The notes beneath the pieces are model-generated. The model was not told the origin of the DNA, searched no databases, and worked only from the letters and a program-made list of their open reading frames with translations. Position numbers and translations under genes: made by a program. This document shows, in pieces, positions 1 to 64,000 of a stretch of DNA of 64,000 nucleotides. Position 1 is the stretch's first letter. Each line of letters starts with the position of its first letter. Source of the stretch: Myxococcota bacterium (GTDB taxonomy: Bacteria > Myxococcota_A > UBA796 > CAJQPC01); NCBI GenBank assembly GCA_036012755.1, contig DASCPX010000047.1:32001-96000 (forward strand), read 5' to 3'.

Positions 1-512
1 AGGTCGGTGATGAAGGCGATGAAGTCGTCATCCCAGTGGTGGACGCTGGGGCGGGACTCCCTGTGTGAGATCTCCTCGCCGGCTTCCTCTGGCGGGAGCA
101 TGTGCGCCCACTCGACAGCTCCCGGCAGCCCATCCGTGCCGGCGTTGACCACGATGATGGCGTCGAGGCTCAAGAGCGTGAGGTCGGTGAGGTTGTCCTT
201 GTTGAGCCCCTCGCCGCGCAGCTGCGCGATGACGAGGCGGAGGCCGCGGAAGCGCCCGGAGCCAGCCCGCGCTCGGCCGAGGTCTGGGATGAAGACCTGG
301 TGCGCGTCGCCGACGAGCACCTTGTCCACGAAGCCCATGCGGTCGACGACCAGGCCGACCTGGCGGCTGCAGCCCCGGGCGGTCTCCGTGAGTCGCCTCG
401 CGAGCTCTGGGGTCAGGAAGCGCCCCTGGGGGATGCGCCGCTCGTAGAGCGACTTCAGCGCCTTGACCTGAGAGGTCTTCAGGCCGGCGGTGTTTCCGTG
501 GAGATCTGGCAT
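1..512 (-). CDS. hflX: GTPase HflX, long N-terminal-domain type (partial, runs off window start)
   Basis: Not in the ORF track. Manual minus-strand translation from ATG 512: MPDLHGNTAGLKTSQVKALKSLYERRIP...RQVGLVVDRMG...FIPDLGRARAGSGRFRGLRL..., matching the N-terminal extension of deltaproteobacterial/cyanobacterial HflX. GTPase motifs lie outside the window. Confidence 0.8.
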   Translation of the reverse strand, partial: MPDLHGNTAGLKTSQVKALKSLYERRIPQGRFLTPELARRLTETARGCSRQVGLVVDRMGFVDKVLVGDAHQVFIPDLGRARAGSGRFRGLRLVIAQLRGEGLNKDNLTDLTLLSLDAIIVVNAGTDGLPGAVEWAHMLPPEEAGEEISHRESRPSVHHWDDDFIAFITD

Positions 513-522
513 CCGCGCGAAG

Positions 523-1629
523 CTAACCGCCCGCGGCGGCGAGGCGAGCTTCGGCCTTTGCCGCCCACTCTTCGCCGAGGCGCTCGCCGTAGGTCTGGTG
601 CAGCTCGCGGGCCTGCTCCAGCGCCCCGTTGTGGAGCGCCCAGTCGAAGCGGCTCGGGATCTGCTGCTCGACGAGCACGTCCAGCTGCTCTTGCGCCGCC
701 GTCGTCCACTCCGGGCCCATCTCGGAGGCCCAGGTCTCGACGACGCGCAGTCCATCGTCGAGGTCGCCCCGAGCCAGGGCCGTCTCGTAGGCGGCCTGGG
801 CGTGCTCTTTGGCGGAGTTCCGGTACCCGGGTCCGCAGAAGTCGAGGACGGGGTCGATGTCCTCGCGGATCGCGATCCCCTCGTCGAGGTCGGCCTCGGC
901 GAGGTCGTCACCGGCAGCTTCGCAGAGCGCCGAGGCCTGGACGGCGGCGGCCTCCGGGCAGGTGGAGGCGGCATAGCCGGCCAGGGCGTTGCGGTCGGTG
1001 CTCAGGGCCTGGTACTCGCTCGGCTCGGCCAGCTGCAGCGCCTGGCAGCGCCAGCCCTCTGCGACCTCGGAGTCGAGGTCGAAGGCCAGCAACAGGACAT
1101 CGACGGGGACGGTGCGCGGCGGGTCGACGAAGTGGACGGGCACGCCCTCCGCGCCGGCGAGTCCGCCCTCGAGGCCCAGGGCGATGTGGCTCACGTCGAC
1201 GCCATGGAAGTCGGCCAGGACCAGCGCCGCGCCGAGATCCTCCACGTCCGCTGCCAGCACGCCGCCGACGAGCTGCAGGGCCACCTCGGAGTCCGACAGC
1301 TCGACCGGGGCCTGGAAACCGAGGGTCAGCCGACGGTGATCCACGCCTCGCTTCGGCCCACGCAGGGGCAGGTCGTTCGTGGTCTGGACCACGAGGCGCC
1401 GCTCGGGGTCGGACTCGGACAGCGGCCTCCAGTCCGAACAGGGCACCCGAGCCTCGCCGATGCCGTCGTACCAGATGAAGTTCTGGATTCGCCAGGAGCA
1501 CACATCGCGCACCTGGCCCTGCAGTTCGATGCCGAAAGGGGTCACGTTGACGGTGGTGAGCTGGGCGTCCTGGGCTACCAGGGTGACGGTCTTGACCGCG
1601 AGGGCCGATGCGGACAACAGGTGGAGCAC
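523..1629 (-). CDS. Secreted hypothetical protein
   Basis: 368-aa ORF with short signal MLHLLSASALA and normal acidic composition; no family recognised. Confidence 0.65.
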   Translation of the reverse strand: MLHLLSASALAVKTVTLVAQDAQLTTVNVTPFGIELQGQVRDVCSWRIQNFIWYDGIGEARVPCSDWRPLSESDPERRLVVQTTNDLPLRGPKRGVDHRRLTLGFQAPVELSDSEVALQLVGGVLAADVEDLGAALVLADFHGVDVSHIALGLEGGLAGAEGVPVHFVDPPRTVPVDVLLLAFDLDSEVAEGWRCQALQLAEPSEYQALSTDRNALAGYAASTCPEAAAVQASALCEAAGDDLAEADLDEGIAIREDIDPVLDFCGPGYRNSAKEHAQAAYETALARGDLDDGLRVVETWASEMGPEWTTAAQEQLDVLVEQQIPSRFDWALHNGALEQARELHQTYGERLGEEWAAKAEARLAAAGG

Positions 1630-1651
1630 GCCCCCCGACTAACCGGGCCGG

Positions 1652-1939
1652 CTAGAGCGCCTCGAGGGAGAGTACGAAAGCGCGCCAGGCGATCACGGCC
1701 GTGGCGATGCCGAGGCCGAAGCACAGCCCGGTGAGGGAGCGCCCGATGATGCTCTTGATGTAGCCGTCGATGATGTCCCAGCGGCGCTCTGGCTCCACGT
1801 GGGGCACGACGCGGAGGTGGTGGGGGCGTCCACGCAGAGTCTCGTGCTGGGGCCTGCGGGTCTCGGCGAGAGTGTCCCGGTAGGCCAGCACGAGCTCTGG
1901 GGTGAGGGTCTCCGGGGGTCGTCTTCGGTGCGGGACCAT
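1652..1939 (-). CDS. Small hypothetical membrane protein
   Basis: 95 aa with a C-terminal hydrophobic segment (LTGLCFGLGIATAVIAW); GGAG SD upstream. Confidence 0.6.
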   Translation of the reverse strand: MVPHRRRPPETLTPELVLAYRDTLAETRRPQHETLRGRPHHLRVVPHVEPERRWDIIDGYIKSIIGRSLTGLCFGLGIATAVIAWRAFVLSLEAL

Positions 1940-1962
1940 GCGTCTTCTCCGTGTTGCATGGC

Positions 1963-1990
1963 CCCTCGGATCCGAGGGAGATCCCCTTTA
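1963..1990 (-). promoter_or_regulatory. Sigma-28-like promoter for the 1652..1939 gene
   Basis: Minus strand TAAA-N16-TCCGAGGG, same pattern as the flagellar-cluster promoters; overlaps the palindrome CCCTCGGATCCGAGGG at 1963-1978. Confidence 0.5.
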
Positions 1991-1991
1991 C

Positions 1992-3257
1992 TTACGACTC
2001 GCTCTCGATCTGCTTGGTGCCGCCCAGGTTGTTGGCGATCTGGGCGAGGTCGACGCCGATGCCGGCCTTCAGCTCCTCGACCAGGGTCACTGCGCTCGCC
2101 GCTCTACCGCCGCCGCCCTTTGGCAGCACCGTGATGCGGTCCACGCGCACGTCCTGGATGGTGCCGACCAGGGCGGTCATCACCTTCTCCAGCTTCTGCA
2201 TGAGGAAGATGTCGCGGGCGTTCTCTCCACCGTTCTGCCAGGTCTGGATCATCTCCTCCAGCACGGTCGCGCTGGCCTTTCCGTCCTCGATGATCTTGGC
2301 GGCCTTGGCCTTCGCGTCGGCCTGATCGGCTATCATCTGGGCGTGCGCGGGGGCCATGACGTCCGCCTGGAGACGACGGCGGGTCTGCTCGACGCGAGCT
2401 GACTGGGTCAGGAGCTCGGCCTGGGCCTTGGCGACGAGCGCCTCGACCTCGCCCTGTTCCTTGGCGACCAGGGCGCCGCGGCGGGTCTGGGCGTCCTTGA
2501 CGCGCTTGTCCGCCTCTGCCTCGGCGATCTGGACCTCGGCCTTGCACTCCGTGATGCGGGCCCACTGGCGGGCCTCCGCATCCTGGATCATGGCCATCGC
2601 CCTTGCCTCGGCCTCTGCGATCTTGGCCGTGCGGATGAGCTCGGCGGTGGTCTTTCGCCCGATGCTGTCGAGGTAACCGACCTCGTCGCTGACGTTCTGG
2701 ACCTTCAGCACGTCCAGGGTGAGCCCCAGCTTCGAGAGGTCGTGCTCGGCCTCGTCGAGCAGCTTCTCGGCGAAGGCGATCTTGTCTTCGTTGACCTCCT
2801 CCGGGGTGAGCTGGGAGAGCACGCCGCGGAGGTTGCCCTCCAGCGTGTCCTTGGCGACGGAGATGAGCTCCTTGCGAGGCCGGTCCAGGAAGCGCTCGAG
2901 GGCGTTTCCGAGGGCAGGCTGGTGGCCGGCGACCTTCAGGTTGGCGACTCCCTGGACGGTCAGGGGGATGCCGCCCTTGCTGTAGGCGCCGTGCACCTGC
3001 ACATCGACGGTCATGTTCGTGAGGTCCATGCGGGACACGGACTCCACCAGCGGCCACTTGATGCGCCTGCCGCCCTTGAGGAGCTCGTAGCCCTTCTTGC
3101 CGGCGGAGGGCTTGTAGTCACCCCCGGAGAAGACGAGGACCTCGTTGGGTCCGGCGATGTAGAGCAGGTTCTTCACGGTGAGCCAAAGGGCGATGCCACC
3201 GAAGAAGATGAAGGCCAGAACGACCATTACGGTCATGGTGATCGAGACGGGGTCCAT
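1992..3257 (-). CDS. Flotillin/SPFH domain protein
   Basis: N-terminal TM, PNEVLVFSG, YSKGGIPL, TLEGNLRGVLSQLTPEEVNEDK, Ala/Glu coiled coil. Confidence 0.9.
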   Translation of the reverse strand: MDPVSITMTVMVVLAFIFFGGIALWLTVKNLLYIAGPNEVLVFSGGDYKPSAGKKGYELLKGGRRIKWPLVESVSRMDLTNMTVDVQVHGAYSKGGIPLTVQGVANLKVAGHQPALGNALERFLDRPRKELISVAKDTLEGNLRGVLSQLTPEEVNEDKIAFAEKLLDEAEHDLSKLGLTLDVLKVQNVSDEVGYLDSIGRKTTAELIRTAKIAEAEARAMAMIQDAEARQWARITECKAEVQIAEAEADKRVKDAQTRRGALVAKEQGEVEALVAKAQAELLTQSARVEQTRRRLQADVMAPAHAQMIADQADAKAKAAKIIEDGKASATVLEEMIQTWQNGGENARDIFLMQKLEKVMTALVGTIQDVRVDRITVLPKGGGGRAASAVTLVEELKAGIGVDLAQIANNLGGTKQIESES

Positions 3258-4556
3258 CTAGTTGTCCTCCTTTTCGTCGCTGTCTGTGGTGGCGTCGATG
3301 CCTGGGGTCGCCAGGATTCCGACCACGTCGACGCCCGTGGACTTGTGGAGCTCTCCGAGGATCCCGGAGACCATCGCCGGGTAGCTGGAGACGTGCGCTG
3401 GCAGCGCTGTCCCGCCTCCGTCGTCGAGCAGCGTGACCTCGTCGACCTCGATGGCGTTGACCTTCTCCACGACGGTCTCGAGCACCGTCTCGAGGTTCTG
3501 GATGAGGAAGATGTCCTTTGCGTCGTCCCCGGCCTTGTTCCAGGCGTCGGTCATCAGCTGGAGCACCTCCGCGGAGGCGCGCCCGGACTGCTCGGCGTAG
3601 GCCGCGTTTCCGCGGGCCCGCAGGGTCTCGGCTTCCTGGGCCGCCTGGGCGGGGAGGACCACGTCGGCCATGAGCCGGAGCTCCTCGAGCTGCTTCCTGA
3701 TCTCCTGGAGCTCCAGCTCGGCTTCGGCCCGGGCCAGGAGCGCCGCCTGGGCGGTGCGCTCGTCCTCTGAGTTGGCCTTCGCGTCGAACTCGGCCTTGGC
3801 CTGGGCGACGCCGTTCTTGGCCTGGATGATGGCGGCCTGCGACTTCTGGCTGGCGACCTCGCCGGCCTGGCGGGCCTTCGCCTCGGCCTGCTCGGCCTCT
3901 GAGAGGTTGTTGGCCTCTGCCACCTTCGCGTCCCGGAGCACATCGGCGATGGACTTTCGGCCGATGCTGTTGAGGTAGTTCACGTCGTCGGTGACGGACT
4001 GGATCTTCAGCGTGTCGAGCTGCAGTCCCAGGCGGCGGAAGTCCTCGTCGGACTCGCCGGTCAGCTCCTCGGCGAAGCGCAGCCGGTCTTCGTTGACCTC
4101 CTCTGGGGTGAGCCCGGCCAGGACGCCGCGGAGGTGACCTTCGAGGGTCTCCTTGGCGACCCGCTTGATCTCGCTGGGGTCACGACCGAGGAAGCGCTCG
4201 ATGGCGTTCCCGATGATGGCCGGGTTCTTGGAGACCTTGCAGTTGGCGATCGCGTGCACGTTCAGCGGGATGCCGCCCTTGCTGTAGGCGTTGGTGGTCC
4301 GGATGTCGATCGCGATGTTCCGGACGTCCATGCGCTCGACGCGCTCGACGATCGGCGTGCGCCAGGCCATGCCACCGAAGATGATGCGGAAGCCCACCTT
4401 GGTGCCGTCCGCGAGCTTGCGCTGCTTGCCGGAGAACACGAGGATCTCGTTCGGTTCACAGATGTGGAGCAGGCTCTTCGCCACACCGGCGATGAGTCCG
4501 AGCACCGCTACGGCGGCGATGGAGCCGCAGAGAAGCGCCGACAGGCCTTCGATCAT
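3258..4556 (-). CDS. Flotillin/SPFH domain protein (paralog)
   Basis: Same motifs (PNEILVFSG, YSKGGIPL, TLEGHLRGVLAGLTPEEVNEDR); abuts the downstream paralog. Confidence 0.9.
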   Translation of the reverse strand: MIEGLSALLCGSIAAVAVLGLIAGVAKSLLHICEPNEILVFSGKQRKLADGTKVGFRIIFGGMAWRTPIVERVERMDVRNIAIDIRTTNAYSKGGIPLNVHAIANCKVSKNPAIIGNAIERFLGRDPSEIKRVAKETLEGHLRGVLAGLTPEEVNEDRLRFAEELTGESDEDFRRLGLQLDTLKIQSVTDDVNYLNSIGRKSIADVLRDAKVAEANNLSEAEQAEAKARQAGEVASQKSQAAIIQAKNGVAQAKAEFDAKANSEDERTAQAALLARAEAELELQEIRKQLEELRLMADVVLPAQAAQEAETLRARGNAAYAEQSGRASAEVLQLMTDAWNKAGDDAKDIFLIQNLETVLETVVEKVNAIEVDEVTLLDDGGGTALPAHVSSYPAMVSGILGELHKSTGVDVVGILATPGIDATTDSDEKEDN

Positions 4557-4574
4557 GGGAAACCTCGGTTTCGG

Positions 4575-5264
4575 TCAGTTGCTCTTCTTCGTGGGCATCG
4601 CCGTGACTTCGGCGATCCCGTCCTCGATGCGTACGACGAGCACCCTGGCTCCTCGCGGGATCTCTCCTTCCGTCGTCGTCGCCAGCAGCTCGACGTCGGT
4701 TCCGCCCATGCGAAGCCGGATCTTGCCGGTCCTCTCGGGCGCCAGCGCGATGACGACGTCCGCGAGCTCGCCGGTGAGGCGGCGGGAGTCGGTCAAGGTG
4801 CGCACGGTGTTCTTCTTGAGCTTGCGGAAGACCGCCGCTGCGCCGTAGCCAATGAAGAAGCCGGTGGGCACGGCGACCCCGGCGACCGCGATGGTTCCCA
4901 GGGCGCCGATGGCGGTGAGCGCCGCTCCGACACCACCAAAGCTGGCCAGGAAGAAGGTCCAGTAGCGGAAGGAGAGGAAGGGGTTGAAGATCAGCGCGTC
5001 CGCAGCGTGTCCGACGTCGCCTTTGACCAGAGCCAGGTCCTTGTCGACCTCTGCGTCTCCATCGGCGTCCGCGTCTGCGTCTGCGTCTGCGTCGATGTCC
5101 GCGTCGGCGTCTGCGTCTGCGTCGATGTCCGCGTCGGCGTCGGCGTCGGCGTCGAGATCGAGGTCGATGTCCTTGTCAGCGTCGAAGTCCTTGCCTCCGA
5201 GCACGATGGAGGCTCCGATCAGGACACTTCCGAAGGCGAAGGCTGCGAGGTATGCGGTGAGCAT
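4575..5264 (-). CDS. NfeD-like (C-terminal OB-fold) membrane protein with (DA)n acidic loop
   Basis: TM segments, [17 protein letters not shown]-terminal [19 protein letters not shown]; canonical position upstream of flotillins. Confidence 0.8.
5071..5160. repeat. ~3 x 30-bp imperfect tandem repeat built of GCGTC(T/G) hexamers, encoding [10 protein letters not shown]
   Basis: gcgtctgcgtctgcgtctgcgtcgatgtcc-like units repeated in the coding sequence. Confidence 0.8.
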
Positions 5265-5343
5265 CAGGGGGTGCTGGTGATACGGGGTTTTCGCGCTGGC
5301 ATTTCACTGTGCCCTAACCGGGCCTGGGCGCTCTGAGGTCCTG

Positions 5344-7695
5344 ATGCTTGCCCTCTTTTTCCTCTCAGCTTGTTGCCGCGACGAGGCCCCGCCGATCCTC
5401 GCGTCCCTGGACCCGCTGGTCGCCGAGGAAGGTGTGGTCATCGAGGTTCCGATCTCGGAGCTGGTCCTCGACGGCGAGGACGTCGAGTTCGAGCTGTCCG
5501 CGGATCGCGAGCTGTCCGCGGCGGTCGACGGAGACCTGCTGCGGATCGTGCCCGACGTCGGCTGGACCGGCGAGGCGAGCGTGGTCGTCACCGCCACCGA
5601 TGGCTGCGGAGATGCAGCTGTCACCGAGCTGATCGTGCAGGTCGGCAGCGAGTACACCTCGGCGGGCCCCTGCGAGACGGTCTTCGAATACTCGGGCTCG
5701 GCGCAGTCGGTCTACGTCGCGGGCGAGTTCAACGGCTGGGACCCCAGCGCGACACCGCTGGAGCAGGACGGTGGGGTGTGGCGGGCCTCGCTGGAGCTCG
5801 CAGCGGGGGCGTGGCCATACAAGCTCGTCGTCGACGGCAGCTGGCAGTGCGACCCGAGCGCAGAGGCCATGCAGTGCGACGAAGGCTACAGCTGGGACCC
5901 CGACTGCTCCGGCGGCGACTCCTGCAACTCGATGGTCATCGTGCCCGACTGCGAGCAGCCCAGGCTCGTGCTGGAGGAGCTCGACCACGGTGACGGCCGG
6001 GTCGAGCTCTCGGTCTCCTTCCTGCCGGCCACCAGCGGCGCCCAGCTCGAGTCCGCGTCGGTGAGGGTCAACGGGGTCGAGCTCGCCGATGAGCTGGGCG
6101 AGCTCTCCATCTCCCTCGACGAGCCCATCCGGTACACCATCCGAGTCGGCGCCACCGACGCGGAGGGCCAGGAGGCCGAGGAGCTCTACATCCCGCTGTG
6201 GAACGACGACCGCGACTGGGAGTCGGGGCTGATGTACTACGCCTTCGTCGACCGCTTCGCCGACGGGGACGCGACCATCAACGGCCTGGAGGGCACGAAC
6301 CACTGGGAGACGGACTACTTCGGCGGCGACTGGCAGGGCGTCATCGACAAGCTCGACTACCTCGACGAGCTCGGGGTCACCGTCATCTGGCTGACGGCCC
6401 CCCAGGACAACGGCCAGGGGGCCTGGGGCGACCAGTGCAGCGCCGACTACAGCGGGTACCACGGCTACTGGCCCTCTGACGCCTTCGCTCCAGAGGAGCA
6501 CTTCGGCGACGAGGACAAGCTCCGCGAGCTCATCGACGAGGCCCACTCACGCAACATGCGGGTGCTCACGGACTGGGTCGCCAACCACGTCCACGAGGAC
6601 CACCCCTACGCGACGGAGCACCCCGAGTGGTTCAACGGCTACCTCATCTGCGAGGGCGACGTCTGGAACACCGATCCGGAGACCTGCTGGTTCGACGACT
6701 TCCTGCCGGACATCGCCTACTACCAGACCGATCCGCTGGTGCAGATGGTCGACGACGCTGTCTGGTGGGTGAAGGAGTACGAGCTCGACGGCTACCGTGT
6801 GGACGCCGTGAAGCACATGCCGCACTCCGTGTTCTTCAACTTCCAGTCCCGCGTCCGCGCGGAGATCGAGCACAGCGACGTCGGCGGGGTCGAGGACTTC
6901 TACACCGTCGGCGAGACCTTCAGCGGTGACCGGGACCTCATCGGCTCCTACGTGAACGCCCAGGAGCTCGACGCCCAGTTCGACTTCACGCTGTACTGGT
7001 CGATCCTGTCTGCGTTCGCGCGTGACGAGGCCTCGCTCCTGGAGTTGGAGGGGACCTTCGAAGACAGCGAGTCGGCGTACGCGGGCTTCACCATGTCGAC
7101 CTTCCTGGGCAACCACGACGTCGAGCGCTTCATCGCTCACGCCTCTGGAGAGGTGGGGAGCCTCTACGGCGACGGCGCCTGTCCGGAGGGCTGGATCCGA
7201 GGCCCCGACGAGGCCCCCGAGTGGGACGAGCCCTACCTGCGCCTGAAGCTGGCGTGGACCTGGCTCTTGACCCACGAGGGCCTCCCGCTCGTGTACTACG
7301 GCGACGAGATCGGCATCCCTGGCTACCACGACCCCGACAACCGCCAGATGATGCGCTTCGACGACGAGCTGTCCTGGCGCGAGTCCGACGTGCACGACCA
7401 CGTGGTGTCCCTGGGCCAGGCGCGGCTGGAGCACTCGGCGCTGTGGACCGGGTCACGCACGCGCTGGTGGGAGGAGGACAGCGTGCTGGCGTGGGCCCGG
7501 GTCGACGGGGACAGCTCGGCGCTGGTGGTGATCAACCGCTCCTGGGACGACCGGACCCTGGACAACGGGCTGTCCTTTGCCGGTCTGTCCGATGGCACCT
7601 ACACCGACGTGCTCACGGGCGAGACCTTCGTGGGCAGCGGGGACTCGCTCTCCGTCAACGTCCCGGCGATGAGCTCGAGGGTGCTCGTTCGGTAG
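5344..7695 (+). CDS. GH13 alpha-amylase family lipoprotein with CBM48-like domain
   Basis: MLALFFLSAC lipobox; SVYVAGEFNGW/YKLVVDGSW (CBM48); GGDWQGVIDKLDYLDELG, YHGYW, DGYRVDAVKH, GE, FLGNHD. Confidence 0.9.
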   Translation: MLALFFLSACCRDEAPPILASLDPLVAEEGVVIEVPISELVLDGEDVEFELSADRELSAAVDGDLLRIVPDVGWTGEASVVVTATDGCGDAAVTELIVQVGSEYTSAGPCETVFEYSGSAQSVYVAGEFNGWDPSATPLEQDGGVWRASLELAAGAWPYKLVVDGSWQCDPSAEAMQCDEGYSWDPDCSGGDSCNSMVIVPDCEQPRLVLEELDHGDGRVELSVSFLPATSGAQLESASVRVNGVELADELGELSISLDEPIRYTIRVGATDAEGQEAEELYIPLWNDDRDWESGLMYYAFVDRFADGDATINGLEGTNHWETDYFGGDWQGVIDKLDYLDELGVTVIWLTAPQDNGQGAWGDQCSADYSGYHGYWPSDAFAPEEHFGDEDKLRELIDEAHSRNMRVLTDWVANHVHEDHPYATEHPEWFNGYLICEGDVWNTDPETCWFDDFLPDIAYYQTDPLVQMVDDAVWWVKEYELDGYRVDAVKHMPHSVFFNFQSRVRAEIEHSDVGGVEDFYTVGETFSGDRDLIGSYVNAQELDAQFDFTLYWSILSAFARDEASLLELEGTFEDSESAYAGFTMSTFLGNHDVERFIAHASGEVGSLYGDGACPEGWIRGPDEAPEWDEPYLRLKLAWTWLLTHEGLPLVYYGDEIGIPGYHDPDNRQMMRFDDELSWRESDVHDHVVSLGQARLEHSALWTGSRTRWWEEDSVLAWARVDGDSSALVVINRSWDDRTLDNGLSFAGLSDGTYTDVLTGETFVGSGDSLSVNVPAMSSRVLVR

Positions 7696-7915
7696 GGACG
7701 CGTACTCGGCTGGCGAACGGTGTATGAAATACACTGACAAGAAATGTGCGATTATCGTCGCCTTGGGGTTGCGGCCCGGCTGATCGGTGCGCAACCTGAT
7801 GACAGGACGACAACGCCGTCAACGCCCTCCGGAGGCGGCTTTGCACCAGAATTGCAGGGATCGTGTGAACAAGAGTCACGCCTCTGGTGTCCGTGCCTGT
7901 AGGAGGATGCATACA

Positions 7916-8245
7916 GTGAACGCCTACGCCATCGAGCCCGTGCCGCCGCGTGTGGAGCTTGCCGAACTGAGGCATGAGCTGGTGGAGTTGGCTGGTCGTC
8001 TCTACCTGGAGCTGTCCGACTCAGAGCTGGTCTGGGCTGGAACCACACTCCACCGCTTGCTCGAGCCAAAGGTCCTCGAGCAGGGGCTCGACGACTGGGT
8101 CGTGCGCGCTGCACTCGTTCTTCTGGTCGAAGGGTGCACTCGTATCGGCCTCGTCGGCCCCACCATCAGCGCGCCGACGCGCTCTCTCGAGCTGCTCGAT
8201 CAGCTCGATCAACCTCCGGATCGGAGGTCCCGCTACGGCGGGTGA
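7916..8245 (+). CDS. Hypothetical protein
   Basis: AGGAGG at 7901-7906, GTG at 7916, in the 7787..8245 frame; helical Leu/Glu-rich sequence. Confidence 0.55.
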   Translation: MNAYAIEPVPPRVELAELRHELVELAGRLYLELSDSELVWAGTTLHRLLEPKVLEQGLDDWVVRAALVLLVEGCTRIGLVGPTISAPTRSLELLDQLDQPPDRRSRYGG

Positions 8246-8246
8246 G

Positions 8247-8331
8247 ATACGGCCGGTGCGGCCCGGGAGCTTGTTGTCCAACGACAACTCTCTTCCCTCC
8301 CACCTTCGCTCCCGGGTCGCACCGACCGTAT
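8247..8331. repeat. 24-bp inverted repeat enclosing a 37-nt spacer (MITE-like element, structured RNA or bidirectional terminator)
   Basis: ATACGGCCGGTGCGGCCCGGGAGC (8247-8270) versus GCTCCCGGGTCGCACCGACCGTAT (8308-8331), 22/24 match; lies between convergent genes. Confidence 0.75.
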
Positions 8332-8334
8332 TGT

Positions 8335-8880
8335 CTAGAAGCGATGGCCGACGCCGTAGATCACGGCGAGGGTGTCCTCGCGGAAGGCATAGGCGCCGCC
8401 TACGTACATCGTGAAGCCCGCGTAGGTGGACATGTTGAGCTTCACGGCGGCCATCGGGAAGAACTGGTCGCCGGCGGTGCTGCGGAAGGTGCGGCCAGCG
8501 AGCCCGGCGACCTGGGGCTTGAAGAAGGCGGACTCGCTGAGCTGGAGGACGGCGGGAGCCCACGCAGCCCCGGCGGCGATGGCTCCTGCGCTGTGCTCCT
8601 CGACGATGTCGCCGTCAACGAGGTGGCGGATGGGCGTCTGAGGCACGTTCACCAGGCCCACGATGCTGACGCGCGGCCTCCAGAGGTACTCGCCGAGGAA
8701 GAGTGAGCCCTGGACCGGCAGGATCCGCTCCTCGTCCTGTCCGTACAGCGCCTGGTCGACGATGACCATGGACTGGCCGAAGGTGAACTCGAGGCGATCG
8801 GCCAGGAGGAAGGTCTTCTCAGGTGCCGGCTCGTCTTGGGGCGGCTCGGCGGCGAGGGAGAGTGACACGAGCAGCAGCAT
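8335..8880 (-). CDS. Putative outer-membrane beta-barrel protein
   Basis: Short signal MLLLVSLSLA, alternating beta-strand pattern, C-terminal YGVGHRF. Confidence 0.65.
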   Translation of the reverse strand: MLLLVSLSLAAEPPQDEPAPEKTFLLADRLEFTFGQSMVIVDQALYGQDEERILPVQGSLFLGEYLWRPRVSIVGLVNVPQTPIRHLVDGDIVEEHSAGAIAAGAAWAPAVLQLSESAFFKPQVAGLAGRTFRSTAGDQFFPMAAVKLNMSTYAGFTMYVGGAYAFREDTLAVIYGVGHRF

Positions 8881-8887
8881 GGTGGCC

Positions 8888-10440
8888 TCACAGGATGGCG
8901 TCGCCGGCTGGTTCCAGGGACGCGGTTCCGATCACTCGATAGCCCCGGCTGCCCAACCACGGAAGGGGGCCGGCCCCCGGGAGCACCAGCGGCTTCCTGG
9001 GTTCCAGCGCCTTGCGGACCTCGGCGAGCCGGATGGAGTCGACCTGCAGCCGGGTCCGCACCAGGCCGTCGAGGTAGGTGCCGCCCGAGAAGTCGTGGAC
9101 CACGCGATGACCGATCAGGTTCATGCCGAAGCCCGCCTCGACGATGTCCGCGAGGCTCGAGGTTCCCGCGTCGAGGAATGCGGGACCGGCGACGTTGAAG
9201 ATCTCGCTGAAGATCCCATCCGACCAGTGGTCCTCCTCCAACGACTCCCAGCCGACGTCGAAGAGCTGTGCGCCCCGCCGCATCCGCACTCGACCCTCTC
9301 GCCAGTCCACGGGCCCCCAGGTCTTCGGGTAGCCGTAGATCTCGCGGCCGACGCAGAGGGCCTGCTGGTTGTTCGGCTGGATCTGCTGGAAGTAGAGGTA
9401 GCGGGCGCAGCCGACGAGCGCCGGCCGGAGTAGCGCGACCTCCATGTACTCGGTGCCGTCGAGGTCCCGGACGCGCTTGTGGCCGAAGTCCGCGTAGCGC
9501 GAAAGGTAGAGGTAGCCGAGGGTCCAGGGAAACCTCAGGATGTTGCGGGCGCCGGGCGGGATGTTCACGACCCGCGTGAAGCAGACCGGGACCAAGACGA
9601 TCTCGACCTCTCGGGCTTCGTAGGGCCCCGGGAGGAGCTCCCGGCCGCCGATGAACAGCTGGGAGGTGGACATCTCCGCGGCCTGGGCGAGTCGCTCGAA
9701 GCTGTCGACCTCTGCGGCGCTCCAGGCGTCGAGGGCTCTTGCGAAGGCCGGGTGTTGCTGCGAGGCAGCGAGCAGATCTGCTGGCGCGATTGGTTGGAGC
9801 CGGCTGGCCCGGGCGCAACGCGCCGTGACCCGTCGGAGGTTGGTGGGCGGCGCGGAATCGCAAGCCATGGCCACCGACGATGTTGGAGTCCGCGACCCAT
9901 GGCCGCTCGAAGCGGAAGGCGACGCCGTCGATGTTCTCCAGCTTGCGGAGGCCGGTCAACGCGCCCAGTCCGAGGTCGCCGACGACCACCTCGTAGCCGC
10001 CGCTGAGGTCGAGCAGGTGGTGACGACCGTGCACGACCGGCCAGCCGAGGACCTCGCGCAGCCAGGTCGTGGTGTACAGCTCGTCGCACCAGGAGCTGAG
10101 CAGCCACCCGGCTGGATCGCCGTCAGCCAGCACCACCGGTGCGATGAGCATCGTCAGGCTGACCGCTCGTCCCGAGATGTCCAGCTTCCGCGACCAGCAA
10201 CCAGCCGTCCTCGGCGACGTCCCCCTTCGTCCAGGTCTGGAGCAGCGCCTCGTCGCGCCACTCGGACACCTGGCCGCTGTGGATGAGGTAGGCGTGGCGT
10301 GCCGTGTCCCCGACCACGAAGAGGGTGTGGCCCGGAGGCAGGTCGACCACGACGGCGTGGTCTTCCAGGATCTCGCGGACCCGGAGGGGGACGGGGTTGC
10401 TCAGCGCGAAGAGGGCGTCCAGGGTGGCGCCGATGTCCAT
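8888..10440 (-). pseudogene. Disrupted cNMP-binding + acetoacetate-decarboxylase-like multidomain gene (three reading frames)
   Basis: From ATG 10440, the first half of a cNMP domain (LPPGHTLFVVGD..HAYLIHSGQV). A second frame carries LREVLGWP. A third frame (9874..8888) carries the cNMP C-half (RRVTARC..HPAFARAL) and the ADC motif GREIYGYPK. Confidence 0.55.
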
Positions 10441-10441
10441 C

Positions 10442-10993
10442 TCAGCCCCTGTCGTCCACCGGCACCACCTGGGTCTTCGCGATGCGGTCACCGAGCCGGC
10501 GGCCCGCTGGGTCAGCAACGATCAGGCCGAGGTCCACGAGGATGAACAGGAAGACCGCCATGAAGCCGAAGGTCCCGAAGGGGTCCGGCAGGATGGCCAG
10601 CGCCCAGCAGGCGATGTAGGGAGAGTTCCTCAGGATCGCCTGCTTCGTGCTCGCCGGCGCGCCGCTGAGCGCGTCCACGATCCGGGTCTTGCCGACCCGC
10701 TTGCCGATGCTGTACTTGCCCGCGTCGATGTCCTTGACGGTCATGTAGATGGCGTTGAACAGGCTGGCCAGCATGCCGCTGATGAAGGCGGTGAAGGGCG
10801 ACAGCGCGATGCCGATCACCTCGATGACCGTCAGGATGAAGAACTCCAGCCCCGCTCCGCCGAGCCGGCGCTGCATGTTGGCCTTCGGTAGCTCCAGCGC
10901 GGTCTTCTCCTCGCCCCGGTAGTCGCAGGTCGTGTTCTGGCAGACGCCGTTTCTGCTCAGCGTCTGGCCACACATCGGGCAGTTTGAAGGCAT
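10442..10993 (-). CDS. RDD family membrane protein with N-terminal zinc ribbon
   Basis: CPMC...CQNTTC; SIGKRVGKTRIV; GRRLGDRIAKTQVV. Confidence 0.85.
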   Translation of the reverse strand: MPSNCPMCGQTLSRNGVCQNTTCDYRGEEKTALELPKANMQRRLGGAGLEFFILTVIEVIGIALSPFTAFISGMLASLFNAIYMTVKDIDAGKYSIGKRVGKTRIVDALSGAPASTKQAILRNSPYIACWALAILPDPFGTFGFMAVFLFILVDLGLIVADPAGRRLGDRIAKTQVVPVDDRG

Positions 10994-11035
10994 GGGCGGA
11001 TGTTACGCCGTGCCGGTCGCCGACGACACCGGTCC

Positions 11036-12379
11036 ATGGGCTCCGTGCTGCTGCTGCTTCCTACCCTGGCGTTCGCCGAAGACGCCGAGACCAGCTTCTC
11101 GCTGGGCTCCTATGGCCGGGTCCAGGCCTCCACCGACCTGTCGGGGGGGCGGGGAGAGGCCACCAACATCGTCGCCTTCGGGCCCCGTCTCGAGGCGGAC
11201 CCCTACGCCGAGATCGACCTGGGCTTTCGTCGCGAGGCCAGCGACCAGGCCACCTTCCGCGCGCTGTTGACCCCGGCGGTCTCCGGGGACCCCTTCCACT
11301 ACGACGGCCAGTGGGAGGCTGATCTCGCCCTGCGCAACCTCTTCGCGGAGGCGACCCTGGCGACGGGGCCCGGTCACACCACCCTGTGGGCGGGCAGCCG
11401 CATGTACCGCGGAGACGATGTCTACCTGTTGAACTTCTGGCCGCTGGATAGCCTCAACACCTTCGGCGGTGGGGCGGGCTTCCAGACGGATGACCTCGAG
11501 CTCCACGCTCACGTGGGCTTCAACCGCCTGAGCTTCGACGACTGGCAGGTCCAGACCTGGGCCCGCCCGGAGCCTGGCGGCGTCGGTGAGCAGGACATCA
11601 TCGTGCTCGATCGGCAGCGGCGCATCGCCTCCTTGAAGGGCTCGATCCTGCGGCCGGTCGGTCCGGTGACCCTGCGGCTGAAGGCCTATGGCGAGCTGCA
11701 CCAGCTGCCAGAGGGTGTGCGCATCGTCGATGACCGCTTCGAGGAGGAGCTCCCGGCGGATCTCGGCAGCCTCGTTGGCGTCCAGGTCTCCGCCTGGGGC
11801 TGGGCGGAGGACTCCTATGTCCACCTCTTCTACAAGCACGCCACGGGGCTCGCTGCCTTCGGTGAGCTGACGGTTCCCCAGGACGGCCTCGCCACGGACT
11901 ACACGACCAAGGCTGCGAGGGAACACCTCGTGGCTGTCGCCGGGAACCACGAGGTCGGCGAGATCCTCAGCATCGCCGCCGGGGGCTACGTCCGCAGCTT
12001 CGTGGACGCTGATGGTCAGGACCTCGACGTCGACGACCGCTGGGAGCTGGCGGTCTCCGCCAGGCCCACCGTGCACATCGGCCAGCACGTCGGCATCGGG
12101 CTGGAGGCCAGCCACCAGTGGCTGCGCCCCAACGGCCTGAACCCCCGCACGGAAGAGCACGACATCCCCCAGGTCACGAAGATCTCGGTCCTGCCGATGG
12201 TCACTCCGGCGCCGCGCACCTTCTCCCGGCCGATGGTGCACCTGACCTACACGATGTCGATCCTCGACGAAGACGCCCTCGACTGGTTCGACCCCCTGGA
12301 TGCCCGCGCCCAGCAGAGCGTCCACCACTTCGTGGGCCTCGGGGCCGAGTGGTGGATCAACAGCGAGAGCTACCGCTGA
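11036..12379 (+). CDS. Carbohydrate porin (LamB/maltoporin-like)
   Basis: FSLGSYGR, YAEIDLG, LRNLFAE, LWAGSRMYRGDDVYLLNFWPLD, C-terminal GAEWW. Confidence 0.75.
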   Translation: MGSVLLLLPTLAFAEDAETSFSLGSYGRVQASTDLSGGRGEATNIVAFGPRLEADPYAEIDLGFRREASDQATFRALLTPAVSGDPFHYDGQWEADLALRNLFAEATLATGPGHTTLWAGSRMYRGDDVYLLNFWPLDSLNTFGGGAGFQTDDLELHAHVGFNRLSFDDWQVQTWARPEPGGVGEQDIIVLDRQRRIASLKGSILRPVGPVTLRLKAYGELHQLPEGVRIVDDRFEEELPADLGSLVGVQVSAWGWAEDSYVHLFYKHATGLAAFGELTVPQDGLATDYTTKAAREHLVAVAGNHEVGEILSIAAGGYVRSFVDADGQDLDVDDRWELAVSARPTVHIGQHVGIGLEASHQWLRPNGLNPRTEEHDIPQVTKISVLPMVTPAPRTFSRPMVHLTYTMSILDEDALDWFDPLDARAQQSVHHFVGLGAEWWINSESYR

Positions 12380-12449
12380 GGTAGTCGGCACCTGTAAGAC
12401 CCGGGATCCGTCCGCCGTTGTCCTCGCGACGACACAGGAAGGATTCCAC

Positions 12450-14387
12450 ATGAGCCTTCTCCCCCTCCTCGCGCTGGCCAACGCCGACAGCACTACCCTC
12501 GAGCCCTTCCGGAGCTGCGAGGCCTACGACGACGCTCTCGTCGAGGCCATCACCGATCAGCTCGCGTACCAGGACTACTACTACGGCTACTACGGCATGC
12601 TCGGCGGCGTGGCCACGATGGCGAGGGAGTCGGCTGCTCCGTCCGTCTCGGGCTCGGCGGGCGCGGGACCGAGCTCCCACACCACCACCAACGTGCAGGA
12701 GCAGGGGGTGGACGAGCTCGACTTCGTCAAGACCGACGGCAAGTTCATCTACAGCCTCAACGGGCAGGAGCTCGCCATCGTCCAGTCCTGGCCGGTCGAC
12801 TCGGTCGAGAAGATCGGCAGCTTGACCATCGAGGGCCAGCTCAGCAGCCTCTTCCTCGACGGCGACCGCGTCGTCGTGATCTCACGGCTCTACGACAACG
12901 GCGGGTGGGGCTACGGCGCCGGGACGCGGGCCACGGTCGTGGACGTCTCCGACCGGACCAGGCCGCGGGTGATCCGCACCCTGGACATGGAGGGCTCGAT
13001 GACCCAGGGTCGCCTCATCGGCGGCAAGGCCTACTTCGTGCTCAACGACTCCGCGCAGGTCCCCCAGGACATCTGGAACCTCGTGTACGCGGGTGAGCTC
13101 GAGCTTCCCCTCGTCGACTGGAGCTCCGAGCAGAGCCGGCAGGACAGCGTCCAGGCCCGCAAGGACATCCTCCGTCCCGCCATCGCCAAGCGTCTCGCGA
13201 CCCTGGACCGCAGCGAGCGGCTCCCTGCCTACACCGACTCCCTGCCCGGCTGGATGCCCAAGACCGGGACCCTGGTTGACTGCGAGGACATCCACTCCGA
13301 CGGCAGCTCCCGCCAGCCGGGCTTGCTCAGCGTCGTCAAGGTCGACCTGCGCGACATGACCAAGGCCCCAGAGGGCTCCGCGGTCGTCGGCAGCGGCTGG
13401 AACGTCTACGCCTCCACCGACTCGCTCTACGTCGCCCAGAACAGCGGCAGCTGGTGGTGGTGGGGCTGGGGCTGGGGCGGCGGCACCTGGGATCCGGGCA
13501 CCGACCTGCACAAGTTCGACCTGCGAGGCGACAAGCCCGCCTACCGGGCCAGCGGCCACGTGGACGGCTGGCTGTTGAACCAGTTCGCGATGAGCGAGCA
13601 CGAGGGCAACCTGCGCGTCGCCGCCACGGACGACGACTGGTGGTGGGGCAGCGGCAACACCGGCGCCGGCTCCAGCGTGACCGTGCTGCGCGACAACGGC
13701 TACGGCGACCTCGTCGTCACCGGTCGCGTCGAGGGCATCGCCCCCGGCGAGCAGATCTACGGCGTGCGCTTCGACGGGGACCGCGGCTACCTCGTGACCT
13801 TCCGCCAGGTCGATCCGCTCCATGTCATCGATCTCTCGGATCCCAGCGAGCCGACGGTGCGCGGCGAGTTGCAGATCCCCGGCTACAGCTCCTACCTCCA
13901 CCCGATCGAGGGCGGCTACCTGCTCGCTGTCGGCATGGACGGGGATTGGAATGGACGCCTCAACGGGCTGAAGGTCAGCATCTTCGACGTGAGGGACATG
14001 GACCGCCCCCGAGAGGTCCAGAAGTACACGGTCACGGGCGACGACTGGTCCTGGTCAGAGGCCCTCTACGACCACCACGCCTTCACCTACGCCGACGGTG
14101 TGCTGTCGATCCCGACCTACACATACGACCAGACCGACTGGACCTACGAGGCGGGACTGCTCGTGCTGGACGCGGACCCGAGAAAGGGCATCTCCGAGCG
14201 CGGCCAGGTCAGCCACAGCGACCTCGCCGCCCCTGGCAGCTGGGTGGCCGTGCGGAGGTCCATCTACATCGACGACGTGCTCGTCAGCATCAGCAACGCC
14301 GGCATGAAGTTCTCGAGCCTCGCGAAGCCTGGCCACCAGCTGGCCTCGCTGAAGCTCGAGGAGGGCGTCAACAGCTACTACTGGTAG
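12450..14387 (+). CDS. Secreted beta-propeller domain protein (Beta_propel family)
   Basis: TTNVQEQGVDELDFVKTDG, LNQFAMSEHEGNLRVA, GEQIYGVRF..YLVTFRQVDPL, GELQIPGYSSYLHP; SD before ATG 12450. Confidence 0.85.
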   Translation: MSLLPLLALANADSTTLEPFRSCEAYDDALVEAITDQLAYQDYYYGYYGMLGGVATMARESAAPSVSGSAGAGPSSHTTTNVQEQGVDELDFVKTDGKFIYSLNGQELAIVQSWPVDSVEKIGSLTIEGQLSSLFLDGDRVVVISRLYDNGGWGYGAGTRATVVDVSDRTRPRVIRTLDMEGSMTQGRLIGGKAYFVLNDSAQVPQDIWNLVYAGELELPLVDWSSEQSRQDSVQARKDILRPAIAKRLATLDRSERLPAYTDSLPGWMPKTGTLVDCEDIHSDGSSRQPGLLSVVKVDLRDMTKAPEGSAVVGSGWNVYASTDSLYVAQNSGSWWWWGWGWGGGTWDPGTDLHKFDLRGDKPAYRASGHVDGWLLNQFAMSEHEGNLRVAATDDDWWWGSGNTGAGSSVTVLRDNGYGDLVVTGRVEGIAPGEQIYGVRFDGDRGYLVTFRQVDPLHVIDLSDPSEPTVRGELQIPGYSSYLHPIEGGYLLAVGMDGDWNGRLNGLKVSIFDVRDMDRPREVQKYTVTGDDWSWSEALYDHHAFTYADGVLSIPTYTYDQTDWTYEAGLLVLDADPRKGISERGQVSHSDLAAPGSWVAVRRSIYIDDVLVSISNAGMKFSSLAKPGHQLASLKLEEGVNSYYW

Positions 14388-14397
14388 CCCTCGGGTC

Positions 14398-16845
14398 TCA
14401 GAGCTCGACCTGTACGACCATGCCCAGGGGGGCCTGGTAGGTCGTGGTGTTGTAGAAGTCGCTGTAGGTGTCGCCGACAGAGCCCAGGTCGTCGTAGCTG
14501 GATGCGTAGGCGTAGCCGTAGGCCTCGCCGAAGCCAGCCTCGGTGTTCGTGCTCGCGGTGTCGAAGTAGTAGGTCGTCGTCGCGCAGTCCATGGCCCAGG
14601 CCAGGGCGTAGTAGGTGCCGCTGGTGACCTCGTAGTCCACCGAGACGCTGTGCCAGCCGGCGCTCGTGGAGAGGGTGTCGCCTGTGTCCTTCCACTCGAC
14701 GACCCAGCCGCTCAAGCTGGTGGGGGCGGTGGCTCTCGACAGGATGTAGTAGTCGATGGTGCAGCCCGACGTGGACCCCGACGCGTAGACCTCGAAGGAG
14801 CTGATCGTGTCGTCCGTGTCCGCGAGGAAGGTGTTCGCCCAGACGTCGGTGCCCGTGCTGCTGGAGGTCGTGCCGCCCAGGTCGTAGCTGCTCACGCAGC
14901 CGTCGTCGTCGCAGACGAAGCTCTCGTCGTCGGCGAGGCCGTCCCAGGTGTCGCCCTGCCAGGAGAGGTCGTTGTCCGAGTTGTCGAAGTCGCAGTCGGT
15001 CGCGGTGAACTCGGCTCCGCTGGAGGTGGTGTAGACCGCGCCGTAGGTGGTGTCGCTGCTGCCGTTGGTGAAGCCGAGGCCGGAGACCGTGTCGTCGCCG
15101 ACGCACTCCACCGTCGTGTTGGTGTAGAGGTAGCCGCCGGAGATGCCGCCGGCGGCGGTGTTGCTGTCCATCTCGGTGTCCTCGATGTAGAGGTCCGAGC
15201 CGCCGTCGCTGGACGCGTAGGCATAGAAGATGCCGCCGTACAATGACGCCGCGTTGGACTCCAAGAAGGAGTCGTAGAACTCGACCGAGGCCTCATCCAG
15301 CCAGATTGCGGCTGCATAGCTGGCCGTGTTGTTCGAGACGGTGACGCCGTCGAAGGTCCCGGTGCACTCGTAGATGGCGATGCCGCCGCCCAGCTCGGCG
15401 TCGTTGCTGTCGAAGACCACGTTGTCGGCGCTCACCGTGCTGGCGCCTGTGCAAGCGAGGCCTCCACCGCCCTCCCAGCTCGTGCTGGTGCCGAAGATGC
15501 CTCCGTTGTCTCCCGAGCCGGCCTGGACGGTCAGGTCGCTGATGCTCACGGCCACGCCGTCGGCGTCGATGTCGATGACGGTCCCTGTCGCGGCGCCGTC
15601 GAGAACCACCGCGGTCTCGTCCCCGGAGGCCCCGACGATGTCGACGTCAGCCTCGACGTCGAGGTTCACGTACCAGGTGCCGTCGCAGAGGTTCAGCGTG
15701 CCGTCGGTCGACAGGGTGACGTCCGCCGGCGTGGAGGACGAGCCCGTCAGCGTCGAGGTGTAGTCGGTGGTCGCGCTGCCGTCGTCGAAGAGCGCCGTGC
15801 CGTCCTCGCTGGTCGAGCTGTCGCAGTCGTCGTCGACCCCGTTGCAGGTCTCAGTGGCGCCGGGGTTCACGCTGTCGTCGCTGTCGTCGCAGTCGTCCGC
15901 GACGTCGACGTAGCCGGAGGGCTGGTCACAGGTGATGGTGCTCGTCGCCGGTGTGCCGTAGCCGTCGCTGTCGCTGTCGAGGTACCACTTCGTCACGTCG
16001 ACGGCGTCGTCCTCGTCGATGTCCCCGTCGCAGTCGTCGTCGTGGCCGTCGCAGTACTCGTCGGCGTCGGGGTTGGTGTCCTCGTCCGTGTCGTCGCAGT
16101 CGTTGCTGTTGTCGGTGAAGCCGGAGGGCTGGTCACAGGCCACGTCCGTCACCGCCGAGGAGCCGAAGCCGTCCTTGTCCTTGTCGCCGTACCAGGTCGA
16201 GGCGTCGACGGCGTCGTCCTCGTCGATGTCCCCGTCGCAGTCGTCGTCGTGGCCGTCGCAGTACTCGTCGGCGTCGGGGTTGGTGTCCGCGTCCCCATCG
16301 TCGCAGTCGGTGTCGTCCTCGACGAAGCCGCTGGGTGCGTCGCAGGCGTCCTCGCTGAGACCGGCGCTCCCGAAGCCGTCCCCGTCGCCATCGGCGTACC
16401 AGGTCGTGGCGTCGATCGCGTCCTCGTCGATCTCGCTGTCGCAGTCGTCGTCCTCGCCGTTGCAGACCTCGTCCGCCCCGGGGAACTGCAGGGCGTCGCC
16501 GTCGTCGCAGTCGTCCGCGTTGTCGCTCGAGCCCGATGGGGCCTCGCAGGTCCACTGCTCGTCGCCTGCGCCGTAGCCGTCGCCGTCACCGTCGACGTAG
16601 GAGCTCACACCCGTCGAGGTGTCCACGCTGTCGTCGTCGTCGTCGACGAGCTCGTCGCAGTCGTTGTCGATCCCGTCGCAGACCTCTGCCGCGTCGGGGT
16701 TGATCGCAGCGTCGTCGTCGTTGCAGTCGTCTTCGACGGTGTACCCGTCCTGGTCCGCGTCGGTGGGGCCGGTGACGCCGCTGTCGCCGCTGTCGTCTCC
16801 GGCGGGGGTCTTGTTGCAGGCGAGGGCGATGAGGATGGTGAGCAT
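14398..16845 (-). CDS. Lipoprotein with ~5 MopE-type (DCDD..NP.A.E.CDG.DDDCDG) repeats plus beta-helix region
   Basis: MLTILIALAC lipobox, Cys/Asp repeats, GGGI/GGIF beta-helix-like repeats. Confidence 0.85.
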   Translation of the reverse strand: MLTILIALACNKTPAGDDSGDSGVTGPTDADQDGYTVEDDCNDDDAAINPDAAEVCDGIDNDCDELVDDDDDSVDTSTGVSSYVDGDGDGYGAGDEQWTCEAPSGSSDNADDCDDGDALQFPGADEVCNGEDDDCDSEIDEDAIDATTWYADGDGDGFGSAGLSEDACDAPSGFVEDDTDCDDGDADTNPDADEYCDGHDDDCDGDIDEDDAVDASTWYGDKDKDGFGSSAVTDVACDQPSGFTDNSNDCDDTDEDTNPDADEYCDGHDDDCDGDIDEDDAVDVTKWYLDSDSDGYGTPATSTITCDQPSGYVDVADDCDDSDDSVNPGATETCNGVDDDCDSSTSEDGTALFDDGSATTDYTSTLTGSSSTPADVTLSTDGTLNLCDGTWYVNLDVEADVDIVGASGDETAVVLDGAATGTVIDIDADGVAVSISDLTVQAGSGDNGGIFGTSTSWEGGGGLACTGASTVSADNVVFDSNDAELGGGIAIYECTGTFDGVTVSNNTASYAAAIWLDEASVEFYDSFLESNAASLYGGIFYAYASSDGGSDLYIEDTEMDSNTAAGGISGGYLYTNTTVECVGDDTVSGLGFTNGSSDTTYGAVYTTSSGAEFTATDCDFDNSDNDLSWQGDTWDGLADDESFVCDDDGCVSSYDLGGTTSSSTGTDVWANTFLADTDDTISSFEVYASGSTSGCTIDYYILSRATAPTSLSGWVVEWKDTGDTLSTSAGWHSVSVDYEVTSGTYYALAWAMDCATTTYYFDTASTNTEAGFGEAYGYAYASSYDDLGSVGDTYSDFYNTTTYQAPLGMVVQVEL
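15996..16288. repeat. Identical 86-bp direct repeat, period 207 bp, inside the MopE-repeat gene
   Basis: 15996-16081 is identical to 16203-16288. Confidence 0.8.
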
Positions 16846-16890
16846 TCCGGGTCCTTCGAAGTGATGGCCCGACGGCTTTACCGCGCGCCC

Positions 16891-17843
16891 TCAGAGGTTG
16901 CACCCGTCGTCGCAGCTGAAGGTCTCGTCCGCCCCGAGCCCGGTGTGCTCCGTGCCGTTCCAGTCCACGTCGATGCCCGTGTTGTCGAAGTCGCAGTTCG
17001 TCGCGCTGAACTCCGCGCCGCTCTCGTTCCAGGTGAAGATCACGCCGTAGCTGGTGTCGGTGCTGCCGGTGAAGCCCAGGCCCGTGCTCGATGGGTCGCC
17101 CACCACTCCACCGAGGAGTTCTTGGAGATGCGCCCCCCGGGCATGCCGGTCGTCGCCGTGTTGCCGTCCATCTCCGTGTCCTCGAAGTAGATCTCCGAGC
17201 CGCCCCCCGAGTAGTAGCTGTAGGCGTAGAAGACCCCGCCGTAGACGGCCCGGTTCGTCTCGATGAAGGAGTCGTAGAACTCGGCGGAGGCGTCGTCGGT
17301 CCAGATGGCGCCGCCGTAGCTGCCCGTGCTGTTGGACACGGTGACGTTCTCGAAGGTGACGCTGCACTCGTAGAGCCCGATGGCGCCGCCGTAGCTGCCC
17401 GTGCAGCTGTCGACGACCACGTTGTCCAGGCTGACGTCGCTGGAGCCGGTGCAGTCGGTGCCCGGTGCGACCCAGCCAGAGTAAGCCTCGCAGGCCTCGC
17501 GGCTGTCCTCCGGGTCGCCGAAGCCGTCGTCGGTCTCCGAGCTCTCGGAGGGCCTCGCGCAGGCCCACAGGAGGACTCCTGCGCCGAAGCCGTCTCCGTC
17601 TCCGTCCGCGTAGAAGCTCACCCCCGAGGTGGTGTCGAAGTCGTCAGCGTCGTCGACGAGGTCGTCGCAGTCGTTGTCGACGCCGTCGCAGACCTCGCTC
17701 GCCTCGGGGTGGATCGCGGGGTCGTCGTCGTTGCAGTCGAGGTCCGAGGCGAAGCCGTCGTTGTCCTCGTCCGACACGCTGGTGGCGCTGTCTTCGCCGG
17801 GTGTCTTGTTGCAGGCGATCGCGATGAGGGCGGCGAGCAACAT
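16891..17843 (-). pseudogene. Frameshifted, internally deleted paralog of the 14398..16845 lipoprotein
   Basis: Collinear with the neighbour but jumps at ETDD|GFGDP and TDC|TGSS. A 1-nt loss near 17105 (GAG TG GTG GGC, where the paralog has E-C-V-G) moves the C-terminus into the frame ending at 16891. Confidence 0.7.
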
Positions 17844-17884
17844 CTCGGCTCCACGGAGGCGGCCAGAGCCTACCGCCCGCGGGC

Positions 17885-18445
17885 TCAGTCGTAGGTCAGG
17901 GTGTCCAGGGCGTTGTCGAAGTGCTCCGAGCCATAGCCCGGGCCGCGCCAGACCAGCAGGACCTGGCCCTTGCGCTCGGGCATGAAGCCGAAGACAGCGG
18001 AGCCGGTGCCGCCGGCGTGGTCGAAGTCGAAGTAGCCGGCCTTGCCGCCGCCCATGGCGAAGGTGCCGAGCTCCACCCGCCGGTAGCCCGAGATGCTTCC
18101 GCGCAGGTTGCCCTCGACCAAGGCACCCAAGACGGAGATCTCCGTGCTCGCGCCAGCCTGATCGCGAAGGTCATAGCTCACGGCGCTGACCCCCTCGACC
18201 ACGTTCAGGTCCTGCTGGCTGGTGAGCATGTGGATCACCAGCAGCTCCTCTCCCGGGCCCTCGAGCCGAAGGCCCGCGACGCCGCCGTAGGAGTAGACCG
18301 TGGCGTCCTCCATCGACCAGGACGGGGGCACCTCGAAGTCCACCCCGACGTCCGCCAGGCTCGCGGAGCGCGGCCAGCCGAACCAGATGAGCGCCAGGAG
18401 TCCCCCGATGACCCCGATCCACTGGACGACCCGGGTGCGCTTCAT
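17885..18445 (-). CDS. Membrane-anchored hypothetical protein
   Basis: MKRTRVVQWIGVIGGLLALIWFGW; ATGA overlap with the upstream hydrolase stop. Confidence 0.7.
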   Translation of the reverse strand: MKRTRVVQWIGVIGGLLALIWFGWPRSASLADVGVDFEVPPSWSMEDATVYSYGGVAGLRLEGPGEELLVIHMLTSQQDLNVVEGVSAVSYDLRDQAGASTEISVLGALVEGNLRGSISGYRRVELGTFAMGGGKAGYFDFDHAGGTGSAVFGFMPERKGQVLLVWRGPGYGSEHFDNALDTLTYD

Positions 18446-19284
18446 ACCAGCGCCTCGGCGAAGCCGCGGAGCTCGGACGCCACCTCGTCGGGCCGCTCGG
18501 TGAAGGGGCTGTGGCCCCAGCCCTCCGGACGGCACACCTCTGCATGGGGTAGCTGCTCCCGGTAGTAGGCGAGATCGGCGTCGGCGAGCAGCCGCTCCTG
18601 CAGGCCCCAGTAGAGCCGCGTCGGGGCGGCGATGCGCTCGAGGATCTCCGGCCCCAGGAAGTCGTGCTCGCCCATGCGATCGATGAACTGCCGGATGTGG
18701 TCCTTGTTGAGCTGGTACCTCACGACATGGGCCACCAGCCACTCGAGGGGCACGGGCCCCGCGAAGAGCTTTCGGCAGAAGGCGACGCTCTCTTCGTGGG
18801 TGCGCACGAGCCAGTTGCCGGTCATGCGCTTGAAGTTCTCCAGCGGCGTGACCGCGCCTCCGGGCGAGGCCACGAACAGGCCCCGCACCTTGTCTGGGTG
18901 GCGGGAGGCGAACTGCATCGCCGCGTAGCCCCCGAGCGAGTTGCCGAAGACCACCGCGGGCTCGTCGAGGAGCTCGTCGACGACCTCGCAGAGGGTGTCG
19001 GTGACCATGGGGCCGTCGATGCCCTCGTCCGGGTAGTGTGACCAGCCGTGGGCGAGCAGGTCGGGCACGATCACGCGCCGGAAGTGCGGCAGCAGCCGGG
19101 GAACGAAGCGTCGGTAGTGGGTGCTGCGGGACGAGAGCCCGTGCATCAGCACGAGGTCGGGGAGATCCCCCCGGCCCGGTCCGTCGAGGACGTGCAGGGG
19201 GCCATGCGAGGACTCGACGTAGCGGGACCGCAGGCCGAGCCATCGCAGCCACCGCAAGCTGAGCCAGTCGATCAGCGGGACCAC
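18442..19284 (-). CDS. Alpha/beta hydrolase
   Basis: LVLMHGLS, PDLLAHGWS, nucleophile elbow GNSLGG, C-terminal GWGHSP. Confidence 0.9.
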   Translation of the reverse strand: MVPLIDWLSLRWLRWLGLRSRYVESSHGPLHVLDGPGRGDLPDLVLMHGLSSRSTHYRRFVPRLLPHFRRVIVPDLLAHGWSHYPDEGIDGPMVTDTLCEVVDELLDEPAVVFGNSLGGYAAMQFASRHPDKVRGLFVASPGGAVTPLENFKRMTGNWLVRTHEESVAFCRKLFAGPVPLEWLVAHVVRYQLNKDHIRQFIDRMGEHDFLGPEILERIAAPTRLYWGLQERLLADADLAYYREQLPHAEVCRPEGWGHSPFTERPDEVASELRGFAEALV

Positions 19285-19370
19285 CCCCCTTTCATCTCAC
19301 GGAATCGAGGGGGCGTCCACGTGGATTCTCTGTGCTGTCCGGCGAGGACGTCGGTCGATATTGGTCCGCC

Positions 19371-21473
19371 ATGTTGCTCTCCATCGCCGCCGCTCTGTCC
19401 GCAGAGCCCCACTTCTCCTACCCCAAGCTCGTCACCGCCAACGGCTACGGCGTGGCGGTGCTCAACGGCGCGAACGACGGGGGCGTGGTCCTCGATGTCT
19501 TCTCCGACCACCTCTACCAGCAGTACTCCGCGGACGACGAGCCGACTCGGGACCTGCTCTGGGACACCTACTTCGGCCTCCGCGCCGAGGGGGACTCCGG
19601 CTGGCTCACCGACTCCGCCTCCTACCAGACCCTGGCGGGCACGGGCGTGCTCGAGATCGACCGGTCCCGCGGCTCGCTGCTCATCACCGAGTACGCCTTC
19701 GCCTCCATGCAGGACGACAGCCCGGCGCTGGTCCACTTGCTGCGGGTCGAGAACCCCACCGGCGATGCCCTCGACGCCGAGCTCTTCCTGCTCGAGAACT
19801 TCCACGTCGGCGACAGCACCAGCGAGAACGAGGCGATCCAGCCCGAGGGCGAGGGGCTCGTCCTCTGGGGCGAGAACACCGGGCTGACGATGCACTTCTC
19901 TCCGCTGGTCACGCCGAGCAGGACGGACTGCTCGCCGAACGACCCCTGGTACGCGGTCAACGAGGGCTGGGACCTCGATGAGTGCTCCTACTCCGCCGGA
20001 GACGACCGGATCGGCGCCTTCCAGTGGAGCCTCGTCCTGGACGCTGGCGCTGTCGAGTGGATCGGTGTCGTCGATCACTTCGGCGACGGCGAGGTGCTCT
20101 CCGGTGACCCCGAGACCCTCTTGGACGAGGAGATCGCCTGGTGGCAGGCCTGGCACGACGAGGGCGAGCCCGCCTACGGGCTCACCGACGAGGAGTACGA
20201 GGTCTACTACCAGGCCCTGGCCTACCTGAAGATGAGCCAGGTGCGCGAAGAGGGCGATGCCTACGGGCAGATCCCTGCATCGCTGCCCCTGTCGGCTCCG
20301 GTCGGCGAGTTCCAGCACATCTGGAACATCAGCTGGGTCCGGGACGGGGCCTACGCCATCCGCGCGCTCACCGCCGCGGGCCACTACCCAGAGGCTCGCG
20401 CCGCCCTGGCCTTCCAGGTCCAGCCAGGCAAGACCGGGGACTGGGTCAGCTACGTCGGCGGCATGGACCACGCCCTGTCGATCTGCCGCATCTACGGCAA
20501 CGGCGACGAGTGGACCGACGTCGATGACGATGGCCCCAACATCGAGTTCGACAACTTCGGGCTCTACCTCTGGGCCTTCGGCGCCTATGTCCGCGCCACG
20601 AACGACGTGTCCTTCGCGGAGGAGCACGAAGAGGCGCTGCTCGACAAGACCGCTGACGTGCTCGTCGTGCTCGTCGATCCCTCGACCGGACTGATCACCG
20701 CCGACAGCTCGATCTGGGAGCGCCACTGGAACGGCAACCAGAAGCAGTTCACGTACACCTCTGCGTGGGCGGTGCGCGGCCTGCGAGAGGCGACCTACCT
20801 GGCCGAGAAGCTCAGCGACGCGCGGTCCGTGACCTACAGCGAAGAGGCCGACGCGCTGGCGGCAGCCATCGAGCAGCACCTCGTGCGAGACGACGGCGTG
20901 CTCGTGGGCAACCTCGAGGAGCACACCGCCAGCGATCCGGCCATGGACCTCGCCGCGGTGGACGCCTTCAACAACGGCGCGCTCGACGTCGGCGGCGAGT
21001 CCTTCTCTGCCTCGATGGAGGCCTGGGAGCGCGACCTGGGCCTGGCCAGCGGTCCGGGCTTCAAGCGCAACGACGACGGTGACCTCTACGACGAGCAGGA
21101 GTGGATCATGGTTGATTTGCGCGTCGCCGAGGCCCTGCGGAGGGCTTGCCGGGACGACGAGGCCGCGGAGATCGAGGACTGGGTCACGGAGCAGGCCCAG
21201 GCCAACCACCTCATCGTGCCCGAGCTGCTGGAGCCGACCAGCGCCGACTACGCCGGACCTGCGCCGATGATGGGCTTCGGCAGCGGGCTCTACGTGCTCC
21301 AGATGCACACCCGCGAGACCGACTACTGCTCCGGCGACACCGGGCCCGACGACACCGGCGGTGACACGGACGACCCGGGCGGCGCCACCCACCCGGACTG
21401 CGGCTGCTCGGCGACGGCCCTGCCGGCCTCGCTCGCACTCCTTCCACTCCTGCTGCTGAGGAGGCGTCGGTGA
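19371..21473 (+). CDS. GH15-like (glucoamylase-type) hydrolase with C-terminal MYXO-CTERM-like sorting signal
   Basis: GQIPAS..WNISWVRDGAY, DSSIWE; ends DCGCSATALPASLALLPLLLLRRRR. Confidence 0.75.
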   Translation: MLLSIAAALSAEPHFSYPKLVTANGYGVAVLNGANDGGVVLDVFSDHLYQQYSADDEPTRDLLWDTYFGLRAEGDSGWLTDSASYQTLAGTGVLEIDRSRGSLLITEYAFASMQDDSPALVHLLRVENPTGDALDAELFLLENFHVGDSTSENEAIQPEGEGLVLWGENTGLTMHFSPLVTPSRTDCSPNDPWYAVNEGWDLDECSYSAGDDRIGAFQWSLVLDAGAVEWIGVVDHFGDGEVLSGDPETLLDEEIAWWQAWHDEGEPAYGLTDEEYEVYYQALAYLKMSQVREEGDAYGQIPASLPLSAPVGEFQHIWNISWVRDGAYAIRALTAAGHYPEARAALAFQVQPGKTGDWVSYVGGMDHALSICRIYGNGDEWTDVDDDGPNIEFDNFGLYLWAFGAYVRATNDVSFAEEHEEALLDKTADVLVVLVDPSTGLITADSSIWERHWNGNQKQFTYTSAWAVRGLREATYLAEKLSDARSVTYSEEADALAAAIEQHLVRDDGVLVGNLEEHTASDPAMDLAAVDAFNNGALDVGGESFSASMEAWERDLGLASGPGFKRNDDGDLYDEQEWIMVDLRVAEALRRACRDDEAAEIEDWVTEQAQANHLIVPELLEPTSADYAGPAPMMGFGSGLYVLQMHTRETDYCSGDTGPDDTGGDTDDPGGATHPDCGCSATALPASLALLPLLLLRRRR

Positions 21474-23314
21474 CGTTCCTGCTGCTGTCCTGCATCGACC
21501 CGAGCATCTACGCCCAGTCACCCCAGCTCGAGACCCACGTCGACGACTGGCGCGACGAGGTCGTCTACCAGCTCATGGTCGACCGCTTCGCCAACGGCGA
21601 CGTGAACAACGACTACAACGTCACCCAGAACCCGGACGTCATGGCTCGCTACCTCGGCGGCGACTACCAGGGCGTCATCGACAAGGTCGACTACCTCGTC
21701 GAGCTGGGCGTCACGGCGGTCTGGGTCTCGCCGGTGGTGGTGAACGTCGAAGAGGACGCCGGGGTCTCCAGCTACCACGGCTACTGGACCCAGGACTTCA
21801 AGGGCGTGAACCCGCACTTCGGGGACCTCGCGAAGTTCCGCCAGATGGTCCGAGTGCTGCACGCCAACGGCATCCTGGTCATCCTCGACATCGTCGCGAA
21901 CCACGTCGGGCAGCTCTTCTACTACGACATCAACCGCAACGGGCAGGCGGACATCACCCAGTACGGCTCGGGCAAGGACGGCGACGAGCTCTCGATCATC
22001 ATGGAGTGGGACCCCGCCTACGACGAGCGCGGAGTCCAGGGGTGGACCTCGCTCGGAGAGAGCGGCGACGCCCCGGTCGGCTGGGTCTACATGCCGGAGC
22101 TCAACCGGCTGCCTCCCGAGCCCGCCGTGTTCCACGATGAGGCCTTCTACAACCGGCGCGGGCGCGTGACCGACTGGAACGTGCGCCACCAGGTCGAGAA
22201 GGGGGACTTCCCGGGGGGGCTCAAGGACCTCGACACCCTCAACCCGGACGTGCTCGAGGCGCTGATCGACGTCTTCACCTACTGGATCGTCGAGACGGAC
22301 ATCGACGGCTACCGCATCGACACCCTCAAGCACATCGAGAACGACTTCTGGCAGGAGTTCGCCCCCGCCATCCGCCAGAACGCCGCGGCGGCTGGAAAGG
22401 ACAACTTCCTGATGTTCGGCGAGGCCTTCGACGGCTCCGACGCGCTCATCGGGAGCTACACCTGTGACACTCGCTCGGGGAAGCTCGGCTGGTACCCCTA
22501 CGAGTCCTCTGACGGGCAGTACGTCGGCTGCGACCACGCCGACAACCTCGGCGGCGAGGACTACCAGGGCGTCGACTCGGTCTTCTACTTCAGCCAGAAG
22601 TTCCAGGTCTTCGACGACGTCTTCAAGTACGGCGGTCCCACCTCGAAGATCGAGAGCCTCTACTCCGAGCGGGACCTCCACTACGGCCAGGCGCCGAAGG
22701 CCCACGGCGCCGGTCAGGCTCCTCGGGACATCCTCGTCAACTTCGTCGACAACCACGACATTCCGCGCTTCCTCTACGACAATCCCTCGGTCCCGGCGCT
22801 CAAGAACTCCCTGTTCTACCTGCTCACAGAGGACGGCGTTCCGTGCATCTACTACGGGACCGAGCAGGCCTTCTCCGGTGGCAACGACCCCGCGAACCGC
22901 GAGCCCCTTTGGTGGTCGGGCTACGACACCGACGGCGACGTCTTCCTCCACACCCAGTCCCTGATCCGGCTGCGGAAGGCCTACGAGCCGCTTCGGCGCG
23001 GCCGCTTCTCCGTGGCCTGGGCCAGTGACCGGGTCGACAGCGAGAGCGACGCAGGCATCTTCGCCTTCGAGCGCTCGTCCGCCGAGGGGACCGCGCTGGT
23101 GGTGGTCAACACCCACGACGACCAGGTCAGCCAGACCAGCTTCGAGGTCTACGGCATGCCCGTCTCCTTCGCCGCGGGCACCACCCTGGTCGAGATCTGG
23201 CCAGAGGGCTCCGACCGCACCTTCACCGTCGACTCGGCGGGCGAGGTCGTGGTGGATGTTTCTCCCCGAGGAGGCTCGGTGCTCGTTCCCGAGAGCGAGG
23301 TGGTGAGCTACTGA
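21470..23314 (+). CDS. GH13 alpha-amylase family lipoprotein
   Basis: MTFLLLSC; DWRDEVVYQLMVDRFANGD, YHGYW, DGYRIDTLKH, FGE, FVDNHD. Confidence 0.9.
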   Translation: MTFLLLSCIDPSIYAQSPQLETHVDDWRDEVVYQLMVDRFANGDVNNDYNVTQNPDVMARYLGGDYQGVIDKVDYLVELGVTAVWVSPVVVNVEEDAGVSSYHGYWTQDFKGVNPHFGDLAKFRQMVRVLHANGILVILDIVANHVGQLFYYDINRNGQADITQYGSGKDGDELSIIMEWDPAYDERGVQGWTSLGESGDAPVGWVYMPELNRLPPEPAVFHDEAFYNRRGRVTDWNVRHQVEKGDFPGGLKDLDTLNPDVLEALIDVFTYWIVETDIDGYRIDTLKHIENDFWQEFAPAIRQNAAAAGKDNFLMFGEAFDGSDALIGSYTCDTRSGKLGWYPYESSDGQYVGCDHADNLGGEDYQGVDSVFYFSQKFQVFDDVFKYGGPTSKIESLYSERDLHYGQAPKAHGAGQAPRDILVNFVDNHDIPRFLYDNPSVPALKNSLFYLLTEDGVPCIYYGTEQAFSGGNDPANREPLWWSGYDTDGDVFLHTQSLIRLRKAYEPLRRGRFSVAWASDRVDSESDAGIFAFERSSAEGTALVVVNTHDDQVSQTSFEVYGMPVSFAAGTTLVEIWPEGSDRTFTVDSAGEVVVDVSPRGGSVLVPESEVVSY

Positions 23315-23335
23315 TCCGGGAGCTACGTTCTCGCG

Positions 23336-23878
23336 ATGCTGCTTCTCCTGGCCTGCACCACGTTCACAGTGAACGACGACAGCGGCGATTCCGTGGGCGG
23401 GACCGGTGACCCCTCCGGCGACCTCGACTGCGACGCTGACTACGACTTCAGCGAGCCGGCGGGCCCCGACTGCATCACCGGCGTGCTCCACTGCGGCGAC
23501 GTCATCGAAGGGCACACCCGCGGCGGGTCCTCGGGGATGGACTCGGAGTTCTACCGGTCCGCCTTCTGCTTCGTCCCGTACACGGCCTACGACGGCCCCG
23601 AGCGCGTCTACGAGCTCGAGCTCGAGGCCGACACAGAGGCTACGGTCACCCTCGAGGCCCCCTGCTCGGATCTCGGCTTTGCAGCCGCCCGGTGGTCGGA
23701 CGAGGACGTCTGTCCCAGCGGAGATGACCACGCGATCCTCGACTGCAACGGCGCGGCCGCGGACTCCGTCAGCGACACGAAGTCCAACACCTTCTGGGCG
23801 GAGAAGGCCACCCGCTTCATCGTCGCTGTAGATGGGGCCTCGCCTGCTGCCTACAGGCTCACCGTCGAGTGTGAGTGA
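23336..23878 (+). CDS. Cys-rich lipoprotein (PPC-like beta-sandwich)
   Basis: MLLLLAC; GPERVYEL..VTLEAPCSDL..FIVAVDG..YRLTVEC. Confidence 0.65.
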   Translation: MLLLLACTTFTVNDDSGDSVGGTGDPSGDLDCDADYDFSEPAGPDCITGVLHCGDVIEGHTRGGSSGMDSEFYRSAFCFVPYTAYDGPERVYELELEADTEATVTLEAPCSDLGFAAARWSDEDVCPSGDDHAILDCNGAAADSVSDTKSNTFWAEKATRFIVAVDGASPAAYRLTVECE

Positions 23879-24027
23879 GTCGTCGGTACTGACGACTTGT
23901 GGGCGCATGGGCCTGTTTGTCGACACAAGTGGCGACTTGTCGAAGTGAGGTCTGGAGTGTATGATCAAGTCGCAACATTCGACGAGTAAGGGCCTCTATC
24001 GTCCCTGACTCGTCAGAAGAGGCGACT
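23878..24027 (+). promoter_or_regulatory. hipBA-type promoter (-35 TTGTCG 23937-42, 17 nt, -10 TATGAT 23960-65) with four palindromic operators
   Basis: AGTCGTC-N6-GACGACT (23878), TGTCGAC-N6-GGCGACT (23918), AGTCGCA-N6-GACGAGT (23968), ACTCGTC-N6-GGCGACT (24008). Confidence 0.8.
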
Positions 24028-24353
24028 TGAAGATCACATCCGACCTCAGTGACGACGCCGCGCTCGCCGAGCTGGGCGCGCGCCTTCGACGCCATCGACT
24101 GGCGCTGGACCGCACCCAGCGCGAGCTCGCGGAGGAGGCTGGAGTCTCCAAGCGCACCCTGGAGCGGATCGAGGCGGGCCGGACGACCCAGACCGACAGC
24201 CTGTTCCGGCTGCTTCGAGCGCTCGGGCTCCTGGAGAACCTGGAGGCCGTAGTGCCGCCGCCGCTGGACAGCCCGCTCCCTGGCGCGCGGAGGCAGCGCG
24301 CCCGAGGGGTCAGCGACGACGACCCCGGACCCTGGACCTGGCGGGAGCGGTGA
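24027..24353 (+). CDS. hipB: XRE/HipB-like HTH antitoxin
   Basis: LGARLRRHRLALDRTQRELAEEAGVSKRTLERIEAG; GTGA overlap with the toxin gene. Confidence 0.8.
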   Translation: MKITSDLSDDAALAELGARLRRHRLALDRTQRELAEEAGVSKRTLERIEAGRTTQTDSLFRLLRALGLLENLEAVVPPPLDSPLPGARRQRARGVSDDDPGPWTWRER

Positions 24354-25639
24354 GCCGCGCGGAGGTCGTGCTCTGGGGACGGCACATCGCTTCGGTCGCA
24401 CTCGACGACGAGGTCGCCGTCTTCCAGTACCACCCGGACTTCGCCGCCAGCGGCATCCAGGTGAGTCCGCTGCGCATGCCGCTGGGCCGAGCGCCGCTGA
24501 GCTTTCCGGCGCTCCCTCGACCGGCCTTCCACGGCCTGCCGGGGCTCTTGGCCGACTCCCTCCCGGATCGCTACGGGAACGCGCTGATCGACGCCTGGCT
24601 GGCCCGGCAGGGTCGGTCGGCCGCCAGCTTCGACGCTGTCGAGCGGCTCTGCTACACGGGCGCCCGCGGCATGGGTGCCCTCGAGTTCTTGCCGGCATCC
24701 GGTCCCGAACCGACCACCTCCGAGCAGCTCGAGCTCGCCGAGCTCCACGCCCTGGCCGGTGACGTGCTGAGCGACCGCCTGGCGCTGACCGCTGACCTGG
24801 GCGCGCGATCAACTGCGATGCGCCACCTGCTCCAGGTCGGCACCAGCGCAGGCGGTGCCCGGGCCAAGGCGCTGGTGGCGTGGAACGAGAAGACCAACGA
24901 GGTCAGGTCAGGCCAGGTAGAGGCAGGGGATGGCTTCGCTTCCTGGCTGCTGAAGTTCGACGGTGTCCGGAACAACCGGGACAAGGAGCTGGAGGACCCG
25001 CGGGGATTCGGCGCGCTCGAGTACGCCTACCACCTCATGGCGGTCGCGGCGGGGCTCGAGATGGCCGAGTGCCGGCTCATGGAGGAGGGCTCTCGGCGCC
25101 ACTTCATGACCCGTCGCTTCGACCGCACGGTGCAGGGTCGAAAGCTGCACATGCAGAGCCTGGCCGCGCTGGCACACATGGACTTCAACGCCGCGGGGGC
25201 CAACAGCTACGAGCAGGCGCTGCGCCTGGTGCGCGAGCTCGACCTGGGCATGGCTTCGGTCGAGCAGCTCTTCCGCCGCATGGTCTTCAACATCGTCGCG
25301 CGGAACCAGGACGACCACGTCAAGAACATCGCCTTCCTCATGACGCCGGAGGGCTCCTGGTCCCTGGCTCCCGCCTACGACGTGACCTACAGCTACAACC
25401 CGCAGGGTGACTGGACCTCTCGCCACCAGATGACGCTCAACGGAAAGCGGGACGCCTTCGAGCTGGCCGACTTCCGCGCCTGCGCCCGAGCGGTCTCGAT
25501 GAAGCGCGGGCGGGCGAGACGCATCGTCGAGGAGGTCACGGACGCTGTGGGCAGCTGGCTCGAGATCGCCGATGTCGTCGGCATCCCGGAGGCTTGGGCT
25601 GCGGAGGTGCGCGCTCATCAGCGCCTCGAGCTGCGCTGA
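24350..25639 (+). CDS. hipA: HipA family toxin kinase
   Basis: DSLPDRYG, GTSAGGARAK loop, WLLKFDG, RRFDR, RNQDDHVKN, LAPAYD. Confidence 0.9.
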   Translation: MSRAEVVLWGRHIASVALDDEVAVFQYHPDFAASGIQVSPLRMPLGRAPLSFPALPRPAFHGLPGLLADSLPDRYGNALIDAWLARQGRSAASFDAVERLCYTGARGMGALEFLPASGPEPTTSEQLELAELHALAGDVLSDRLALTADLGARSTAMRHLLQVGTSAGGARAKALVAWNEKTNEVRSGQVEAGDGFASWLLKFDGVRNNRDKELEDPRGFGALEYAYHLMAVAAGLEMAECRLMEEGSRRHFMTRRFDRTVQGRKLHMQSLAALAHMDFNAAGANSYEQALRLVRELDLGMASVEQLFRRMVFNIVARNQDDHVKNIAFLMTPEGSWSLAPAYDVTYSYNPQGDWTSRHQMTLNGKRDAFELADFRACARAVSMKRGRARRIVEEVTDAVGSWLEIADVVGIPEAWAAEVRAHQRLELR

Positions 25640-25643
25640 GGCC

Positions 25644-26463
25644 CTAGGCGTCGACGAAGAGCCCCGCCTCCTCCAGCGCGCCGACGAGGGCGTCGATCAC
25701 ATCGGTCCGGGTGATCACCGACCGGGGCTTGTCGTCTTCGTCCACCACCGGGATGCAGCCGACCCGACCGGCCATCATCCACCGCGTGACCTCGATCACC
25801 GTGGCGTCGCCTCCGACCGTCCAGACCAGCTGGTGTCTCAGCAGATCCGACACCGGGGAGCCTATCGGTGTGCCTTCGCGCACGAGGTCCCTGTGGGAAA
25901 TGACACCACGGAGCTGCCCCTCTTCGTTCACGACGCAGAGATGTCGGATCCTCATGCTGGTCATCGTGGCCCAGGCCTCTGTGGTCGGCGTGGTCGGCTC
26001 GACGCAGGCCACCGGGCTCGAGCCGCAGTGGGCAGTGGCCAGGCGCTCGTCCACCAGCGCCTGAGCCAGCCTCAGGCCGTCGTGCTCGGTGATGATCCCC
26101 ACCGGTTGCCCTCGGGTCCACCGCGATTGCGCAGTCGGTGTGGCTCTGCAGCATGCGGCGGAGGACCGGCAGCAGGGGCTCGTCGGGCCTGGTGACGACC
26201 ATCGCGGGGACGCAGACATCGGCGGCGGTCCTGTACTCCGCTCCCGGGACGATCACCGCCAGCGCGGGCTCGTCCAGCGAGGTGAAGCCGACGTGGGCAA
26301 AGAGCTCCGTGTCGTCGAGGACCCCGACGAGCGCGCCGTGCCGGTCGATCAGCGGCAGGTGCCGCAGGTCGTTGTCGAGGAGCTTGATCGCGCAATGGGT
26401 CAGGGTGTCCGTGTCCCGGCCCAGGACCAGGCGGGAGCTCATCAGTTGGGCGACGGTGTCCAT
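25644..26463 (-). pseudogene. Four-CBS-domain protein with a frameshift near 26112
   Basis: CBS motifs (LRHLPLID..LVGVL; IRHLCVVN..LRGVISHRD; VGCIPVVD) split between the 26463 and 26219 frames at GTGGACCCGAGGGCAACCG. Confidence 0.75.
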
Positions 26464-26487
26464 CGGGACCTCCCTGCCTGGTGCAGG

Positions 26488-26503
26488 AGCAAGCCCCGTG
26501 CCA
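26488..26503 (-). promoter_or_regulatory. Sigma-54 (-24/-12) promoter of the CBS gene
   Basis: Minus strand TGGCACGGGGCTTGCT matches TGGCACG-N4-TTGCW; followed by GGAGG SD and ATG 26463. Confidence 0.8.
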
Positions 26504-26505
26504 GC

Positions 26506-29500
26506 CTAAAGGCCCTTCGTGTCGAGGCTCGTCGTCACCCCGTTGAGCAGGGCGGCCCCCGTCTTCGCGTCCCTGAGGTCCGCCCCGGACAGATCCGCGT
26601 CGGAGAGGTTCGTGCCGGTCAGGTCGGCCTCGCGGAGATCCGCGTCCACCAGGATCGCCTCGGAGAGGTCCGCGTTGGTCAGGCGGGATCCCCTGAGCTT
26701 CGCGCCTGACAGATCGAGCCCTCGCAGCTGCGCTCCGGTGAGGTCGAGCCCGGAGAGGCGGAGGTCCGCCAGGGGGACGCCCGGGACCAGCAGGATCACG
26801 CCGAGGGCCTCTGGCTGCATGTCGCTCGGCCAGCGGGTCTTTGCGTCGGCGAAGGCGCCGTCGAGCGTCGCGCCGCCCAGGCTCGCGCCCAGGAGCTTCG
26901 CACCGACCAGCGAGGCACCGGAGAGGTCGGCGCCCACGAGGTGGGCGTTGGTCAGCTCGGTCCCCGCGAAGCTCGCGCCGGGGAGCTCGGCTCCGGTGAG
27001 GTCGGCCCCGCCGAGGCGCGCCAGGGCAAAGCTCGCCCGAGGGGCGTGCATGCCCAGCATGCGGGCGTCGGACATGTGACAGCCGCGGAAGCTCGCCTCG
27101 GCGGCGTGGGCTTCGTTGAGCTCGATCTCCGACAGGTCGAGCTCCTGGAAGACCATGCGGTCGAGCACCATCATCGAGGCGTCGGCGCCGGGGCCGATGG
27201 CGCCCCTGGGGGGCAGGTCGCGCCAGATGGTGTGGGCGTCGAAGATGGCGCCGACGAAGTCCGAGCCCAGCAGGTCCGCGTCGAGGTTCGCCCTGCGAAG
27301 ATCAGCCTGGCGGAAGCTGGCTCCTAGCAGGTTCGCCTCGCTCAGGTCTGCGCCGATGAGGCGGGCGCCGTCGAGGTTCGTCCCCTCGAGGCTGGCGCGA
27401 GCGAGGTTGGCCTTCTCGAGGTCCGCGCCCGACAGATCGGCGCCCGCGAGGTCCGTGTCGGAGAGGTCCGCGGCGAAGAGCCGGACGCCGTGGAGGCGCG
27501 CGAAGCGCAGGGAGGTTCCCTGGAGCTCCGCTCCGTCCACTCCGGAGAAGGACAAGAGCCGAACCCAGGTCGCGTTGGCCGCGGCGAAGTCCGTCGGCAT
27601 CTGTCCCACCGACCAGCCCAGGGCGACGAAGAGCAGGGGGGCGGCGTAGCGCCAGAAGCGTTGGCGACGAGCGGCTTTTTTCGCCGTGATCTCCCTGGCG
27701 ACCCAGGCGTCGTAGTTGCGCTCGTGGCTCTGGCGGTAGAAGGCGCGCTCCTCCCTCGTGCGCAGGACCAGGGAGCCGACGTGTTGCTGGACGACCTCGA
27801 AGTGCGCGTCGAGCAACAGGTCCTGCTCCTGCTTGCCCCCCTTGAGCCAGAGCTCGAGCCCCTGCCGGAAGAGCTGGCGGGCGCGGTTCCGCTCGCTGAG
27901 CTCCTCGCCGTAGTCCTGGATGCGGGCGATGAGGGCTTCGTGGGCGATGCGGTAGGCGCGCTCTTCGGGCCAGCGCGGGTCCTTGTAGCCCTGCACGATG
28001 CGCCAGCGGCTCTCGAGCCTGCGAAGCACCTCGTCCACCTTCTCGACGTTGGTGTGGGCGGCCAGCAGGCCGCTGCGGGAGGTCGGGCGCGAGGTGGCGG
28101 AGCCAGGGAGGTGGGTCAGGGCTCGCAGGAGCTCCTTCGCGAGGCCGCGGTCGCCGGGCTCGATGTCCTCGATGGCCTCGTCGAGGATGCGCCCGAGGAT
28201 GCCCTGGGCGCCGCCGAGCCCGGCGCGGTAGTGCTCGCGGGAGATGAGTGGCTCGGGGCTGTCCTTCACCATCTCCCAGAGCCTCGTGCCCACGGCCTGC
28301 ACCCTAGGGGCGACCTCGCCGGCGTCGTCCTCGACGAGGTCGCGCACGATCTCCGCGGCCAGGCCCGGCTCCATCGCGAAGGGCGCGTAGTCGACGGGGA
28401 GTCCGCTTCGGCCCGGTCCCAGGAGCGCCTCCTCGAGATCCTCTGTGGACAGCGGCCGCAGCGGCATGGTGCGGAGCAGCTGGTCGACGGGCAGGGGATG
28501 GAGGGTCCGCAACAGCTGCCCGAGGTAGTCCTCTCGGATGCTGAAGACGAAGCGCACTCCGCGCTCGCCGGCGCCGACCACAGAGGCGATGTCGGCTTGG
28601 AAGCGAGCCTGGTCCTCGCTCTCGCCGGCCGTGAAGAGCTCCTCGAGCTGGTCGAGCACGACGGCGATGGGCCGCCCCTCGATCTCGGCCAGCGAGTCGA
28701 GCAGCATCGGCAGGGGCCTGTCCTCTGTCTCTCCGGAGTGCCGCGTCAGCCGGCGGGTGACGGCCTGGCCCAGCGCCAGGGTCGGCTCGTGGCTCCCACG
28801 CACCACGAGGACCTCGTGCCCGATGTCTTCCAGCGCCGGCACGATCCGCGCGTAGAGGAACGAGGTCTTGCCCACCCCCGAGCTGCCGGTGAGGGCCAGC
28901 AGCGGGACGTCCTCGCCGCTCTCCCAGATCTCCAGGAACTGCCCCGAGTCATCGTCCCGGCCGAAGAAGATGGCCGAGGTCGAGGGCGAAAACGGCGCCA
29001 GGAAGCGGTAGGGCTCGGCGGGGAGGCGCTCTGGCGTCCGCTCACGACCCTTGGCCCTTGTCTCGGTGACGCCCTGGATGCGACGCAGCTCCTCCGAGAG
29101 CGCCGCCCAGTGCTCGAAGCGCGCGCAGGGGTCCTTGGCCAGGCAGCGCAACACCAGCTGCTCGACTGGGTGGGGGATGCTCGCGAAGAGGCTCGGTGGC
29201 TGGGGGGGCGTGTGGACGTGGGCGGAGAGGTAGCCCTGGACCGAGTCGGCCTCGAAGGGGGCCCGGCCGGCGAGCATCTCGTAGAGGATGACGCCGAAGG
29301 CATAGATGTCGGAGCGGTGGTCGATCTCCCAGCAGAGCGCTTGCTCGGGGGCCATGTAGCGAGGCGTGCCGACGAGGGCGCCGGCGCGGGTCAGGCGACC
29401 TGGCGACTCGCTGGGCAGCGGTGGCCTCGGGGGCCGGACCTCGTCCTCGTAGTCCTCGTCGTCTCCGAGCGGGGCCATGGTCTCGAGGCTGCGAGCCTCT

Positions 29501-30039
29501 GGCGGGACCATCTCGATGGACTGGCGGAGGGCCTCGTCGATGTCGCCGTCGAGCGCGGCCCTGCCGCCCTGGAGCGTGGCCAGCCCGAAGTCGAGGATCT
29601 TCACGCGGCCTTCGTCCAGCAACATGACGTTCTCGGGCTTCAGGTCCCGGTGGACGAGACCCACCCCCTGGCCAGCGCCCATGCCGCGGCAGATCTGCGA
29701 GGCGATGGCCAGGGCCGCCTCGAGCTGGAGGGGGCCGTCCTTGCGCATGACCTCCGCCAGGGTCCGCCCCTCGAGCAGCTCCATGACGAGGTAGCGACTG
29801 CCACCCTGCGCCACGCCGACGTCGAAGACCGTGACGACGTTCGGATGCTGCAGCCGGCAGGTCGTGCGGGCCTCTCGCTCGAAGCGGCTGACCACCTCGG
29901 CGCGCACGGTCAGCTCGGGTCGGAGGAGCTTGATCGCGACGCGCCTGTCGAGGGCTGTCTGGATGCCCTCGTAGACCTCGCCCACACCTCCACGCCCGAT
30001 GGGCCTGAGGATTCGGTAGCGGCTTCCGAGGTCGGTCAT
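26506..30039 (-). CDS. Ser/Thr protein kinase - STAND-type NTPase - TM - pentapeptide repeat protein
   Basis: GRGGVG, VAIK, HRDLKPEN, DFG, GTPRYMAPE; PYRFL/FFGR, Walker A GSSGVGKTS, Walker B LDQLEELF, AHEALI; TM FWRYAAPLLFVALGW; long A(D/N)LxG repeats. Start taken at ATG 30039. Confidence 0.9.
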   Translation of the reverse strand: MTDLGSRYRILRPIGRGGVGEVYEGIQTALDRRVAIKLLRPELTVRAEVVSRFEREARTTCRLQHPNVVTVFDVGVAQGGSRYLVMELLEGRTLAEVMRKDGPLQLEAALAIASQICRGMGAGQGVGLVHRDLKPENVMLLDEGRVKILDFGLATLQGGRAALDGDIDEALRQSIEMVPPEARSLETMAPLGDDEDYEDEVRPPRPPLPSESPGRLTRAGALVGTPRYMAPEQALCWEIDHRSDIYAFGVILYEMLAGRAPFEADSVQGYLSAHVHTPPQPPSLFASIPHPVEQLVLRCLAKDPCARFEHWAALSEELRRIQGVTETRAKGRERTPERLPAEPYRFLAPFSPSTSAIFFGRDDDSGQFLEIWESGEDVPLLALTGSSGVGKTSFLYARIVPALEDIGHEVLVVRGSHEPTLALGQAVTRRLTRHSGETEDRPLPMLLDSLAEIEGRPIAVVLDQLEELFTAGESEDQARFQADIASVVGAGERGVRFVFSIREDYLGQLLRTLHPLPVDQLLRTMPLRPLSTEDLEEALLGPGRSGLPVDYAPFAMEPGLAAEIVRDLVEDDAGEVAPRVQAVGTRLWEMVKDSPEPLISREHYRAGLGGAQGILGRILDEAIEDIEPGDRGLAKELLRALTHLPGSATSRPTSRSGLLAAHTNVEKVDEVLRRLESRWRIVQGYKDPRWPEERAYRIAHEALIARIQDYGEELSERNRARQLFRQGLELWLKGGKQEQDLLLDAHFEVVQQHVGSLVLRTREERAFYRQSHERNYDAWVAREITAKKAARRQRFWRYAAPLLFVALGWSVGQMPTDFAAANATWVRLLSFSGVDGAELQGTSLRFARLHGVRLFAADLSDTDLAGADLSGADLEKANLARASLEGTNLDGARLIGADLSEANLLGASFRQADLRRANLDADLLGSDFVGAIFDAHTIWRDLPPRGAIGPGADASMMVLDRMVFQELDLSEIELNEAHAAEASFRGCHMSDARMLGMHAPRASFALARLGGADLTGAELPGASFAGTELTNAHLVGADLSGASLVGAKLLGASLGGATLDGAFADAKTRWPSDMQPEALGVILLVPGVPLADLRLSGLDLTGAQLRGLDLSGAKLRGSRLTNADLSEAILVDADLREADLTGTNLSDADLSGADLRDAKTGAALLNGVTTSLDTKGL

Positions 30040-30065
30040 CGCGGGCCGAGTGTACGCTCCGACTG

Positions 30066-30968
30066 GTGTTCTTCCTGCTGGCCTGTAGCCGCTACGCGGC
30101 CCCGGATCTCCCAGAGGGGAGCTGGTCTCTCCGCGGCGATGACGTCGTTGGGCAGCTCGAGACCTCCAGGGGCTCGTGCATCGTGAACCTGAGGGCGGAG
30201 CGCTGGGGGACCGGCGGGCCCGTGGACTGCCAGTCCCACGAGGTCCCTGGCCGCTTCGTCTTCCCGATCCAGCTCGGCGTCGGCGAGGCCCTGGCCGTGG
30301 CGGACTGGAAGGGCGAGGTCGTGGTCGTGCCACTGAGCTCGCTGGAGGGCTGGCTCGAGGTCGAACTCAGGGTGGAGGAGGGGGTCGTGGACGTGCCGCC
30401 CTTCGAGGCGGACACTGCCTCCTGGTCCGCCGGGAGCTTCGTGCTCCATGGACACGAGGGCGTCGAAGGCCGGCTGGAGATGGCCTCTCTCGAGATCGAG
30501 CTCTTCTCTGCTCGGCTGTTGACCGACGGGCTGGTCTCCTACGCCACGGAAGAACGAGGGGCCGACCTGGCGCTGCAGGTGGAGGTGGAGCCCAGCCTCG
30601 GGGATCCTGCGATGCTGCTCTTGAACCTGCCGACGGGCCAGCTGGCGCTCCCCGGCGGGCCTCATCCGTGGACGGCGACGTTGGAGCCGGGGGTGGTGGA
30701 GGATCCAGGACAGCGGCGAGCCGCGGCGATCGCGGCTGCGGACGCGGCCGAGGCCGAGCAGATGAAGGCAGTGCTGGCGGCGCTGATGGCCGAGCTCAGC
30801 CCGCCGTGCCTGCTGTCCGATGACTGGACTCCCTACTTCGAGGGCTATGCCCTGACCCTCGAAGAGCGCGACGGCGCCTGTGTGATCGCGGTGGAGCCCG
30901 ACCCGGTCCAGCACCGGAGACGGTTCAGGTACTCCTCGGAGGTTCCGCCGGCTAGGATGGCGCCATGA
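30066..30968 (+). CDS. Hypothetical lipoprotein
   Basis: MFFLLAC lipobox; ATGA-coupled to the next gene. Confidence 0.65.
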   Translation: MFFLLACSRYAAPDLPEGSWSLRGDDVVGQLETSRGSCIVNLRAERWGTGGPVDCQSHEVPGRFVFPIQLGVGEALAVADWKGEVVVVPLSSLEGWLEVELRVEEGVVDVPPFEADTASWSAGSFVLHGHEGVEGRLEMASLEIELFSARLLTDGLVSYATEERGADLALQVEVEPSLGDPAMLLLNLPTGQLALPGGPHPWTATLEPGVVEDPGQRRAAAIAAADAAEAEQMKAVLAALMAELSPPCLLSDDWTPYFEGYALTLEERDGACVIAVEPDPVQHRRRFRYSSEVPPARMAP

Positions 30969-32062
30969 CACTGCTCTTGTCCCTGTCCTGTACCAAGCCA
31001 GCTGTCCCCGTCGGGGATGACTCCTCCGTGGACAGCTCCGTCGAGGACAGCTCCGTCGAGGACACGGACCAGCGCCCGGAGTGGGAGCGGGTGGCGACCT
31101 CCTACGGCGTGCTGACCACCGTCGCCGGCAAGGGGGAGTTCTCGACCAAGAGCTACAACGGCTGGGACGAGAGCTACGAAGGCGGGGACGCGCTCGAGGC
31201 CGAGCTCTCGCGGCCGCACATGGCCCTGACGGACGCCGAGGGGAACATCTACATCGCCGACAAGGACGCCCACGCCGTCCGCAAGGTCGACACCGACGGC
31301 GTCATCACGACGGTGGCGGGGAACGGCAGCGCGGGGGACGGCGGGGACGACCCCGCCCCGGGCACCGAGCAGCCCCTGAGCTCACCCAACGGCATCTGGG
31401 TGCTGCCGGATGGCACCGTCTACATCCACGACATGGGCAACGACAAGGTCCGCAAGCTGGACACGGACGGCGAGCTCACGACGCTGTTCTCCGTGGCCGA
31501 CGCGGGCACTGGCCGCGGGCTCTGGGTCGCAGAGGACGAGTCCCTGGCCTACGTCTCCTGTGGCTCCATCCTCCGCAGTTGGACCCCGGACGGAGGCTCC
31601 GAGGTCCACGCCAGGGGCTTCTCCTCGCTCGGCAACCTGGTCATCGACCCCGACGGACTGGTGGTCGCCGCGGACCGTGGCGGACACACGGTCACCCGCA
31701 TCGAGGCGGACGGGACCAAGGTCCTCATCGCTGGCAACGGCACGACCACCGGCGGCGGAGACGGGGAGCCCGCGCTGGAGACTGGCCTGGGCGAGGCCCG
31801 CGGGGTCTGGTTCCACCCCCTCGGCGGCTACTTCGTGGCCACCCACCAGGGGGGGCAGATCTGGTACGTCGACACCGACGGCATCATCCACCTCTTCATC
31901 GACGGGGACGACGAGCACAGCCACTCCGGCGACGGCGAGGACTACGACACCCAGGGCAAGAAGATCAGCGAGCCCCGGGCGATCACGATGGACGGCGAGG
32001 GTCGCCTCGTCATCACCGAGAACGACTACGGCTACATCCGCGTCGTCGAACTCGCGGAGTGA
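30965..32062 (+). CDS. NHL-repeat beta-propeller lipoprotein
   Basis: MTLLLSLSC; DAEGNIYIADKDAHAVRKVDTDGVITTVAGNG repeats; short DSSV(E) tandem linker. Confidence 0.85.
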   Translation: MTLLLSLSCTKPAVPVGDDSSVDSSVEDSSVEDTDQRPEWERVATSYGVLTTVAGKGEFSTKSYNGWDESYEGGDALEAELSRPHMALTDAEGNIYIADKDAHAVRKVDTDGVITTVAGNGSAGDGGDDPAPGTEQPLSSPNGIWVLPDGTVYIHDMGNDKVRKLDTDGELTTLFSVADAGTGRGLWVAEDESLAYVSCGSILRSWTPDGGSEVHARGFSSLGNLVIDPDGLVVAADRGGHTVTRIEADGTKVLIAGNGTTTGGGDGEPALETGLGEARGVWFHPLGGYFVATHQGGQIWYVDTDGIIHLFIDGDDEHSHSGDGEDYDTQGKKISEPRAITMDGEGRLVITENDYGYIRVVELAE

Positions 32063-32066
32063 TCGC

Positions 32067-32786
32067 TCAGTCGTAGGTGTAGCGGAAGCTCGTCCCGCCG
32101 ATCACGACCCGGTCGCCGTTTCGCAGCGGGTGGGGTCTGCCCTTCTCCAGGGGTTTCTTGTTCACCGAGACCCCGGTGAGCCAACCCTCGCGGGAGACCA
32201 CGTGACGCTTGCCGTCGTAGCCGACGCTGGCGACCACCCCCCAGGTGAACCAGCCGGCGACCTCGATCATGCCTGCGCCGCCGAAGGTCAGGCCTCGGGC
32301 CTCTGGAAACCAGAACCTGCTCCGGTCCTTCACCAGCACCAGGCGAGCTGACTCGACGAGGTCGTCCTCCTCCTGCAGCTTCTTCAGGGCCTCCTTCGTC
32401 ATCGCGAAGGTGCTCGCCTCGACGCCGCCCTTGAACTCGGGCTTGTAGTCCGGGAGGTAGTCCGTGTAGCGGCCCCGGAAGAAGCGGTCCTGCTTGCGGT
32501 CGCCGAGGAACACGAGCTGGAACTTGCCGACCATGATCTCGTCGCCGCTGTTGAGGATGGCGGACCCTTCGATCTTCTTCTTGTTGAGCTGCGTGCCGTT
32601 GGCGCTCCCCAGATCCGACAGGGTCGCGCTGCCGAAGCCGAGCTCGAACTTGCAGTGGTGGCGACTGACAGAGGTGTTCGTCAGGCGCACGTCGCAGTCC
32701 TCGCCCCGACCGACGATGACCTCCTCTTTTGTCAGGTCGAACTTCTGGTGTCCCTTCAGGCCGGTTCGGATCAGCAGGCGCGGCAT
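32067..32786 (-). CDS. FHA domain protein (N-terminal FHA plus second degenerate FHA-like domain)
   Basis: IVGRGEDCDV..SVSRHHC..DLGSANGT; C-terminal VSVN..LRNGDRVVIGGTSF. Confidence 0.85.
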   Translation of the reverse strand: MPRLLIRTGLKGHQKFDLTKEEVIVGRGEDCDVRLTNTSVSRHHCKFELGFGSATLSDLGSANGTQLNKKKIEGSAILNSGDEIMVGKFQLVFLGDRKQDRFFRGRYTDYLPDYKPEFKGGVEASTFAMTKEALKKLQEEDDLVESARLVLVKDRSRFWFPEARGLTFGGAGMIEVAGWFTWGVVASVGYDGKRHVVSREGWLTGVSVNKKPLEKGRPHPLRNGDRVVIGGTSFRYTYD

Positions 32787-32844
32787 GAGCCGATGATAGA
32801 CCCCCGTGCCGACTCGGCGCCTCGCCGGTCCCTTTGGGGCTCTC

Positions 32845-33816
32845 ATGGCCACGCTCAAGCTCGAGAAGATCCAGAAGTCCTATGGCGAGGTGAAGGTCCT
32901 CCACCGCGTGGACTGCGACGTCGCCGACGGCGAGTTCCTCGTGCTCGTGGGGCCTTCGGGCTGTGGCAAGTCGACGCTCTTGCGCTGCATCGCCGGCCTG
33001 GAGCAGATCTCCGAGGGGCAGCTCTGCATCGACGGGCGGCGGATGAACGAGGTCCCACCGCGGGACCGCGACGTCGCCATGGTCTTCCAGTCCTACGCTC
33101 TGTACCCCCACATGACGGTGCGGGAGAACATGGAGTTCGGGCTGAAGGTGCGCAAGACGCCCCGGCCCGAGATCGACCGGCTGGTCGCAGAGGCCGCCAG
33201 CATGCTGGGGCTCGAGGAGCTCCTCGATCGCCTGCCGAAGGCCATGAGCGGTGGCCAGCGCCAGCGGGTCGCGATGGGGCGCGCCATCGTGCGGCGGCCC
33301 AGGGTCTTCCTCTTCGACGAGCCGCTGTCGAACCTCGACGCGGCCTTGCGAAACCAGATGCGCGTGGAGCTGAAGAAGCTCCACCGGGACCTTGGCGCGA
33401 CCATCGTCTACGTGACCCACGACCAGGTCGAGGCCCTGACCCTGGCTGATCGCATCCTGGTCCTCGACCGGGGGGTGGTCCAGCAGCTCGGGACACCGCA
33501 GGAGCTCTTCGACACGCCGGCGAACCGCTTCGTCGCGGGCTTCATCGGCTCCCCCGCGATGAACTTCTTCGATCGCGGCGACGAGGTCCTGGGCGTGAGG
33601 CCCAACGACGTGCGCTTCGGGGGGGATCTCGAGGCGGTCGTCGACGTCGTCGAGCACCTCGGCTGGGAGTGCCACGTCCACCTGCGGCTCGGCGAGGACA
33701 GCCTGACGGCGCGCTGGGAGACCAGGGAGGTCGGCCCGCTTGTTGCCGGGCAGAGCCTCTCGATCGGCTTCGGGAGGACCCACGTCTTCGACGCGGCGAC
33801 GGGACTGCGCAAGTGA
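32845..33816 (+). CDS. Sugar ABC transporter ATP-binding protein (MalK/UgpC family)
   Basis: GPSGCGKS, MVFQSYALYPH, MSGGQRQRVA, DEPLSNLD, YVTHDQ. Confidence 0.95.
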   Translation: MATLKLEKIQKSYGEVKVLHRVDCDVADGEFLVLVGPSGCGKSTLLRCIAGLEQISEGQLCIDGRRMNEVPPRDRDVAMVFQSYALYPHMTVRENMEFGLKVRKTPRPEIDRLVAEAASMLGLEELLDRLPKAMSGGQRQRVAMGRAIVRRPRVFLFDEPLSNLDAALRNQMRVELKKLHRDLGATIVYVTHDQVEALTLADRILVLDRGVVQQLGTPQELFDTPANRFVAGFIGSPAMNFFDRGDEVLGVRPNDVRFGGDLEAVVDVVEHLGWECHVHLRLGEDSLTARWETREVGPLVAGQSLSIGFGRTHVFDAATGLRK

Positions 33817-35912
33817 TCTGGGCGCTCCTCGGCCTCGTCGAGGCCGCCGAGATCCACGTCTGGCACAGCTACCGCGGCGGGGAGCGGGAGGGCTTCGAGC
33901 AGGCGCTGGAGGCATGGGACGCGGACCACCCCGAGCTCGACGTCATCCCGCTGGCGGTGCCCAACGAGTCCTTCGCGAACAAGCTGGAGGCCGCTTCACC
34001 TCGGGGCAACGGACCGGACCTGTTCGTCTATGCCCAGGAGCGCATCGGCGACTGGTCGGCGAAGGGGCTGATCGTGCCGCTTCAAGGCCCGGTCTCGCCC
34101 GACTGGCACCCAAAGACGGTCGAGGCGCTGAGGTGGCAGGACGAGGTCTGGGGCGTGCCGATGGCCTCGAAGGTCCTGGTGCTCTTCTACGACCCGGCCA
34201 TCGGCGAGCCCCCGGCGACCACCGACGAGCTGCTGGAGGTGGCGGCCCGGTGGAGCGGCGACGGGCGCTTCGGCCTGGCCTACGAGAGCTCCAGCCCCTA
34301 CTTCAACGCCGCCTGGCTCCACGGCCACGGCGGAGGCGTGCTCTCTGAGGGTGGCATCGCGCTGGACTCGCCAGAGAACGTCGCGGCCATGACCTTCGTC
34401 AGCGAGCTCGTCGACTCCGGGGTCGTACCCGAGGAGCCCACTGGCGCCATCGTCACCGACCTCTTCAACCAGGGCTCGGCCTCGATGGTCATCAACGGCC
34501 CCTGGTTCCTCGGCGAGATCGACGAGGACGTCGACTTTGCAGTCACCACCTTGCCGATCGTCAGCTCCACCGGCCTCCCGGCGGCCCCCTACCTGACCGT
34601 CGAGGCGGCCTTCGTCTCCGCCTACGCGGAGCAGCCCGAGGCAGCTCGAGAGCTGGCCAGGTACCTCGCGACCCCAGAGGCTGCCCGTGTCCGCGCAGAG
34701 GTCGGCAGGCAGGTCGTCGCCACGGGCATCGAGCTCGACGATCCCGTGCTGGAGGCCTTCGCGCGGCAGCTGGACAACAGCGTGCCCATGCCGATCGTGG
34801 AGGAGATGAGCGCCACCTGGGAGCCCATGGCCCGGGCATACCGGCGGGTGCTGCGGGGCTCGATGGAGCCGGGGCCGGCCCTGGAGAAGGCCGCCTGGGA
34901 GCTGGCCATCGTCACTCGACCCCCACCGGAGACCACCGACTGGCGTCCCTATGCCGTGGGGCTCGGGCTCGTCGTGCTGGGCCTGCTGGCCTGGTCGTCG
35001 CGAAGCGCCTGGAGGGCTCGGAGGGCGATCGTCGCCTGGAAGCACGCCTATGCCTACGTGGCGCCCGCGGCGCTGGCGATGTCCCTGCTCGTGGTCCTGC
35101 CCTTCCTCGTCGGCGCCGGGGTGAGCTTCTTCGCCCACCACCAGGGGGAGTTCACCTTCGTCGGCCTCGCCCACTACGTCGACATCGTGCTGGCCCGGGA
35201 CTGGCCCGTCACCTCGCCCCAGTCCTTCTGGTACACGCTGGTGGTGACCGTGCTGTGGACGGTCTCGAACGTGGCGCTGCACGTCACCCTCGGCGTCGCG
35301 CTGGCGATGCTGTTGCGAGAGAAGTGGGTGCGGATGCGGGGTGTGTTCCGGGTGCTCTTGATCCTGCCCTGGGCCATCCCGAACTACATCACGGCGCTCA
35401 TCTGGAAGATGATGTTCCACACCCAGTTCGGGGCCATCAACGGCCTGTTGTCACTGGGCGGCGTGGAGCCGGTGAGCTGGTTCGGCAGCTTCTCTGCGGC
35501 CTTCGCGGCGAACCTCGCGACGAACACCTGGCTCGGCTTCCCCTTCATGATGGTGGTCACGCTGGGGGCGCTCCAGAGCATCCCTCGGGACCTGGAGGCC
35601 GCGGCAGAGGTCGACGGGGCCTCGGCCTGGCAGCGCTTCCGTCACATCACGCTGCCGCTGTTGAGGCCGGCCTTGTTGCCGGCGGTGATCCTCGGGTCCG
35701 TCTGGACCTTCAACATGTTCAACATCATCTACCTCGTCAGCGGAGGCGAGCCTGACGGCGGCACGGAGATCCTCATCTCGGAGGCCTACCGCTGGGCCTT
35801 CACGCGGCAGCACCAGTACGGCTACGCGGCTGCATACGCGGTGCTCATCTTCGGGGTCCTGATCCTGTACTCGCGGTGGACCAACCGGGTCGCTGGCCAG
35901 AAGGTGCTCTGA
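33813..35912 (+). CDS. Fused MalE-like substrate-binding protein + MalF-like permease
   Basis: GTG 33813, IHVWHSY, GPDLF, INGPW; then TM domain with ILPWAIP, WLGFPFMM, EAA motif AAEVDGASAWQRF. Confidence 0.85.
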   Translation: MIWALLGLVEAAEIHVWHSYRGGEREGFEQALEAWDADHPELDVIPLAVPNESFANKLEAASPRGNGPDLFVYAQERIGDWSAKGLIVPLQGPVSPDWHPKTVEALRWQDEVWGVPMASKVLVLFYDPAIGEPPATTDELLEVAARWSGDGRFGLAYESSSPYFNAAWLHGHGGGVLSEGGIALDSPENVAAMTFVSELVDSGVVPEEPTGAIVTDLFNQGSASMVINGPWFLGEIDEDVDFAVTTLPIVSSTGLPAAPYLTVEAAFVSAYAEQPEAARELARYLATPEAARVRAEVGRQVVATGIELDDPVLEAFARQLDNSVPMPIVEEMSATWEPMARAYRRVLRGSMEPGPALEKAAWELAIVTRPPPETTDWRPYAVGLGLVVLGLLAWSSRSAWRARRAIVAWKHAYAYVAPAALAMSLLVVLPFLVGAGVSFFAHHQGEFTFVGLAHYVDIVLARDWPVTSPQSFWYTLVVTVLWTVSNVALHVTLGVALAMLLREKWVRMRGVFRVLLILPWAIPNYITALIWKMMFHTQFGAINGLLSLGGVEPVSWFGSFSAAFAANLATNTWLGFPFMMVVTLGALQSIPRDLEAAAEVDGASAWQRFRHITLPLLRPALLPAVILGSVWTFNMFNIIYLVSGGEPDGGTEILISEAYRWAFTRQHQYGYAAAYAVLIFGVLILYSRWTNRVAGQKVL

Positions 35913-36761
35913 ATGCGCGGGCCCCCGATCTGGCAGCTCATCGCCACCCACGCGCTGCTCATCTGCGCCACGCTCGCCGTGCTCTACCCGGTGCTGTGGG
36001 TGGTGAAGATGGCGCTGTTGCCCTCGCAGGGCTTCTCCATGGACCCGAACCCCATCCCCACCGAGGTGACGCTGGCGAACTTCGCCGACGTCCTGTTGAC
36101 CAAGGACAGCGCTGGCGGCTGGCTCTTCGGGCGGCAGCTGTTCAACTCCCTGTTCGTCTCCGTGGCCTGCTCCGCCATCGGCATCGGGCTGGCGGTGACC
36201 GCGGGCTACGCCATGAGCCGCTGGGCCTTTCCGGGCCGGGACATCGGCATGTCCTTGTTCCTCGTGACCCAGATGTTCCCTGGCGTCGTGATGGCCGTGC
36301 CGCTCTACATCCTGCTGGATGAGCTCCACATGCTGGACTCCATGCTCGGGCTGGCGCTGGTCTACGCGACCACGGCGGTGCCCTTCTGCACCTGGAACAT
36401 GAAGGGCTACTTCGACACCATCCCCGTCGACCTCGAGGAGGCCGCGCTCATGGACGGCGCCTCGCGCTGGACGACCTTCACGCGCATCATCCTGCCCCTG
36501 TCCAAGCCTGCGCTGGTCGTGACCGGCCTGTTCTCGTTCATGACCGCCTGGAACGAGTTCATCCTGGCTGCCACCTTCCTCTCCGACGAGCGCGCTTTCA
36601 CGCTGCCGGTGGTGCTCAACTCCTACGTCGGCGACTTCGGCACGGAGTGGGGCCGCTTCGCGGCGGGGGCCGTGTTGGTGTCGTTGCCAGTGATGGCCTT
36701 GTTCTTCGCGCTCCAGAAGTACCTGGTCGAGGGCCTCACGGCTGGATCCGTCAAGGGCTGA
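35913..36761 (+). CDS. MalG-like sugar ABC permease
   Basis: QMFP, KGYFDTIP.DLEEAALMDGA, AWNEF, GLTAGSVKG. Confidence 0.9.
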   Translation: MRGPPIWQLIATHALLICATLAVLYPVLWVVKMALLPSQGFSMDPNPIPTEVTLANFADVLLTKDSAGGWLFGRQLFNSLFVSVACSAIGIGLAVTAGYAMSRWAFPGRDIGMSLFLVTQMFPGVVMAVPLYILLDELHMLDSMLGLALVYATTAVPFCTWNMKGYFDTIPVDLEEAALMDGASRWTTFTRIILPLSKPALVVTGLFSFMTAWNEFILAATFLSDERAFTLPVVLNSYVGDFGTEWGRFAAGAVLVSLPVMALFFALQKYLVEGLTAGSVKG

Positions 36762-36823
36762 GGTGGGGGTAGCGGCTGCGGCAGTCCCTGGTGTCTCTAC
36801 AACCCCGTCAGGAGACTTCGGAA

Positions 36824-37307
36824 ATGCTGCTCGCCCTGGTTCTCGGCGCCGAAGCGCGCCCCCTCGAAGACCCGACCTGGTCGATCGAGGCCCACACCCT
36901 CGCCATGCAACGGGACGCCACCGGGGGCTTCGGCGCCGCGGTCGTAGGTGACAAGAACGGCTTCCTGCGCCTCGACGGCCGCTCGCAGGCCAGCGGAGAC
37001 TGGCTCGCCAGGGGTACGGCGGGCTTCGACGTCTTCGGGCGCTGGGACTTCTTCGATCTCACCCTCGGCGCCTCGATGGGCGGAGCCGGGGACTGGCACG
37101 ACTTCGCTCGAGGAAGATCTCGCAGAGTCGCCCTGTCACATTCCGCTCGCCCGCCAGTACTGGGAACACCCCGAGTGGAACGCTTCGATGTGGCATCTCG
37201 GGTCCCCGATAGGGTGGCCGCTGAGCGTGCCGTACATCCGTGAGCCTGTCGTGCTGCGGCGGTACTGGAGGTACGGCGGCGAGTGGGTGCGGCCCTGGCG
37301 CGACTAG
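36824..37307 (+). pseudogene. Apparent chimeric or truncated locus: N-terminus of a secreted beta-rich protein joined out of frame to a Trp-rich C-terminal fragment
   Basis: Protein-like sequence from ATG 36824 to ~37103 (..GGAGDWHD), then only another frame reads sensibly (SLEEDLAESPC..WRD stop 37307). Confidence 0.45.
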
Positions 37308-37319
37308 TGCCCGAGAGAA

Positions 37320-38642
37320 CTAGGCGCCGCGCGCCTGGGCGATGGCCTTGTCGTGTGATCTCGTAGCGATGGCTCCCCAGTCCGCGGTGGCCCCGAGCCG
37401 TCTCCCGAGGCTGTAGACGCCCGTCAGGGTGCGGTGGACGTAGACCATCTCCTTGGGCACGCGCACGCTCCGGTGGAGCAGGTAGCGGGGCATGAGCGCT
37501 TGGAGGTCGTCGATCACCCGGTCCTCTGGGCCGCCGAGGGTGACCTCGCCGGCGAGGAAGGGCTGGCATATCACCCAGATGATCTCCCAGGCGACGTCCT
37601 CGGCCCCAGGGCTCGTCGAGGTCAGCCCGCCGATGCTGCGCAGCCCGTCGAGGGTCTCTGCACGACGCCCGGCGAAGGCGTTCTGGACGAGGGTGGCGTA
37701 GTCGGCCATCCAGAACTCGTCGAAGCGCTTCACGCAGCCGAAGTCCAGCAAGGCGACGGCGCCGTCCTCGGTGAAGAGGTAGTTTCCCTCGTGGGGATCG
37801 GCGTGGAGCACGCGGGCCTCGAAGAGCTGGTAGTGGAAGCTCTCGGCGATGGTCCGCGCCGCGCGGTCCCGGGCCTCCTTGGAGCCCTTCTGTCGAAACT
37901 CGGACAGGGGCATGCCGGGCAGCCGGTCCATCGTGAGGACCCGCTCCGTGCACCACTTGGGGTGGGTCTTCGGCACGGAGAGACCCTCGAAGCGGGCGAG
38001 CACACGGCTCAGCTCCTCGATGTTCGCGGCCTCCTGGTAGTAGTCGAGCTCCTCGGACAGCCGCGCCTCGATCTCGTCGAAGATGTCCACCAGCTCTGCC
38101 TTCGAGCGGTTCATCAGGCGCCCGGTGACGAACATCGAGCGCAGGGCGAACAGGTCGGCGGCGACCGCGTCCTCGATCTGTCGGTGAAGGACCTTGACGA
38201 CCACCTCGGTTCCGTCCGGAAGCCGAGCTGCGTGCGCCTGGGCCAGGCTGGCCGTCCCGAGTGGTGCCGGGTCGATCCAGGAGAAGAGCTCGTCGATCGG
38301 CGCCTCGAGCTCCAGCTCGATGTCCTCGCGCACGATCTCGAAGGGCACGGGCTCTGCCTTGTCGTTGAGCTCGCGGAGGGCGCCGGCGACGTCTTCGGGG
38401 AGGTCCATGCCCTCGGCCACCTGGGCCAGGGACTGGCCGACCTTCATCGCCGCGCCCTTGAGCGCCCCCATGGTCTTCACGACCTCTCGTGCGCCTCGAA
38501 CCTGGACCTCGCGCTCGCTCTGGGCCCGCTCCTTGGCGCCCTGGAAGGCCCCCTTGACCTTTTGACCGAGCCAGCTCCCGCCGACCCTGGAGCTCACGCC
38601 CGTGATGCGAGCGATGCGCGACAGTCGTCCCTTCTTGGCCAT
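37320..38642 (-). CDS. ABC1/AarF/UbiB family atypical kinase
   Basis: LKGAAMKVGQ, TASLAQAH, VVVKV, ELDYYQEA, HADPHEGN, LDFG. Confidence 0.9.
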   Translation of the reverse strand: MAKKGRLSRIARITGVSSRVGGSWLGQKVKGAFQGAKERAQSEREVQVRGAREVVKTMGALKGAAMKVGQSLAQVAEGMDLPEDVAGALRELNDKAEPVPFEIVREDIELELEAPIDELFSWIDPAPLGTASLAQAHAARLPDGTEVVVKVLHRQIEDAVAADLFALRSMFVTGRLMNRSKAELVDIFDEIEARLSEELDYYQEAANIEELSRVLARFEGLSVPKTHPKWCTERVLTMDRLPGMPLSEFRQKGSKEARDRAARTIAESFHYQLFEARVLHADPHEGNYLFTEDGAVALLDFGCVKRFDEFWMADYATLVQNAFAGRRAETLDGLRSIGGLTSTSPGAEDVAWEIIWVICQPFLAGEVTLGGPEDRVIDDLQALMPRYLLHRSVRVPKEMVYVHRTLTGVYSLGRRLGATADWGAIATRSHDKAIAQARGA

Positions 38643-38650
38643 GGCAGACC

Positions 38651-39718
38651 CTATCCGCCGACGGCCTGTTGGTGGCGCTCGATGCATGCGGCGAGGGCAT
38701 CGTCCGAGAAGCCCTCCTCCTTCCAGACCCGCTCCACGACGAGCTCTCCCGCGTCGATCCGGCCCTTCAGCCTGCCGACGAGCCGACCGTCGAACAACAG
38801 CGGGCAGACGTACCAGCCGAAGCGGCGCTTCTCTGGCTTCGTGTAGACCTCCCAGCGGTAGGAGAAGTCCCAGAGGTGCTCGACCAGCTTGCGATCCCAG
38901 ATCAGCGGATCGAGCGGCCCCAGGATGCGCATCCGCCCGTCGTCCTCTGGGAATCGGCGATCCAGGAAGCCGCGAGGAGCCAGGTATTTCCTGCGTGATC
39001 CCTCGATCGTGACGAGGTCGACCTCCGGTGAGGCCTCCTTGCGTAGCGCCGACCAGAGCTGGGGGTGGCCCCAGGCCATCAGGCCCGCGGCTTCAGCGCG
39101 CTCGCGGATCGACCAGCGCTGGAAGTCGCCACCCGCCGGGAGCACGCCGAGGGATCGCTCGGGGAGGTCGTAGAGCTTCTGTCTCCCGCGACGACCGGCC
39201 ACGACGACCCGGCAGCGCGTCCAGAGGACCTCCAGCGCCATCGTGCCCGCCTTGGCCGTTCCCTTCCAGCCACTCCAGTCCATGGGCTTCACGCGTCCGT
39301 AGTCCGGCAGGTCCTTCGCGCCGATGGGGCCCCGATCGCGGACCTCGCCGAAGACCGCCTCGACCACACCAGCGGGCAGCTTGCGATGCCGCTCCCGCAG
39401 CCTCCACCACGGCGTCTCCACCGAGCGTCCGGAGTAGTAGGGGAAGGCCGAGGCCGGCAGCAGGCAGCGCTCCTTGAAGAAGTGCTCGAAGGCATGGCTG
39501 GGCATCAAGGCCTCGTAGACCTCGCCGAGGCGAAGGCCGTCCACCCGGGCCAGAGCCACCAGGTCCGCGTTCGTTCCGATCGCCGAGAGCGGGTCCAGCT
39601 GGATGCAGCGCAGATCGCGCAGGACATGCCGCACGGCCTCGGCCCCGGAGCCCGAGACCTGCCTCAGCCCGAGCTGCCCGAGGAGGAAGCGTCGGGCGAT
39701 CTCCTGGGTGATCTCCAT
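38651..39718 (-). CDS. YcaQ/AlkZ (HTH_42) family winged-helix DNA crosslink glycosylase
   Basis: IQLDP (QxD motif), GPLDPLIWDR, FSYRWEVY..KRRFGWYVCPLL. Confidence 0.85.
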   Translation of the reverse strand: MEITQEIARRFLLGQLGLRQVSGSGAEAVRHVLRDLRCIQLDPLSAIGTNADLVALARVDGLRLGEVYEALMPSHAFEHFFKERCLLPASAFPYYSGRSVETPWWRLRERHRKLPAGVVEAVFGEVRDRGPIGAKDLPDYGRVKPMDWSGWKGTAKAGTMALEVLWTRCRVVVAGRRGRQKLYDLPERSLGVLPAGGDFQRWSIRERAEAAGLMAWGHPQLWSALRKEASPEVDLVTIEGSRRKYLAPRGFLDRRFPEDDGRMRILGPLDPLIWDRKLVEHLWDFSYRWEVYTKPEKRRFGWYVCPLLFDGRLVGRLKGRIDAGELVVERVWKEEGFSDDALAACIERHQQAVGG

Positions 39719-39815
39719 GACGACGGATTCTGTCACGCCGGTGGTCGATGTCACGGTCTGACCCCCTGCAGGGCTTTGGAATCACAGGATAAACTTTGTC
39801 ACGCAGATCCCAGGT

Positions 39816-39834
39816 GTCGGGGTCTGACCCCGAC
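39816..39834. repeat. REP-like palindrome GTCGGGGTC-T-GACCCCGAC (partial second copy GGTCTGACCCC at 39755-39765)
   Basis: Direct reading of the divergent intergenic region. Confidence 0.6.
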
Positions 39835-39848
39835 GGTGGGGGTTTTGG

Positions 39849-39875
39849 TCAAGGCCACACGTCCTGAACCGATTC
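39849..39875 (+). promoter_or_regulatory. Sigma-28-like promoter of the giant surface protein
   Basis: TCAA-N15-ACCGATTC; ATG 39882 follows 6 nt later with no SD. Confidence 0.6.
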
Positions 39876-39881
39876 GTGGGC

Positions 39882-42800
39882 ATGATCTGGATCTCTCTGT
39901 CCTTGGCGCGCGCCGGAACCATCGAGGTCCCAGGGGACTACGGAACGCTGTCGGCGGCCATCGCCGCGGCCAGCGACGGGGACACCATCGAGGTCGACAC
40001 CGACCTCACCGAGACAGTCGATCTGCAAGGAAAGAGCTTGACGATCGTCGGCAACGGCCATGAGATTGCGCCGAGTAGCGGCTCCTATGTCGTGCGCTGG
40101 GACGACGGCGAAGAGGGGAGCCTCGAGGACTTCGAGATCACGCCGCCCAGCGGCGCGCGCGCCTTCGTCCTCGAGAACGCCAGCGTCTCCATCTCTGAAG
40201 TCACGATCAACGCCAGCGGCAAGGACACCCTCGACGGCGGCGCCATCAACATCGACGGCGGGAGCCCGAGCTTCGAGGACCTCACCATCACAGACGCTGT
40301 CGGTCGCAAGGGCGGCGCGATCTACATCGACGGCAGCGCCACCGTGACGCTCACCGATGTCGACATCGAGGACGCAGAGGCCACCTGGGGTGCCGGTCTG
40401 GCGATCACCGACAGCGCGGCCGTCACCGCCACGAGGGTCACGATCTCCGACCCCGAAGCCAGCCGGCAGGGGGTCGGCGTCTTCCTCGACGGCGCCACGC
40501 TGACGGGAACCACCCTGAAGATCACGGATCCCTCCGGCGAAGACACCTTCGGCGCCGGGCTCTACCTGCAGGACCACGCGGTCCTCGACCTCACCGGTGG
40601 CAGCATCACCGGCTGCTCGGTCAGCACGACTGGCTACTCCGGCGGCGGTGTCTACGCCGAGAACGGCTCGGCGATGACGCTCACGAGCCTGAGTATCGAC
40701 AGCTGCGAGGCCAGCTACGGCGGCGCCATCGCGCTCGATGCATCAAGCGCCGAGCTGTCCAACGTCAGCTTCACGGGCAACCTCGCCGAAGAGCGCGGCG
40801 GGGCCATCTACCTCGAGTCTGCGGCAGAGCTCTCCTGCGACGGCTGCAGCTTCGACGCCAACGAAGCGGACCTCGGCGGCGCGGTCGCCGTCGACGAGTC
40901 CTCCACCTTCGTCGATGACGAGGGCAGCTACGAGAACAACGTCGCCGCCAACGAGGGAGGCGCCGTCTGGCTGCGCTCGGCTGCGACCTTCGAGCTCTCC
41001 GAGTTCAGCAGCAACAGCGCCAGCGATGGCGGGGCCATCTACGCCTACGACATCGGCGACGTGCTCGAGATCATCGACGGGACCTTCACGACCAACGACG
41101 CCACCGGTGAAGGGGGAGCGATCTTCGTCGAGGACGACGGGGAGCTCGACGTCGACGGCAGCACCTTCGACGAGAACATCGCCGACAGCGGCGGCGCCAT
41201 CGCCTTCTCACCTGGCGACAACAGCTGGGATCTCACGGTCACCGACAGCACCTTCGAGTCCAACGAGGCCACGGACGACGGCGGGGCCATCCACGTCTCC
41301 AAGGGCGAGCTCATCGCGCTCCGCGGGGTCGACTTCCTCCGCGGCAGCGCGGGCGAGGACGGCGGCGCTCTCTACGTCTACGCCTCGGACGAACTCACCG
41401 TCACGCGCTGCCTCTTCTTCGACAACGAAGCCACCGAGTATGGCGGCGCGGCGGTCGAGAGCGCGACGGTGGAAGCCAGCACCTGGACGAACAACCTCGT
41501 CGTCGAGAACGACGCGGACAACGCGGCGGGCATCCTCTTCGACGACTGCGAGGACACCTCCTACGTCGCCAACAACGACTTCCTGGCCAACGACATCGGC
41601 TCCGCAGGCGCCGGGGTGATCTGGATCGAGGACGGCGGCGTCGAGTTCCTCAACAACATCGTCGCCGACAACAACGGCGGCTACGCGATCTACTGCGCGG
41701 ACACCGACGTCGACGGGCTCTCCGACTTCTTCCACAACGACTTCTCGGACAACGACGGCGGCGGCAGCGACTTCGACGGCTGCACCGACCCGGGGACCGA
41801 CGACGGCAACCTCGAGGACGACCCGGACTGGCGCTCGGCGCCGAGCTGGGATGGGGACGAGTCCGACGACGACTACCACCTCGATCCCGGCAGCACACTG
41901 GTCGACGCGGGCCAGACGGACATCTACGACCCGGACGGCTCGGTCAGCGACATCGGCGCCTTCGGCGGTCCTGACGCAGAGGTCAACGACGCCGACGGCG
42001 ACGGCTACTACGACACGACCGACTGCGACGACGGCGACGCCACCATCCACCCCGACGCCACCGAGACCCCCTACGACGGCATCGACCAGGACTGCGACGG
42101 CGGCGATCTCGTCGACGTGGACGGCGACGGCTACGACGGCGACGTGGACGACTGCGACGACGACAACGCCGTGATCAACCCCGGCGCCGAGGAGACCTGG
42201 TACGACGGCATCGACGCCGACTGCGACGGGCTCTCCGACTACGACGCCGACCTCGATCTCTACGACGACCAGCGCTACGGCGGCCTCGACTGCGACGACG
42301 AGGACGCGGCCGTGAACCCCTCTGGGACAGAGGTCTGGTACGACGGCGTCGACCAGGACTGCGACGGGTGGTCCGACTACGACGCCGACATGGACGGCTT
42401 CGACTCCGCCAGCTACGGCGGCGACGACTGCGACGACACCCGCCCCTTCGTCAACCCTGGCGCCCGCGAGATCCCCTACGACGGCGTGGACGAGGACTGC
42501 GACGGCGAGGAGATCTGGGACGTGGACGGCGACGGCTGGGAGGGCACCCCCGGTGCCGGCGCGGACTGCAACGACAACGACCCCGCCATCCACCCGGGCG
42601 CCGAGGAGATCCCCTACAACAGCTTCGACGAGAACTGCGACGGCCACGTCTCCTACGACAACGACGACGACGGCTTCGACCGCGATCCTCCCGGCAGCGA
42701 CTGCGACGACGACGACGCGAGCGTCTTCCCGGGGGCTGTCGAGGCCTGGTACGACGGCATCGACCAGGACTGCCTCGGCGACGACGACTACGACGCCGAC

Positions 42801-44960
42801 GGCGACGGTCAGCAGCCAGAGGCCTACGGAGGCTTGGACTGCGACGACCTCGACTCCCTCGTCTATGTCGGCGCCTCGGAGAACTACTACGACGGCATCG
42901 ATCAGAACTGCGACGGCGCCGATGACTACGACCGGGATCGAGACGGCCACCGGGCCGAGGACTGGGGCGAAGACTGCGACGACCGCCGTGACGACGCCTA
43001 CCCCGGAGCAGAGGAGCTCTTCAACGGCCTCGACGACGACTGCGACGGCTACCCAGAGGACGCCGACCGCGACGGTGACGGCGCCATCGACTGGGTCGAG
43101 TGGGCCATCGGCAGCGATCCGGAGGACCCGGACACGGACGATGACGGCGACGAGGACGGCAAGGAGCTCTACGAGGCCACAGAGGGCGTCGACAGCGATC
43201 TGGACGGCGTGCTCGACGTCTTCGACGACGACGACGACGGCGACGGCATCCCCTCGCTCACGGAGAACACCGCCGATCCGGATCGGGACGGCGTGGTGGA
43301 CGCGGACGTCGACGGTGACGGGATCCGCAACTCCCGCGACAGGGACAGCGACGGCGACGGCTACCTCGACGAGGACGAGGGCGCAGAGGACAAGGACTTC
43401 GACGGCGTGCCCGAGTACATCGACTACAACGGCGACTACGCTGGCGGCGGCTGCGCGGGCTTCGGGATCACCTGGCTCTCCGTCCTGGCCTTCCCGGTCT
43501 TGCTGTCGCGGCGTCGGCGGCACTTCGCGACGCTGCTGGGGCTCATCGGAATCAGCGGCCTGTTCGCGATGACCAGCACCGCCGAGGCGGCCGATTCCCA
43601 CGGCTACCAGCTCCTCGGCACCACCGGCGATGTCTACGGCTACGCGCGCATCGCCTATCCAGACGGCGGGCAGCGCGGCGACTGGGACGTCTCCGTCGTC
43701 GGCGACCACGCCTGGCGGCCCCTGGTCGAGGTCCTCCCAGAGGGCAGGACTCCGTTGATCTCGAACCTCTCGACCGCCAACATCGCCATGTCCGGCTCCC
43801 TCGGTGCTCGCACCCGCCTCGAGGCGGTCGTGCCAGTCCACGCCTACGGCGTCGGTCCCACGGGCAGCTTCGCCGCGATGGGTGATGCGCGGCTCGGCGC
43901 GGTCGTGCCCGCCTGGTCCCCCGCCGGCATCCGCCCGGGGCTCGCCATCGCTCCCAGCGTGTGGATCCCCACAGGCAGCGAGGACCGCATGGTCGGAAAC
44001 CCGGGCATCTCCGCTGGTGGTGTCGTGACCGTCGCCCAGGAGCTCGGCCGCCTCGGCTGGGTCGCCAACGTCGGCGCGCGCGCTGGCCGCTTCGAGCCCG
44101 AGCGCAACCTGCGGGCCGGCGCTGGACCGCTGGTCGGAGTCGGGGCCCACTACGCGGTCACGGACGCGCTCACGGTCGCAACAGAGGCCACCGTGCAGGG
44201 GTCGACGGGGTTCTCGAGCTGGCCGGTCGAGCTGATGGCCTCTGGTCGCATCCGCCTCAGAGGAGGGAGCTGGGCGACCGTCGGTGTCGGCGCCGGCCTG
44301 AACGATGCGGTGGGCGCCAGCACCGCCCGCGTCGTCATCGGCGGAGGCTTCAACAAGCGCAACGAGCCGCCGCCAGAGGTGATGCTGCAGTACGTCGAGA
44401 CCATCGTGGAGATCGAGGTCGAGCCAGAGTTCGACCCTCTCGGCGACGACGACGGCGACGGCGTGCTCAACGGCGACGACCGCTGCCCGGACGTGCCGAT
44501 CTACGAGGCCCAGGACCCCCGCTTCAGCGACGGCTGCCCGAAGCTGGCCGAGCTCTCCGGGGACCGCATCATCATCACCCAGAGCATCTTCTTCCGAGAG
44601 GCCAGCGCCACGATCCAGCGCAAGTCCTTCGACGTGCTGGACGAGGTCGCCCGCATCCTGATCGAGCACCCCGAGATCGACGCCCTGCTCATCGAGGGCC
44701 ACACCAACGACAACGGCGGCCCCGAGTACAACTACCGGCTCTCAGAGGACCGCGCGGTCAGCGTCATGCGCCACCTCATCGACGAGGGTGTCGATCGCAA
44801 CCGCCTGGTCGCCCAGGGCTACGGCTATGACGTCCCCCTTGTCGAGCACGATCACGCCGACGCGAAGCAGGTCAACCGCCGGGTCGAGTTCACGGTCGTG
44901 AAGCGCAGCGAGGAGCCCGGCGACGCCCGGATCCCGGACGAGGGCGAGCTGGCGGACTAG
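39882..44960 (+). CDS. Giant cell-surface protein: beta-helix (GGAI repeats) + ~8 MopE-type repeats + TSP3-like repeats + internal MYXO-CTERM-like/signal hairpin + beta-barrel + OmpA-C domain
   Basis: Single uninterrupted ORF; GGAI..FxxN repeats; DCDD/YDGIDQDCDG repeats; GGGCAG..LLSRRRRH..TAEA; OmpA motifs IEGHT..YNYRLSEDRA..NRRVEF. Confidence 0.85.
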   Translation: MIWISLSLARAGTIEVPGDYGTLSAAIAAASDGDTIEVDTDLTETVDLQGKSLTIVGNGHEIAPSSGSYVVRWDDGEEGSLEDFEITPPSGARAFVLENASVSISEVTINASGKDTLDGGAINIDGGSPSFEDLTITDAVGRKGGAIYIDGSATVTLTDVDIEDAEATWGAGLAITDSAAVTATRVTISDPEASRQGVGVFLDGATLTGTTLKITDPSGEDTFGAGLYLQDHAVLDLTGGSITGCSVSTTGYSGGGVYAENGSAMTLTSLSIDSCEASYGGAIALDASSAELSNVSFTGNLAEERGGAIYLESAAELSCDGCSFDANEADLGGAVAVDESSTFVDDEGSYENNVAANEGGAVWLRSAATFELSEFSSNSASDGGAIYAYDIGDVLEIIDGTFTTNDATGEGGAIFVEDDGELDVDGSTFDENIADSGGAIAFSPGDNSWDLTVTDSTFESNEATDDGGAIHVSKGELIALRGVDFLRGSAGEDGGALYVYASDELTVTRCLFFDNEATEYGGAAVESATVEASTWTNNLVVENDADNAAGILFDDCEDTSYVANNDFLANDIGSAGAGVIWIEDGGVEFLNNIVADNNGGYAIYCADTDVDGLSDFFHNDFSDNDGGGSDFDGCTDPGTDDGNLEDDPDWRSAPSWDGDESDDDYHLDPGSTLVDAGQTDIYDPDGSVSDIGAFGGPDAEVNDADGDGYYDTTDCDDGDATIHPDATETPYDGIDQDCDGGDLVDVDGDGYDGDVDDCDDDNAVINPGAEETWYDGIDADCDGLSDYDADLDLYDDQRYGGLDCDDEDAAVNPSGTEVWYDGVDQDCDGWSDYDADMDGFDSASYGGDDCDDTRPFVNPGAREIPYDGVDEDCDGEEIWDVDGDGWEGTPGAGADCNDNDPAIHPGAEEIPYNSFDENCDGHVSYDNDDDGFDRDPPGSDCDDDDASVFPGAVEAWYDGIDQDCLGDDDYDADGDGQQPEAYGGLDCDDLDSLVYVGASENYYDGIDQNCDGADDYDRDRDGHRAEDWGEDCDDRRDDAYPGAEELFNGLDDDCDGYPEDADRDGDGAIDWVEWAIGSDPEDPDTDDDGDEDGKELYEATEGVDSDLDGVLDVFDDDDDGDGIPSLTENTADPDRDGVVDADVDGDGIRNSRDRDSDGDGYLDEDEGAEDKDFDGVPEYIDYNGDYAGGGCAGFGITWLSVLAFPVLLSRRRRHFATLLGLIGISGLFAMTSTAEAADSHGYQLLGTTGDVYGYARIAYPDGGQRGDWDVSVVGDHAWRPLVEVLPEGRTPLISNLSTANIAMSGSLGARTRLEAVVPVHAYGVGPTGSFAAMGDARLGAVVPAWSPAGIRPGLAIAPSVWIPTGSEDRMVGNPGISAGGVVTVAQELGRLGWVANVGARAGRFEPERNLRAGAGPLVGVGAHYAVTDALTVATEATVQGSTGFSSWPVELMASGRIRLRGGSWATVGVGAGLNDAVGASTARVVIGGGFNKRNEPPPEVMLQYVETIVEIEVEPEFDPLGDDDGDGVLNGDDRCPDVPIYEAQDPRFSDGCPKLAELSGDRIIITQSIFFREASATIQRKSFDVLDEVARILIEHPEIDALLIEGHTNDNGGPEYNYRLSEDRAVSVMRHLIDEGVDRNRLVAQGYGYDVPLVEHDHADAKQVNRRVEFTVVKRSEEPGDARIPDEGELAD

Positions 44961-44972
44961 CCGAGACGCTTC

Positions 44973-46475
<1,503 letters not shown>

Positions 46476-46489
46476 GCCCTGGTCTTATC

Positions 46490-47947
46490 TCAAGCTGCCC
46501 ACGACGCCCGGTTGCAGCCCCTGTTGCGCTCCAGGTGCGCCTCGATGCGCGCGTGGAACTGCTCGGCGTCGATGTGGTGGTCCGGATCGAGGGTGAGCCC
46601 GATGACCGTGCTCGAGAGCAGGATGCGCTGGCCTCCGAGGTCCAGCTTCATCATCTCGATCGCCGCCCGGATGCGCTCGGCAAGGACTCGCCCGCCGGCA
46701 GTGTCGGTGCGGGGCAGGATGATGCCGAAGCAGTCCCCCGCAGTGCGCGCGACGAAGTCCGTCTCCCGGACCATGCGCTGCAGCGTCGCCGCGACGCGAC
46801 GGAGGATCTCGTCTCCAGCGGCCTGCCCGTAGCGCTGGTTGTGCTCGTCCTGGCGGTCGATGTCCACCAGCACGCAGGACAGCGCGTCGTGGGTCGAGTG
46901 GGCCGTCTCGATCTCGTTCCGCAGCGTCATGAAGTAGCGCTGGCGGGTCGGGAGCCCCGTCAGCATGTCCTGCTGCGTCAGCGCCTGGATCCTGAGCTTC
47001 AGCTCCTCGATGTGGCGGGTCAGGGTGCGCTTCTCTGCGCGCATCTCTTCGATCTTGTGGACGAGGTCGTCCCGATCGAGGCCGTCGAGGCCGTCGTCCG
47101 AGTGCTTCAGCATCTGCGTGAGATCCGGCTGACGGCGGAGAGACACGCCGAAGATGTCCGCGATCTCGTCGACTGTGACGCCGACCGAGGAGACCATCGT
47201 CTCGGCCTCCTTCGGGGACACTCCCAGGGACTCCGCGAGGATCGTCGAGGCATCCAGCATCGCCTGCTGCGGGTCCGCCGCGGTCCAGACCTCGGCGATG
47301 ACGTCGGACAGGGCCGCGAGCTGTCGGAGTCGGTCGGAGCGCTCGTCGGGCTCTCCGGGCTCGTGGTGGAGCATGACCGGCCGCGTGATGTCCCGGGGCA
47401 GGTGCCAGGCTGCGGAGATGGCGGCGAAGTCCTCGACGTGGGTGTACTTGAGGAACTCCCGCTCCTTGGCCACCCGCGCTTTTCCGTGGAGGCCGCGCAC
47501 CGTGTCGAACCAGATCGACAGCGAGGGGTCCCTGAGGATCGTCGCGAGCTTGCCGAGCTCGACGCAGAAGCCGATCGCCACGGCGATGTCAGGTGTCACC
47601 TGTGGGAACTTCGTGGCGATCGCGACGGCTGCGCAGGCCCGCCTCAGGCAGTCTTCGTTCAGCTTGTGCTTGAGATCCTGGTCGATGTCCGCCCGCTCGA
47701 CCGCCTCGGCCGCGGCGTAGCAGACAGCGAGGCTGCCGAGGGCCTTGGCCCCCAACAGCAGCGCCGCGCGCTGGGCGTTGTCGACCCGCGACTGGATGCC
47801 GAAGGTGCTGGAGTTGACGTAGCGCAGCACGCACTTGGAGAAGACCGGATCCTGGGCGGCGAGGGCGCCGAGCCGCTGCACGCTCGCGTCAGGGCTCCAC
47901 GCGAGGCGGATGATGTCGAGGAGCTGCGAGGTGGGCGCGGGAACCAT
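46490..47947 (-). CDS. HDOD + coiled coil + degenerate GGDEF domain protein
   Basis: QDPVFSKCVLRYVNSS..AAWHLP (HDOD); DMLTGL, LVDID, RETD, AGDCF in place of GGDEF; GGAG SD before ATG 47947. Confidence 0.85.
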   Translation of the reverse strand: MVPAPTSQLLDIIRLAWSPDASVQRLGALAAQDPVFSKCVLRYVNSSTFGIQSRVDNAQRAALLLGAKALGSLAVCYAAAEAVERADIDQDLKHKLNEDCLRRACAAVAIATKFPQVTPDIAVAIGFCVELGKLATILRDPSLSIWFDTVRGLHGKARVAKEREFLKYTHVEDFAAISAAWHLPRDITRPVMLHHEPGEPDERSDRLRQLAALSDVIAEVWTAADPQQAMLDASTILAESLGVSPKEAETMVSSVGVTVDEIADIFGVSLRRQPDLTQMLKHSDDGLDGLDRDDLVHKIEEMRAEKRTLTRHIEELKLRIQALTQQDMLTGLPTRQRYFMTLRNEIETAHSTHDALSCVLVDIDRQDEHNQRYGQAAGDEILRRVAATLQRMVRETDFVARTAGDCFGIILPRTDTAGGRVLAERIRAAIEMMKLDLGGQRILLSSTVIGLTLDPDHHIDAEQFHARIEAHLERNRGCNRASWAA

Positions 47948-47970
47948 TCCGGTCTCCAAGGTCTCTCGAC

Positions 47971-48032
47971 TCTTCGGATCCTGATCGGAGGGTATTGAGC
48001 AAACCTCAAGAGCTTGTTGCGCCGACCGATGT
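47971..48032. promoter_or_regulatory. Divergent, overlapping sigma-28-like promoters (flhA and HDOD-GGDEF)
   Basis: Plus: TCAA(48006)-N15-ACCGATGT. Minus: TGAG(48008)-N15-TCCGATCA and TCAA(47998)-N16-TCCGAAGA. Confidence 0.55.
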
Positions 48033-48040
48033 GGGCTTCG

Positions 48041-50116
48041 ATGGACCTCTTCGATCGCATACGCAAGGACAGTGACGTCCTGCTCGCCGTCGGCGGCTTC
48101 TGCCTGCTCGCGATCATGGTGGTCCCCATCCCGCCGTTCGCGCTCGATCTGCTCATCGCCGTGAGCTTCAGCATCGCGATGCTGGTGCTGTTGACCGTGC
48201 TCTACGTGAAGCGTCCGCTGGACTTCTCGGTCTTCCCGACGCTGCTGTTGATCACGACGGTCTTCCGGCTCTCCCTGAACGTCGCCTCTACCCGCTTGAT
48301 CCTCCTGGGTGGATCCGACGGAGGTGCTGGCGCGGCCGGACGCATCATCGAGGCCATGGGCCAGTTCGTCGTCGGCGGCAACTACGCCGTGGGGCTGGTC
48401 GTGTTCGTGATCCTGGTGGTCATCAACTTCGTCGTGGTGACCAAGGGCGCCGGTCGCGTCGCCGAGGTCAGCGCGCGCTTCACCCTGGACGCCATGCCCG
48501 GCAAGCAGATGGCGATCGACGCCGAGCTCAACGCCGGCATGATCGACGAGAAGGAGGCGCGGACCCGCCGGGACGACATCTCGCGCGAGGCCGACTTCTA
48601 CGGCTCGATGGACGGCGCGAGCAAGTTCATCAAGGGTGACGCCATCGCCGGCATCGTCATCACGATCGTCAACGTCGTCGGGGGGATCTTCATCGGCGTC
48701 ATCCAGGGGGGCATGCCCCTGACCGAGGCGCTCGAGACCTACACGATCCTCACCATCGGCGACGGCCTGGTGGGCCAGATGCCGGCGCTCGTGATCTCCG
48801 CTGCGGCCGGAATGCTCGTGACGCGGGTCCCGGACGACAAGGACGAGAGCCTCGATGAGCAACTCGGTGGGCAGCTCCTCGGGTCGCCTCGCGTGCTCGC
48901 TGTCCTCGCCGTCTCCCTGGGTGGCTTCGCCCTGGTGCCGGGGCTGCGCATCCCCTTCGCGCTGGTCGCCCTGGCCGTCGGCGCGATGGCCTGGCAGCTC
49001 CGCAAGCGCTCCGGGGACAAGGGTGATGCCGACGCCGAAGCCGCTGCCGTCGAGCGCAGGCCGCTTGGGCCAGAGGACCTCCTCCCCATCGAGCCCCTCG
49101 CCATCGAGGTCGGGGTCGACCTGCTGTACCTGGTCGACGACACCCGAGGAGGGGACCTGGTCGAGCGCATCCAGCGCATCCGGAACCAGTTCGCCCAGGA
49201 CCTCGGCGTCGTGCTGCCCCCGGTGAACCTGCGCGACGACATGCGGCTCGGCGGCACCGAGTACGTGATCCTCATCCGCGGCGAGGAGATCGGGCGAGGT
49301 GTGGTCCAGCCCCGCCAGCACCTCGCGATCGATCCTGGCGATGCCCAGCCCGGCATCCGCGGGGTCGAGGCCCAGGACCCGGTCTTCGGCTTGCCCGCCC
49401 TCTGGATTCCAGACAGCCAGGTCCTCAAGGCCCAGGCCCGCGGCTACACCGTCGTGGACGTGCCGACGGTGCTCACGACGCATCTCACCGAGCTCATGCA
49501 CCTCCACGCCCACGAGCTCTACGACATGCCCCAGCTGTGCAAGACCCTGGACCGGATCGCGGAGAAGTCTCCACAGCTGGTCGAGGACCTGGTCCCCGAC
49601 CCCCTGGGGCGGCAGGCTGTCCTGCGTGTCTTCCGCAATCTCCTGCGCGAGGGCATCAGCGTGCGCGACGTCCACACGGTGCTCGAGGCGCTCGGCGACT
49701 ACGCGCTGAAGACCAAGGCGCCGGACGTGCTCACCGAGTTCGTCCGCCAGCGCATGGCCCGACACATCACCAGGCGCTTCGCCGACGAGGATGGCGTCGT
49801 CCACTACCTCGCGCTGGCCTCTGACGCCGAGGACGCCATCTCCCGCGGCTTGCAGGGAGCAGACGGCGGCGCGATGAGCCTGGTCCTCGACCCCGCCCAC
49901 GTCCGTCTGCTCCTCGGGGCGATCCGTGAGCACACAGAGGGCTGGTCCGGAGCCGGTCACGTCGTGGTGCTCTGCCCGCCGCTGGCGCGTGGACCCTTCC
50001 GCCGGCTCGTGGAGAAGGTCGTCCCGCGGGTGGTCGTGCTGAGCCCAGCCGAGCTCGCCCCCGGCGTGAAGCTCGAGCGCGTCGCCGTCCTGTCGCTCGG
50101 GCGCGCAGCGAGCTGA
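48041..50116 (+). CDS. flhA: Flagellar export gate protein FlhA
   Basis: FPTLLL..LNVASTRLIL, RVAEVSARFTLDAMPGKQMAIDA, ADFYGSMDGASKFIKGDAIAG, GDGLV; heads the flagellar cluster. Confidence 0.95.
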   Translation: MDLFDRIRKDSDVLLAVGGFCLLAIMVVPIPPFALDLLIAVSFSIAMLVLLTVLYVKRPLDFSVFPTLLLITTVFRLSLNVASTRLILLGGSDGGAGAAGRIIEAMGQFVVGGNYAVGLVVFVILVVINFVVVTKGAGRVAEVSARFTLDAMPGKQMAIDAELNAGMIDEKEARTRRDDISREADFYGSMDGASKFIKGDAIAGIVITIVNVVGGIFIGVIQGGMPLTEALETYTILTIGDGLVGQMPALVISAAAGMLVTRVPDDKDESLDEQLGGQLLGSPRVLAVLAVSLGGFALVPGLRIPFALVALAVGAMAWQLRKRSGDKGDADAEAAAVERRPLGPEDLLPIEPLAIEVGVDLLYLVDDTRGGDLVERIQRIRNQFAQDLGVVLPPVNLRDDMRLGGTEYVILIRGEEIGRGVVQPRQHLAIDPGDAQPGIRGVEAQDPVFGLPALWIPDSQVLKAQARGYTVVDVPTVLTTHLTELMHLHAHELYDMPQLCKTLDRIAEKSPQLVEDLVPDPLGRQAVLRVFRNLLREGISVRDVHTVLEALGDYALKTKAPDVLTEFVRQRMARHITRRFADEDGVVHYLALASDAEDAISRGLQGADGGAMSLVLDPAHVRLLLGAIREHTEGWSGAGHVVVLCPPLARGPFRRLVEKVVPRVVVLSPAELAPGVKLERVAVLSLGRAAS

Positions 50117-50152
50117 TCCGGCCCCCTGGCCTGGTTTGATTCGCTGATTGGC

Positions 50153-50179
50153 TCAAGTTGCTGTCATAGCAGCCGATCC
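50153..50179 (+). promoter_or_regulatory. Sigma-28-like promoter of the fliA-flgF operon
   Basis: TCAA-N15-GCCGATCC. Confidence 0.65.
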
Positions 50180-50212
50180 GGGAGCACCACCCCCCTCTCG
50201 CATGGAGGAAGC

Positions 50213-51010
50213 GTGCTCCGCACCGCGACCGCGTATCAGCGCCAGGCAGACCAGGACGTCCGCCGGATCGACGGGTTGAACCGGCAGGAGACCTGCCTTC
50301 GCTACCAGGGCAAGGTCCTGCTGCTGGCTCGTCGTCTGTCCGAGCGGCTGCCGCCCGGATCGGAGGTTGGCCTGCAGGATCTCGTCAGCTACGGAGCGAT
50401 CGGCCTGCTGGAGGCCTTCGACCGCTACGACGGTGGCCGGAACATCCAGTTCTCGACCTACGCCGAGTACCGGATCCGCGGCGCCATGCTCGACGCACTG
50501 CGCAGCAACGACACCTTCTCCCGGCGTCGCCGGCAGCTCGCTCGTCGCATCGAGCGGGTCACCGACGAGGTCCGCCGTGTCCAGGGCCGTGAGCCGGAAC
50601 CTCGCGAGATCGCACACGCCCTGGAGATCACGCTCGATGAATACTGGGGTGCCGTGGACCGCGTGTCCCCGATCTCCCTGCTGTCGATCGACGGAGCCGC
50701 GACCGACGCCGACGAGGAGAACCGCACGCTGCTGGAGCAGATCGAGAATCCCGGGAGCCCGCTCCCCGACAGGGATCTGGACGTCGCGGACCTCCGCCGT
50801 CAGCTCAAGGACGCGGTCCGGGCCCTCCCCGAGCGGGAGCGCCACTGCGTGCTGATGTACTACGGCAAGGAGCTGAGCCTCGCTGAGATCGGCCAGGTCT
50901 ACGACGTGACGCCGAGCCGCATCTCCCAGATCCTCACGGCGGCCAGGGGGCGGCTCAAGAGGAAGCTCCTCGGCAAGATCAACACGAACGATCTCGAGCT
51001 GTTGCGATGA
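50213..51010 (+). CDS. fliA: Flagellar sigma factor FliA (sigma-28)
   Basis: DLVSYGAIGLLEA, FSTYAEYRIRGAMLDALR, LPERER..YY..ELSLAEIG..VTPSRISQI; GGAGG SD. Confidence 0.95.
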   Translation: MLRTATAYQRQADQDVRRIDGLNRQETCLRYQGKVLLLARRLSERLPPGSEVGLQDLVSYGAIGLLEAFDRYDGGRNIQFSTYAEYRIRGAMLDALRSNDTFSRRRRQLARRIERVTDEVRRVQGREPEPREIAHALEITLDEYWGAVDRVSPISLLSIDGAATDADEENRTLLEQIENPGSPLPDRDLDVADLRRQLKDAVRALPERERHCVLMYYGKELSLAEIGQVYDVTPSRISQILTAARGRLKRKLLGKINTNDLELLR

Positions 51011-51705
51011 GCAGGGATGTCTACACCGCGATGTCGGGGGCCCAGGCGACCTGGAAGGAGCTGGAGATCCTCGCCAACAACGTCGCGAACGTGAACACGA
51101 CGGGCTACCGAGCCGGTCGCGTCGCCTTCTCGGTCACCGGTGAGGGGGAGGGTCCCCTCGGCCAGACGACCACGACGCTCGACGGTGTGGCGCTCTCCAG
51201 GAGCCAGGGCTCGCTGAAGGCATCGAACGATCCCAGCCACATGGCGATAAACGGCGAGGGCTTCTTCACGGTCGCCGCCGGCGACGAGACGCTTCTGACT
51301 CGCGACGGCCGCTTCGCCGTCGACAACAGCGGACGCCTCGTCGACCAGAGCGGAAACGCCGTCCTGGGCGAGGGCGGCCCCATCCAGCTGGAGGTCGGCG
51401 AGAGCTTCGCCGTCAGCAAGGACGGGGTCATCGTCGGCAGCACCTCCGGAGAGGTCGGGCGACTCCGCGTCGCGCTCGCAGACGAGGTCACGCCGGCTGG
51501 TGGAAACCACTACCGGGCCATCGGGGAGCTCCGGAACGCCGTCGACTACGGCGTCGTCCAGGGCCAGCTCGAAGGCTCCAACACAGACCCCATGCGCAGC
51601 ATGGTCGAGCTGGTAGAGGCCTCTCGCTACTTCGAGGCCTGCCAGAAGGCCATCCAGGCCTCCGATGAGCTCGACCAACGCGCCAACCGAAGCGGAGGCC
51701 GCTGA
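51007..51705 (+). CDS. flgF: Flagellar basal-body rod protein FlgF
   Basis: LANNVANVNTTGY, AINGEGFF, TRDGRF, LEGSN; precedes flgG. Confidence 0.85.
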   Translation: MSRDVYTAMSGAQATWKELEILANNVANVNTTGYRAGRVAFSVTGEGEGPLGQTTTTLDGVALSRSQGSLKASNDPSHMAINGEGFFTVAAGDETLLTRDGRFAVDNSGRLVDQSGNAVLGEGGPIQLEVGESFAVSKDGVIVGSTSGEVGRLRVALADEVTPAGGNHYRAIGELRNAVDYGVVQGQLEGSNTDPMRSMVELVEASRYFEACQKAIQASDELDQRANRSGGR

Positions 51706-52466
51706 TGAAAGCGCTCTACACGGCCGCGACGGGCATGAACGCCCAGCAGACGCGGCTCGACAACATCGCCAACAACCTCGCGAACGTGAACACGACCGCC
51801 TACAAGAAGCAGTCGGCTGCCTTCGAGGACCTCTTCTACGAGGAGGTCGAGGCCACCGGCGGCGACGAGTCGCAGATGGTCCAGGTCGGTGGCGGTGTCA
51901 AGCTCGCCAGCACCAACCGGGACTTCACAGGCGGAGCCCTCGTCAAGACCTCCAGCTCGCTGGACTTCGCGATCGAGGGAGAGGGCTTCTTCGTCCTCGA
52001 GACCGTGGAGGGTGAGCCCCGCTACACCCGCGACGGGAGCTTCCGCACCGACAGTGACGGGCTCCTCGTCAACAGCGCTGGCCTTCGACTCTCCGGCGAC
52101 ATCAGCCTCCCGGACGAGCACAACGGCATCGTCCTGTTGGAGGACGGGACGCTCACGGCCCTGTCGATCGACGGCTCGGGCGAGGAGATCCTCGGCCAGT
52201 TGGAGCTCGCACGCTTCACGAACCCCGGGGGCCTCGACGCCCTCGGCGGCAACCTCTACATGCAGTCGGCGGCATCCGGCGAGCCCTTGTCGCTCGAGCT
52301 CGGATCCACCACGACTGTCCGTCAGTACTACCTCGAGGGCTCGAACGTGGACATCGCGTCCGAGCTCATCGGGATGATCGAGGCGCAGCGCGCCTACGAA
52401 CTCACCTCCAAGGTCGTGCAAGCGGCCGACGAGAACCTCCAGACCGCCGTCAACCTGAAGCGCTGA
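51705..52466 (+). CDS. flgG: Flagellar basal-body rod protein FlgG
   Basis: ALYTAATGMNAQQ..IANNLANVNT..FEDLFY; YTRDGSF; LEGSNV..MIEAQRAYE. Confidence 0.95.
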   Translation: MKALYTAATGMNAQQTRLDNIANNLANVNTTAYKKQSAAFEDLFYEEVEATGGDESQMVQVGGGVKLASTNRDFTGGALVKTSSSLDFAIEGEGFFVLETVEGEPRYTRDGSFRTDSDGLLVNSAGLRLSGDISLPDEHNGIVLLEDGTLTALSIDGSGEEILGQLELARFTNPGGLDALGGNLYMQSAASGEPLSLELGSTTTVRQYYLEGSNVDIASELIGMIEAQRAYELTSKVVQAADENLQTAVNLKR

Positions 52467-52470
52467 ACTC

Positions 52471-53088
52471 GTGCTGTTCGCCCTCGCCAACGTCGCCCTC
52501 GCCAACCAGTCCCAGGTCGAAGAAGCCCTGGCTCGCTGGGCCGCAGAGGAGTGCGACGCGGTGCAGGTCGAAGTGCATTGGCTCGGGCTGTCAGACCCGG
52601 TGGAGCTGGATCCCGAGGCACGGTTCGTCTTCGAAGGCGAACCCTGTCGCAGGAGCCCGGCGGTGAAGCTCCGCGTCGCGGAGCCCGGCAAGGAGCCCTG
52701 GTCCGTCACCATGCGTCCACAGCTGGAGCTGTGGGTTGAAGCGCCGGTGGCCACGGAGACCGCTTCTGCTGGTGATATCGTTCGGACTCGAAGCGGGATC
52801 GTGGAGCTCATGGAGGTTCGGGGCGACCCCCTCGAAGGGGAGCTCCTGGCTCGCACCCGCATCGAAGCGGGGGAGCCCGTCACGACCTACACGGCCCGCG
52901 CGCTCCCCGACGCCCGTCGCGGAGCAGAGGTCACGGTCGTGGCACAGCGAGGTTCCCTGCGCGTGAGCGCTCCCGGGCGCCTCTCAGAGGACGGCGTGGT
53001 TGGCGCGCAGGTCCGCGTGGTCAACCAGGTCACGGCGGCGACCCTCGAAGGGATCCTCGTCGATGCGGAGACTGTCGAGATCAACTGA
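52471..53088 (+). CDS. flgA: Flagellar P-ring chaperone FlgA
   Basis: Position flgG-X-flgH; SAF-like C-terminus RRGAEVTV..GSLRVSAPG..DGVVGAQVRVVN. Confidence 0.8.
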   Translation: MLFALANVALANQSQVEEALARWAAEECDAVQVEVHWLGLSDPVELDPEARFVFEGEPCRRSPAVKLRVAEPGKEPWSVTMRPQLELWVEAPVATETASAGDIVRTRSGIVELMEVRGDPLEGELLARTRIEAGEPVTTYTARALPDARRGAEVTVVAQRGSLRVSAPGRLSEDGVVGAQVRVVNQVTAATLEGILVDAETVEIN

Positions 53089-53115
53089 ACGATAATCGGT
53101 ATATGGAGTGATGTG

Positions 53116-53757
53116 ATGCTTCTCTTGATGCTCGGAGCGGCCCTCGCGGGGCCGCCGGAGCCGCCTGCGCCTTCTGGCGTGGCCTATGTCGAGCCGACCG
53201 AGCTCACGGCGGATCAGATCCGCCGGAACCTCGGCGTCGACTACGGCACGCGAGAGCTGGGAAGCCTCGTCGTGGTCACGATCGACGAGGCCACGTCGGC
53301 CTCTCTCGGCGCTACGACCAACACCTCTCGGGCGAGCACGGCGGACGCCAGGATCACCGGCTTCTTCGGGCTCGTCACCCAGGCGATCTCGGCCAACCCG
53401 TCGATGAACTTCGAGGACAGCATCGGGCTCGGCGGGTCCAGTGACGCGGACTTCGCCGGGGCCGGAGACACAGCCCGTTCCTCGGCGATCGTCGCGGTGG
53501 TGAGCTGCGAAGTCATCGAGATCGCAGAGAACGGGAACCTCCATGTCTGGGGCTACAAGATGATCACAGCCAACAACGAGACGGAGTACCTGACCGTCGA
53601 CGGCTGGGTCCGCCCGCGTGACATCAGCATCGAGAACGCCGTCGCGTCCCAGCGCCTGGCCCGCGCGAGCATCGAGCTCAAGGGTGACGGCGTTCTGGAC
53701 GACAAGCAGAGTCCGGGGCTCGGTACGCGCCTCATGGACCACGCCTGGCCCTTCTAG
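53116..53757 (+). CDS. flgH: Flagellar L-ring protein FlgH (no lipobox Cys)
   Basis: GSLVVVTIDE, ENGNLHVWGYK, VDGWVRPRDI..NAVASQRLA, C-terminal WPF. Confidence 0.9.
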   Translation: MLLLMLGAALAGPPEPPAPSGVAYVEPTELTADQIRRNLGVDYGTRELGSLVVVTIDEATSASLGATTNTSRASTADARITGFFGLVTQAISANPSMNFEDSIGLGGSSDADFAGAGDTARSSAIVAVVSCEVIEIAENGNLHVWGYKMITANNETEYLTVDGWVRPRDISIENAVASQRLARASIELKGDGVLDDKQSPGLGTRLMDHAWPF

Positions 53758-53766
53758 GAGAGAGAC

Positions 53767-54837
53767 GTGTTGCTCGCCCTGCTCATTGCCTCCACCGACG
53801 CCCAGGCAGAGGTCCGCGCAAAGGACGTCGGCCACTTCGCCCACATGGAGGAGCGGGTGGTCCGCGGCTACGGCGTCGTGACCGGGCTCGCCCGCACCGG
53901 CGACTCCACCAAGAACGTCGCGGCGAGCCAGATCCTCGTCCAGCAAGCCAACGTGCAGGGCTACAATACCGACGGGCTGACCTCGAGGAACATCGCCCTG
54001 GTCGAGGTCCAGGCCATCGTCCCCTCGGATGCCCGCAAGGGGGCCAAGGTCGACATCACCGTGTCCTCGCTGGGGGACGCCACCTCGCTGATGGGCGGCC
54101 AGCTCGGCGTGACGATGCTCAACGACCTCGCCGGGAACCTGATGGCGACCGCGCAGGGCGCGCTGACCGTCGGGGGCTACTCCTCCAGCGGGGGCGGGGA
54201 CTCCAGCACCAAGAACCACACGACCGTGGCCTACGTCGCCGACGGCGGCATGCTGGTCGCCGACGCCGTGAGCTCCAATCTCACCGACAGGACCCTCGTC
54301 GAGTACGTGCTCTCCGAGCCCGACTGGACGACCGTGGCGAACCTGGCCGACAGCATCAACGAGAGCTTCGGCGAAGAGGTCGCGATCCCGGTGTCGTCCT
54401 CGACGGTCGAGATCCTCATCCCAGAGGACTACAGCGGGCGCTTCCCATGGTTCGCCGCGAAGGTAGAGGCTGTGATGCTCGAGGTCGACCACCCCGCGGT
54501 CGTGATCGTCAACGAGCGGACCGGCACTGTCGTCATGGGGGCCGGGGTCCGCATCGACGACGTCGCCATCGCCCACGGCGGACTCACGATCGAGGTCGAC
54601 AACAGGGTGGAGGTCGTCCAGCCCGAGCTCCTGAGCTTCGGCACGACGGCGGTCGTCGCGAACGGAGCGATCGAGGTCCGAGAGGCCGACGGCGAGCTCA
54701 ACGTCGTCGGCGGCACGACCATCGGCGACCTCGTCGGTGCGCTCAACGCCATGGGCGTCAAGCCCCGCGATCTCATCGTCATCCTGCAGATGATCGAGGC
54801 CTCGGGCTCGCTGCACGCCGAGCTGCAGGTCAAGTGA
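53767..54837 (+). CDS. flgI: Flagellar P-ring protein FlgI
   Basis: GYGVVTGLARTGD, VSSLGDATSLMGG, NERTGTVV, AHGGL, LNAMGVKPRDLI..GSLHAEL. Confidence 0.95.
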   Translation: MLLALLIASTDAQAEVRAKDVGHFAHMEERVVRGYGVVTGLARTGDSTKNVAASQILVQQANVQGYNTDGLTSRNIALVEVQAIVPSDARKGAKVDITVSSLGDATSLMGGQLGVTMLNDLAGNLMATAQGALTVGGYSSSGGGDSSTKNHTTVAYVADGGMLVADAVSSNLTDRTLVEYVLSEPDWTTVANLADSINESFGEEVAIPVSSSTVEILIPEDYSGRFPWFAAKVEAVMLEVDHPAVVIVNERTGTVVMGAGVRIDDVAIAHGGLTIEVDNRVEVVQPELLSFGTTAVVANGAIEVREADGELNVVGGTTIGDLVGALNAMGVKPRDLIVILQMIEASGSLHAELQVK

Positions 54838-55445
54838 GCGACGTCGGCGCCGGCGCCCAGCTGGAGGCACAGTTCGTCCAGCTGGTGATGAAGGAGTTCC
54901 GCAAGGCCCTCCCGAAGGAGCTCGCCGGCGGAAAGGCGGGGGAGATGTTCTCCGAGCTCTTCGACCAGGAGATCGCCAAGCGGCTGGTCGAGGGCGGCCA
55001 GCTCGGCATCGCCGAGGTCATCGACGCCCAGCTCGCTCGTGACGGCGAGGTCCAGAGCCCCATCGAGGGCGGCCTCCGCGCCACGAGCCAGTACGGCTGG
55101 CGGCGCCACCCGGTCCTCGGCGAGATGGTCCACCACGATGGCCTCGACCTGCACGCCGAGCGCGGTACGCCGATCCGGCCGGTGCGTCCGGGGACAGTCG
55201 TCTTCGCGGGAGCAGAGGGCGGCTACGGCAACCTCGTGGTCGTGGAGCACGAAGACGGAAGCACGTCGCGCTACGCTCACTGCGAGGCCCTGTTGGTCTC
55301 CGAGGGGCAAGACGTCCGCTTCGGTGACACCCTCGCCACGGTCGGCCAGACGGGCACGGCCACCGGCCCGCACCTCCACCTCGAGCTGCGCGGCGCCGAC
55401 GGGCGCTCGATCGACCCGGGTCCGGTCCTCGGCCTCGAACAATAG
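54834..55445 (+). CDS. flgJ: FlgJ rod-binding domain fused to M23 endopeptidase
   Basis: LEAQFVQLVMKEFRKA..FDQEIA (rod-binding); HDGLD, GYGN, YAH, TGPHLHLE (M23 zinc motifs). Confidence 0.8.
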   Translation: MSDVGAGAQLEAQFVQLVMKEFRKALPKELAGGKAGEMFSELFDQEIAKRLVEGGQLGIAEVIDAQLARDGEVQSPIEGGLRATSQYGWRRHPVLGEMVHHDGLDLHAERGTPIRPVRPGTVVFAGAEGGYGNLVVVEHEDGSTSRYAHCEALLVSEGQDVRFGDTLATVGQTGTATGPHLHLELRGADGRSIDPGPVLGLEQ

Positions 55446-55448
55446 GGC

Positions 55449-55475
55449 TAAAGCCCCGGATCGCCGGTCCGATGA
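55449..55475 (+). promoter_or_regulatory. Sigma-28 promoter of flgM-flgN-flgK
   Basis: TAAA-N15-TCCGATGA. Confidence 0.8.
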
Positions 55476-55513
55476 GGGGGCACTGCTCTCTGCGCAGTCT
55501 CTCAGAGGACACC

Positions 55514-55795
55514 ATGAAGATCACCGGCAACACCCCGATCAACGCCGTCCACGGCCCCCAGGGAGCCGCCCGGGCCCGCGGGACGACCCGCGCCGAGGGC
55601 TCCGGCCCTGCCGCGCAGGTCCAGCTGTCTGCGGACGCCTCCTGGATCTCTGCCTTGCGTGACGAGGTTGGGGCCGCGGAGACCGGCATCAGGACAGACG
55701 TGGTCGAGGAGACCAGGAACCAGCTGCGGGCGGGCACGCTCGACGCCGACGTCGACCTCGGGGCCGTGATCGACAGCCTGTTGGCCGAGCTGTGA
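55514..55795 (+). CDS. flgM: Anti-sigma-28 factor FlgM
   Basis: VQLS..IRTDVVEETRNQLRAGT; canonical position after flgJ. Confidence 0.8.
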   Translation: MKITGNTPINAVHGPQGAARARGTTRAEGSGPAAQVQLSADASWISALRDEVGAAETGIRTDVVEETRNQLRAGTLDADVDLGAVIDSLLAEL

Positions 55796-56112
55796 CGGAC
55801 GAACGCCTCCGGTTGCTGCGCGAGCTGCTGGCCCTGACCCGGGAGCAGGTCGAGGCGGCGCGCCAGCTGGACGGTGCTCACCTGGCGGAGCTGAACACCT
55901 TGCGGGCCGATCGCAGCTTCGAGCTCCAGGTCGCGCTGCAGGAGGGCGTGCCAGAGGAGCTCCGCGCCGAGATCGCTGCGGACGCAGCCACCCTGCGCAT
56001 GCTGGAGATCCGGCTCGAACGCATCGCTGGCTCCGTCGTGAACATCCTCGACGCGGCGCGTCCGGCTCCGCGGACCCGCACATACGGGCGTCGTGGTCGG
56101 ATGGCGGGCTGA
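55792..56112 (+). CDS. flgN: FlgN-like export chaperone
   Basis: Helical 106 aa between flgM and flgK; C-terminal TYGRRG. Confidence 0.7.
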   Translation: MTDERLRLLRELLALTREQVEAARQLDGAHLAELNTLRADRSFELQVALQEGVPEELRAEIAADAATLRMLEIRLERIAGSVVNILDAARPAPRTRTYGRRGRMAG

Positions 56113-56115
56113 CCC

Positions 56116-57492
56116 ATGGGTGTCAGCTCTGCCCTGGACTCTGCGCGAAGCGGCCTGTCAGCGGCCAGCCTGGCGATCGAGACGACCTCCAACAACGTCG
56201 CGAACGCCGCGACCGAGGGCTACTCCCGCCAGTCGGTCGACCTGGCGAACAACGACCCGGTCCGCATCAGCGGCGTGCAGCTCGGCACGGGGGTGGTGGC
56301 CGAGAGCATCGATCGCGCCTCGGATCGGTTCCTCACCAGCCAGATCGTGGAGGAGGCCGGGAGCGCCTCGTCAGCGGAGACCCTCCGGGACGTGCTGGTC
56401 CTGGCGGAGTCATGGCTCGCCGACTCCGAGGTCGAGGGGCTGACCTCTCGCCTCCAGGGGGTCTTCGACTCGATGCAGGCGGCCACGGCCGATCCGGGGG
56501 ACGCGACCTACCGGAGCTCTGTCGCCAACGCGGCGGACAGCTTCGCGACCAGCTTCCAGCGGACCGCGACGGCGCTGAGCGACTTGATCAAGGACGTCGA
56601 GGACAAGCTCGACACCATGGTGGAGGGCACGAACTCCCTGCTGGAACAGGTGGCGGGGCTGAACCAACGCATCGTCGCCTCAGACGGAGCGGCGGATCTC
56701 CTGGACCAGCGGGATCGCCTGCTGGCCGAGATCGCCGAGGTGATCGGCACCACCGCGAGGATCAACACGGACGGCTCGGCCACCGTGATGCTGGGCGGGC
56801 ACGCCCTCGTCAGCGGGGTGGAGAGTCGGAGCCTGGAGGTCGGCGAGGACGACGACGGCGACCTGGTGGTGACGATGACGGCAGGAAACGCCGGCATCAA
56901 CGTCGGCGACGAGCTCGGCGGCAGCGTCGGCGGAAACGTCCGGGGTGTCGAGGACATAGAGGACTACCTGGAGCGGCTCGACGATCTCGCCGAGGAGCTC
57001 GCGGACGCCTTCAACGATGTCCACGCCGCGGGCTACGACCGGGACGGGAACGCCGGCGCGGACTTCTTCGAGGTCACCGCCAGCGACGGTCACAGCGCAA
57101 TGGGGTTCACCTTCAACGCCTCGCTGCTCGACGACCCGACGCTGCTGGCCTTCGCCGCGGACTCCAGCGCGAACATCGGGGACGGCGGCAACCTCGAGGA
57201 TCTGCTGGCCATCGAGACCTCGGACGTCTTCGTCGACGACTCGACGACCGCTGAGAAGGCGCTGTTGTCGCTGCTGTCGGATGTCGGAGCGGACGTGGTC
57301 GCCGCGACCACTGACGCGGACCACGCCTCGGCGATCCTCGCTGACCTGCAGGGTCTGCGGGACGCCATCGCCGGGGTCGACCTCGACGAAGAGGCAATCA
57401 ACCTGATCAAGTTCCAGGCCGCCTACCAGGCCGCCGCCAAGGTCATCCGCGCGACGGACACGATGCTCCAGAACCTGATGGACATCGTCTGA
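56116..57492 (+). CDS. flgK: Hook-associated protein FlgK
   Basis: SNNVANAATEGYSRQ, GTGV, LLDQRD, GVDLDEEAINLIKFQAAYQAAAK. Confidence 0.95.
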   Translation: MGVSSALDSARSGLSAASLAIETTSNNVANAATEGYSRQSVDLANNDPVRISGVQLGTGVVAESIDRASDRFLTSQIVEEAGSASSAETLRDVLVLAESWLADSEVEGLTSRLQGVFDSMQAATADPGDATYRSSVANAADSFATSFQRTATALSDLIKDVEDKLDTMVEGTNSLLEQVAGLNQRIVASDGAADLLDQRDRLLAEIAEVIGTTARINTDGSATVMLGGHALVSGVESRSLEVGEDDDGDLVVTMTAGNAGINVGDELGGSVGGNVRGVEDIEDYLERLDDLAEELADAFNDVHAAGYDRDGNAGADFFEVTASDGHSAMGFTFNASLLDDPTLLAFAADSSANIGDGGNLEDLLAIETSDVFVDDSTTAEKALLSLLSDVGADVVAATTDADHASAILADLQGLRDAIAGVDLDEEAINLIKFQAAYQAAAKVIRATDTMLQNLMDIV

Positions 57493-57530
57493 GACTGGAT
57501 TGAGGCGGATCCCGTCGTTAGAACCGGCGG

Positions 57531-57886
57531 ATGAAAGAACAGAAAGTCCGGATCCTGATCCTCGATGACGAGGATCTCTCCGTCGGAGCCTCGGTCGCCT
57601 GCTTCGAAGGCAAGACGCCGTCGAGGTCGCCAGCGGCGAGGAGGTCCTGGACCTGCTGGCGGGGAGCTACTTCGACGGGATCCTCTGCGACCTGTTGATG
57701 CCGGCGATGGACGGGCTCGAGTTCTACGAGGCGCTCCGGCTGCGCGACCCCACCCAGGCCGCCCGGGTGGTCTTCTTGACGGGGAGCTCCGGACGGCCGG
57801 TCTCCGCGCTCCAGGGTGTTCGCGTGATCGACAAGCCGCCCGATCCTGAGACCCTGTACGAGCTGGTCGGGGACTGGAAGGGCTGA
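57531..57886 (+). pseudogene. Single-domain response regulator with a 1-nt frameshift near 57577
   Basis: MKEQKVRILILDDED in one frame, then ..VASGEEVLDLL..ILCDLLMPAMDG..FLTG..IDKP in another; adding one C in GATCTCTCCGT restores DDEDLLRRSLGRLL. Confidence 0.75.
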
Positions 57887-57903
57887 ACTCGGGCAGGATC
57901 TTG

Positions 57904-57930
57904 TGAAGTTGTGCTGATCGCGTCCGATGA
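57904..57930 (+). promoter_or_regulatory. Sigma-28-like promoter of flgL
   Basis: TGAA-N15-TCCGATGA. Confidence 0.6.
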
Positions 57931-57938
57931 GGGACGTG

Positions 57939-58820
57939 ATGCAGATCCTCCGCTCTTCGACCCATGGCATGGCCCGCCTGCTGCAGCGCAACGCGTCACA
58001 GCTCACAGGACAGATCCGCCAGGCTGAGAGCGAGATCATCACGGGCATGTCCGTTCAGCGTCCGTCGGACGATCCCACCGCGGCGGCCCAGGCCCTGCGC
58101 CTCCAGGGCCTGATCAACGACCAGTCTGTCTACGAACGGAACTCCGTGGCGGCCCAGAGCCTCCTGGGGCAGGCCGAGACCGCGATGGCTGACGCCGGCG
58201 ATCTGCTGAAGAGGGCGAAGGAGCTCGCGATCGCAGGCGCCAGCGAGAGCTGGAGCAGCGCAGACCGCCAGGTGATGGCGACAGAGGTCGAGATGCTGCG
58301 GAGCCAGCTCCTGGATCTCGCGAACACGCGCGTGGGGACCCGGTACATCTTCTCCGGCGATGCCTACGACACAGAGGCCTTCGACGAGAGCGCTACCTAC
58401 ACCGGAGGCTCCGAGGAGCCAGTGATCCAGGTGAGCGCCAACCAGACCGAGAGCGTCGGCTTCGACGGCTCAGAGGTCTTCCAGGGCGACGTCGACCTGT
58501 TCGCGGTGCTCGAGGACCTGCAGACCGCGCTCGAAGACAACGACGCCGACGGCGTCAGCGCTGTCATCGACGATCTCACGGACGGCCACGAACAGATCGT
58601 CGAGTGGCGCGCGGTGGTCGGCCACAGCTACGCGGTGACAGAGGACGCCATCGACACGGCGGGGAACGTCGAGGCGATGCTCCAGACCGAGCTCGATGGG
58701 CTCGTCGGCATCGACGAGACGGAGGTGTACCTGCGCCTGGCCGAGCTGCGCACCGCCTACGAAGCGGCGATGCGCGTGGGCGGAACCTCCGTGTCCGGGA
58801 CCCTGTTCTCCTATCTGTAA
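57939..58820 (+). CDS. flgL: Hook-associated protein FlgL
   Basis: TGMSVQRPSDDPTAA, LAN..RYIFSG, AYEAA..TLFSYL. Start moved from 57927, which lies inside the -10 box, to ATG 57939. Confidence 0.9.
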   Translation: MQILRSSTHGMARLLQRNASQLTGQIRQAESEIITGMSVQRPSDDPTAAAQALRLQGLINDQSVYERNSVAAQSLLGQAETAMADAGDLLKRAKELAIAGASESWSSADRQVMATEVEMLRSQLLDLANTRVGTRYIFSGDAYDTEAFDESATYTGGSEEPVIQVSANQTESVGFDGSEVFQGDVDLFAVLEDLQTALEDNDADGVSAVIDDLTDGHEQIVEWRAVVGHSYAVTEDAIDTAGNVEAMLQTELDGLVGIDETEVYLRLAELRTAYEAAMRVGGTSVSGTLFSYL

Positions 58821-58851
58821 GGGTTTCGACATCCGCTCGACGATCGGGGGC

Positions 58852-58878
58852 TAATGGCCCCCTCTTTAGATCCGAGAG
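58852..58878 (+). promoter_or_regulatory. Sigma-28-like promoter of flagellin 1
   Basis: TAAT-N15-TCCGAGAG. Confidence 0.65.
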
Positions 58879-58947
58879 GTCTTGTGAGGACAGACGCAAA
58901 TCGTCCTCCAGAGACGACGACGAAAGACAAAACGCCAGGAGGAACCT

Positions 58948-59781
58948 GTGGCCATTGTCGTGAACACCAACACTGCGTCTTCCAACGCAATCAACCAACT
59001 CAACAAGAACAACCGCAACTTGATGGACAGCTTCCGTCGCATCAGCTCCGGTCTTCGCATCACGAAGGCCGCGGATGACGCAGCGGGGATGGGAGTCGCC
59101 GAGAACCTCGACGCCTCTGTCCGCAGCCTCCGCCAGGCCGCGCGCAACACCAACGACGGGATCTCCGTGATCTCGACCGCGGAAGGCGCGACCTCAGAGG
59201 TCGTGAACATCATCAAGCGCATGCGTGAGCTCGCGGTCCAGAGTGCTTCGGACACCTTGGACGACAACGAGCGCGCCTACATCCAGGAGGAGTACACCGA
59301 GCTCGCCGCCGAGGTCGATCGGATCGCCCAGGTGACGAACTTCAACGGTGTGGCGCTCTCGGAAGGCACCAACACCACGATCGATGTGCAGGTTGGCATC
59401 AACAACACCGCCAACGACCGCATCACGATCACGCTCGGCGACCTCCGCAGCACGGTGCTCGGTATCGACACCGCGTCGCTGAGTCTCTCCTCGAGCGCCG
59501 GTGCGCAGTCTGCGCTGGACACCCTCGACACCGCCCTGGACACCGTCAGCGGCTACCGCTCGGACCTCGGTGCGGTCGAGAACCGCCTGGACTCCGCCCT
59601 CGACAACCTGGAGGTCTACACTGAGAACCTCGAGGCCGCCGAGAGCCGGATCCGTGACGCTGACTTCGCGTACGAGACCGCTGAGATGAGCAAGAACCAG
59701 ATCATGCAGCAGGCCGGCGTGTCCGTCCTGGCGCAGGCCAAGTCCCTGACCGCGGGCGCACTCACCTTGCTCCAGAGCTAG
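58948..59781 (+). CDS. fliC: Flagellin (277 aa)
   Basis: VNTN, ISSGLRITKAADDAAG, RMRELAVQS, LGAVENRL, AESRIRDADFA; AGGAGG SD. Confidence 0.97.
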   Translation: MAIVVNTNTASSNAINQLNKNNRNLMDSFRRISSGLRITKAADDAAGMGVAENLDASVRSLRQAARNTNDGISVISTAEGATSEVVNIIKRMRELAVQSASDTLDDNERAYIQEEYTELAAEVDRIAQVTNFNGVALSEGTNTTIDVQVGINNTANDRITITLGDLRSTVLGIDTASLSLSSSAGAQSALDTLDTALDTVSGYRSDLGAVENRLDSALDNLEVYTENLEAAESRIRDADFAYETAEMSKNQIMQQAGVSVLAQAKSLTAGALTLLQS

Positions 59782-59805
59782 GCGAAAGCGAATACCGACC
59801 CCGCT

Positions 59806-59833
59806 GAGGGGGCCCACCCGGGCCCCCTCTTTT
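59806..59833 (+). terminator. Intrinsic terminator after flagellin 1
   Basis: GAGGGGGCCC-ACCC-GGGCCCCCTC-TTTT. Confidence 0.9.
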
Positions 59834-59891
59834 GCGTCCTTGCCCGTGATTGCGGGCATTACGCGTTTCTTACTGTTCGGCAAGACAGGGG

Positions 59892-59919
59892 TAATCGAGA
59901 TGGACGAGCCTTCCGATCA
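59892..59919 (+). promoter_or_regulatory. Sigma-28-like promoter of flagellin 2
   Basis: TAAT-N16-TCCGATCA. Confidence 0.65.
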
Positions 59920-59976
59920 ACTGGCTGGAACGCCTGGACAAGAAGTTCTGGTGCCCACTCCAAGGAGGAGAACCAA

Positions 59977-60807
59977 ATGGCTCTTACTGTCAACACGAAC
60001 GTGAGCGCGATCCGCGCCACGACTCAGCTTGGCGCCACGACCCGGAAGCTGTCCGACAGCTTCGCGCGTCTCTCGAGCGGACTTCGTATCACGAAGGCAG
60101 CCGATGACGCAGCGGGAATGGGCGTCGCCGACAACCTCGACTCCGTCAGTCGGTCCGCTCGCGTCGCGATGCGGAACGCCAACGACGGGATCTCCGTCAT
60201 CTCGACCGCGGAAGGATCCACGGCCGAGGTCACCAACATCCTGAAGCGCATGCGCGAGCTCGCTGTCCAGTCCTCGTCCGAGACGCTGGACGACGATGAG
60301 CGCGCCTACATCCAGGAGGAGTACCAGGAGCTCGCGTCCGAGGTCGATCGCATCGCGAACACGACCGAGTTCAACGGCGTCGCGCTCGCGGAGGGCACGA
60401 ACACTACCCTGGACATCCAGGTGGGTGTGAACGGCACCGCCAACGATCGCATCACCATCACCCTCGGCGACCTGCGCGGCACGGTCCTCGGAGTCGACAC
60501 TGCCAGCCTCGATCTCTCTACGAGCTCGGGTGCCCAGTCCGCCATCTCCGGCATCGACACCGCGATCGACACCGTCAACGGCTACCGCAGTGACTACGGT
60601 GCGGTCGAGAACCGGGTCGACAGCGCGCTGAACAACCTGGAGACCTATGCCTCGAACCTGGAGGCGGCCGAGTCGCGTATTCGCGACCTGGACTTCGCCA
60701 GTGAGACCGCCGAGCTCGCCAAGCTGCAGATCATGCAGTCGGCTGGTGTGAGCGTCCTCGCCCAGGCCAAGAACATGACCGCCAGCGCCGCTTCCCTCCT
60801 CGGGTAG
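59977..60807 (+). CDS. fliC: Flagellin (276 aa, paralog)
   Basis: Same conserved termini; AAGGAGG SD. Confidence 0.97.
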   Translation: MALTVNTNVSAIRATTQLGATTRKLSDSFARLSSGLRITKAADDAAGMGVADNLDSVSRSARVAMRNANDGISVISTAEGSTAEVTNILKRMRELAVQSSSETLDDDERAYIQEEYQELASEVDRIANTTEFNGVALAEGTNTTLDIQVGVNGTANDRITITLGDLRGTVLGVDTASLDLSTSSGAQSAISGIDTAIDTVNGYRSDYGAVENRVDSALNNLETYASNLEAAESRIRDLDFASETAELAKLQIMQSAGVSVLAQAKNMTASAASLLG

Positions 60808-60831
60808 CAGCGACGCCAGCTGACGCTGGCC

Positions 60832-60859
60832 TAAAGTCGGGGTCCTCTCGGTCCGATCG
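60832..60859 (+). promoter_or_regulatory. Sigma-28-like promoter of fliD-fliS
   Basis: TAAA-N16-TCCGATCG. Confidence 0.65.
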
Positions 60860-60895
60860 GAAGATCAGGTCGGGATGGACCCCGGCACTGCTTTT
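60836..60895 (+). terminator. Long hairpin (GGAA loop) followed by CTTTT, probable flagellin-2 terminator
   Basis: Arms 60836-60858 and 60863-60886 pair at 22 of 23 positions (4 G-U); a small hairpin GCCAGC-TGAC-GCTGGC at 60815-60830 precedes it. Confidence 0.65.
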
Positions 60896-60904
60896 GGGAT
60901 CTGA

Positions 60905-62248
60905 ATGCCATCCGTCGATGGAATCGCCTCCGGGCTCGACACCACCTCCCTCATCGAGGCGATCGTGTCGGTCGCGGCGGTCCCGAAGGCCACGCTCGAG
61001 AGTGAGAAGAGCGAGGTCGAGGATCAGATCGACAAGGTCGCGGACTTCAAGACCCTCCTCACGGCGGTCCAGACCGCCCTCGAGGACATCGACACCGCCG
61101 CGGAGTTCGGAAAGAGCACGGTCTCGCTCTCAGAGGAGGGATGGGTCGAGGTCGAGGTGGAGGCGGAGACCCCGCCCGGAAGCTACGAGATCGAGGTCTC
61201 CGCGCTGGCCCGCTCCGAGATGGAGGTCAGCCAGGGCTTCAGCGACGACGAGACCGCGGGCCTGGTGGCGGTCGGGGACCTCGTCGTGACCTACGCAGGC
61301 GACGCCAGCACGATCACGATCGACTCGTCGATGACGCTGCGGGACATCGCCGACGAGCTCCAGGCCATCGACGGGCTCACGTCCTACGTGATGTACGACG
61401 GCTCCAGCACCGACCCGTATCGGCTGGTCATCTTCGGCGCGGACACGGGGGTCGACAACACCCTCGAGTGGGACACGAGCGGGCTCAGCGCTGGGATCAT
61501 GCCGACCTTCACGGAGCAGGTCTCGGCCCAGGACGCCGAGCTGACGGTGAACGGGGTCACGATCTACTCAGAGGGCAACGTCATCGATGGCGCCATCCCC
61601 GGGATGGAGCTGACGCTGAACTCCGTGACGACCGACACGATCACGGCGACCGTCTCCTCGGACACGGACTCGATCGTGGCGGGGGTGGAGGCCTTCGTCG
61701 ATGCCTACAACAGCCTCGCGAGCTTCTACTCGCTGAACACGGACTTCGACGCGGACGAGGGCATTCGCGGCGCGCTCTTCGGGGACAGCACCATCCGCGG
61801 CATCATGGACGGTCTGAGCAACAAGATCTCGGATAACTGGAGTGACGACGACTACTACGGCCTCGGCAACATCGGGATCAACACGAAGCAGACAGGCAAG
61901 CTCGAGTTCGACTCGGATCTCTTCGAAGAGCAGCTGCTCGCCAACGGAGAGGAGGTCCTGGATCTGTTCACCGGGGACACCAGCTTTGGACTGACCACGA
62001 TCGAGCTCATCGACGAGACCTACCTCAGCGACGATGGGTTCATCGAGACGCGCACCGAGACGCTCGAAGAGACCGTCGAGGACCTCGAGGACTCGATCGA
62101 GACGATCGAGGATCGGCTCGAGTCCATGGAGGCCAGGCTGAGGAAGCAGTTCACGTACATGGAGACCGTGTTGGGGCAGCTCCAGACGACGCAGGGCTTC
62201 CTGTCGGCGCTGTTGAGCAGCAGCACCAGCAGCTCCAGCAGCAGCTAA
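60905..62248 (+). CDS. fliD: Flagellar cap protein FliD
   Basis: GIASGLDTTSLIE, GSYEIEVSALA, AQDAELTVNG, FVDAYN, GALFGDS, RLRKQFTYME. Confidence 0.9.
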   Translation: MPSVDGIASGLDTTSLIEAIVSVAAVPKATLESEKSEVEDQIDKVADFKTLLTAVQTALEDIDTAAEFGKSTVSLSEEGWVEVEVEAETPPGSYEIEVSALARSEMEVSQGFSDDETAGLVAVGDLVVTYAGDASTITIDSSMTLRDIADELQAIDGLTSYVMYDGSSTDPYRLVIFGADTGVDNTLEWDTSGLSAGIMPTFTEQVSAQDAELTVNGVTIYSEGNVIDGAIPGMELTLNSVTTDTITATVSSDTDSIVAGVEAFVDAYNSLASFYSLNTDFDADEGIRGALFGDSTIRGIMDGLSNKISDNWSDDDYYGLGNIGINTKQTGKLEFDSDLFEEQLLANGEEVLDLFTGDTSFGLTTIELIDETYLSDDGFIETRTETLEETVEDLEDSIETIEDRLESMEARLRKQFTYMETVLGQLQTTQGFLSALLSSSTSSSSSS

Positions 62249-62264
62249 TAGGTAGGAGGGCCCC

Positions 62265-62630
62265 GTGAAGGGAATCGCCAGGTACAAGAAGGTGGGTGTC
62301 CAGTCCGCGTCGAACGGACAGGTGCTGGTCATGCTCATGCGGGGCGCCATGCTGAAGCTGGACGAGGCCGCAGACAGCGTCGAGGTGGACCCGAAGTCCG
62401 CTGTCGAGAGGCTCCGCACGGTGCGCAAGATCTACGGCGAGTTGCTCGCCGCCCTCGATGACAGCCACGCCCCAGAGGTCTGCGGCAACCTGCGCCGCCT
62501 CTACACCTGGTGCATCCGAGAGCTCGCTCACGCCGAAAGAGACCTGGATCGCTCGAAGATCCTGGGGGTCGGGCAGGTCACCGAGACCCTCCTGGAGGCT
62601 TGGACGGGCGCGATCGCCGAGGCCCGTTGA
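62265..62630 (+). CDS. fliS: Flagellin chaperone FliS
   Basis: YKKVGVQSAS..LVMLMRGA, ELLAALD..NLRRLY, LLEAW. Confidence 0.85.
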   Translation: MKGIARYKKVGVQSASNGQVLVMLMRGAMLKLDEAADSVEVDPKSAVERLRTVRKIYGELLAALDDSHAPEVCGNLRRLYTWCIRELAHAERDLDRSKILGVGQVTETLLEAWTGAIAEAR

Positions 62631-62631
62631 G

Positions 62632-62928
62632 GTGTCTCTCCCCGGCCAGATCCGGGAGCTGACGGAGCGGGTCCGGGACGGTCGCGAGGTCGATCCGCTC
62701 GAGACGGCGGAGCTGTTCGCGAGGATCCAGGCCGCGGGCTCGTCGCTGGGCCCAGCCGACGTCAAGGAGATCGAGGAGCTGCTCGGAGATCTCGAGGTGG
62801 CCATCTACGAAGGCCAGGCCAAGGTGCAGGAGCGTCTCCAGCACAGCGGTCGCGGCCGTCGGGCGCTGAAGGGCTACGGCTACGTACGCAGCCACAAGCG
62901 CGGCCAGAGGATGCGCAAAAAGGCTTGA
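62632..62928 (+). CDS. Small helical protein in the fliT position
   Basis: GTG 62632 right after the fliS stop; ..RRALKGYG..; identity inferred from position only. Confidence 0.55.
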   Translation: MSLPGQIRELTERVRDGREVDPLETAELFARIQAAGSSLGPADVKEIEELLGDLEVAIYEGQAKVQERLQHSGRGRRALKGYGYVRSHKRGQRMRKKA

Positions 62929-62951
62929 TGCACCGCGCTGTCGTCCGATGG
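62925..62951 (+). promoter_or_regulatory. Sigma-28-like promoter of the PilZ-like gene
   Basis: TTGA-N15-TCCGATGG. Confidence 0.5.
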
Positions 62952-62959
62952 AGCGAGGG

Positions 62960-63484
62960 ATGACTCAGCGCTGGTTTCGAGTGGAGACGACCGTGGAGGT
63001 CGGATTCGAGGCGCCCCTTGCCGGGGGTGGCATGCTGCGTCCAGTCCAGGCGCGCCGGTTGGCAGTTGAAGCTCGCGAGCACCTCGACCGGCTCAGCAAC
63101 CGCCGTGACCTGGAGGTCAAGGAGGCCCTCGGGCTCGTGCTCGACGCGGTCGCCGCCATGGAGCGGGAGCTCGAGGAGATGCAGCGACGACTGCTGCTCG
63201 GCCAGCGTGGGGTCACTCTCCGCGAGCAGCCGGTCCGCATCGGCGGAGACGGCTTGTGGGTTGGCGAGAAGGTCGAGGGCGCCGTCCTCGTCCACCTCGG
63301 CCTGCGAGTCGCGGGCGCTCATCACCTTGTCTGCGCGCACGCAGTGGGCCGCACCGCACCAGGCGGCAGCGAGCTCGCGTTCACCGATCCGGACCCCAGC
63401 GTCCGGGACCTGGTCGTGGCCTTCGTCTTCGACCAGCAGCGAAAGGAGAGACGCCGTGAGCTTGACGCTTCTGCTCGGACTTAG
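62960..63484 (+). CDS. PilZ-like protein (split RxxxR / coiled coil / DxSxxG-like architecture)
   Basis: N-terminal QRWFRV, central coiled coil, RIGGDGL, C-terminal LAFTDPDPSVRDLVVAFVFDQQRK. Confidence 0.6.
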   Translation: MTQRWFRVETTVEVGFEAPLAGGGMLRPVQARRLAVEAREHLDRLSNRRDLEVKEALGLVLDAVAAMERELEEMQRRLLLGQRGVTLREQPVRIGGDGLWVGEKVEGAVLVHLGLRVAGAHHLVCAHAVGRTAPGGSELAFTDPDPSVRDLVVAFVFDQQRKERRRELDASART

Positions 63485-64000
63485 TCTCGCCTCGCCGCCC
63501 CGCCCGGTCCCTCCGACCGAGGCAGCACCAGAGGCCGAGGGCGCCGTGTCGTTCACCGGTGTGGGGCTGTATTTCCGGGGTGTCGGCGAGGCCTGGGACG
63601 AGCCGGAGCTCGGCCGGGTCTACCGCCCGAACGCCTTGATGGGGGGAGTCGGCCTCGTCGTGCCCTTCCACCGCTACGCTCAGATCGACCTCGAGGTCGC
63701 CTACGAGCGCATGTCGGGTCAGCACATCGATCGGGACACGCTCGAGCCCCTCGACAAGACAGCCACCATCGAGCTGGCGCCGATCTCCCTCCTGGTCGAG
63801 GGGCGGATGCCCTTTGGAGCCGGTTCCCATGTCTACGTGGGAGTCGGGCCGACCGCGACGCTGTTCAAGGAGGAGCACGAGCCCTTCACCAGCTCCGAGG
63901 AGGACACGCTGGCCTCCGGGATCACCAGTGGCACCAAGATCGGCGGCGAGGCTCGTGTCGGAGTCCGGCTGATGACCGGGCTGGTCAGTCCTTCCTACAG
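63456..64000 (+). CDS. Putative outer-membrane beta-barrel protein (partial, runs off window end)
   Basis: Not in the ORF track. AAGGAG SD, GTG 63456, MSLTLLLGLSLA signal, beta-strand pattern (AQIDLEVAYER, HVYVGVGP). Confidence 0.65.
   Translation, partial: MSLTLLLGLSLASPPRPVPPTEAAPEAEGAVSFTGVGLYFRGVGEAWDEPELGRVYRPNALMGGVGLVVPFHRYAQIDLEVAYERMSGQHIDRDTLEPLDKTATIELAPISLLVEGRMPFGAGSHVYVGVGPTATLFKEEHEPFTSSEEDTLASGITSGTKIGGEARVGVRLMTGLVSPSY

Follow-up and report, generated by a model that had tools for sequence, protein, structure and literature searches.

A putative sigma-28-controlled adhesin–anchor polyprotein in flagellated, uncultured Myxococcota-like bacteria

Introduction

Why does a single reading frame, lying 3 kb before a run of flagellar genes (flhA, fliA, flgF, flgG, flgA, flgH and flgI), encode both a tagged surface protein and an outer-membrane barrel, and does it give rise to one protein or two? 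The locus lies in the window, the whole 64,000-nt stretch of DNA analysed here, which belongs to a genome (G000) that is 96% complete.

The known counterparts are TraA and TraB, whose domains are defined in PMC6372800. TraAB has a 1:1 stoichiometry, and a complex of TraA on the barrel has been predicted (PMC12045341). A route to the cell surface through lipidation, myxosortase and type II secretion has been shown for TraA (PMC11980579). The same paper describes MXAN_5598 of Myxococcus xanthus, in which an adhesin, an internal MYXO-CTERM tag, an outer-membrane barrel and an OmpA domain share one frame, compares the arrangement with TraA and TraB combined, and suggests that the product is processed.

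Results

Domain architecture

The gene (39882..44960, forward strand) is a single stop-free frame of 1,692 aa. Pfam places Beta_helix, Chlam_PMP, Cu-binding_MopE (eight stretches) and OmpA matches on the protein; together with the translation and the AlphaFold2 models, these confirm the uninterrupted frame and the domain order that the first-pass annotation, made from the sequence alone, had proposed. The gene and its promoter comprise:

39849..39873, +, sigma-28 (FliA)-type promoter TCAAG-N15-CCGAT, 8 nt 5′ of the ATG (motif search)
39882..39914, +, putative short N-terminal signal peptide, aa 1–11, ending in A-x-A (translation; a similar short type in homologues)
39915..41981, +, right-handed beta-helix head with Chlam_PMP/GGAI repeats (Pfam, AlphaFold2, fold search)
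41982..43061, +, stalk of eight Cys-paired, MopE-type acidic repeats (Pfam)
43062..43442, +, conserved head end with DxDxDG (TSP3-like) repeats, putatively Ca-binding
43443..43520, +, internal MYXO-CTERM-like tag: GGGC, hydrophobic helix, RRRR (orthologue junctions)
43521..43589, +, second internal signal-peptide-like segment, ending in A-E-A (orthologue junctions)
43590..44363, +, 12-stranded SphA/COG4313/FapF-type outer-membrane barrel (AlphaFold2, Foldseek, PF13557)
44430..44546, +, linker with a single TSP3-like repeat (profile match)
44547..44897, +, OmpA C-terminal peptidoglycan-binding domain (Pfam, profile and fold matches)

An inverted repeat with a terminator-like hairpin (39817–39841) lies immediately 5′ of the promoter.

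AlphaFold2, with a 34-row alignment, predicts aa 1237–1492 to be a 12-stranded barrel with pLDDT blocks mostly above 90, followed by the OmpA C-terminal domain, in agreement with the barrel-like region first suspected after 43590. Foldseek matches the barrel region to FapF and a COG4313 channel, and PF13557 recognizes it by a narrow pass (24.9 against a cut-off of 22). The SphA/COG4313/FapF barrels (PF13557; PDB 5o67, 4rl8) have the same predicted fold, whereas the window barrel is preceded by an internal signal and followed by TSP3-like and OmpA domains. The head is modelled as a long beta-helix (pLDDT 91), for which a fold search gives weak matches to solved beta-helices, lyases among them. 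The beta-helix is the most divergent folded part of the protein, with a mean identity of 43–45% to 22 homologues; the last 75 aa of the head end reach a mean column identity of 69% in 33 orthologues.

The fusion is kept, with the same domains, in 22 other homologues (1,681–1,838 aa; 42–86% identity over aa 1170–1500), a count that omits P0002, the window's own protein, and P0025, a distant protein with a different fusion. These homologues come from a search with aa 1170–1500 among proteins of 930–2,961 aa, a size range that could not show split forms. Contigs from three of four sequencing runs, which may be the source samples, bridge the junction without any difference from the window; the fourth run misses the junction. 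Fused homologues, the loci of related genomes and the junction-spanning contigs rule out an assembly error as the origin of the fusion. The observations that the first-pass annotation had listed as fatal to its reading (a stop or indel near 43520, homologues that are always split, the lack of a barrel) were not encountered.

The fusion junction and split orthologues

At the junction, GGGC (aa 1188–1191; 43443–43454) is followed by an 18-aa hydrophobic stretch and RRRR (aa 1210–1213; 43509–43520), and then by a 23-aa hydrophobic stretch that ends in AEA at aa 1236, with the predicted mature barrel start at 43590. The window tag has the Cys motif, the hydrophobic helix and the Arg cluster of the MYXO-CTERM layout, and all 33 aligned orthologues share its Cys. 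Of the 27 fused junctions, 26 were scored, as one with a variant Cys motif escaped the pattern. They retain the Arg cluster and both hydrophobic stretches, the second stretch in 24 and A-x-A in 23. The junction is the least conserved sequence of the protein (30% mean identity), yet the Cys, both helices, the Arg cluster and A-x-A are retained, which is how a conserved tag plus signal peptide would be expected to look.

The profile scans suggested at first pass gave OmpA, TSP3-like and Cu-binding_MopE matches but no TIGR03901 match, as the window's own tag falls below the cut-off of all MYXO-CTERM models (TIGR03901, TIGR03382). These models are passed by 5 of 23 fused orthologues scanned, out of 27, and by 4 of 7 split ones. 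In the split orthologues G027, G048 and G043, the real C-terminal tags likewise miss the models, suggesting that the miss of the window tag reflects lineage drift.

Searching 61 related genomes in all six frames and inspecting the loci yielded 27 fused loci, 10 split loci in nine genomes and two loci cut by contig ends, with orthology cut-offs that were picked after the score gap was seen. Relatives therefore hold both forms, which is the comparison that the first-pass annotation had called for. Where the two parts are separate genes, the head gene stops with the tag, and the barrel gene starts on its own with a short signal peptide, behind which the mature start motif predicted for the window protein recurs. 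In place of the second internal signal of the fused forms, the split orthologues thus have a true N-terminal signal peptide. The stop and start codons overlap in several split loci, as in traAB. Since the split loci break at the fusion junction and their barrel genes carry their own signal peptide, processing into two proteins is likely, and we consider with good confidence, judging from these sequences, that one chain is processed into two products.

Polyprotein processing would be unneeded if translation of the barrel began independently at an in-frame start codon within the gene. A TTG is present three codons 5′ of RRRR in the window, and 15 of 26 fused orthologues have some start codon close to the Arg cluster, but it is ATG in six, comes with a Shine–Dalgarno-like sequence in one, and is missing altogether from the other 11, making this explanation extremely unlikely.

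A single switch between fused and split forms is rejected on the barrel tree with all 36 barrels (AU p 5e-33) and after removal of G056 (p 0.005). It is not rejected with G056 and G058 both removed (AU p 0.36), so the case for several switches depends on two loci. The root of the FastTree barrel tree falls, weakly supported, close to a split clade.

Several loci depart from the simple head–barrel order. In G053, an insert of about 800 nt (L051:4000-4890), by eye an antitoxin plus PIN-type pair, separates head and barrel; at L054 (G034:C444), a tandem pair of head genes precedes a single barrel gene; and at L048:11390-12946, L050:5236-6816, L049 and L053, an extra tag-bearing gene, coupled upstream of the split cassette, carries the promoter.

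Processing and export machinery

G000 encodes three signal peptidases I, GspD above cut-off and one MrtX-like protease, which scores 122 bits against a cut-off of 180 over model positions 8–233 of 238. At least 21 TIGR03901 tags exceed the cut-off in this genome, and a loose pattern finds 111 tag-like C-termini, false ones included. Together with the label of one homologue and those of sequencing runs, these features suggest that the host is a marine, uncultured, Myxococcota-like bacterium.

Could signal peptidase be the sole cutter, with the head keeping the tag helices in the inner membrane or being sorted by another protease? Both the tag and the MrtX-like protein lie under curated cut-offs, and four further Rce1-like proteases are encoded in G000, as such a scheme would allow. 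However, the tag Cys is invariant, the true tags of three split orthologues miss the same models, and a 1,180-aa rod would presumably fit the periplasm poorly; we regard a single cut as very unlikely.

Beta-helices with Chlam_PMP repeats are typical of type V passengers. The barrel, besides being an anchor, might thus be a private export channel of the head, FapF-like or two-partner-like, and its best fold match is indeed FapF, an amyloid secretion channel. In addition, a hydrophobic-x-G-G motif, defined post hoc, lies just before the Cys in 4 of 4 G000 tags followed by such a barrel versus 8 of 107 other tags. Against this, the FapF match is at 13% identity and is shared with a small-molecule channel, and a 12-stranded barrel would hardly let the eight Cys-paired repeats pass if these become oxidised in the periplasm. 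Furthermore, type II secretion, which exports TraA (PMC11980579), is present, as indicated by GspD. A private channel is therefore improbable, and hydrophobic-x-G-G is possibly a barrel-docking signal.

Other tag cassettes occur in G000. A second fused tag-signal-barrel-OmpA family (L105:3576-6725; G000:C61) is found in 42 of the 61 genomes and has no tie to flagella. At L104:1625-4105 (G000:C228), an internal GC-helix-RRRR tag precedes a lipoprotein-like signal (L-S-C) and a domain of RCC1 repeats; this is possibly a polyprotein with a lipoprotein as its second product. Split pairs of a tag protein and a SphA-barrel are present on C16, C129 (two) and C183.

A sigma-28-type promoter

The promoter motif of the gene recurs within the window:

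48006..48030, +, TCAAG-N15-CCGAT before flhA
50153, the same motif before fliA
55449, the same motif before a flgM-like gene
57904, variant motif before flgL
60832, variant motif before fliD

The exact motif, with a spacer of 15 and no mismatch, occurs four times in the window, before the adhesin gene, flhA, fliA and a weak FlgM match. The strict motif has 22 sites in 6.7 Mb, with five within the flagellar 32 kb (C47:70-102 kb), one of them before the adhesin gene. Both flagellin genes of the window are without the motif on their own strand, and a sigma-28-type motif at 58868 on the reverse strand faces flgL, away from the first flagellin gene. A sigma-70 scan upstream of the adhesin gene found nothing on the gene's strand.

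The motif was spotted by eye, relaxed on the first 18 starts and then tested. The relaxed motif lies within 250 nt of 18 of 29 orthologue starts (18 of 31 N-terminal matches before exclusion of one paralogue and one truncated locus), against a background of 114 in 53,620 genome windows, and is carried by 9 of the 11 loci fetched after the motif had been defined. Where a start lacks it, the motif precedes a coupled upstream tag-bearing gene in four cases and a TGAA variant is present in two; with these counted, 24 of 29 orthologue loci retain the promoter. The five starts without it are three second copies of a basal clade, G040 and G050. None of eight control tag or barrel genes in G000 has the motif. 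In G053, the barrel gene, parted from its head by the insertion, has its own sigma-28-type promoter. Retention of the motif across loci and the separate copy at the G053 barrel argue that the gene is regulated together with the flagellar genes and is not simply their neighbour.

E. coli FliA sites have the same promoter geometry, TCAAG/TAAAG-N15-CCGAT (PMC4183435, Table 2). Compared with the E. coli FliA regulon of that paper, membership here is deduced from the motif, which also precedes flhA and fliA. Both a conserved sigma-28-type promoter and a fliA gene, as expected of a FliA regulon, are present, and the gene is, on the strength of the motif, very probably transcribed by sigma-28.

Signal peptides of about 11 aa without a basic n-region, in the window and in orthologues, go together with starts 8–10 nt after the −10 box. 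This combination suggests leaderless mRNAs in the lineage, and the mRNA of the window gene is probably leaderless.

Co-occurrence with flagella

When genomes with flhA or flgI are taken as flagellated (43 of 61), 36 of these 43 have the cassette and none of the other 18 does, a contrast that overstates independence because the genomes are related. A head-end profile, built from the same genomes, detects 35 genomes at E ≤ 1e-22, all within the 43, and includes G045, which is absent from the model; G057 was added by a barrel-only match. Six families include both flagellated and non-flagellated genomes. Of the same 18 genomes without flagella, 14 have one and 11 the other of two paralogous G000 cassettes; these paralogous cassettes thus ignore flagellar status, and the pattern is specific to the adhesin–anchor cassette. 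In 15 of the 36 genomes with the cassette, it sits on the strand of flhA and no more than 30 kb upstream of that gene; in a further two it comes immediately before flhA, with a contig break between them, and in another two it neighbours flgD/flgE or cheB.

With the queries used, the cassette was not found in seven flagellated genomes, which indicates that the flagellum does not need it. This bears on the possibility that the protein is an accessory of the flagellar envelope, in which barrel and OmpA domain would hold outer membrane and wall together at the pole that bears the flagellum (or in a sheath) and the head would be a surface strut. The sigma-28-type promoter, the place before flhA and the strict co-occurrence with flagella would all suit such a part, and OmpA C-terminal domains serve in MotB-type anchors (weak profile matches here). 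Besides the seven genomes, the head, which evolves fastest of the folded parts and is in this respect more receptor-like than machine-like, and the second copies without a promoter argue otherwise; we find an accessory role unlikely.

A literature search lying outside most subscription journals returned no report of a flagellar link for such cassettes. What is new here is the apparent sigma-28 regulon membership of the family, which the first-pass annotation did not contain.

Comparison with TraA/TraB and MXAN_5598

The window gene shares with TraA/TraB a tagged surface protein on a Cys-rich stalk and a barrel-TSP3-OmpA partner, but differs in its head and repeats and in being fused. Pfam and AlphaFold2 give a beta-helix in place of the N-terminal PA14-like domain of TraA. 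Myxo_Cys repeats (TIGR04201) were not found in G000, in a scan in which no positive control matched, and the repeats of the window are of the MopE type. The TraB model NF033763 reaches 130 bits against a cut-off of 700, over profile positions 349–511 only, which cover TSP3/OmpA and not the barrel; it does match paralogous barrels in G000. No TraB above cut-off was found in 121 genomes of the phylum sample. The different head, the lack of Myxo_Cys matches and the TraB score far under cut-off rule out TraA/TraB orthology. The original proposal of a fused TraA/TraB-like analogue that yields two proteins is accordingly narrowed: the split orthologues and the conserved tag-Arg-signal layout favour it as an analogue, and orthology is dropped.

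These data also bear on function. The overall layout, the divergent head on a Cys-rich stalk and the 1:1 working of TraAB (PMC12045341) would fit TraAB-like kin recognition and outer-membrane exchange, but control by a flagellar sigma factor suits swimming rather than contact-dependent gliding, and this, added to the missing domains and TraB matches, makes such a role most unlikely.

The resemblance to MXAN_5598, compared by description only, is closer, comprising an adhesin region, an internal tag, a barrel, an OmpA domain and a single frame (PMC11980579). The window protein differs in its beta-helix head with MopE repeats, in having split orthologues, and in its second signal peptide, which the account of MXAN_5598 in PMC11980579 does not mention. 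MXAN_5598 lies beside ftsA/ftsZ (PMC11980579), whereas the neighbours of the window gene are flagellar and housekeeping genes, with a sigma-28-type promoter. Of 16 long barrel-OmpA frames selected from a phylum-wide search, 13 show, by eye, the same tag-Arg-signal junction, so that the fused design is common in the phylum. With MXAN_5598 in print, these frames and the second fused family of G000, the polyprotein layout is not new. Most subscription journals lying outside the literature search, the fused design was found in PMC11980579 alone, and a search on internal signal peptides in bacterial polyproteins gave nothing relevant.

Discussion

Our preferred reading is that the gene encodes a surface adhesin of the swimmer cell, docked on a wall-anchored barrel and produced 1:1 from one chain, for attachment; by analogy, we consider this reasonably probable. 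As suggested by promoter, neighbourhood and co-occurrence, sigma-28 would transcribe the gene along with late flagellar genes. From the predicted topology, Sec would export the head, the tag helix would halt transfer with RRRR in the cytoplasm, and the next helix would resume export. Signal peptidase I would cut after AEA (aa 1236) and release barrel-TSP3-OmpA, the product that split orthologues make, which would enter the outer membrane and bind peptidoglycan. By analogy with TraA (PMC11980579), the GGGC Cys would be lipidated, a myxosortase-like protease would strip the tag, and type II secretion would bring the beta-helix on its MopE stalk to the surface. The conserved head end would then dock on the barrel, giving a wall-anchored 1:1 adhesin with which a swimming cell could grip a surface, particle or prey. 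The adhesion role itself is suggested by predicted fold and analogy.

Taken as a whole, we put at roughly 45% the probability that flagellated, uncultured Myxococcota-like bacteria carry a TraAB-like receptor–anchor cassette under the flagellar sigma factor, fused or split more than once into a self-processing envelope polyprotein, which would serve the swimmer specifically for landing or for catching prey (or belong, as a polar component, to a flagellar envelope not yet described); the barrel would be the docking socket for the Gly-Gly-Cys end of the head.

The fused and split orthologues provide a natural test of whether a 'C-terminal' sorting tag can work in mid-chain, and of whether the host signal peptidase and myxosortase cut an envelope polyprotein into 1:1 partners, a proposal that so far amounts to one paragraph in print (PMC11980579). 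Furthermore, the sigma-28 link is the first functional handle on any of the numerous orphan cassettes of tag and barrel, and suggests how swimming may be coupled with attachment in an abundant marine lineage of uncultured bacteria.
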